A stretch of 24,000 nt of DNA from Melioribacteraceae bacterium. Its GTDB lineage: Bacteria; Bacteroidota; Ignavibacteria; Ignavibacteriales; Melioribacteraceae. Below are positions 1 to 24,000 of the stretch, piece by piece. The notes beneath the pieces are model-generated. The model saw only the letters and a program-made list of their open reading frames with translations. It was not told the origin of the DNA and did no database searches. The first letter of the stretch is position 1; the number at the start of each line of letters is the position of its first letter. The translations under genes were made by a program, and so were the position numbers. The stretch covers positions 15,148 through 39,147 of the forward strand of contig JALVFE010000022.1 of assembly GCA_027030245.1 (NCBI GenBank). The letters run 5' to 3'.

Positions 1-391
1 TTTCCTTTTTTCCCAAGGCAACGGACTTCGGTACCGAAATTATTCCGCCTATCAGAGCTTCTTTTTCATAAACCACAAGGGGAACATCGGAAAAGTCGAA
101 CTTAATTTCTTTCGCTTGGGGAAAAGTTAAACCGGTAATTTTCAAACCCGAAGAGGAATCCAATTCCATTGTTGTGGGAATTAAAAAATCTTCTTTCGGT
201 TTGTTGGAATTTATATGCCAGCCGTCTTCTATGTTCGCTTTAACCGCAAGTTTTAATTGTCCGCCCGGCTGAACTTTATCGAAAGATTGATAGATTTCGA
301 GCTTTACTATATTGTTCTCAGGTCCGAAAAGTTGAGCGTTTATTGAAAACGTAAAAGCCAGGAAAAATAACAATCCCATTATTCTTTTCAT
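1..391 (-). CDS. Secreted protein with DsbD N-terminal-like (DsbD-alpha/DsbC-type) domain; C-terminus lies outside the window
   Basis: Absent from the supplied ORF track because it runs off the left edge. My reverse-complement translation from the ATG at 391 is open for all 130 codons. It reads MKRIMGLLFFLAFTFSINAQ (signal-peptide-like), then ...QLKLAVKANIEDGWHINSNKPKEDFLIPTTMEL... The GWHI block is what I recognise from DsbD-alpha-type domains. Confidence 0.5.
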   Translation of the reverse strand, partial: MKRIMGLLFFLAFTFSINAQLFGPENNIVKLEIYQSFDKVQPGGQLKLAVKANIEDGWHINSNKPKEDFLIPTTMELDSSSGLKITGLTFPQAKEIKFDFSDVPLVVYEKEALIGGIISVPKSVALGKKE

Positions 392-466
392 ATTAGTATC
401 CTTAGTATTAATTTGCATTGAAAACAATAATATAGATATTATTTAGTTCAAAACTTAGGCGAAAAA

Positions 467-2107
467 TTATCTCCTCCATCCTTGAACTATCGGGAATCTT
501 CTGCCGTATCCGAAAGCTTTTTTCGAAACTCTCAATACCGGCGCGGCTTGTTTTCTCTTAAATTCATTCAAGTCAACCATCCTTAAAACTTTATAAACCA
601 AACCGGCGTCACCCATTATTTCGGAGATTTCTTTTATTTCTTTTGATTCTTCCAGATATAGTTTCAATATTTTATCCAGAACTTCGTAAGGCGGAAGCGA
701 ATCCTGGTCTTTCTGATCGGGACGCAACTCAGCAGACGGCGCTTTTTCTATTATCTCCCGTGGGATAATTTCTCCGTCTCTATTAATAAATTCGGCTAAC
801 TTATAAACTTGCGTTTTGTACACATCGCCTATAACCGCCAATGCTCCGCACATATCACCGTAAAGCGTTGCATAGCCGACAGCCATTTCGGATTTGTTTC
901 CGGTTGTACAAAGAAGGTAACCGAACTTATTCGAAAGACTCATCAAATACATTCCGCGAATTCTCGCTTGCATATTTTCTTCCGTTACATCGGACGGAAG
1001 CCCTCCGAAAAGAGGCGAGAGCATTTCCAATGCTTTATCGAAAACCGGTTGGATGCTAACGTTGTTCCAACTTATACCGAGATTTTCTATTAACTTTTTA
1101 GAATCCGTTATACTTCCTTCGCTCGAATATTTTGAGGGCATAAGCAAAACATGAACATTTTGCGGACCAAAAGCTTGAACCGCCAGATAAGTAACCAAAG
1201 CGGAATCTATACCACCGCTCAATCCGACAAGAGCCTTCTTAAATCCGGTTTTCTTCGCATAATCTTTCAAACCTAAAACTAATGCCGAATGAACTTCTTC
1301 CTCGAAAGATTTTTCGAATTCAGTTAAGGGTTCGTAATTTTTTTCCGTGTCGAAAATGAAAAAATCTTCTTCGTAAGTTTTGCCGAGCAGTTGCAATTCC
1401 CCTTTTGCGTTAAAACACAAACTGCCTCCGTCAAAAATCAAATCGGTTTGAGCACCGACACAGCTCACGTAAGCCAAAGGCAAATTACTGTCTTTCGTTA
1501 AGGTAGAAAGCATTCCATATCTTACGGTTCTGCGCCCGTAATTATACGGACTGGCGGATATATTGATTAACAACGTAGCTCCTTTGTCAACCAGATTTTG
1601 AACCGGGTCTTTTTCGTAAAGTCTGTCTTTCCAATAATCGGCATCGTTCCAAATGTCTTCGCAAATGGAAATCCCGAGCGATTCGCCTTTGAATTTATGG
1701 ATATCCACACTTTTCGCCGATTCAAAATACCTGACTTCGTCAAAGACATCGTAGTTGGGAATTAATGTTTTCTGCTGAACGAATTTTATTTCGCCGTCGT
1801 AGCACAACATTGCCGAGTTGTAAATTCCGGTTCCGATGTTGTCTTCATAATCTTCGGTAATGGTACCGAATAATATTCCCACCTCGCCGGTTTGTTGGGC
1901 AATTTCCAAGGAAGCATCAATTATGGCTTCACGGAATTCGTTTTTTTCTACCAAATCGAGAGGCGGATAGCCGCAAATTGAGAGTTCGGGAAAAACGGCA
2001 AGATCGGCACCGGCGGCGATACTTTTTTTGTAATAATCGAGTATTTTCTTTTTGTTACCTTCAATATCCCCGATTATTGTATTTATTTGACAAACAGCAA
2101 TTTTCAT
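467..2107 (-). CDS. nadE: Glutamine-dependent NAD+ synthetase (N-terminal CN-hydrolase domain plus C-terminal NAD synthase domain)
   Basis: ORF 467..2149. The N-terminal nitrilase-like part has FPELSICGYPP and ISICEDIW (catalytic Cys). The C-terminal part has the PP-loop GLSGGIDSALV. I prefer the start at MKIAVCQINT (ATG at 2107), which is typical for the family, but the ATG at 2149 is also possible. Confidence 0.9.
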   Translation of the reverse strand: MKIAVCQINTIIGDIEGNKKKILDYYKKSIAAGADLAVFPELSICGYPPLDLVEKNEFREAIIDASLEIAQQTGEVGILFGTITEDYEDNIGTGIYNSAMLCYDGEIKFVQQKTLIPNYDVFDEVRYFESAKSVDIHKFKGESLGISICEDIWNDADYWKDRLYEKDPVQNLVDKGATLLINISASPYNYGRRTVRYGMLSTLTKDSNLPLAYVSCVGAQTDLIFDGGSLCFNAKGELQLLGKTYEEDFFIFDTEKNYEPLTEFEKSFEEEVHSALVLGLKDYAKKTGFKKALVGLSGGIDSALVTYLAVQAFGPQNVHVLLMPSKYSSEGSITDSKKLIENLGISWNNVSIQPVFDKALEMLSPLFGGLPSDVTEENMQARIRGMYLMSLSNKFGYLLCTTGNKSEMAVGYATLYGDMCGALAVIGDVYKTQVYKLAEFINRDGEIIPREIIEKAPSAELRPDQKDQDSLPPYEVLDKILKLYLEESKEIKEISEIMGDAGLVYKVLRMVDLNEFKRKQAAPVLRVSKKAFGYGRRFPIVQGWRR

Positions 2108-2254
2108 AAATTTTCTTTTTAAAAAAATATAAATCAGATTAGAAAACATAGTAAAAATTATATTATCCTGAAAAACATTTTATCGCCTCCGGAAGTTATT
2201 CGCTTGCACCATAGCAGGGAATTTTTTACTATTAATTCTAAAACGGGGCAGAAA

Positions 2255-3067
2255 ATGAAAAAATATTTTTTTGTGTTTTGCCTAATCTTTGTTATTTCAA
2301 CTTCATCCGGTATAAACGGACAAGAAACATTATTAGTAATAAAGAAAGAATATCTTCCCTACCCGGATACCACCTTGATTTTTCAACCCGAAGGAATAAA
2401 CGAACCGGAAAATCTTCCACTTGTTATTTTACTGCACGGCTGGAGCGGAAATTACAAACAGTGGAGCGAGATTGCCGATTTACAATATCTTTCGAGCAAA
2501 TACGGATTTGTTATAGCAACTCCGGAAGGATTCTATGATTCGTGGTATGTGGATAATACGGCAAGGGAAAATTACCGTCTCGAAACTTTTATCGTTAACG
2601 ATTTAATTCCTTTGTTAATCGAGAAATACAAAATTGATAAATCAAAAATTTTTATCTCCGGTTTAAGTATGGGCGGTCACGGTGCGATAACTTTATTCCT
2701 TAAACATCCTGATTTATTTTTAAGCGCCGGCAGTACAAGCGGTATTTTGGATATTACCGCATTTCCGGGAAAATGGGGATTGGCTTCCGCACTTGGAAGT
2801 TATGTGAACCACAAAGAACTTTGGGAAAACAATTCCGCATTTTTTCTTCTCGATAATTTTAGAGAAAAGAACAAACAATTAATTGTTGATTGCGGAACGG
2901 AAGACTTTGCCTTTCCGGTTAACCACAAATTTTTTCATAAATGTAAAAAGTCAGGAATAAAGATTACATTTATCGCGCGACCGGGAAAACACGAAAGAAC
3001 GTATTGGGCTAAATCGTTAATATACCATCTTAACTTTTTTAAAAATATTTTAACCGGGAACAATTAA
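2255..3067 (+). CDS. Secreted alpha/beta-hydrolase, putative esterase (esterase D / CE1-like)
   Basis: ORF 2204..3067 opens with TTG. The ATG at 2255 gives MKKYFFVFCLIFVISTSSG, a signal peptide. Nucleophile elbow GLSMGGHGA is present, as are the LLHGWSGNY and FYDSWYVD blocks typical of the putative-esterase family. Confidence 0.8.
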   Translation: MKKYFFVFCLIFVISTSSGINGQETLLVIKKEYLPYPDTTLIFQPEGINEPENLPLVILLHGWSGNYKQWSEIADLQYLSSKYGFVIATPEGFYDSWYVDNTARENYRLETFIVNDLIPLLIEKYKIDKSKIFISGLSMGGHGAITLFLKHPDLFLSAGSTSGILDITAFPGKWGLASALGSYVNHKELWENNSAFFLLDNFREKNKQLIVDCGTEDFAFPVNHKFFHKCKKSGIKITFIARPGKHERTYWAKSLIYHLNFFKNILTGNN

Positions 3068-3162
3068 TTCCGGATTTTATTAAAAAGTTTATGAAACCTT
3101 TTTTATTTTCCGCCGTCTAAAAAAATGAAAACAGCAACTCAATTTTATACGAGGGGAAGATC

Positions 3163-3600
3163 ATGCAAGAGAAATTATACAGAGCGAGAATCAACAAAGT
3201 GTTTGGCGGAGTTTGCGCCGGGCTCGGGAAGTATCTTGATATCGATCCGATTATAGTGAGAATTCTATTTATCGTTATGTTTATTTTTCACGGAATAGGT
3301 TTGCTGATTTATATCATCATGTGGATAATAGTTCCCGAAGAGCCTGTTGAAAATCTTTACGCTTCGGCATCTACCGGAGACGACGATCTTTTTGTGGAAA
3401 ACCCCGAAGCCCCGCCAAGCGAAAAAGTAAAGTCATCGAAAGATAACGGGAAACTTGTTTTCGGAATAATATTAATTGTTCTCGGCATTATCTTTCTTGC
3501 CGAAAAGTTCTTCCCCTTTTTCGATTTCGAATTATTTGTTCCTATTCTCTTCATAGTATTGGGAATTGCAATATTACTTAATTCAAAAAAACAAAAGTGA
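3163..3600 (+). CDS. PspC domain-containing membrane protein
   Basis: N-terminal LYRARINKVFGGVCAGLGKYLDIDPIIVRILFIV...LLIYIIMWIIVPEE is the canonical PspC domain. A second TM segment lies at the C-terminus. GAGGGGA lies just upstream of the ATG. Confidence 0.85.
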   Translation: MQEKLYRARINKVFGGVCAGLGKYLDIDPIIVRILFIVMFIFHGIGLLIYIIMWIIVPEEPVENLYASASTGDDDLFVENPEAPPSEKVKSSKDNGKLVFGIILIVLGIIFLAEKFFPFFDFELFVPILFIVLGIAILLNSKKQK

Positions 3601-3605
3601 CTAAA

Positions 3606-4508
3606 ATGAAAAGCAAACAATTATTTTGGGGATTTTTCTTTTTAACGTTGGGATTTTTATACTTGATTTTAAAATTCGGAGTTGAGTTCGACTTCGATTT
3701 TATCAGTTGGGATTTATGGCCTCTTCTTTTGATACTTGCCGGTATTGCCATCATTGCGGAAGGAACATTTTTCCGACCGATATTAAGCGGAGTTTTCGGA
3801 ATTATTGTAGCGTTAATTGTTTACGGATTTCTTGGCAATATCTTCTTTGAAGAAGATGATACCGTCAATTCGTTCCAAACCCATAATTACAGAAAAACGT
3901 TTACCGTTGCTTACGATTCTTCAATTACCGTTGCAAATCTGTCGCTGAAAGCTGGCGCCGGCAAGTTTTTCATCAAAGACGATGCGGATGAATTAATGTA
4001 TGCCAAAGCTTACGGCGACCTTCCGAAATACACAATGTCCGATTCGAGAAAAGACAGTATAATATGGATCGACATTAAGACGGAAAAGCATAAGTTCAAA
4101 TTTTTTGAGAATAAACCGACTAAATTCAACTTAAAGTTAAACGCAAATCCCGTTTGGAATTTGGATTTTGAATTAGGTGCCGCCAAATCGGAAATAGATC
4201 TTTCAAAACTAAAAGTGAAAAATTTTGTTTTGAAAACCGGAGCGACAAAAACTGAAATTAAACTCGGTGATAAACTCCCAAAAACATATCTCAACATAGA
4301 TATGGGCGTTGCATCGCTCAAAATTAAAATTCCGGAAAGCTCAGGTTGCAAAATCATCGGCGAAATGGGATTGGTCAGCAAAGATTTGGAAGGTTTCGAA
4401 AAATTTAGTGACGGACTTTATAAAACCGCTAACTATGACACGGCAAAAAATAAAATAATAATCGATTTTAACGGCGGCGTGGCAAAATTCGAAGTTGAAA
4501 GATACTGA
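3606..4508 (+). CDS. LiaF-like / toastrack-type membrane protein (N-terminal multi-TM region, C-terminal beta-rich repeat domain)
   Basis: ORF 3597..4508. The GTG at 3597 overlaps the pspC-like stop, and the ATG at 3606 gives MKSKQLFWGFFFLTLGF. There are about 4 TM helices. The beta-strand-rich C-terminus has reiterated G-x-x-K-x-E-I-x-L units (GAAKSEIDL, GATKTEIKL, GVASLKIKI, GVAKFEV), as in LiaF/DUF2154/DUF4097 domains. Confidence 0.6.
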   Translation: MKSKQLFWGFFFLTLGFLYLILKFGVEFDFDFISWDLWPLLLILAGIAIIAEGTFFRPILSGVFGIIVALIVYGFLGNIFFEEDDTVNSFQTHNYRKTFTVAYDSSITVANLSLKAGAGKFFIKDDADELMYAKAYGDLPKYTMSDSRKDSIIWIDIKTEKHKFKFFENKPTKFNLKLNANPVWNLDFELGAAKSEIDLSKLKVKNFVLKTGATKTEIKLGDKLPKTYLNIDMGVASLKIKIPESSGCKIIGEMGLVSKDLEGFEKFSDGLYKTANYDTAKNKIIIDFNGGVAKFEVERY

Positions 4509-4559
4509 TTAATTTACCTAAGTTTTGATTTCTAAAATTTTATCGATTAATATTTGTAT

Positions 4560-5664
4560 TTATGAAGTGCGCCCGAATTTCAATAGATATGCTTTAATGA
4601 ACATATCGATTTCCCCGTCCATTACGGCTTGAACATTCGAAGTTTCCACATTGGTTCTATGATCTTTAACCATATTGTAAGGATGAAAAACATACGATCT
4701 GATTTGACTTCCCCACTCAATTTTCATTTTACTTTTTTCGACTTCTTCTTTTTCCGCTTCTTGTTTTTCCAATTCCAACTGATATAATTTTGCTTTCAAC
4801 ATTTTCATCGCATTATTTTTGTTCTGCAATTGCGATCTTTCGGTCTGGCAAGAAACAACAGTGTTCGTAGGCAAATGAGTAATACGCACGGCGGTTTCAA
4901 CTTTGTTTACGTTTTGTCCGCCTTTGCCACCCGAACGGAAAGTATCGATTTTAAGATCGGCGGGATTTATGTCTATCTCGATTGTGTCGTCAACTTCGGG
5001 AATAACAAACACCGATGCAAACGATGTATGCCGGCGCTTATTCGAATCGAACGGCGAAATTCTAACCAATCTGTGAACGCCGGTTTCCGCTTTAGCGTAA
5101 CCGTAAGCAAACTCGCCGATTATTTCGATTGTAACGCTTTTAATTCCCGCCCCGTCGCCTTCGAGCATATCCAAAATATGCGTTTTAAATCCGCTTTTTT
5201 CTGCCCAACGCAGATACATTCTCATCAACATTTCCGCCCAGTCTTGCGCTTCGGTTCCGCCGGCTCCGGAATGAATGGTTAACAAACAATTTTTATTATC
5301 GTCCCTACCGCTGAGCATACTTTTAAATTCCACATCTTCTACTTTGCTTTTCAGTTCGGAATATTCTTTCTCAATTTCTTCTTGAAAAGATTCGTCTTCT
5401 TCGGCTTGGGCAAGCTCAATGAAATCGCGCAAATTTGTGTAACGGGAATTTAAATCTTCCCATAAATTCACCCAATTCTCAAGCGATTTGATTTCTTGTA
5501 ATGTTGATTGGGCTTTTTGCTGGTCGTTCCAAAAATCGGGGGCTTCGCTTATTTTTTTCAGTTCGTCAATTCTTTGTTTTTTCGAATCTACTTCAAAGAT
5601 AACCTCGAAGTTTATCAATTTTAACTTTTAACGGTTCCAAATTTTTCAATTGTTCTTCGTACAT
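4560..5664 (-). CDS. prfB: Peptide chain release factor 2, expressed through a programmed +1 frameshift
   Basis: The main ORF 4560..5618 carries the SPF motif (RISPFDS) and the GGQ motif ([16 protein letters not shown]). A short upstream frame runs from the ATG at 5664, encodes [23 protein letters not shown] and ends at an in-frame TGA (5595..5593). Skipping T5595 joins it to ...[14 protein letters not shown] of the main frame. Confidence 0.93.
5593..5606 (-). promoter_or_regulatory. prfB autoregulatory +1 frameshift site (SD-like GAGG, 3-nt spacer, CTT TGA slippery/stop)
   Basis: The minus strand reads CGA GGT TAT CTT TGA A. The E. coli site reads AGG GGG TAT CTT TGA C. The CTT-TGA core and the TAT spacer are identical, and the internal SD-like element is GAGG (5606..5603). 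Confidence 0.85.
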
Positions 5665-5703
5665 AAATTTTAATTCTCCGGTTAAACTCAGCTAAATTAA
5701 CGG

Positions 5704-6021
5704 TTAATCTTCTATATCCAATTCCATGCGGAGCAAAGCCGCGGCGAGTGTTTTGCCTTGTGCGTCCAACATCAATGATACGGTGCCGCCTCCGTCCAAA
5801 GTATTATGTAAAATAAAATTAAGAGCTCTTAAATTCGGCAGTTCGAATCTTTCCACTTTTCCCTTGCAAATTCCTTCAAAATGTTTTTTAACTCTTTCCG
5901 CCGTGAGATGTTTTTTAATTATCTCATAACCTTTATCGTCGTAAGCAATTATTCCTACGTTTGCCGCATCGCCTTTGTCGCCGCTGCGTCCGTGTGCGAT
6001 ATCCCTTAGTTTTATTTTCAT
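5704..6021 (-). CDS. Small companion protein of the AtuA-like enzyme (DUF4387-like)
   Basis: ORF 5704..6045. The ATG at 6021 gives MKIKLRDIAHGRSGDKGDAANVGIIAYD. It starts 1 nt after the stop of the upstream DUF1446 gene. The RSGDKGD block and the roughly 100-aa size match the small partner that normally follows DUF1446 proteins. Confidence 0.7.
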   Translation of the reverse strand: MKIKLRDIAHGRSGDKGDAANVGIIAYDDKGYEIIKKHLTAERVKKHFEGICKGKVERFELPNLRALNFILHNTLDGGGTVSLMLDAQGKTLAAALLRMELDIED

Positions 6022-6022
6022 T

Positions 6023-7390
6023 TTACAGCTCCAAAATTTTAACAACCGGTTTAACTAACTCTTTCGGAATTAAAGCAGGCCAATAAGCAACAATTTCACG
6101 CGGTTTGGGTCTTCCGCCGGCAAAACCCGTAACGCTTGGCGGTCCAGTTAAAATCAACGGAGCAATTTCCTTTCCAAACCTTTCCACCGAATCGTAATCG
6201 TGAGAGCGGACGGAAACCCTAAGCGTAATTTCGTTTATATCGTCTTCCGGTAATTCTTTTGCCAACGGACCGTGGCAAGCGTTGTAACCTACAAACTCAG
6301 TTCTGATGTCGTCAAATTTTAAATTCAAATCTTCCAACCTTTGCCGTAAAATTCTATCGGCGGCTTTGGCTTTTGTTAAAGCTTGCGGCCAAGAATACGT
6401 AAGCGAGCCAGAAGCCATATATCCGTCGGAATAAGAACAGGACACCTTATAAAATTCCGTTTCGGGTTTGCCTTTCACACCGGACATTTTCACTCTGTTG
6501 TTTCCCAAATCTTCCAACTGAATCGAAGTAAAATCGGCAACGCAATCGGGAGTAATGTATTCTTTGGGATCACCGATTTCGTAAAGCAGTTGCTCGGAAA
6601 CTGTATGCAAATCAACTCTGCCGCCGAGTTTTTCATGCTTGGTTATGATAATTTCACCGTTAGGAAAAGCTTCGGCAATAGGAAAACCTATATTCGCCAA
6701 ATCTTCGATACTTTCCCAATCGCCCAAAAAATTACCGCCGCTTGCCTGACCACCGCATTCCAGAATATGTCCGGCAACAGTTCCGGCAGCCAATAAATCG
6801 TAATCGTCGCTCTTCCATCCGAATTCGTAAATCATCGGCGCAAGGGTTAAACCCGTATCGGTTGTTCTTCCCGTGATAACAATATCGGCGCCTTTTTGCA
6901 AAGCTTCCACTATCGGAAATGCGCCCAAGTAAGCGTTGGCGCTGAGCATCTTATCTTTATACGGCGTAAGCGGTTCGCCCGTTTCCATATTGTTTAATTC
7001 TATTCCGGAATCCAGGATTTCATCCAAACGGTCTTTGATGTCGTCGCCGGTAATAACGGCTACTTTTAATCCGGTAATCCCGATTTTTTTAGCCACATCC
7101 AAAACGGCATTTGCGCAAGATTCGGGATTTACTCCACCGCCATTGGTAATTATTTTGATATTTTTCTCTTTACAAATCGGCAATATCCTTTCCATTAATC
7201 CCGGAATATCGCGCGCGTATCCGAACGAAGGATTTTTGTTTTTCTGCTTTTGCAAAATCGACATCGTAACTTCGGCGAGATAATCCATAACCAAATAATC
7301 AATATCTCCTGCCGTAACTTGCTTGTATGGCGCTTCAATTAAATCGCCCCAAAAACCTTGCCCGGAAGCTATCCTTATTTTTTCTTTCAT
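6023..7390 (-). CDS. AtuA-like (acyclic terpene utilisation family, DUF1446) protein of unknown biochemical function
   Basis: 455 aa. The N-terminus IRIASGQGFWGDLIEAPYKQV...DYLVMDYLAEVTMSIL is the characteristic DUF1446 opening. It is tightly coupled to the small downstream partner. Confidence 0.8.
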   Translation of the reverse strand: MKEKIRIASGQGFWGDLIEAPYKQVTAGDIDYLVMDYLAEVTMSILQKQKNKNPSFGYARDIPGLMERILPICKEKNIKIITNGGGVNPESCANAVLDVAKKIGITGLKVAVITGDDIKDRLDEILDSGIELNNMETGEPLTPYKDKMLSANAYLGAFPIVEALQKGADIVITGRTTDTGLTLAPMIYEFGWKSDDYDLLAAGTVAGHILECGGQASGGNFLGDWESIEDLANIGFPIAEAFPNGEIIITKHEKLGGRVDLHTVSEQLLYEIGDPKEYITPDCVADFTSIQLEDLGNNRVKMSGVKGKPETEFYKVSCSYSDGYMASGSLTYSWPQALTKAKAADRILRQRLEDLNLKFDDIRTEFVGYNACHGPLAKELPEDDINEITLRVSVRSHDYDSVERFGKEIAPLILTGPPSVTGFAGGRPKPREIVAYWPALIPKELVKPVVKILEL

Positions 7391-7458
7391 GTTAAACCGT
7401 AATCATATTCTGTTTATGGAAAGTCAAATATATTCAAACAAAACCATTTGAACAAATT

Positions 7459-8379
7459 TCATTTAACGGTGTCAATTATTTCGTTTGCAATTTCATCGAA
7501 CCGGTTTTTATTTGAAACGGAAAACCACTTGATTCTATTATCTCTCCCGAACCATGTAAGTTGGCGTTTGGCATAACGGCGGGTGTTTCTTTTTATTAAC
7601 CGGATTGCTTCTTCCAAATCGATTTCATTTTTCAAATATGAGATTATTTCTTTATAACCAACGGTGTTCAGCGAGTTCAAACCCGGATCGTATCCCATTG
7701 AAAGAATGTTTTTCACTTCGTCTATCAATCCGGCTTCAATCATTTCATCCACTCTTTTCTCTATATTTTCGTATAAAATTTCTCTCGGCCATTTTAATCC
7801 GAATTGGAAAAATTTTATATCCGTTTCACGTTTAAATTCTTTTTGAAATTCGACAATTGATCTGCCGGTTAATTTATAAACTTCCAAAGCACGGATTACC
7901 CTTTTCCAATTTTGCGGCAAAAGGTTTTGTGCGCTTAACGGATCAACTTGTTTTAATTTCTCATAGAGAAATTCGTTTCCGTATTTTGCCTTTGCCTCTA
8001 ACAGTTCTTTGCGGTATTCTTCGTCGGTATCAACAACATCAAAAATGCCGTCGACCAAAGATTTTACGTAAAGTCCCGAACCGCCGGCAACAACCGGTAT
8101 TTTATTTTGTGCGAAAAGTTTTTCGATGATCCGCAGCGCTTCTTTTTCGAATCTGCTTACGTTATAATCTTCGGAAGGAAGAAGAATATCGATAAAATAA
8201 TGTTTTACAAGGTTCAATTCTTCTTTTGAAGGTTTTGCCGTTCCGATATTCAAGAATTTGTAAATTTGCCGGCTGTCGGCGGAAATTATTTCAGAATTTA
8301 ATGCAAGCGCCAATTTAATTGCAAGCGTGGTTTTACCCGAGCAAGTAGGACCAACAATTACGATTACTTTTCTTTCCAA
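7459..8379 (-). CDS. miaA: tRNA dimethylallyltransferase
   Basis: P-loop VIVGPTCSGKTTLAIKLA, then ISADSRQIYKFLNIGTAKP, GGSGLYVKSL and RRYAKRQLTWF. The start codon is TTG, with no upstream in-frame ATG before a stop. It overlaps the 3' end of pcm by 16 nt. Confidence 0.9.
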   Translation of the reverse strand: MERKVIVIVGPTCSGKTTLAIKLALALNSEIISADSRQIYKFLNIGTAKPSKEELNLVKHYFIDILLPSEDYNVSRFEKEALRIIEKLFAQNKIPVVAGGSGLYVKSLVDGIFDVVDTDEEYRKELLEAKAKYGNEFLYEKLKQVDPLSAQNLLPQNWKRVIRALEVYKLTGRSIVEFQKEFKRETDIKFFQFGLKWPREILYENIEKRVDEMIEAGLIDEVKNILSMGYDPGLNSLNTVGYKEIISYLKNEIDLEEAIRLIKRNTRRYAKRQLTWFGRDNRIKWFSVSNKNRFDEIANEIIDTVK

Positions 8380-9014
8380 CCTTCCCTGCCGATAAGTGGA
8401 ACAAATGCAAACTGCGGAATTTTTTCTACGTCGAATTTATCTTCGTCTAATTTTGTAAGAATTGTTAATGTTTGGGATACGCGATCACCTACCGGAATAA
8501 CCAATCTGCCACCAACCGCTAATTGTTTTTTAAGCTTTTCGGGTATTGTAGGGCTTCCGGCAGTTACGATAATTCCGTCGTACGGAGCATATTGTTCCCA
8601 ACCGATTGTTCCGTCGCCGAGTTTCATCAAAATTCTCAATCCCAGTATATCGAACAGTTTTTGAGTCCGCAAATAAATATCCGGTTGTCGTTCAATCGTA
8701 TAAACTTTCATTCCCATTTCCAATAATATTGCCGCTTGATAACCGGAACCGGTACCGATTTCCAAAACTTTTTGCCCTGGTTTAAGTTTAAGCGCTTCTG
8801 TCATTACGGCGACCGTATAAGGCTGGGAAATTGTTTGCCCGTAACCGATAGGCAAAGCAATATCTTCGTAGGCGTGTGGTCTTACCGCTTCGGGCACAAA
8901 AAGATGGCGTTCCACTTTTTCCATTGCGGAAAGTACGTTTTCGTCTTTTATTCCTTTTCGTCTTAAGTTTTCAACTAATTCTTTTCTTTCAATTTCGTAC
9001 ACTAAATCATCCAT
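8364..9014 (-). CDS. pcm: Protein-L-isoaspartate O-methyltransferase
   Basis: QTISQPYTVAVMTE plus the SAM-binding block VLEIGTGSGYQAAIL. The tracked ORF starts at TTG 9029. I prefer the ATG at 9014 (MDDLVYEI). Confidence 0.9.
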   Translation of the reverse strand: MDDLVYEIERKELVENLRRKGIKDENVLSAMEKVERHLFVPEAVRPHAYEDIALPIGYGQTISQPYTVAVMTEALKLKPGQKVLEIGTGSGYQAAILLEMGMKVYTIERQPDIYLRTQKLFDILGLRILMKLGDGTIGWEQYAPYDGIIVTAGSPTIPEKLKKQLAVGGRLVIPVGDRVSQTLTILTKLDEDKFDVEKIPQFAFVPLIGREGWKEK

Positions 9015-9082
9015 TTTTGTGAGATACAAAAATAAAATTTATTTTATTAATTTTTGGTTTTTAATCCTCACTCTTTTTTACA

Positions 9083-9280
9083 ATGGAATCGGTTTTCGGT
9101 GCCATATTAATCCTTGCTTTAAGAGTAATCGACGTAATACTCGGAACGTTCCGCACGATTTTATTGGTTCAAGGTAAAAAGTATCATGCCGGCGCTATCG
9201 GTTTTTTCGAAGTGATGATTTGGCTGTTTGCAATGCGTTTTGTTTTTCAACATCTTGATAATTATATCCATAATTTCTGA
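9083..9280 (+). pseudogene. 3'-truncated UPF0316 / DUF5698-DUF2179 family membrane protein (only about the first 60 of about 180 aa)
   Basis: MESVFGAILILALRVIDVILGTFRTILLVQGKKYHAGAIGFFEVMIWLFAMRFVFQHLDN resembles, from memory, the first two TM helices of B. subtilis YebE-type proteins (recalled features: the TIRTILLV block and IVFQDLSN). The family-typical third TM helix and the cytoplasmic DUF2179 domain are missing. The frame ends in NYIHNF-stop at the start of the AT-rich island flank. Confidence 0.5.
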
Positions 9281-9595
9281 GAAGAAATTATTCAAACACC
9301 AGCCAAGATTCGTCCTAAAATATAAAATAGAAAAAAATATATCCCAAAAACGAGATAAAAAGAATTAGTTTTTATATTTTAGCAAATATTTTTTGAACTT
9401 AATAAAGCACAATTAATAGCATAACGGAAACTCCTAAAAGAAAAAGGTAAAAAAATATTTGCCAAACAAAAGCATAAATGTTACAATTTTGTTAATGCTA
9501 ATTTTCAAAATATACAACAAGCCCGATTAGAATTCTTTATAAAATTGCATAGATTGTAAAGATATTCCTATAAAATTTATATAAAAATAAGTCGT

Positions 9596-12500
9596 ATGAT
9601 TAAAGAAAATACAATAGAAGAAAATCTGATAAAACAATTGACCGACTTAAAGTATATTTATCGCCCAGACATTGTCAATAGAAAAACTCTTGAACAAAAT
9701 TTCAGAGAAAAGTTTGAAAAATTGAACAAGGTAAGACTAACAGATAATGAATTTGCACGATTACGAGAACAAATTATTACGCCTGATGTATTTGCCGCTT
9801 CCAAGTTATTAAGAGAAAAACAATATTTTGAACGGGAAGATGGAACGCCATTACATTTTACATTGGTTAATATAAAAGACTGGTGCAAAAACGAATACGA
9901 AGTTATTAACCAACTGCGTATCAACACCGAAAATAGTTTTCAACGATACGATGTTATTTTGTTGATAAACGGATTGCCAATCGTTCAAATTGAACTGAAA
10001 AAAGTTAATGTTTCGCCAAGAAAAGCAATGCAACAAATCGTTGATTACAAAAACGATCCGGGTAATGGCTATACCAATACCTTATTGAGTTTTATGCAAC
10101 TGTTTATTGTGAGCAATCTAACTAACACATATTATTTTGCCAATAATATCAACCGGCATTTCGCTTTTAATGCAGATGAACAATTTTTACCTATTTACCA
10201 TTTAGCTGATGAAAAAAACAAGAAAATTACTCATCTGACTGAATTTACCGAAAGATTTCTCACAAAAAGTAACTTGGGAGAAATGATTAGCAAATACATG
10301 GTTTTGGTAGAGAGCGAACGGAAATTGTTAGTAATGCGCCCTTATCAGATTTATGCGGTGAAAGCTATTGTTGATTGTATTAATCAAAACAGAGGCAACG
10401 GTTATATTTGGCACACTACAGGCAGCGGAAAAACTCTTACTTCTTTCAAGGCGTCAACCTTGTTGAAGGATAATCCAGATATAGAAAAATGCTTGTTTGT
10501 AGTTGACAGAAAAGATCTTGACCGACAAACTCGAGAAGAATTTAATAAATTTCAGGAAGGCTGTGTTGAGGAAAACACTAATACCGAAACCCTCGTTAAA
10601 CGAATGCTTTCCACTGATTATTCCGATAAAGTAATTGTAACAACTATTCAAAAACTCGGTTTGGCTTTAGATCAAAATAGTAAGTTTAATAAGAGAAAAA
10701 CAAAAAAAGGACTTCCCACTTTTAAAGATAAATTGGCATCGCTAAGAGATAAACGAATGGTTTTTATTTTTGACGAATGCCATCGTTCGCAATTCGGAGA
10801 AAATCATAAGGCAATTAAAGATTTTTTCCCCCGCGCCCAACTTTTCGGATTTACCGGCACGCCTATTTTTGAAGAAAACGCAACTTATAAAATTAGAGAA
10901 GATCGTTTTGAAACTTACAAAACTACCGAAGCGGTTTTTGAAAAGCTCCTACATTCTTACACTATTACGCACGCCATAGAAGATAAAAATGTTTTGCGTT
11001 TTCATATTGATTATTACAAAGGCAAAGGCGAAAAAGAACCTAAGCCTGACGAGCAGGTTACGCAATTGGCAATTGTTGAAGCTATTTTGGAAAAACACAA
11101 TGCGGCAACTAATAATAGAAAATTTAACGCGCTATTAGCTACTTCATCGATCAATAATGCTATAAGTTATTACCGACTTTTTAAAGAAATTCAAAAAAAG
11201 AAATCGGAAGAAAATCCGGACTTTGTACCGTTAAATATCGCTTGCGTTTTTTCGCCTCCTGCGCAACTTATTGCTAAGGAAGGAGATAAACAAAGCCAAA
11301 AAACAGCCGAAGACATTAAGCAATTACAAGAAGATTTAATACAAGAAAAAGAAGATAACAAACAAAATCCAGAAGAAAAGAAAAAAGCTCTGGAAGAAAT
11401 TATTGCGGATTATAACAAACAATACGAAACAAATTATAGCATAAACGAATTTGATTTATATTATCAGGATGTACAAAGCCGCATCAAAAATCAAAAATAC
11501 AGTAATAAAGATGTTCCGCATAAAGATAAAATCGATTTGACAATCGTGGTGGATATGCTTTTGACTGGTTTTGATTCTAAATATCTCAACACCCTTTATG
11601 TAGATAAAAACTTAAAATATCACGGATTAATACAAGCATTTTCACGAACAAACCGCGTCTTGAACGACACAAAACCTTATGGCAATATTCTTGACTTTCG
11701 TATGCAAAAAGACGCTGTAAATCAGGCGGTGGCTTTATTCTCAGGCGAAGACAGTCACAAAGCCCAAGAAATTTGGTTGGTTGAACCCGCATCAGTAGTT
11801 ATCGAAAAATATGAAGAAGCCGTAGCGAAATTAGGTGAGTTTATGAAAAACCATAATTTGGTGCAAGAACCGCAAGAAGTCTATAATCTTAAAGGCGATA
11901 CGGCAAAAATCGAATTCATTAGAAATTTCAAAGAAATCCAACGACTCAGAACCCAACTTGACCAATATACCGATTTAAGCGATGAACAGAAAGAGTATAT
12001 TGAAAAGATTTTACCGACGGACACTTTACAGGAATTCAGAAGTTCTTATATCGAAACGGCTAAACAATTACGTGAAATACAGCAAAAAGAAGGAGACAAT
12101 GCGCCTGAGGAAATTCAGGAGTTGGATTTTGAATTTGTGCTGTTCGCTTCGGCAATTATCGATTATGATTACATAATGAATTTAATTGCGGAAAGCACGA
12201 AAAAGAAACCCTCTAAATATAAAATGACAAAGCAACAAATCATTAATTTGCTCAAATCCACTTCAAATTTAATGGATGAAGAAGAAGACCTCACCGACTA
12301 TATTAATAGTCTTGATTGGAGCAAAGGACAAAATGCCGATGATTTGCGAAAAGGCTATGATATTTTTAAAATAGAAAAATATAATAAGGAACTCGCACGA
12401 ATAGCCAACAAACACGGCTTACAAACGGTTAACTTAAAAGAATTTGTGGAGAACATTATAAACCGAATGATTTTTGACGGCGAAAAACTTACGGATTTGC

Positions 12501-12628
12501 TCGAGCCGCTGGATTTGGGTTGGAAAGCCCGCAGAGAAAAAGAATTGGCGTTAATGGAAGATTTGGTTCCACTATTAAAAAAATTAGCCCAAGGACGCGA
12601 GATATCCGGTCTGAAAGCTTATGAATAA
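9596..12628 (+). CDS. hsdR: Type I restriction enzyme R subunit (EcoR124/EcoprrI-like size class, 1010 aa)
   Basis: N-terminal PD-(D/E)xK nuclease block RYDVILLINGLPIVQIELKK. SF2 helicase motifs MRPYQIYAV, HTTGSGKTLTS (motif I), FIFDECHRSQ (DEAH-type motif II), FGFTGTP (motif III) and VVDMLLTGFDSKYLN...QAFSRTNR (motifs V/VI). The C-terminal domain is long and helical. Confidence 0.93.
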   Translation: MIKENTIEENLIKQLTDLKYIYRPDIVNRKTLEQNFREKFEKLNKVRLTDNEFARLREQIITPDVFAASKLLREKQYFEREDGTPLHFTLVNIKDWCKNEYEVINQLRINTENSFQRYDVILLINGLPIVQIELKKVNVSPRKAMQQIVDYKNDPGNGYTNTLLSFMQLFIVSNLTNTYYFANNINRHFAFNADEQFLPIYHLADEKNKKITHLTEFTERFLTKSNLGEMISKYMVLVESERKLLVMRPYQIYAVKAIVDCINQNRGNGYIWHTTGSGKTLTSFKASTLLKDNPDIEKCLFVVDRKDLDRQTREEFNKFQEGCVEENTNTETLVKRMLSTDYSDKVIVTTIQKLGLALDQNSKFNKRKTKKGLPTFKDKLASLRDKRMVFIFDECHRSQFGENHKAIKDFFPRAQLFGFTGTPIFEENATYKIREDRFETYKTTEAVFEKLLHSYTITHAIEDKNVLRFHIDYYKGKGEKEPKPDEQVTQLAIVEAILEKHNAATNNRKFNALLATSSINNAISYYRLFKEIQKKKSEENPDFVPLNIACVFSPPAQLIAKEGDKQSQKTAEDIKQLQEDLIQEKEDNKQNPEEKKKALEEIIADYNKQYETNYSINEFDLYYQDVQSRIKNQKYSNKDVPHKDKIDLTIVVDMLLTGFDSKYLNTLYVDKNLKYHGLIQAFSRTNRVLNDTKPYGNILDFRMQKDAVNQAVALFSGEDSHKAQEIWLVEPASVVIEKYEEAVAKLGEFMKNHNLVQEPQEVYNLKGDTAKIEFIRNFKEIQRLRTQLDQYTDLSDEQKEYIEKILPTDTLQEFRSSYIETAKQLREIQQKEGDNAPEEIQELDFEFVLFASAIIDYDYIMNLIAESTKKKPSKYKMTKQQIINLLKSTSNLMDEEEDLTDYINSLDWSKGQNADDLRKGYDIFKIEKYNKELARIANKHGLQTVNLKEFVENIINRMIFDGEKLTDLLEPLDLGWKARREKELALMEDLVPLLKKLAQGREISGLKAYE

Positions 12629-12874
12629 AAAGCAAAATATTGTTCACTATAAAAATTGCTAAATTGAATTAAATATTTATATCTACAGAGAAACCGCGGG
12701 GTTTATACAAAATGGAATTGGCGTTTTATTTTAGAAAGAGCGTCCATTTATCGCTCGGCGCATAAATAAGGTATTGAAAGACAAAGAGGTTAACGAAACA
12801 TGCATTTTGCAAAAAATACACATTACACTACACGGCAACCTCAAAAGAAGCGCATACGAATAAAGAGAAAAACT

Positions 12875-13717
12875 ATGAACGAGATTGTAATATATCATGC
12901 CGAACAACTTAATCAACAAATTGAAGTAAGAATTGAAGATGAGACTATATGGTTAACCCAAGCGCAAATAGTAACATTGTTTGATAGCAGTAAAGCTAAT
13001 ATTAGCGAACATATAAAACATATTTTTCAAACGGGAGAACTTACGCCTGAAGCAACTGTTCGGAAATTCCGAACAGTTCGAAAAGAAGGAAACCGAACCG
13101 TAACAAGAAATCTCGTTCATTATAATCTTGATATGATTATCTCAATTGGATACAGAGTCAATTCAATCCGCGGGACGCAATTCCGCATTTGGGCAAACAA
13201 GATACTAAAAGACTATTTGTTAAAAGGATACGCCCTTAATAACCGGATGAACCGAATAGAAGACAATTTACAAAAACTTACCGAAAAAGTGGAAGGCATC
13301 GATTTGCAAATAAAAGCTAATTTGCCGCCAAATCAAGGTATTTTCTACAACGGGCAGGTATTTGACGCTTACCTGCTTATTGCCGAAATTATTAAAAGCG
13401 CCAAAAGCTCCATTATTCTTATTGATAATTACGTTGATGAAACCGTATTGGCAATGTTAGACAAACGATGCAAAAACTGCGAGGCAACTGTTTTTACCAA
13501 AAACATCACAAAAAAACTGAAATTAGACGTTGAAAAACATAACCGACAATACCCTGAAATAGAACTAAAAAAATTAACCACCGCCCACGACCGTTTTTTA
13601 ATTATCGACCGGAAAACCGTTTACCACTTTGGCGCAAGCTTAAAAGACGCCGGCAAAAAATGGTTTGCTTTTTCAAAGTTGAATATGAATGCAAAAGATA
13701 TTATTGAGAAATTATGA
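12875..13717 (+). CDS. rhuM: RhuM-family N-terminal domain protein with a divergent C-terminal domain (HDRFLIID...GASLKD block)
   Basis: From the ATG at 12875, MNEIVIYHAEQLNQQIEVRIEDETIWLTQAQIVTLF...YNLDMIISIGYRVNSIRGTQFRIWANKILKDYLLKGY is the RhuM N-terminal signature. The C-terminal roughly 150 aa is not the canonical RhuM continuation. The stop overlaps the hsdS start (ATGA at 13714-13717). The tracked upstream ATG at 12800 adds a basic 25-aa extension that homologues lack, as far as I recall. Confidence 0.75.
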   Translation: MNEIVIYHAEQLNQQIEVRIEDETIWLTQAQIVTLFDSSKANISEHIKHIFQTGELTPEATVRKFRTVRKEGNRTVTRNLVHYNLDMIISIGYRVNSIRGTQFRIWANKILKDYLLKGYALNNRMNRIEDNLQKLTEKVEGIDLQIKANLPPNQGIFYNGQVFDAYLLIAEIIKSAKSSIILIDNYVDETVLAMLDKRCKNCEATVFTKNITKKLKLDVEKHNRQYPEIELKKLTTAHDRFLIIDRKTVYHFGASLKDAGKKWFAFSKLNMNAKDIIEKL

Positions 13718-14913
13718 GTGATAAGCAAAAAAACAAACTGATACCGAAATTGCGTTTTCCTGAGTTTAAGGATAACGGGGAGTGGAAAATTGATAAAGTT
13801 GTAAATTTAATTAATACAATTACGCCACCAAAGAAACTTAAAACAAAAGATTATCTGGAAGAAGGTAAGTTTCCCATTATAGATCAATCTCAAAGTTATT
13901 ATTGTGGTTGGACAAATGATATAGAAGCTATTATTTCTGACAATTTGCCTTTAATAATTTTTGGTGACCATACTTGCATTTTGAAAATAATTCAAGAACC
14001 TTTTGCACAAGGGGCAGATGGAATAAAGATATTGAAAACAAAAGAAAATGTTACTTCTGAATTTTTATTTCATTTTTTACAACATTATGGAGTTAAACAA
14101 GAAAATTACAAACGGCATTTTTCAAAATTAAAAGAAAAAATAGTATTTTTTCCTGATATTAAAACAGGTGAACAACAAAAAATTGCTTCCTTTCTTTCCA
14201 ATTTGGATAAATTGATTGAAGCTCACAATAAAAAACTTGATTTGCTCAAACGGCATAAAAAAGGATTAATGCAAAACCTTTTTCCGCAAGAAGGTGAAAA
14301 AGTCCCGAAATTGCGCTTTCCGGAGTTTAAGGATAGTGGGGAGTGGGAGGAAAAAATTCTTTCTAAAATAACTGATTACATATTTGATGGAACTCACCAA
14401 ACGCCGCGATATATTGAAAATGGTATTCCATTTTTTAGCGTAGAAAATATTATAAGTGGAAATAAGAATAAATTTATATCACACGAAGATTATGAAATAG
14501 CTACAAAAAAGAATAAACCTGAAAAAGGAGATATTTTAATAACAAGAATTGGCAAAATAGGATATTCTGCAATTGTGGATTGGGACTATGAATTTAGTAT
14601 ATATGTAACTCTCGCTTGTATTAAAAAATCAAAACATTTTGATTCGTATTATTTACATTCCTATTTTCAATCGGAAACTTATCAAAAAGAAATTATGAGC
14701 AAAGCATTGTTAAATGCGGTTCCCAGTAAAATAAATATGAATGAATTAAGAGAAACAAAAGTATTATTACCTTCAATTCCCGAACAAAAAAAAATCGCTT
14801 CTTTTCTTTCCAATTTGGATAAATTGATTGAAGCGGAAGAGAAAAAAATAGAACTATTGGAAAAACATAAAAAGGGATTAATGCAAGGATTGTTTCCTAA
14901 TATAGACGAGTAA
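13714..14913 (+). CDS. hsdS: Type I R-M specificity subunit, two target-recognition domains
   Basis: The architecture is duplicated. (I/V)PKLRFPEFKD(N/S)GEW occurs at aa 10 and aa 198. The conserved helical spacer QKIASFLSNLDKLIEA..KK..LL..HKKGLMQ.LFP also occurs twice. Two unrelated variable TRDs lie between these elements. Confidence 0.92.
   Translation: MSDKQKNKLIPKLRFPEFKDNGEWKIDKVVNLINTITPPKKLKTKDYLEEGKFPIIDQSQSYYCGWTNDIEAIISDNLPLIIFGDHTCILKIIQEPFAQGADGIKILKTKENVTSEFLFHFLQHYGVKQENYKRHFSKLKEKIVFFPDIKTGEQQKIASFLSNLDKLIEAHNKKLDLLKRHKKGLMQNLFPQEGEKVPKLRFPEFKDSGEWEEKILSKITDYIFDGTHQTPRYIENGIPFFSVENIISGNKNKFISHEDYEIATKKNKPEKGDILITRIGKIGYSAIVDWDYEFSIYVTLACIKKSKHFDSYYLHSYFQSETYQKEIMSKALLNAVPSKINMNELRETKVLLPSIPEQKKIASFLSNLDKLIEAEEKKIELLEKHKKGLMQGLFPNIDE
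14191..14222 (+). repeat. hsdS internal direct repeat, copy 1 (32-bp perfect core of a ~115-bp diverged conserved-region duplication)
   Basis: tttctttccaatttggataaattgattgaagc is found identically at 14803-14834. The flanks are similar but diverged (gaacaa[c/a]aaaaaat[t/c]gcttc upstream, ggattaatgcaa downstream). Confidence 0.9.
14803..14834 (+). repeat. hsdS internal direct repeat, copy 2
   Basis: Identical 32-mer to 14191-14222, 612 bp downstream. It encodes the second FLSNLDKLIEA helix. Confidence 0.9.
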
Positions 14914-14917
14914 AATT

Positions 14918-16036
14918 ATGAGTGTTGAAAGCTATTCTTTTTCAAACTTAGCAGATTTTGCCCGTTATTTGAGAGAACAGGACAAAAAAGTACACTTGTT
15001 GTTCGCTTACAATGGAACAGGGAAGACCCGTTTGTCAATGGATTTCAGGCAAGCTGGTAAAACATTTGACGAAGAGGGGAATGTAACAAATAGAGATACT
15101 TTATATTTTAATGCTTTTACTGAAGATTTATTTTATTGGGATAACGATTTGGAAAATGACACTGAAAGAGTGTTAAAAATTAATCAAAATTCAAGATTCT
15201 TTGAAGGTCTTCCTGATTTGGAAATGGAAAATAGAATTCGTCCTTTACTAAGACTATACACGGACTACGATTTTTACATTGATTATGACAAATGGCACGT
15301 AAGATTTACCAGAGAAGAACGGATTAAAGGTGAAACTATCACACATGACTTTATAAAAATATCGAGAGGCGAAGAGAGGCTTTTTATCTGGTGTTTCTTT
15401 TTGGCAATAATGCAATTGGCAATAGACAGACAAGAAGCATATAACTGGGTAAAATATATTTTTATTGATGATCCGGTTTCGTCATTAGACGACCATAATG
15501 CTGTTTCCGTGGCACATCATTTAGCACAAAAAATAAAGAAAATTGAAGGTAATAGCATTAAGGTGGTTATTTCAACTCATCATGCATTGTTTTTTAATGT
15601 TCTTTCAAATGAATTTAAAAGAGCCAAAAAGTTTTTTATTAAAAAAGCCGATATCGGTTATTTGTTAAGAGCAACTACAGATTCCCCTTTCATTTATCAT
15701 ATTGAATTGATTCAAAAAATAAAAAAAGCAATCGATGAAGATAAATTATTTACATACCATTTTAATATTTTGAGAACCATTCTTGAAAAAGCGGCAAACT
15801 TTCATGGTTATACAAATTTTTCGGATTGTTTGATTATTGACGACGACGATGAAGAAGGCACTTTACATTCTCGTTTGGTCAACATCATGAGCCATGGCGC
15901 ATACTCTTTATTTGAACCTGTTGAAATGGTAGAAGAAAATAAGAAGTATTTTATAAATATTTTTAATAATTATTTGCAAAACTATAAATTTAACGAACTA
16001 TTATTTACCGAAAAAAATCCTGAGCCATTAACATGA
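14918..16036 (+). CDS. prrC: PrrC-like AAA_13-type ABC ATPase, candidate anticodon nuclease embedded in the R-M operon
   Basis: 372 aa. Walker A AYNGTGKT (aa 30-37). YFNAFTEDLF resembles the FN-box that follows Walker A in this family. ABC-signature-like ISRGEERLF (aa 148-156). Walker B with D-loop YIFIDDPVSSLD (aa 180-191). H-motif VISTHH (aa 217-222). C-terminal N283-x2-R286-x3-E290 followed by S325-H326 matches the spacing of the PrrC Arg/Glu/His nuclease triad as I recall it. It starts 4 nt after the hsdS stop, and its stop overlaps the hsdM start (ATGA at 16033). Confidence 0.65.
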   Translation: MSVESYSFSNLADFARYLREQDKKVHLLFAYNGTGKTRLSMDFRQAGKTFDEEGNVTNRDTLYFNAFTEDLFYWDNDLENDTERVLKINQNSRFFEGLPDLEMENRIRPLLRLYTDYDFYIDYDKWHVRFTREERIKGETITHDFIKISRGEERLFIWCFFLAIMQLAIDRQEAYNWVKYIFIDDPVSSLDDHNAVSVAHHLAQKIKKIEGNSIKVVISTHHALFFNVLSNEFKRAKKFFIKKADIGYLLRATTDSPFIYHIELIQKIKKAIDEDKLFTYHFNILRTILEKAANFHGYTNFSDCLIIDDDDEEGTLHSRLVNIMSHGAYSLFEPVEMVEENKKYFINIFNNYLQNYKFNELLFTEKNPEPLT

Positions 16037-17646
16037 CACAAAAAGAACAACAAGAACTGGGTAAAACCCTTTGGAAGATAGCAGACGAACTTCGCGGGGC
16101 GATGAATGCGGATGATTTCCGCGATTATATGCTTTCGTTTTTATTTTTACGATATTTATCGGATAACTACGAAAAGTCCGCAAAAAAAGAATTGGGTAAA
16201 GATTACCCGAGATTGGACAAAGACGATAAGCGTACGCCTCTTGCCGTTTGGTATGAGCAAAACCCGAACGATGTAATTGAATTTGAAAAACAGATGCGCA
16301 GGAAGGTACACTATGTTATAAAACCGAAACACTTATGGACTAATATTGCCGAAATGGCTCGCACACAAAACGACGACCTGTTACAAACTTTGGAAGAAGG
16401 TTTTAAATACATAGAAAACGAATCTTTTGAAAGCACATTTCATGGTTTATTTTCGGAAATAAATTTGAATTCCGAAAAATTGGGCAAAACATACGAAGAA
16501 CGAAACAAAAAACTATGTAAAATCATCACTAAAATAGCCGAAGGCATTGCCGAATTTTCTACCGATTTAGATACTCTGGGCGACGCTTACGAATATTTAA
16601 TCGGTCAATTTGCCGCGGGTTCAGGCAAAAAAGCCGGAGAGTTTTATACTCCGCAACAAATATCCACAGTTCTTTCTGAAATTGTTACGCTAGACAGCCA
16701 TGACCCTGCCGCAGGCAAAAAAAATAAATTAAATAAGGTACTTGATTTTGCTTGCGGTTCAGGCTCATTGCTCTTAAATGTACGAAAACGAATGAAAGAA
16801 AGCGGTGGTACGGTAGGTAAAATTTACGGTCAGGAAAAAAACATCACCACATACAACCTTGCGCGAATGAATATGCTTTTGCATGGAATGAAAGACACGG
16901 AATTTGAAATATTTCACGGAGATACATTGCTTAATCAATGGCCGCTGCTCAACGAAATGAATCCAGCAAAAAAAATTGAATTCGACGCCGTAGTCGCTAA
17001 TCCTCCGTTTAGTTTACGGTGGGAACCTAACGAAACAATGGCGGAAGATTTCAGATTTAAAGGTTACGGTTTGGCACCAAAGTCGGCGGCGGATTTTGCT
17101 TTTTTACTTCACGGTTTTCATTATCTTGCCGGAAACGGCACAATGGCAATTATTTTGCCTCATGGGGTATTATTTCGAGGCGGAGAGGAAAAGAAAATCC
17201 GAACCAAGCTTTTAAAAGACAACAATATTGATGCAGTAATAGGGTTGCCTGCCAATCTTTTTTATTCGACCGGTATTCCGGTTTGTGTTATGGTGCTTAA
17301 AAAATGCAAAAAAGAAGACGATGTGTTGTTTATAAATGCCAGCGAACACTATGAAAAAGGAAAACGACAGAACTTTTTGAGAGATGAAGACATTGAAAGA
17401 ATTGTCGAGACGTACAAAAATCGACCCAAGAAAATAGAACGTTATGCGAGAAGAGTTTCGATGGATGAAATTGATAAGAACGACTACAACTTAAATATTT
17501 CGAGATATGTAAGCACGGCAATACCTGAAGAAAAAATTGATTTGAAAAAGGTAAACAAAGACTTGATTGAAATCGAGAAAAAAATAAAAAAATTCACGGA
17601 AAAACATAACGAATATCTAAAAGAATTAGGATTAAAAACAATTTAA
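16033..17646 (+). CDS. hsdM: Type I R-M N6-adenine DNA methyltransferase subunit
   Basis: HsdM_N-type N-terminus LWKIADELRGAMNADDFRDYMLSFLFLRYLSDNYE. Also GEFYTPQQIS, motif I VLDFACGSGSLLL and motif IV VVANPPFS. Confidence 0.95.
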   Translation: MTQKEQQELGKTLWKIADELRGAMNADDFRDYMLSFLFLRYLSDNYEKSAKKELGKDYPRLDKDDKRTPLAVWYEQNPNDVIEFEKQMRRKVHYVIKPKHLWTNIAEMARTQNDDLLQTLEEGFKYIENESFESTFHGLFSEINLNSEKLGKTYEERNKKLCKIITKIAEGIAEFSTDLDTLGDAYEYLIGQFAAGSGKKAGEFYTPQQISTVLSEIVTLDSHDPAAGKKNKLNKVLDFACGSGSLLLNVRKRMKESGGTVGKIYGQEKNITTYNLARMNMLLHGMKDTEFEIFHGDTLLNQWPLLNEMNPAKKIEFDAVVANPPFSLRWEPNETMAEDFRFKGYGLAPKSAADFAFLLHGFHYLAGNGTMAIILPHGVLFRGGEEKKIRTKLLKDNNIDAVIGLPANLFYSTGIPVCVMVLKKCKKEDDVLFINASEHYEKGKRQNFLRDEDIERIVETYKNRPKKIERYARRVSMDEIDKNDYNLNISRYVSTAIPEEKIDLKKVNKDLIEIEKKIKKFTEKHNEYLKELGLKTI

Positions 17647-18022
17647 CAATGAAATGACTACCAACAGATGTAAAGATTTACAATCATTAAACGCATTTTA
17701 ATTTTTTAATATGTTAACCAAAATTATACTGAGCATGAACCACTAAATAAAATATATTGCAGAAGAATACGCTTAGTCAATGAAATAAGAAAGTGCCAAT
17801 AATTTCCGACTTGTAAAGGAAAGCTACAATAAATCACCAAATAACAATATAGAATGCGCATAACACAAAATTAAGTTAAACAGAAAAAGATGCGTTTATA
17901 ACCGTACAGCATTCCCGACCGTATCGCGGATTTATTCACGGAGCGAGAAAATAAGTTTGAAAAAAAGAACAAACAATATTATATTACGTGTTCAAAATTT
18001 TGTTCTTTATCTGAAAAAATAT

Positions 18023-18095
18023 GCGGGAGTAGCTCAGTTGGTAGAGCATCACGTTGCCAACGTGATTGTCGCGGGTTCGAGTCCCGTCTCCCGCT
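18023..18095 (+). tRNA. tRNA-Gly (anticodon GCC)
   Basis: Hand-folded cloverleaf. Acceptor GCGGGAG/CTCCCGC. D arm GCTC-AGTTGGTA-GAGC. Anticodon stem TCACG/CGTGA with loop TTGCCAA. T arm GCGGG-TTCGAGT-CCCGT. Discriminator T. CCA is not encoded. Confidence 0.9.
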
Positions 18096-18101
18096 CTACT
18101 C

Positions 18102-18131
18102 AAATCCACTGAACGGTGGATTTTATTTTTT
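18102..18131 (+). terminator. Rho-independent terminator between the two tRNA genes
   Basis: An 8-bp stem AAATCCAC (18102-18109) / GTGGATTT (18116-18123) with a short loop, running into TTTTATTTTTT. Confidence 0.6.
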
Positions 18132-18147
18132 GAAGAGTTCTTTTAAC

Positions 18148-18221
18148 GGCGGCGTAGCCAAGTGGTCTAAGGCGAAGGTCTGCAAAACCTTTATTCGTCG
18201 GTTCGAATCCGACCGCCGCCT
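18148..18221 (+). tRNA. tRNA-Cys (anticodon GCA)
   Basis: Acceptor GGCGGCG/CGCCGCC. Anticodon stem AAGGT/ACCTT with loop CTGCAAA. T arm GTCGG-TTCGAAT-CCGAC. Variable loop of 5 nt. Discriminator T. CCA is not encoded. Confidence 0.88.
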
Positions 18222-19450
18222 CAACCTTTTCCTCTCATTAAATTTTCTATAACCTCAACCGCTTTTTCGACTCCGTTTTCGTTCCGGATTTTTTCTCCCA
18301 ATTTTTCGGCATTTTCCCTTAGCGTGTTGTTTGTCATCAGCTCGTTTACCCTTTTTAAGATTTGCTCATCCGTTAAATTAGCGGTGAATAACGGTAGGGT
18401 ACCCGCCCCTATTGCGTGAACACGGTTGCCCCAAAATTTATGGTCGCCGTAAGTGGGAACAACGGTCAACGGTTTTCCAGCCCGCAAAACCGCCGCAACC
18501 GTACCGGGTCCGCCGTGCGAAATAACCGCTCTAACTTTTGGCAAAATATATGCATGCGGAACGGAGCCGTCGACGAAAAATATTTTACCCGGTTTATTTA
18601 GTTTTGAGATGTCCGCTCCTCCGGGATTTGCGACAATTCTGTATTCGGTTTTAAGTAAAACCGAGAGAATCTTCGATATTATTTGTTCGGAATATTGCCC
18701 CAAACTTCCGATATCAAAAAAGAGCGGTTGGGAACCATTGTTGATAAAATCTTCGAGTTCTTTTGCGGGTGAGTAACTTTCCAAATCTTTCAGAAACCAA
18801 TAACCGGTTACGTAAATCCATCCGGGCCAATCTTTGGGTCGCGGAATAACACTTTCACTATAACCGTAAATTACCGGCATCTTTTCTTTATGTTGCTTGT
18901 GCAACAATCCGTAAAAAGGAATCGGCTTTAAATCAAGCAACTCCTTTCGCAATTTGTTTATGTTCTTTTTAATAATCTGCCACTCGAAAAATTGGGAAAC
19001 CAAATAACTCGTTTTATTTAAAAATGCCGGCACCGATTTTAAAAACGGATTGGGAAACTCTTTCGTGGGCGTGTACGGAACATAACTGCATTTAACTACC
19101 GGTATTTCCAATTTTTGCGCAACGTGGTAACCAACGTGATAGACCGGAGTAAAAATTATCAAATCCGAATTTTTTGCGGCTTCAATTCCATCGTTAATCC
19201 AGTTCGTCATAAAATGATAATAAATTTTTCTTCTTTCTTTATACGGAGTGTCTTTATATTCGTCTTTCAGAATATCCATCGGATTATTTCTTATTAAATC
19301 GAATTTGATTCCGCGGCTTTCGATAAAATCTTTAAATTCCGGATTTGCCGCAAAGTTAACCGAATGCCCGGCATCTTTTAAACCGACCGCCAAAGCTAAA
19401 AACGGCTGCACATCACCGCGGCTTCCGACCGTTAATATTGAAATATTCAT
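18221..19450 (-). CDS. GT1-family glycosyltransferase (MGT / sterol-glucosyltransferase-like, GT28 N-terminal-type domain)
   Basis: N-terminus MNISILTVGSRGDVQPFLALAVGLKDAGHSV. C-terminal nucleotide-sugar motif ISHGGPGTVAAVLRAGKPLTVVPTYGDHKFWGNRV...GAG. Confidence 0.85.
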   Translation of the reverse strand: MNISILTVGSRGDVQPFLALAVGLKDAGHSVNFAANPEFKDFIESRGIKFDLIRNNPMDILKDEYKDTPYKERRKIYYHFMTNWINDGIEAAKNSDLIIFTPVYHVGYHVAQKLEIPVVKCSYVPYTPTKEFPNPFLKSVPAFLNKTSYLVSQFFEWQIIKKNINKLRKELLDLKPIPFYGLLHKQHKEKMPVIYGYSESVIPRPKDWPGWIYVTGYWFLKDLESYSPAKELEDFINNGSQPLFFDIGSLGQYSEQIISKILSVLLKTEYRIVANPGGADISKLNKPGKIFFVDGSVPHAYILPKVRAVISHGGPGTVAAVLRAGKPLTVVPTYGDHKFWGNRVHAIGAGTLPLFTANLTDEQILKRVNELMTNNTLRENAEKLGEKIRNENGVEKAVEVIENLMRGKG

Positions 19451-19457
19451 ATTATAA

Positions 19458-20762
19458 TTATTTAATGTTTTCTTCTTTTAGCAAATTTACGTTAATTAAA
19501 TCTTCCGATGCTTTACAAAGCAAATCAAAAGGCAGACCGGATTTTACAGCAATATCAATTAAATCGTTGTTTCCGTCGGCTAAATTCAGAACCCACAAAA
19601 GCGCAAGTTCGTATTCCTTAATATTTCCGGCAACGGAATTATACAGCCCACGTTTACCTAATTGTGGTTCGCATTTCGGATTCAGGTTTACATACTTTTT
19701 ATTTTTCTCAATTACTTCAATAATTTTCTTGAATATTGACAATGATTCGCCGAGTTGTCCGGGTGAGACAAAATCCAAATTGTCCGCAGAAGTATGATAT
19801 TCGGGAAATTCTCCGTTCGGCGTGCGTGTCAATCTTCCGACAGGCAAATTAAATCCCGGCGAACAAAATTGGCGTTCGTCGTAACCGTACGGCGAAAATT
19901 CTATAACTTTAAATTCTTTTGTGTTTTGTTGCAAAACGTAAGGAACTATTTTATCTATATCCGAATTTCCCCTTCTCGATTTTTTATAAGTAAAATTTCC
20001 GTTATCGCCTAAAAGCGATGCCACAATTCCATGTTTTATTTTGTTAACATTCTTTTCGTTCCTTGCCAGCCAAGTAATTGCGCCGATTGTAGCCGGAATA
20101 AAAATAAAGCGGTATGAATAATTAAGTTTATCAGAATCAAGAGTATATAAATGTTTGGCAAGGAACGTCATCACGGAAATTCCGGAAAGATTATCGTTAG
20201 CCATCGAGGGATGACAAATATGCGTTGAGAATAAAACTTCTTTATCGCTCTTCCCTTTTATAAACAATTCGCCGTAAGTCAGAGCTCCCTTTTCCAAAGA
20301 AGAACGGATAACAACTTTATAGTTTCCATCTTTCATTTTTAATAATTGGTTGTGTGAAAGACAGAAACCCCAGTCACGTTTATAATACGTAGTTCTATAC
20401 GGAATCCATTCAGGTTTCCCGGGAAGCGAATGAAGATGTTTTTTTAATTCATTGAGAGGAAGCGTTTTGTTTACGGGAATGCTATAATTTACCAGATGTA
20501 AATTATTCTTTTTGAAATCAATTATTCTTTCATCGGCAGGATTTTCAATGTATGCTTCATCAACATTCCATTCCGGCGGAATTTCCCAATCGAATACCTT
20601 TGTACCGGAAGGGACTTCAATAATTTCCAATGGGATAATTTCTTTGATTAAACGCAAGGTTTGCCTGACACCGTTACCCGTAATACTACGGTTAAGCGGA
20701 AAGAGTGTCTTCATAAAATCATAAAGGTCTTTACCGTTTTCAAGGTTATCAGGCTCAATCAT
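19458..20762 (-). CDS. DUF4910/DUF2172 aminopeptidase-like (M28-fold) protein with C-terminal winged-helix-like tail
   Basis: LFPLNRSITGNGVRQTL, VFDWEIPPEWNV, STHICHPSMANDNLSGISV and ERQFCSPGFNLPVG are blocks I associate with the DUF2172/DUF4910 family, which is found in polysaccharide gene clusters. Confidence 0.75.
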   Translation of the reverse strand: MIEPDNLENGKDLYDFMKTLFPLNRSITGNGVRQTLRLIKEIIPLEIIEVPSGTKVFDWEIPPEWNVDEAYIENPADERIIDFKKNNLHLVNYSIPVNKTLPLNELKKHLHSLPGKPEWIPYRTTYYKRDWGFCLSHNQLLKMKDGNYKVVIRSSLEKGALTYGELFIKGKSDKEVLFSTHICHPSMANDNLSGISVMTFLAKHLYTLDSDKLNYSYRFIFIPATIGAITWLARNEKNVNKIKHGIVASLLGDNGNFTYKKSRRGNSDIDKIVPYVLQQNTKEFKVIEFSPYGYDERQFCSPGFNLPVGRLTRTPNGEFPEYHTSADNLDFVSPGQLGESLSIFKKIIEVIEKNKKYVNLNPKCEPQLGKRGLYNSVAGNIKEYELALLWVLNLADGNNDLIDIAVKSGLPFDLLCKASEDLINVNLLKEENIK

Positions 20763-20789
20763 TTAATTATTTCAAAATTGTTTTAGTAA

Positions 20790-21851
20790 TTAATGCCGCC
20801 AATGCAAACCGGAATCAATTTTATTAGTTGACAAAAGATTCTGCAGAACATTCAAGCGAATTAAATCGGAAGCTACTTTCTGCATATTTCTCAATCCTAA
20901 ATTTTCAATTCCGTGTTTCAGTTCAAAGATTGTCTCTTCCAACGATACTTGGTTTTGATGATTGGGCGCCAATTTTTTGAATAAATCAAAATTTACTTTG
21001 TACGACCTTTTATCCGGTGCTGCGTTTTTATTAATATCAATACGTGTTCCGGGAATTAATTGTGCGACAGCGTTTGCCAAGTTGATAACCTGGTAATTTG
21101 AATCATTGGAACCGATATTGACCGCAACGAAAGCTCCGCCGTTGGAATGTTCTCTTTCCGTTGCCCACTCGATTGCCCTTGCCATATCTTTAACATTTAT
21201 CAAAGGCCGCCAAGGTGTTCCGTCACTTAAAATTTTTACAACACCGTTTGTTATAGCGGCATAAACAAAATCATTAAGCACGAGATCGAGCCGCAACCTG
21301 CAACTCATTCCGGCAGCGGTTGAAAATCTGAGAGCTGTTACGATAAAATTTTCGTCGGCAAGAGTGCGTAAGAATTCCTCGGATAAAATTTTTGATTCTG
21401 CATAAGTCGTAAGCGGCATCACTTCGGAAGTTTCGGTACGCGCTTCAGTTCCGGAAAAACCGTAAACACTGCAGCTCGATGCAAAAACAAACGATTTTAC
21501 TCCCGCTTCCTTTGCCAACTTTGCCAATCTGACCGTTCCTTTGTAATTAATTTCAAAAGTTGCATCGTGAAAAATTTTACCCATCGGATCGTTTGAGACA
21601 GCCGCAAGATGAATAACGGCATCGAATCCTTCCAAAAACTTTTTCTCAATATTTCTTATGTCTTCGAAAATTTGAACATCAGGTAAAAATTTATCGTTCT
21701 TTTGCAAATCCATTGTTATACAATTCTTGTAAAATCCAAGGTCGTAACCGACAATGACGGATTCCGGTTTGTGAGTGTGAAACCATTCAACTACAACCGG
21801 ACCGACATATCCCAAATTTCCCGTTACTAAAATTTTCATGTCGTCCTTCAT
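20790..21851 (-). CDS. NAD-dependent epimerase/dehydratase (extended SDR)
   Basis: Rossmann motif KILVTGNLGYVGPVV (GxxGxxG) and catalytic YAESK (YxxxK). The start is either the ATG at 21851 (MKDDM...) or the ATG at 21839 (MKILVTG...). Confidence 0.85.
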   Translation of the reverse strand: MKDDMKILVTGNLGYVGPVVVEWFHTHKPESVIVGYDLGFYKNCITMDLQKNDKFLPDVQIFEDIRNIEKKFLEGFDAVIHLAAVSNDPMGKIFHDATFEINYKGTVRLAKLAKEAGVKSFVFASSCSVYGFSGTEARTETSEVMPLTTYAESKILSEEFLRTLADENFIVTALRFSTAAGMSCRLRLDLVLNDFVYAAITNGVVKILSDGTPWRPLINVKDMARAIEWATEREHSNGGAFVAVNIGSNDSNYQVINLANAVAQLIPGTRIDINKNAAPDKRSYKVNFDLFKKLAPNHQNQVSLEETIFELKHGIENLGLRNMQKVASDLIRLNVLQNLLSTNKIDSGLHWRH

Positions 21852-21993
21852 TTATTATAAAACATAAATTCTTAAAGCGCTTTAAGTAGAAAGATACACA
21901 GTATATTATGTTACACAAGTAATCTATAATCGACTAGATGGAAATCTAATTTTAATACAACAATCTTCGTTCCAGAAATTAAATAGAAAAAAA

Positions 21994-23220
21994 CTATAAT
22001 ATTTCAATTCGGGGAATTGGAATTACAAATTTTGCGTCCCATCCCCGCGTATAACTTAGTTGGTTCATAATTTCATCTTTCAAATTCCAAGGCAGAATAA
22101 AAATATAATCCGGCTTGTGTTCGGATATTTTTTCGGGAGGATGAACAGGAATGTGTGTGCCGGGGAGAAACCTGCCTTGTTTGTATGGGTTTTTATCGAC
22201 GGTAAATTCCAAAAAATCGGTACGGATACCGCAAAAATTCAGTAATGTGTTGCCTTTTCCTGGAGCGCCGTATCCGCATATTTTCTTGTTTTCATTTTTC
22301 GCATTGATGAAAAATTCCAAAATTTCGCGTTTCAATCTGAAAATATCTTCTTGAAAACCGGAATAATATTCCAAACTTGTAATACCTTCTTCTGTTTCTT
22401 TATTTTTTAACAAACCTACATTTTCCGATACGGGTTTTGATGAATCATCCGTGTGACAAGCGTAAATTCTGAGCGATCCGCCGTGAGTCGGTAATTCTTC
22501 CACATCGAAAATTTTTAATCTGTGGTTGTTAAGAATTTTATCGATTGTGAAAAACGAAAAATATGAGAAATGTTCGTGGTAAATTGTATCAAATTGACGC
22601 TGTTTTACAAGTTGTACCAAATGTGGAAATTCGAAAGTTGCGACCCCGTGCGGAGCCAATAAGGTTTTTACTCCTTTAATAAAATCGTTCAAGTCGGGCA
22701 CTTGCGCCAAAACGTTATTCCCGATTATTAAGTCTGCTTTTCCGTAATCATTCGTAACTTTTTTTGCCAAATCTTCCGTAAAAAATTCTACCAATGTGTT
22801 TACGTTTTTGGATTGTGCAACCTTTGCAACGTTAGCAGCGGGTTCTATTCCCAACACGGGAATATTCTTCTCAACGAAATATTGAAGCAAATAGCCGTCG
22901 TTACTTGCCAATTCAACCACAAACGAGTCAGCGCCGAAATTGAATTTCCGGATCATCTTTTCGCAATAATTTTTCGCATGCTCCAGCCAGCTTTTGGAAT
23001 AGGATGAAAAATAAGCATATTCGGAAAAGATGTTTTCCGGATTAACATATTCTTGAATTTGAACAAGAAAGCAATTATCGCAGACAAATAAATGCAACGG
23101 GTAGAACGGTTCCATCCGGTTCAGCTCGTTTTCGCTTAAATAACTTTCGCAAAGCGGAGACATTCCCAAATCGACAAAGGTATGTTTCAGTTCCGTACCG
23201 CAGAATCTGCATTTATTCAT
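21994..23220 (-). CDS. NDP-hexose C-methyltransferase-like enzyme (TylC3/TcaB9 family: Zn-ribbon, class I SAM MTase and C-terminal domain)
   Basis: N-terminal Cys4 CRFCG...CDNC. SAM fold VVELASNDGYLL and IIGNNVLAQVPD. The conserved FDTIYHEHFSYFS block has YHEH at nt 22570-22581. The C-terminal part has GYGAPGKGNTLLNF...VDKNPYKQGRFLPGTHIPV. Confidence 0.85.
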   Translation of the reverse strand: MNKCRFCGTELKHTFVDLGMSPLCESYLSENELNRMEPFYPLHLFVCDNCFLVQIQEYVNPENIFSEYAYFSSYSKSWLEHAKNYCEKMIRKFNFGADSFVVELASNDGYLLQYFVEKNIPVLGIEPAANVAKVAQSKNVNTLVEFFTEDLAKKVTNDYGKADLIIGNNVLAQVPDLNDFIKGVKTLLAPHGVATFEFPHLVQLVKQRQFDTIYHEHFSYFSFFTIDKILNNHRLKIFDVEELPTHGGSLRIYACHTDDSSKPVSENVGLLKNKETEEGITSLEYYSGFQEDIFRLKREILEFFINAKNENKKICGYGAPGKGNTLLNFCGIRTDFLEFTVDKNPYKQGRFLPGTHIPVHPPEKISEHKPDYIFILPWNLKDEIMNQLSYTRGWDAKFVIPIPRIEIL

Positions 23221-23240
23221 AAATCTTCCGTAAAATTTTG

Positions 23241-24000
23241 TTAAATTATTTTAATCTCCGGTAAAGGTATAATAAATTTACCCCCGTTTTTTCTGTATGC
23301 CGTTTCTTGACGTAGAATTTCTTCCGCATAGTTCCACGCTAACAATAAAACATAATCGGGCATATCCTGTGTTAGTTTTTGCGGCGGAAAAATTTTCAGA
23401 AAATTACCCGGTAAATGAAATCCTTGTTTGTGTGGATTTGAATCCACTGCATAATCAACCAATTCTTTTCCGATTCCGACAAAATTTAACAATGTCGTTG
23501 CCATTCCGCCCGAAGCGCCGTAAACAACAATTCTTTTGTTTTGAGCTTTCAAATCCTTAAGCAAATCGAGCAATTGTTTTTTAATTTCGTTTACTCTACC
23601 CGGAAAATTTTCGTAATACGTTTTCTTATCGATACCTTTTTGATATTCAGAATTTAGAATATTTATTATAGAATCATCATAATTTTTAGTATGTTCGATA
23701 AATAATCTGACGGAACCGCCGAATGTGGGGATTTCTTCGATTTTATTGATAAATAACGAATGCCTTTCAAACAAGTTTTGTAATGCAATTACGGAAAAGT
23801 AAGATAAATTCTGATGAAAAATCATATCGAATTCGTTTTTTTCAATCAAATTAATCGAATACGGAACTTCGAGAACCGCTACCCCGCTTGGCTTTAATAA
23901 TTTTTTCAAATTTCCGGCAAATTCGTTTAAGTCCGATACAAGATTCAAAACGTTGTTACCGAGAATTACATCCGCCGTTTTTCCTTGTGCAATCAAACCG
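23241..24000 (-). CDS. Second, divergent C-methyltransferase-family paralogue (5' end outside the window)
   Basis: It aligns by eye with the downstream paralogue. [12 protein letters not shown] matches [27 protein letters not shown]...[19 protein letters not shown] matches GYGAPGKGNTLLNF...VDKNPYKQGRFLPGTHIPV. The tracked start at 23996 is only an in-frame TTG, and the frame stays open to the window edge. Confidence 0.8.

Follow-up and report, generated by a model that had tools for sequence, protein, structure and literature searches.

Why a type I restriction-modification (R-M) operon should carry a PrrC-like and a RhuM-like gene among its own subunit genes is the question raised by a 24,000-nucleotide stretch of DNA from a Melioribacteraceae bacterium (GCA_027030245.1, JALVFE010000022.1:15148-39147; hereafter the window). 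The two passengers may act as additional defence effectors or travel with the operon for their own benefit, and the RhuM-like one may instead tune it. The locus is most probably an acquired type I R-M operon of 8.6 kb, lodged in a disrupted UPF0316 gene, in which embedded PrrC and RhuM-type effectors would add further layers of defence to restriction.

Organization of the locus

Five intact open reading frames (ORFs) occupy positions 9596-17646 on the plus strand in the order hsdR, RhuM-family gene, hsdS, prrC and hsdM, and both the reading frames and their family matches, which are far beyond chance, confirm the order given in the preliminary description. The features of the locus are listed below.

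9083-9280, plus strand: 5' stub of a UPF0316 (DUF5698/DUF2179) membrane-protein gene, first 63 codons (Pfam DUF5698, 4.9e-13)
9264-17882, plus strand: acquired island, about 8.6 kb
9410-9595, plus strand: decayed remnant of an HTH_3 (XRE-type, controller-like) gene, 62 aa when intact
9596-12628, plus strand: hsdR, type I restriction subunit, EcoR124/EcoprrI-like, 1010 aa, intact
12629-12874, plus strand: non-coding spacer between hsdR and the RhuM-like gene, 246 nt
12875-13717, plus strand: RhuM-family passenger (PADLOC PDC-S05), 280 aa
13714-14913, plus strand: hsdS, specificity subunit with two target-recognition domains, 399 aa
14918-16036, plus strand: prrC, passenger of the anticodon-nuclease family, 372 aa
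16033-17646, plus strand: hsdM, methyltransferase subunit, 537 aa
17880-17954, plus strand: 3' stub of the UPF0316 gene, last 24 codons (17880-17951) and stop
18023-18222, plus strand: tRNA-Gly(GCC) and tRNA-Cys(GCA), native and intact (ARAGORN, Rfam)

The start of hsdS overlaps the stop of the RhuM-like gene in an ATGA at 13714, the start of hsdM overlaps the stop of prrC in another at 16033, and the hsdS-prrC junction reads TAA-AATT-ATG, leaving a gap of 4 nt (14914-14917); these sequences agree with the junctions first reported. The first ATG of the RhuM-like ORF lies at 12800, and the PADLOC profile and homologues of 281-288 aa begin at ORF residue 26. With the start accordingly taken as 12875, the 246-nt gap described downstream of hsdR holds. 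The passengers are probably co-transcribed, and produced together, with HsdS and HsdM.

Acquisition and insertion site

The locus is a horizontally acquired island that interrupts the UPF0316 gene. The 5' stub is 84% identical to residues 1-63 encoded by a 171-aa gene in a relative of the same genus (G003), homology to the relatives ends at codon 63 (about 9263-9271), in the DNA comparison at 9263, and the last codons and stop of the stub are supplied by island DNA. At the other end, tblastn aligns the 3' stub at 87.5% with residues 148-171 of the G003 protein, and DNA homology resumes at 17867-17883. The left junction lies at about 9264-9271 and the right junction between 17866 and 17882; the island stands in place of 84 codons (about 252 bp), and both stubs of the gene remain. 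A truncated gene and a tRNA pair do flank the island as originally described, but its proposed end at 18022 has to be moved to about 17866-17882. Positions 17952-18022 are native intergenic DNA, and the tRNA-Gly/tRNA-Cys pair is a neighbour of the island rather than its insertion site.

The empty site is preserved in two genomes of the same genus (G003 and G005), which contain pcm, the intact 171-aa gene, tRNA-Gly, tRNA-Cys and GT1 in this order. Three other genera keep the UPF0316 gene and at least tRNA-Gly, one of the contigs ending before tRNA-Cys. Of 166 genomes of the family, 3 encode PrrC, and all five congeners lack it. The intact site in relatives of the same genus, together with this rarity, argues against a conserved core locus and for the acquired status that had been suggested. 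A comparison of composition, also proposed at the outset, gives the island a GC content of 33.3% against 36.7% for the genome (7.5th percentile) and a tetranucleotide distance at the 89.5th percentile. As had been claimed, no integrase or transposase is found among the ORFs of 9264-17882; direct or inverted terminal repeats are likewise missing from the island ends, where the junctions share a few bases at most.

Restriction-modification subunits

On sequence grounds, the R-M genes are assigned to a type I system resembling EcoprrI and EcoR124 (type IC). HsdR matches TIGR00348 (3e-118) and the PADLOC REase_I model (PDLC03048, 1068 bits), contains HSDR_N, SWI2_SNF2, T1R_D3-like and EcoR124_C (PF12008, 8.5e-64) domains, and carries the motifs GSGKT, DECH and D..ELK. 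HsdM matches TIGR00497 (5.9e-123), with N6_Mtase and HsdM_N domains and the motifs NPPF and DFACGSG, while HsdS possesses two Methylase_S domains and internal conserved-region repeats (PADLOC Specificity_I, 3e-85). All three subunits match their family models over the full length, and a PADLOC run on the island genes, one of the checks first proposed, recognizes the R-M subunits, PrrC and PDC-S05 alike. PDLC03048 and PDLC03022 are the best PADLOC models for the R-M proteins of both the window and an Escherichia coli prr-type locus, taken here from a RefSeq E. coli chromosome and not from the original strain; HsdR, HsdM and PrrC of the two loci match the same models. Nevertheless, HsdR of the window is only about 33% identical to the E. 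coli-type protein.

PrrC

PrrC proteins are characterized by ABC-type motifs, a family-unique PrrC box (residues 68-94 in E. coli) and an Arg320-Glu324-His356 triad, and they are constantly linked to homologues of EcoprrI (PMC1484252). The protein in the window matches the PADLOC PrrC model (8.5e-134) and is 36% identical to E. coli PrrC. Its ABC-type NTPase motifs are NGTGKT, SRGEE, DDPVSSLD and STHH (Walker A, signature, Walker B and linchpin His), the key residues of which are kept in 72-81 of 81 aligned PrrC sequences. Within the PrrC box (residues 66-78 here), every position is invariant in all 81 sequences except F67 (70 of 81), and pairwise alignment with E. coli PrrC shows no substitution in this stretch. 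Residues R286, E290 and H326 align with the E. coli catalytic triad R320/E324/H356 and are conserved in 80, 79 and 81 of the 81 sequences, respectively. Lying between hsdS and hsdM, prrC is also genetically linked to a type I R-M system of the EcoprrI kind. The PrrC-like call thus fits the sequence definition of the family. EcoprrI silences the prototype of that family, and by analogy the R-M complex would hold PrrC silent in this organism as well.

The E. coli tRNA-Lys recognition stretch (284-294) is not conserved: the window protein shows a 4-residue deletion, has T-T aligned with D287/S288 and a D-S pair two residues past these positions, and retains Tyr294. This stretch is variable among PrrC homologues (PMC1484252, 2006).

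RhuM-type passenger

The product of the RhuM-like gene combines a RhuM N-terminal domain of the DNA-binding (winged-helix) type, a long helix and a C-terminal domain with a phospholipase D (PLD) fold. It matches PF13310 (1e-25) at positions 1-82 of the 252-position profile only; the canonical C-terminal part is absent, so that the full RhuM profile is not matched. By contrast, the PADLOC PDC-S05 model PDLC04879 is matched almost entirely (4.5e-123, 408 bits, positions 4-283 of 285). PDC-S05 groups many C-terminal variants.

In an AlphaFold2 model, the C-terminal domain has a pLDDT of about 90, and Foldseek matches it with probability 1.0 to PLD-fold proteins (NucT, Zucchini, FAM83, MITD1, F13, PLD3/4 and Tdp1). 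PLDc_2 is weakly matched by 11 of 44 homologues of the variant. The architecture is shared with TrmB/TrmBL2 and with the single-domain PLD nucleases NucT and Zucchini, from which the variant differs in its lack of sequence similarity and in its motif; no similarity to any solved structure is detectable at the sequence level. The conserved columns, invariant or nearly so, are H238-x-R240-x4-D245 and G253-x-S255-x-K257-D258, and the motif sits where HKD lies in the PLD fold. The catalytic H-x-K-x4-D itself is not present, its Lys being replaced by an Arg that is invariant in 44 sequences, which leaves PLD-type activity uncertain.

Comparison with other PrrC loci

The E. coli prr locus (hsdM-hsdS-prrC-hsdR, EcoprrI) and the window share the position of prrC directly after hsdS, the PrrC motifs, the PrrC box and the triad. 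They differ in that the window has hsdR first and hsdM last, a PrrC from another tree group and an added RhuM-type gene. The two departures from prr pointed out in the preliminary description, the gene order and the second passenger, are real but not unusual: the former is common and the latter recurrent among PrrC loci. The order hsdR-hsdS-prrC-hsdM is found in 55 of 80 PrrC loci, spanning many phyla; the group to which the window belongs has it in 55 of 59 loci, hsdR not being found upstream in the other four, mostly where the contig ends. In the E. coli-type group (21 loci and the E. coli prototype), all 22 read M..C..R. Having hsdR first is thus the rule in the larger PrrC clade; in the midpoint-rooted PrrC tree, the E. 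coli-type clade has a support of 1.0 and the window's side one of 0.19.

Genes with a RhuM N-terminal domain lie within 9 of the 80 PrrC operons. In these loci, RhuM is of the canonical full-length form (PF13310 positions 1-251) and follows hsdS, prrC or hsdM, whereas the window has the PLD-fold variant between hsdR and hsdS. The same combination of PrrC, RhuM and R-M genes was interpreted in 2013 as multilevel defence, with RhuM proposed as a toxin (PMC3710099), and the layered-defence idea is thus already published. PrrC has also been described as residing almost only within type I R-M loci, whose embedded genes are enriched for defence functions (bioRxiv 10.1101/2024.01.29.577857). The PDC-S05 gene of the window is of the same kind, a textbook embedding in a type I R-M operon as in this "guilt by embedding" approach (Payne et al. 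2024). The locus is an ordinary, well preserved example of a published layout and nothing new in kind.

Two closely related operons (L098, GCA_015493525.1; L110, GCA_027008645.1) show DNA homology to positions 9346-17654 of the window. They read HTH-hsdR-RhuM variant-hsdS-X-hsdM, with the same backbone, the same RhuM slot and an ATGA junction to hsdS, and HsdR, RhuM and HsdM of L098 are 88-90% identical to their window counterparts at the protein level. Slot X, however, encodes a RAYT/IS200-like protein (sub-threshold Pfam match) in place of PrrC. Across the operon family, the slots carry PDC-S05, PDC-S22, HEPN, DUF1016/YhcG nuclease, Fic-like and IS200/RAYT-like genes. Aligned over 5.6 kb, a conspecific assembly (L115) matches the window at 98.9% identity with no gaps, and the same frames are open in it; its hsdS variable region differs beyond 13785.

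Upstream region and spacer

The HTH_3 gene is intact directly 5' of hsdR in both L098 and L110, where the sequence corresponding to 9346-9400, 5' of the remnant, is conserved. In the window, the gene is recognizable by tblastn (46% over 46 residues, E 2.8e-8), and has lost its start codon and acquired in-frame stops and a 5-nt deletion. Its decay suggests that regulation differs from that of the related operons. The 246-nt spacer is missing from L098 and L110, in which hsdR and the RhuM gene overlap or lie 4 nt apart. It is unique in the genome, recurs in the conspecific assembly and has no Rfam match. It may hold an internal promoter, and its absence from the relatives means that the operon may consist of two transcription units.

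Proposed function and alternative explanations

In the layered-defence model, HsdMSR would methylate host DNA and cut unmodified incoming DNA as the first line. PrrC, the translation of which would be coupled to that of HsdS and HsdM, would remain latent on the R-M complex, as in E. coli; once a phage disabled restriction, it would cut the anticodon loop of its tRNA substrate and translation would stop. The RhuM-type protein would be a third effector, its N-terminal domain binding nucleic acid, its long helix dimerizing and its PLD-type site acting. This effector is probably autonomous: the variant also occurs alone, far from R-M genes, in unrelated type I families or with other partners, and could hence act without the R-M complex.

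Exchange of the Lys for Arg inactivates classical PLDs. The invariant Arg in the motif therefore lends some weight to a different role for the RhuM-type protein, that of a TrmB/TrmBL2-like DNA-binding regulator or sensor that tunes the R-M operon or reports a signal. Over the whole chain, the best Foldseek matches are indeed TrmBL2 and TrmB (E 5e-7 to 3e-4, about 270 aligned columns), both of which bind DNA and are non-catalytic, and the controller gene upstream is dead at this locus. Yet L098 and L110 keep an intact HTH gene beside the variant, which is accordingly not a replacement for the controller, and its occurrence outside this operon family, even on its own, fits poorly with a dedicated operon regulator. 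In addition, H238, R240, D245, G253, S255, K257 and D258 are invariant or nearly so, a pattern typical of residues in an active or binding site, and E. coli B carrying one PDC-S05 gene by itself showed an about 1000-fold drop in the plating of T7 and T5 (bioRxiv 10.1101/2024.09.26.614923), although the gene tested may belong to another subfamily than that of the window. A regulatory role is conceivable but clearly the less probable reading.

The passengers may instead be selfish hitch-hikers or addiction modules that kill cells losing the R-M genes, thereby stabilize the cassette and spread with it. In keeping with this, the cargo of the slots in this operon family is very varied. Linked transfer has been raised as a selfish benefit of embedding (bioRxiv 10.1101/2024.01.29.577857), and the slots of L019, and those of L098 and L110 (by a sub-threshold IS200-type match), hold IS200/RAYT-like genes of no obvious defence use. 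On the other hand, most of the cargo comes from families with a known or candidate role in defence, and the E. coli prototype of PrrC acts in phage exclusion (PMC1484252), which makes selfish carriage an unlikely main explanation. Selfish carriage and layered defence are mutually compatible. Decay of the whole locus into a remnant that no longer works as a unit is highly improbable: the HTH pseudogene and the extra spacer parting hsdR from the downstream genes would fit it, but none of the five genes is truncated, their catalytic and nucleotide-binding motifs are all intact, and the conspecific assembly has preserved the same frames.

Implications

A further, rather doubtful extension of the layered-defence model is that the type I complex guards the RhuM-N/PLD-fold protein too, as its second effector. 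If so, one HsdMSR would hold two latent toxins, a nuclease acting on tRNA and a PLD-type enzyme directed at DNA, the H-x-R site of which is unusual, each answering a different way of disabling restriction. By itself, the locus opens no new question, and its value is modest: it offers a compact natural operon with PrrC and RhuM-type genes that are both intact and have tight junctions to hsdS and hsdM, and close relatives carry other cargo in the same slots of the same backbone. This set of operons would be convenient for asking whether RhuM-type proteins depend on R-M enzymes as PrrC does, and which tRNA is cut by the large hsdR-first PrrC clade.

Operon composition and coupling

The segment 9596-17646 is occupied by five ORFs, all on the + strand, which Pfam, NCBIfam and PADLOC identify unambiguously. 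In operon order, their products are as follows:

HsdR, 1010 aa, with domains HSDR_N, SWI2_SNF2, T1R_D3-like and EcoR124_C
RhuM-family protein, encoded between the HsdR and HsdS genes
HsdS, with two Methylase_S stretches
PrrC, PADLOC PrrC, E 8.5e-134
HsdM, TIGR00497, E 5.9e-123

Direct observation covers the component genes, their intact state and the way they are coupled. HsdM carries the NPPF and DFACGSG motifs and HsdR carries GSGKT, DECH and the D..ELK nuclease motif, and no signs of breakage were seen in any of the five genes. Reading of the sequence bears out the junctions claimed in the preliminary description, namely the ATGA overlaps at 13714 (RhuM/hsdS) and 16033 (prrC/hsdM) and the 4-base separation of hsdS and prrC. 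The 246-nt gap after hsdR holds for a RhuM gene starting at 12875. This position is the most likely start of the gene, rather than the first ATG of its ORF at 12800, because the PADLOC profile and hundreds of homologues of 281-288 aa begin there. Within hsdS (13744-14897), direct repeats of 116 nt (at 14170 and 14782) and 42 nt (at 13744 and 14305) represent the conserved stretches that typically border its two target-recognition domains.

Gene order across PrrC loci

A survey restricted to one genome per species returned 476 PrrC relatives, of which the best 80 were kept with their flanks. Mapping of the window proteins onto these 80 loci revealed two layouts that are separated in a midpoint-rooted tree. 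In the group containing the window's PrrC (59 members), the order hsdR..prrC..hsdM occurs in 55, and the other four have no hsdR found upstream, mostly because the contig ends. In the E. coli-type group, all 22 members show hsdM..prrC..hsdR. The E. coli-type clade has a tree support of 1.0 but the window's side only 0.19, so that the division rests mainly on gene order and this single well-supported clade. The hsdR-first order had been noted as a departure from the E. coli prr locus; the order itself is confirmed, but it is the rule within the window's group. This group includes, as labelled in the records, Bacteroidota, Ignavibacteria, Balneolia, Bacillota, Pseudomonadota, Acidobacteriota, Spirochaetota, Planctomycetota, Elusimicrobiota, Cyanobacteriota and Campylobacterota. 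The best PADLOC models of the E. coli prr-type HsdR, HsdM and PrrC are identical to those of the window proteins, which places both PrrC groups in a single broad R-M subfamily.

Additional passengers in PrrC operons

Among the best 80 of 476 loci, approximately one quarter of the hsdR-first operons carry additional genes at various junctions.

Table. Additional genes in hsdR-first PrrC operons
Canonical RhuM: six loci, following hsdS or prrC
KilA-N proteins (PADLOC PDC-S22): two cases in the slot between hsdR and hsdS
Bro-N, DUF1016/YhcG nuclease, HEPN_LA2681, DUF488, Fic-like, helicase + DprA/SLOG proteins: further cargo
Second PrrC-like gene; IS200: further cargo

A RhuM gene also lies within three E. 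coli-type operons. The second passenger of the window operon is present as described, but it is not unusual, as PrrC and a RhuM-type gene share an operon in nine of these 80 loci. Their positions differ among the nine, which points to repeated and independent assembly of such operons. The exact combination of PrrC, RhuM and R-M has already been described by Anantharaman et al. (PMC3710099), and embedding has been generalised by Payne et al., who found PrrC almost exclusively within type I R-M systems and used embedded genes to derive the PDC families (bioRxiv 10.1101/2024.01.29.577857). By comparison, the C-domains of KilA-N and Bro-N passengers at other loci are unrelated to that of the window's RhuM-type protein.

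Two heavily loaded type I operons were encountered among the fetched loci. One, in a Halomonas MAG (L044:2888-13703), contains two PrrC-like genes, a HEPN_LA2681 protein and a RhuM gene, and the other (L112:4428-12894) contains the RhuM variant found in the window, DUF1016/YhcG, SIR2_2 and a 919-aa protein between hsdM and hsdR. The window's own genome has a second type I R-M locus on another contig (C16, ~278,000-288,300), whose HsdM and HsdR are 35% and ~25% identical to those of the window. The end of its hsdM match and the start of its hsdR match are ~6.6 kb apart, and this locus may carry embedded genes too.

Conservation of PrrC

The window PrrC shares 36% identity in pairwise alignment with the 396-aa 'anticodon nuclease' of a prr-type locus (hsdM-hsdS-PrrC-hsdR) on an E. 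coli chromosome. Its residues R286, E290 and H326 align with R320, E324 and H356 of the E. coli protein, a triad whose catalytic role is implicated by mutagenesis (PMC1484252). An alignment of 81 sequences comprised the window PrrC, the E. coli PrrC and 79 taken from the 80 species-representative loci. In it the triad is kept in 79-81 sequences, the catalytic and phosphate-binding residues (Walker A, signature, Walker B and linchpin His) are kept in 72-81, and the PrrC box core (residues 66-77 of the window protein) is invariant throughout the alignment at 11 of its 12 positions. The stretch used by the E. coli enzyme in reading the tRNA-Lys anticodon (284-294) is not conserved in the window PrrC; variation in this stretch among homologues was already recorded in 2006 (PMC1484252). 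A PDB sequence search with the window PrrC gave no meaningful match.

The RhuM-type protein

The 280-aa RhuM-type protein matches the Pfam RhuM profile only over the first 82 profile positions, and the PADLOC PDC-S05 model PDLC04879 covers it end to end. Its family is very large, with at least 8000 matches, hundreds of which are 65-89% identical over the full length, and its homologues are named 'RhuM family protein' or 'DNA-binding protein' in the sources. Of eight homologues sampled for genomic context, four are embedded in type I operons, which represent two distinct families. The other four lie outside any R-M operon: one neighbours a YgjP-like gene, another falls in a Fic/ORF6N neighbourhood, and two stand by themselves. 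Embedding is thus common without being a requirement.

AlphaFold2 modelling based on 44 homologues predicts, with confidence, an N-domain (pLDDT 70-92) and a C-domain (pLDDT ~90). They are connected by a long helix (residues 98-141), with low confidence (pLDDT <50) in the second helix half and following linker (118-162). PDB sequence searches with the protein and its profile gave no meaningful match. In Foldseek searches with the model, the whole chain resembles TrmBL2 and TrmB, and the main rival interpretation is accordingly a TrmB-like regulator or sensor. The modelled C-domain resembles members of the PLD superfamily, including NucT, Zucchini, FAM83, MITD1, F13, PLD3/4 and Tdp1, and PLDc_2 is matched weakly by 11 of the 44 homologues. 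The conserved columns H238-x-R240-x4-D245 ... G253-x-S255-x-K257-D258 form a putative HKD-like site with Arg where HKD has Lys. One PDC-S05 gene, perhaps of another subfamily, is reported in a preprint to protect E. coli B ~1000-fold against T7 and T5 (bioRxiv 10.1101/2024.09.26.614923). An autonomous, dimeric, DNA-binding PLD-type effector is the preferred reading of the RhuM-type protein over a regulator or sensor, and it is the least certain element of the overall interpretation.

Insertion site and island

Two same-genus relatives without the island have at this site, in order, pcm, an intact UPF0316 gene of 171 aa, tRNA-Gly, tRNA-Cys and GT1. In three other genera the UPF0316 gene is likewise intact and at least tRNA-Gly is kept, one contig ending before tRNA-Cys. 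Homology of the window to relatives ends at 9263 and restarts at 17867-17883, leaving one remnant of UPF0316 on each flank:

9083-9280, UPF0316 stub; 17880-17954, UPF0316 stub (together retaining residues 1-63 and 148-171)

The 84 intervening codons were not found anywhere in the genome, and the island has therefore replaced the middle of the UPF0316 gene, the tRNAs being mere neighbours. Integration targeted to a tRNA was rejected, since neither tRNA is damaged and the right junction falls within the disrupted gene, at a point ~140 nt upstream of tRNA-Gly.

Among 166 genomes of the family, PrrC was found in 3, and the five congeners gave no match. The island is only mildly atypical in tetranucleotide distance (89.5th percentile), and its GC content is 33.3% versus 36.7% for the genome (7.5th percentile). 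No mobility genes were found among its ORFs, its ends show no convincing repeats or junction microhomology, and no match longer than 11 nt, as a cassette scar might leave, links the hsdR/RhuM ends or the hsdS/prrC ends. An Rfam search of the island returned the two neighbouring tRNAs and nothing else.

A conspecific assembly (L115) has the same insertion adjoining pcm, with 98.9% identity over 5.6 kb and no gaps. From ~70 nt into hsdS, near the L115 contig end, the two no longer align (L115:5636-5899 against the window from 13786), which suggests a different target-recognition domain and hence another specificity allele in that strain.

Closest operons and regulatory regions

The closest whole operons (L098, GCA_015493525.1; L110, GCA_027008645.1) are arranged as HTH_3-hsdR-RhuM variant-hsdS-X-hsdM, with DNA homology spanning window 9346-17654; HsdR, RhuM and HsdM of L098 are 88-90% identical to those of the window. 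Slot X, occupied by PrrC in the window, instead encodes a RAYT/IS200-like HUH protein (Pfam match below threshold) in L098:7657-8301 and L110:7520-8044, a cargo that is mobile-element-like rather than defence-like. The 62-aa XRE-type HTH gene adjoining hsdR is intact in both loci, whereas in the window it is a pseudogene (9410-9595) with the start codon gone, in-frame stops and a 5-nt deletion. The region 5' of this pseudogene (9346-9400) is conserved with both loci, and an inverted repeat nearby (9378-9400/9444-9466) could be a promoter or operator.

Unlike the window, neither locus has a counterpart of the 246-nt hsdR/RhuM spacer (12629-12874), which occurs only once in the genome and matches neither Rfam nor the other loci fetched; the conspecific L115 also has this spacer. 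It possibly holds an internal promoter. A sigma-70 promoter/terminator scan gave the same counts as shuffled sequence. The genome encodes ~100 Por_Secre_tail (T9SS) proteins, which makes it probably one of Bacteroidota, a phylum to which the sigma-70 consensus does not apply. The Bacteroidota-type TAnnTTTG motif was not found upstream of hsdR or within the spacer.

Proposed mechanism and place among known systems

The E. coli prototype and the literature cited above suggest the following mode of action. HsdMSR would restrict unmodified DNA, and PrrC, which would be produced with HsdS and HsdM, would be latent on the R-M complex. When a phage disables restriction, PrrC would cleave a tRNA anticodon loop. 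The preliminary description proved accurate in observation and sound in interpretation with respect to ORFs, families, junctions and the island comparison. Earlier work has documented the layout of the operon as well as its hsdR-first order, the presence of a second passenger and the idea of layered defence, and the window operon is a further instance of a documented arrangement, not one new in kind.

Follow-up and report, generated by a model that had tools for sequence, protein, structure and literature searches.

A probable PrrC-family anticodon nuclease encoded between hsdS and hsdM in a type I restriction-modification operon

The window, i.e. the whole stretch of 24,000 nucleotides that was analysed, encodes on its + strand, at positions 14918-16036, a 372-aa protein that is very probably a bona fide PrrC-family anticodon nuclease of the hsdR-hsdS-prrC-hsdM clade, latent until the accompanying restriction-modification (R-M) enzyme is disabled. 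The identification as PrrC made in the original prediction is correct, and the evidence for it is stronger than that prediction knew. The layout is normal for a widespread and already exemplified clade and reveals no new biology.

Gene content of the operon and its surroundings

The prrC gene starts with ATG and codes for a predicted N-terminal ABC/Rad50-type NTPase domain followed by a C-terminal RNase domain. It takes fourth place among five genes that all run in one direction on the + strand, preceded by hsdR, a RhuM-like gene and hsdS and followed by hsdM. The hsdR gene (9596-12628) encodes a type IC-like restriction subunit of 1010 aa with the Pfam domains HSDR_N, SWI2_SNF2/ResIII, T1R_D3-like and, at its C-terminus, EcoR124_C (E 8.5e-64); it was further recognised by the NCBIfam hsdR model (E 3e-118) and by PADLOC REase_I (1068 bits), and its product aligns from end to end with the HsdR of EcoprrI, encoded in the classical prr locus of E. 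coli, at 34% identity. The hsdS gene (13714-14913; 399 aa) contains two target-recognition halves, as seen from two stretches matching Pfam Methylase_S and a full-length match to PADLOC Specificity_I (E 3.4e-85). The hsdM gene (16033-17646; 537 aa) matches the NCBIfam hsdM equivalog (E 5.9e-123) as well as Pfam N6_Mtase and HsdM_N, and its product shares 37% identity with EcoprrI HsdM. All three subunit genes are intact according to Pfam, NCBIfam and PADLOC, and the predicted location of the 372-aa protein between hsdS and hsdM in a type I R-M context was thereby borne out.

The second gene of the operon, RhuM-like and assigned to the PADLOC accessory family PDC-S05 (12872-13717), matches Pfam Virulence_RhuM (E 1.2e-25) and, over its full length, PADLOC PDLC04879 (E 4.5e-123). 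Its open reading frame could begin at 12800, with the profile matching only from the Met at 12872. For the C-terminal half of the RhuM-like protein, a PLD/HKD-like reading was considered on the basis of a PLDc_2 match (E 0.05) and the residues HDRFLIID...GASL; this evidence is weak, and the PDB sequence search gave the reading no support.

The junctions of the genes are tight: the stop codon of the RhuM-like gene overlaps the start of hsdS (ATGA), prrC starts 4 nt past the hsdS stop, and the prrC stop again overlaps the hsdM start (ATGA). The prrC gene is translationally coupled within an intact R-M operon of type I (IC-like). Of the traits of the type IC family, the EcoR124-type C-terminal domain of HsdR and the relatedness to EcoprrI R and M are present, and the type IC gene order hsdM-hsdS-(prrC)-hsdR is absent, the window reading hsdR-(rhuM)-hsdS-prrC-hsdM. 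A scan for sigma-70 promoters was uninformative, with 38 promoter-like sites in comparison to 34.9 expected, and the host may not use promoters of the sigma-70 type. A terminator-like hairpin is found at 18102-18123, past the tRNA-Gly gene and not immediately 3' of hsdM.

The R-M island spans about 9281-17950. Its GC content is 33.4% compared to 37-39% in the flanks. On the left, it begins directly after a truncated DUF5698 gene fragment and, on the right, it ends before genes for tRNA-Gly and tRNA-Cys. The low GC, the gene fragment and the tRNA edge suggest that the island was acquired horizontally. An identical PrrC protein is encoded on a 91.8-kb public contig, and its 90% cluster includes a fragment of a Candidatus Marinimicrobia MAG. 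A search for contigs encoding the PrrC protein yielded one Logan contig of 1.2 kb, which added no neighbourhood.

Family assignment and conserved residues

The original prediction had proposed a profile search and an alignment to E. coli PrrC (EcoPrrC) as checks of the assignment. In the profile search, the 372-aa protein matched the PADLOC PrrC profile (PDLC02360) with an E of 8.5e-134 and 444 bits, residues 8-361 aligning to positions 18-349 of 372, a match well beyond chance that takes in the NTPase domain as well as the nuclease domain. The original prediction would have been refuted by the lack of a significant profile match to the C-terminal region of PrrC/RloC, and this refuting outcome did not occur. 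Pfam AAA_13, a model of the RloC/PrrC type, was matched above its gathering score and aligned through residue 329, i.e. into the C-terminal region. In NCBIfam, no PrrC-specific match was found for the protein and the RecF/ABC matches obtained were weak and far under the cut-offs; when the complete sequence was searched against the PDB, no relevant match was obtained, the best ones being TagBFP and myosin light chain with E > 0.06, and by this search PrrC and RloC have no relative of solved structure. The N-domain of an AF2 model of the protein (pLDDT 79.8) matches the ATPase heads of Rad50, SMC, PtuA and retron proteins, and for the C-domain of this model no significant structural match was obtained in the PDB. 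Within the C-domain, R319-x6-H326 fits the Rx4-6H motif of the HEPN superfamily, to which PrrC has been assigned (PMC3710099).

For the residue-level comparison, we used as EcoPrrC reference the 396-aa 'anticodon nuclease' from the hsdM-hsdS-prrC-hsdR locus in the complete genome of E. coli strain B1 (L002), aligned together with the window PrrC and 118 close homologs. Four of five published motifs lie at their published numbering in this reference, the fifth, the PrrC box, deviates in one residue from the printed motif, and all 16 published residues that were examined are present. The EcoPrrC facts given in the original prediction (396 aa; R320, E324 and H356) hold according to PMC1484252 and PMC3025547, as checked on this copy. 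The window PrrC is 37-38% identical to the reference. Meineke et al. (PMC3025547) served as the source for a list of 32 essential EcoPrrC residues. The window PrrC has the identical residue at 26 of these positions and a tolerated substitution at two more, K171R, which is active in EcoPrrC, and H225N (PMC3025547). At the remaining four positions, N224 is replaced by H and N321 by T, and neither H297 nor K299 is retained; a toxic Streptococcus homolog is likewise devoid of H297 and K299 (PMC3025547). In the N-domain, identity extends to 19 of 22 essential residues, the exceptions being the positions of K171, H225 and N224.

Every motif that the original prediction had listed for the open reading frame (AYNGTGKT, YFNAF, ISRGEE, IFIDDPVSSLD, STHH, NILRTILE, MSHG and DDDDEEG) was found at its place. 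The Walker A motif AYNGTGKT (15005-15028; from aa 30) contains K36/T37, followed by R38, corresponding to K46/T47/R48 of EcoPrrC, all of which are essential, and is conserved in 117 of 118 homologs. The PrrC box YFNAFTEDLFYWDND (15104-15148; aa 63-77) carries E69, W74, D75 and N76 at the positions of the essential E88, W93, D94 and N95, all four of them identical. This motif has been described as restricted to PrrC family members (PMC1484252) and reads 82-YYNAF(Y/T)EDLFYWDND-96 in EcoPrrC (PMC3025547), from which the window box differs in one or two of 15 positions. YFNAF had been taken for a generic NTPase motif; since it is the start of this family-specific box, it is stronger evidence than was assumed. 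The ABC signature or C-loop KISRGEE (15356-15376; ISRGEE at aa 148) provides K147 and R150 as counterparts of K168 and K171, respectively. In the Walker B motif plus D-loop IFIDDPVSSLDDHN (15458-15499; IFIDDPVSSLD at aa 181), D184/D185/S188/S189/D191/D192 correspond to D215/D216/S219/S220/D222/D223, and EcoPrrC N224/H225 reads HN. The H-loop KVVISTH (15560-15580; STHH at aa 219) matches K245/T250/H251 with K215, T220 and H221, and N227 and E232 are the counterparts of N257 and E262.

The full Lys-anticodon-recognising peptide (LARP) of EcoPrrC, 284-KYGDSNKSFSY-294, is absent. The equivalent region of the window protein, ATTDSPFIYH (15671-15700), aligns as ATTDS--PFIY, with a deletion of two residues and 4/11 identical positions. 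The positions kept are D255, S256, F258 and Y260, corresponding to D287, S288, F292 and Y294, and these are followed by H261 at the position of the essential H295. Judged from these residues, the window PrrC is a member of the non-LARP, R-S-C-M clade and not of the LARP subgroup to which EcoPrrC and NmePrrC belong.

In the catalytic helix HFNILRTILEK (15758-15790; NILRTILE at aa 283), H281, R286, T287, E290 and K291 take the places of EcoPrrC H315, R320, N321, E324 and K325, the second essential histidine thus being kept as well, and 117-118 of the 118 homologs have the H, R and E of this helix. The acidic loop DDDDEEG (15839-15859; from aa 308) is followed by the R-x2-N-x3-H motif RLVNIMSH (15872-15895; MSHG at aa 324), whose R319, N322 and H326 are the counterparts of the essential R349, N352 and H356; R319 and H326 are invariant in the 118 homologs and N322 is found in 111 of them. 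In the alignment to EcoPrrC, the predicted triad R286/E290/H326, with a spacing of 36 from E to H, falls onto R320/E324/H356, its members being conserved in 117-118 of 118 homologs, and R319/N322 and H261/H281 map as well. The near-invariance of the catalytic residues in these alignments fits a nuclease under purifying selection.

The exception in the helix is T287. In EcoPrrC, the corresponding N321 is strictly essential; its exchange for A, Q or D gave a dead mutant each time. PMC3025547, the source of these mutant data, also shows an alignment of four homologs, which have Asn or Gln at this position. Among our 118 homologs, this position is T in 76, N in 18, S in 9 and I in 6.

The clade with the order hsdR-hsdS-prrC-hsdM

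When each species was represented by a single genome, the first 600 pattern matches contained at least 379 relatives that tblastn confirmed. The clade is very large, one search having given more than 8000 relatives. Gene order was read from the best 80 of these at least 379 relatives, which come from Bacteroidota, Proteobacteria, Firmicutes, Spirochaetes, Cyanobacteria, Acidobacteria and others. In all 80 loci, prrC is linked to a type I R-M locus, and hsdR-hsdS-prrC-hsdM lie on one strand wherever the contig lets the order be read: 69 loci are complete R-S-C-M, one has an extra HsdR-like match downstream, and ten are cut by contig ends. E. coli has both layouts, R-S-X-M and the classical-type M-S-X-R; its R-S-X-M proteins are 54-55% identical to the window PrrC. 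The identity of R-S-C-M proteins to EcoPrrC is 32-37%. The RhuM-like gene occurs in 11 of the 80 loci, where it is located between hsdS and prrC or between prrC and hsdM, and not between hsdR and hsdS as in the window.

An already tested member of this clade is PrrC170 from Klebsiella quasipneumoniae isolate 170, part of a four-gene HsdR-HsdS-PrrC-HsdM system that defends against the phages T1 and T7 (Azam et al., Nat Commun 2024, PMC11555353). Over-expression of PrrC170 alone led to growth arrest, and tRNA-seq revealed depletion of tRNA-Lys; the protein was reported to be 35% identical to EcoPrrC (PMC11555353). The PrrC170 sequence that we used was machine-read from the alignment in the supplement of PMC11555353 and is 34.8% identical to the EcoPrrC reference, in agreement with the published figure. 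The window PrrC aligns with this machine-read sequence along its entire length (E 8e-133), at 52% identity and 72% similarity.

These comparisons put several features that had been listed as peculiar in a different light. The position between S and M and the shorter length do differ from the EcoPrrC prototype, as the original prediction had said; they are not oddities and represent features of the clade. The protein comes to only 372 aa because it lacks an N-terminal extension and because two loops of its NTPase domain are shorter than in EcoPrrC. The acidic DDDDEEG stretch had been regarded as a distinguishing insert, a view which did not hold: D310 and D311 are present in at least 90% of the clade and the loop is also found in PrrC170. 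The site reads QDADDPER in E. coli 2900 and ENDDDDEK in PrrC170, and EcoPrrC is 4 residues shorter there. Hence, S-M position, acidic loop and shorter length are properties of a large and phylogenetically broad PrrC clade. The signatures of SmuPrrC, XcaPrrC and NmePrrC (PMC3025547) were compared with the Streptococcus, Xanthomonas and Neisseria loci examined and none matched; because of these mismatching residue signatures, the examined loci do not represent orthologs of the tested proteins.

In the records examined, members of the R-S-PrrC-M clade are mostly labelled only as 'AAA family ATPase' and the classical form is labelled 'anticodon nuclease'. The window shows that members of this clade can be called PrrC with confidence, which is of value for annotation. 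As a compact PrrC of 372 aa with a co-encoded R-M partner and a reasonably confident structure prediction, the protein could serve structural work on the silencing of an RNase by a type I enzyme, and the variable N321 position and the shortened LARP offer natural variants for probing substrate choice.

Mechanism, substrate and relation to known systems

EcoPrrC cleaves in the anticodon loop, is held latent by its R-M enzyme, and is activated by an anti-restriction factor together with GTP/dTTP (PMC1484252). By analogy to EcoPrrC (PMC1484252, PMC3025547, PMC12707154) and PrrC170, the window PrrC would be made together with HsdMSR and be kept latent by binding to the R-M complex. A phage anti-restriction factor that disables the R-M enzyme would then allow NTP binding and hydrolysis by the N-domain to license the C-domain, which would cleave a host tRNA in its anticodon loop through metal-independent transesterification. 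Most likely, this tRNA would be tRNA-Lys, in which case translation would stop and the infection would be aborted. Activity of the window protein, judged by this analogy, is probable and not certain; it may not be assumed for every member of the family because some homologs, from Neisseria and Xanthomonas, are non-toxic alone (PMC3025547). As caveats to the preferred reading, we note T287 at the essential N321 position, the replacement of N224 by H and the partial LARP. Since the residue at the N321 position is variable in the clade and the tested clade member is active, T287 is best treated as a caveat and not as family-defining.

The original prediction had left substrate specificity open. 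PrrC170 now gives a partial answer for the clade, and the target of the window protein is uncertain; tRNA-Lys is not assured because only 4 of the 11 LARP positions are identical and the segment is two residues shorter. A PrrC-family nuclease with the same activation logic and a different RNA target, i.e. another tRNA or type of anticodon loop, is conceivable but on the whole unlikely. Such a target would be in line with the shortened LARP-equivalent segment, with Thr at the position of the essential N321 and with the proposal of Blanga-Kanfi et al. that non-LARP homologs target other RNAs (PMC1484252). PrrC170, however, also lacks the full LARP and is as distant from EcoPrrC, and still depletes tRNA-Lys, and the four LARP residues kept in the window protein (D255, S256, F258 and Y260) are those most directly tied to tRNA-Lys recognition by EcoPrrC. 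Somewhat more speculative is a scheme in which the R-M complex guards both the PrrC RNase and the coupled RhuM-like protein, the locus addressing DNA, tRNA and a third target, and/or in which the variant with T287 and the short LARP cuts a tRNA other than tRNA-Lys; we consider this an outside prospect that builds on gene adjacency and two residue differences.

We regard it as improbable that the protein is catalytically silent or strictly cofactor-dependent, acting as an ATPase accessory of the R-M enzyme or needing, for example, the RhuM-like protein. NmePrrC and XcaPrrC, which are non-toxic both in yeast and in E. coli (PMC3025547), set a precedent for such a state, and T287 replaces a strictly essential residue. 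On the other hand, the protein retains all NTPase residues and the other PrrC-conserved nuclease residues, and these hardly vary among the 118 relatives, which makes a dead nuclease unlikely. Because Thr is the majority state of the clade at this position (76/118), T287 is a lineage state rather than a lesion, and the RhuM-like protein cannot be an obligate partner since its gene accompanies just 11 of the 80 related loci. An RloC-type enzyme, which would excise the wobble nucleotide, sense DNA damage and regulate itself independently of R-M, is extremely improbable and excluded by architecture, for although Pfam AAA_13 is common to RloC and PrrC and JGI names some close homologs 'wobble nucleotide-excising tRNase', the protein is just 372 aa long, its AAA_13 match is limited to positions 499-689 of 713 with the long coiled coil absent, its two cysteines (C159 and C304) form no CxxC zinc hook, it carries the PrrC box, none of its PADLOC matches at E <= 1 is to a family called RloC, and prrC lies within an R-M operon at every one of the 80 related loci whereas rloC rarely does (PMC3458546).

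With EcoPrrC and the EcoprrI system of E. coli CT196 (PMC1484252, PMC3025547), the window PrrC has in common the two domains, all NTPase motifs, the PrrC box, the R/E/H triad and the equivalents of R349, N352, H295 and H315, and the locus shares the type I R-M operon with an EcoR124_C-bearing HsdR and related HsdR and HsdM subunits. It differs from this prototype in the gene order, which is R-S-PrrC-M instead of M-S-PrrC-R; EcoPrrC, in addition, extends about 16 residues further at the N-terminus, has loops of greater length behind Walker A and ahead of Walker B, and possesses the full LARP, N321 and H297/K299, as well as a loop between E324 and R349 that is 4 residues shorter. RloC from Geobacillus and Acinetobacter (PMC2610378, PMC3458546) resembles the window PrrC in its ABC-type ATPase, its homologous C-terminal anticodon-nuclease domain, the Arg/Glu/His residues and Pfam AAA_13, and differs in its approximately twofold length, a Rad50-like coiled coil, the zinc hook, wobble-nucleotide excision and rare linkage to R-M genes.

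Loci in which R-M genes occur together with a PrrC-like ABC-HEPN protein and with a predicted toxin resembling RhuM were already described in 2013 in the HEPN survey of Anantharaman et al. (PMC3710099), and the combination is not new here. A purely computational proposal made in that survey is that such loci confer multi-level defence. The window is an example of these neighbourhoods, in which the position of the RhuM-like gene varies among loci.

The closest resemblance is to PrrC170. Both loci have the same core gene order, and both proteins have a short N-terminus, the PrrC box, the catalytic helix YHFNILR..EK, FHGY, an acidic DDDDE loop and the R-x6-H motif, and are about 35-38% identical to EcoPrrC. 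The differences are Asn in PrrC170 versus Thr in the window at the N321 position, YGD of LARP kept in PrrC170 versus TTDS in the window, the additional RhuM-like gene between hsdR and hsdS of the window operon, and an enterobacterial host versus an uncultured low-GC bacterium. Of the two, only PrrC170 is known to confer defence and to deplete tRNA-Lys; by its sequence, the window protein belongs to the clade of this characterised, tRNA-Lys-targeting member.

Borders and base composition of the R-M/PrrC island

The gene block comprising the R-M and prrC genes of the window (9281-17950) has a GC content of 33.4%, with even lower values for hsdS (29.0%) and prrC (31.3%), and thus lies below both the left (38.7%) and the right flank (37.4%), which is consistent with horizontal acquisition of the island. 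The flanking genes are housekeeping and sugar-modification genes, coding for PCMT, a glycosyltransferase, a DUF4910 protein, an epimerase and a C-methyltransferase. Immediately to the left, a 65-aa ORF on the forward strand (9083-9280) matches Pfam DUF5698 (E 4.9e-13) over positions 1-42 of 58 and then ends; this ORF is probably what remains of a gene and marks the left boundary of the island insertion. A matching C-terminal DUF5698 remnant was not found to the right of hsdM, and no integrase was visible within the window. About 380 nt downstream of hsdM, genes for tRNA-Gly(GCC) (18023-18096) and tRNA-Cys(GCA) (18148-18222) are located on the forward strand, separated by a terminator-like hairpin (18102-18123); relative to this tRNA pair, the island is positioned 5'.

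A RhuM-like gene at variable operon junctions

In the window, a RhuM-like gene (12800/12872-13717, forward strand) is located between hsdR and hsdS, the latter being translationally coupled to it. The encoded protein matches the PADLOC candidate family PDC-S05 (E 4.5e-123), and its Pfam Virulence_RhuM match is restricted to the N-terminal part. For the C-terminal half, we obtained only a weak PLDc_2 match (E 0.05); an HDRFLIID...GASL string in this half recalls the HKD motif, a reading that was not supported by a PDB sequence search.

Among the best 80 of 379 relatives, 11 R-S-PrrC-M operons carry RhuM-like genes, located either between hsdS and prrC (loci L011, L028, L035, L055 and L072) or between prrC and hsdM (L012, L024, L058, L061, L068 and L074), and thus at junctions different from that in the window. 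These varied junctions suggest that a RhuM-like cassette was inserted repeatedly and independently into such operons. Gaps of more than 300 nt separate hsdS from prrC in nine and prrC from hsdM in 14 of the 80 loci, and part of these gaps are the sites of the 11 RhuM-like genes.

The window PrrC compared with E. coli PrrC types

A protein identical to the window PrrC (14918-16033), encoded on a 91.8-kb contig, is listed by NCBI, JGI, ENA and Logan. Its 90% cluster includes a 76-aa member encoded by a MAG of Candidatus Marinimicrobia (Neomarinimicrobiota), a hint as to the source lineage.

E. coli itself harbors at least three PrrC types (loci L001 and L004 versus L002 and L003). The classical 396-aa type, labelled 'anticodon nuclease', and a 414-aa relative with 55-56% identity to it share the order M-S-C-R, whereas a type of 367-386 aa occurs in the order R-S-C-M; in RefSeq, the latter two are merely labelled 'AAA family ATPase'.

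At the positions equivalent to 224-225 of the classical protein (EcoPrrC), an alignment of 118 close homologs from the clade of the window PrrC contains N-N in 71 and H-N in 44 cases. At position 225, the change H225N is tolerated in EcoPrrC (PMC3025547). Where EcoPrrC has the essential Asn224-His225, the window PrrC has the reversed pair, His-Asn, at residues 193-194 (15494-15499), just after the D-loop.
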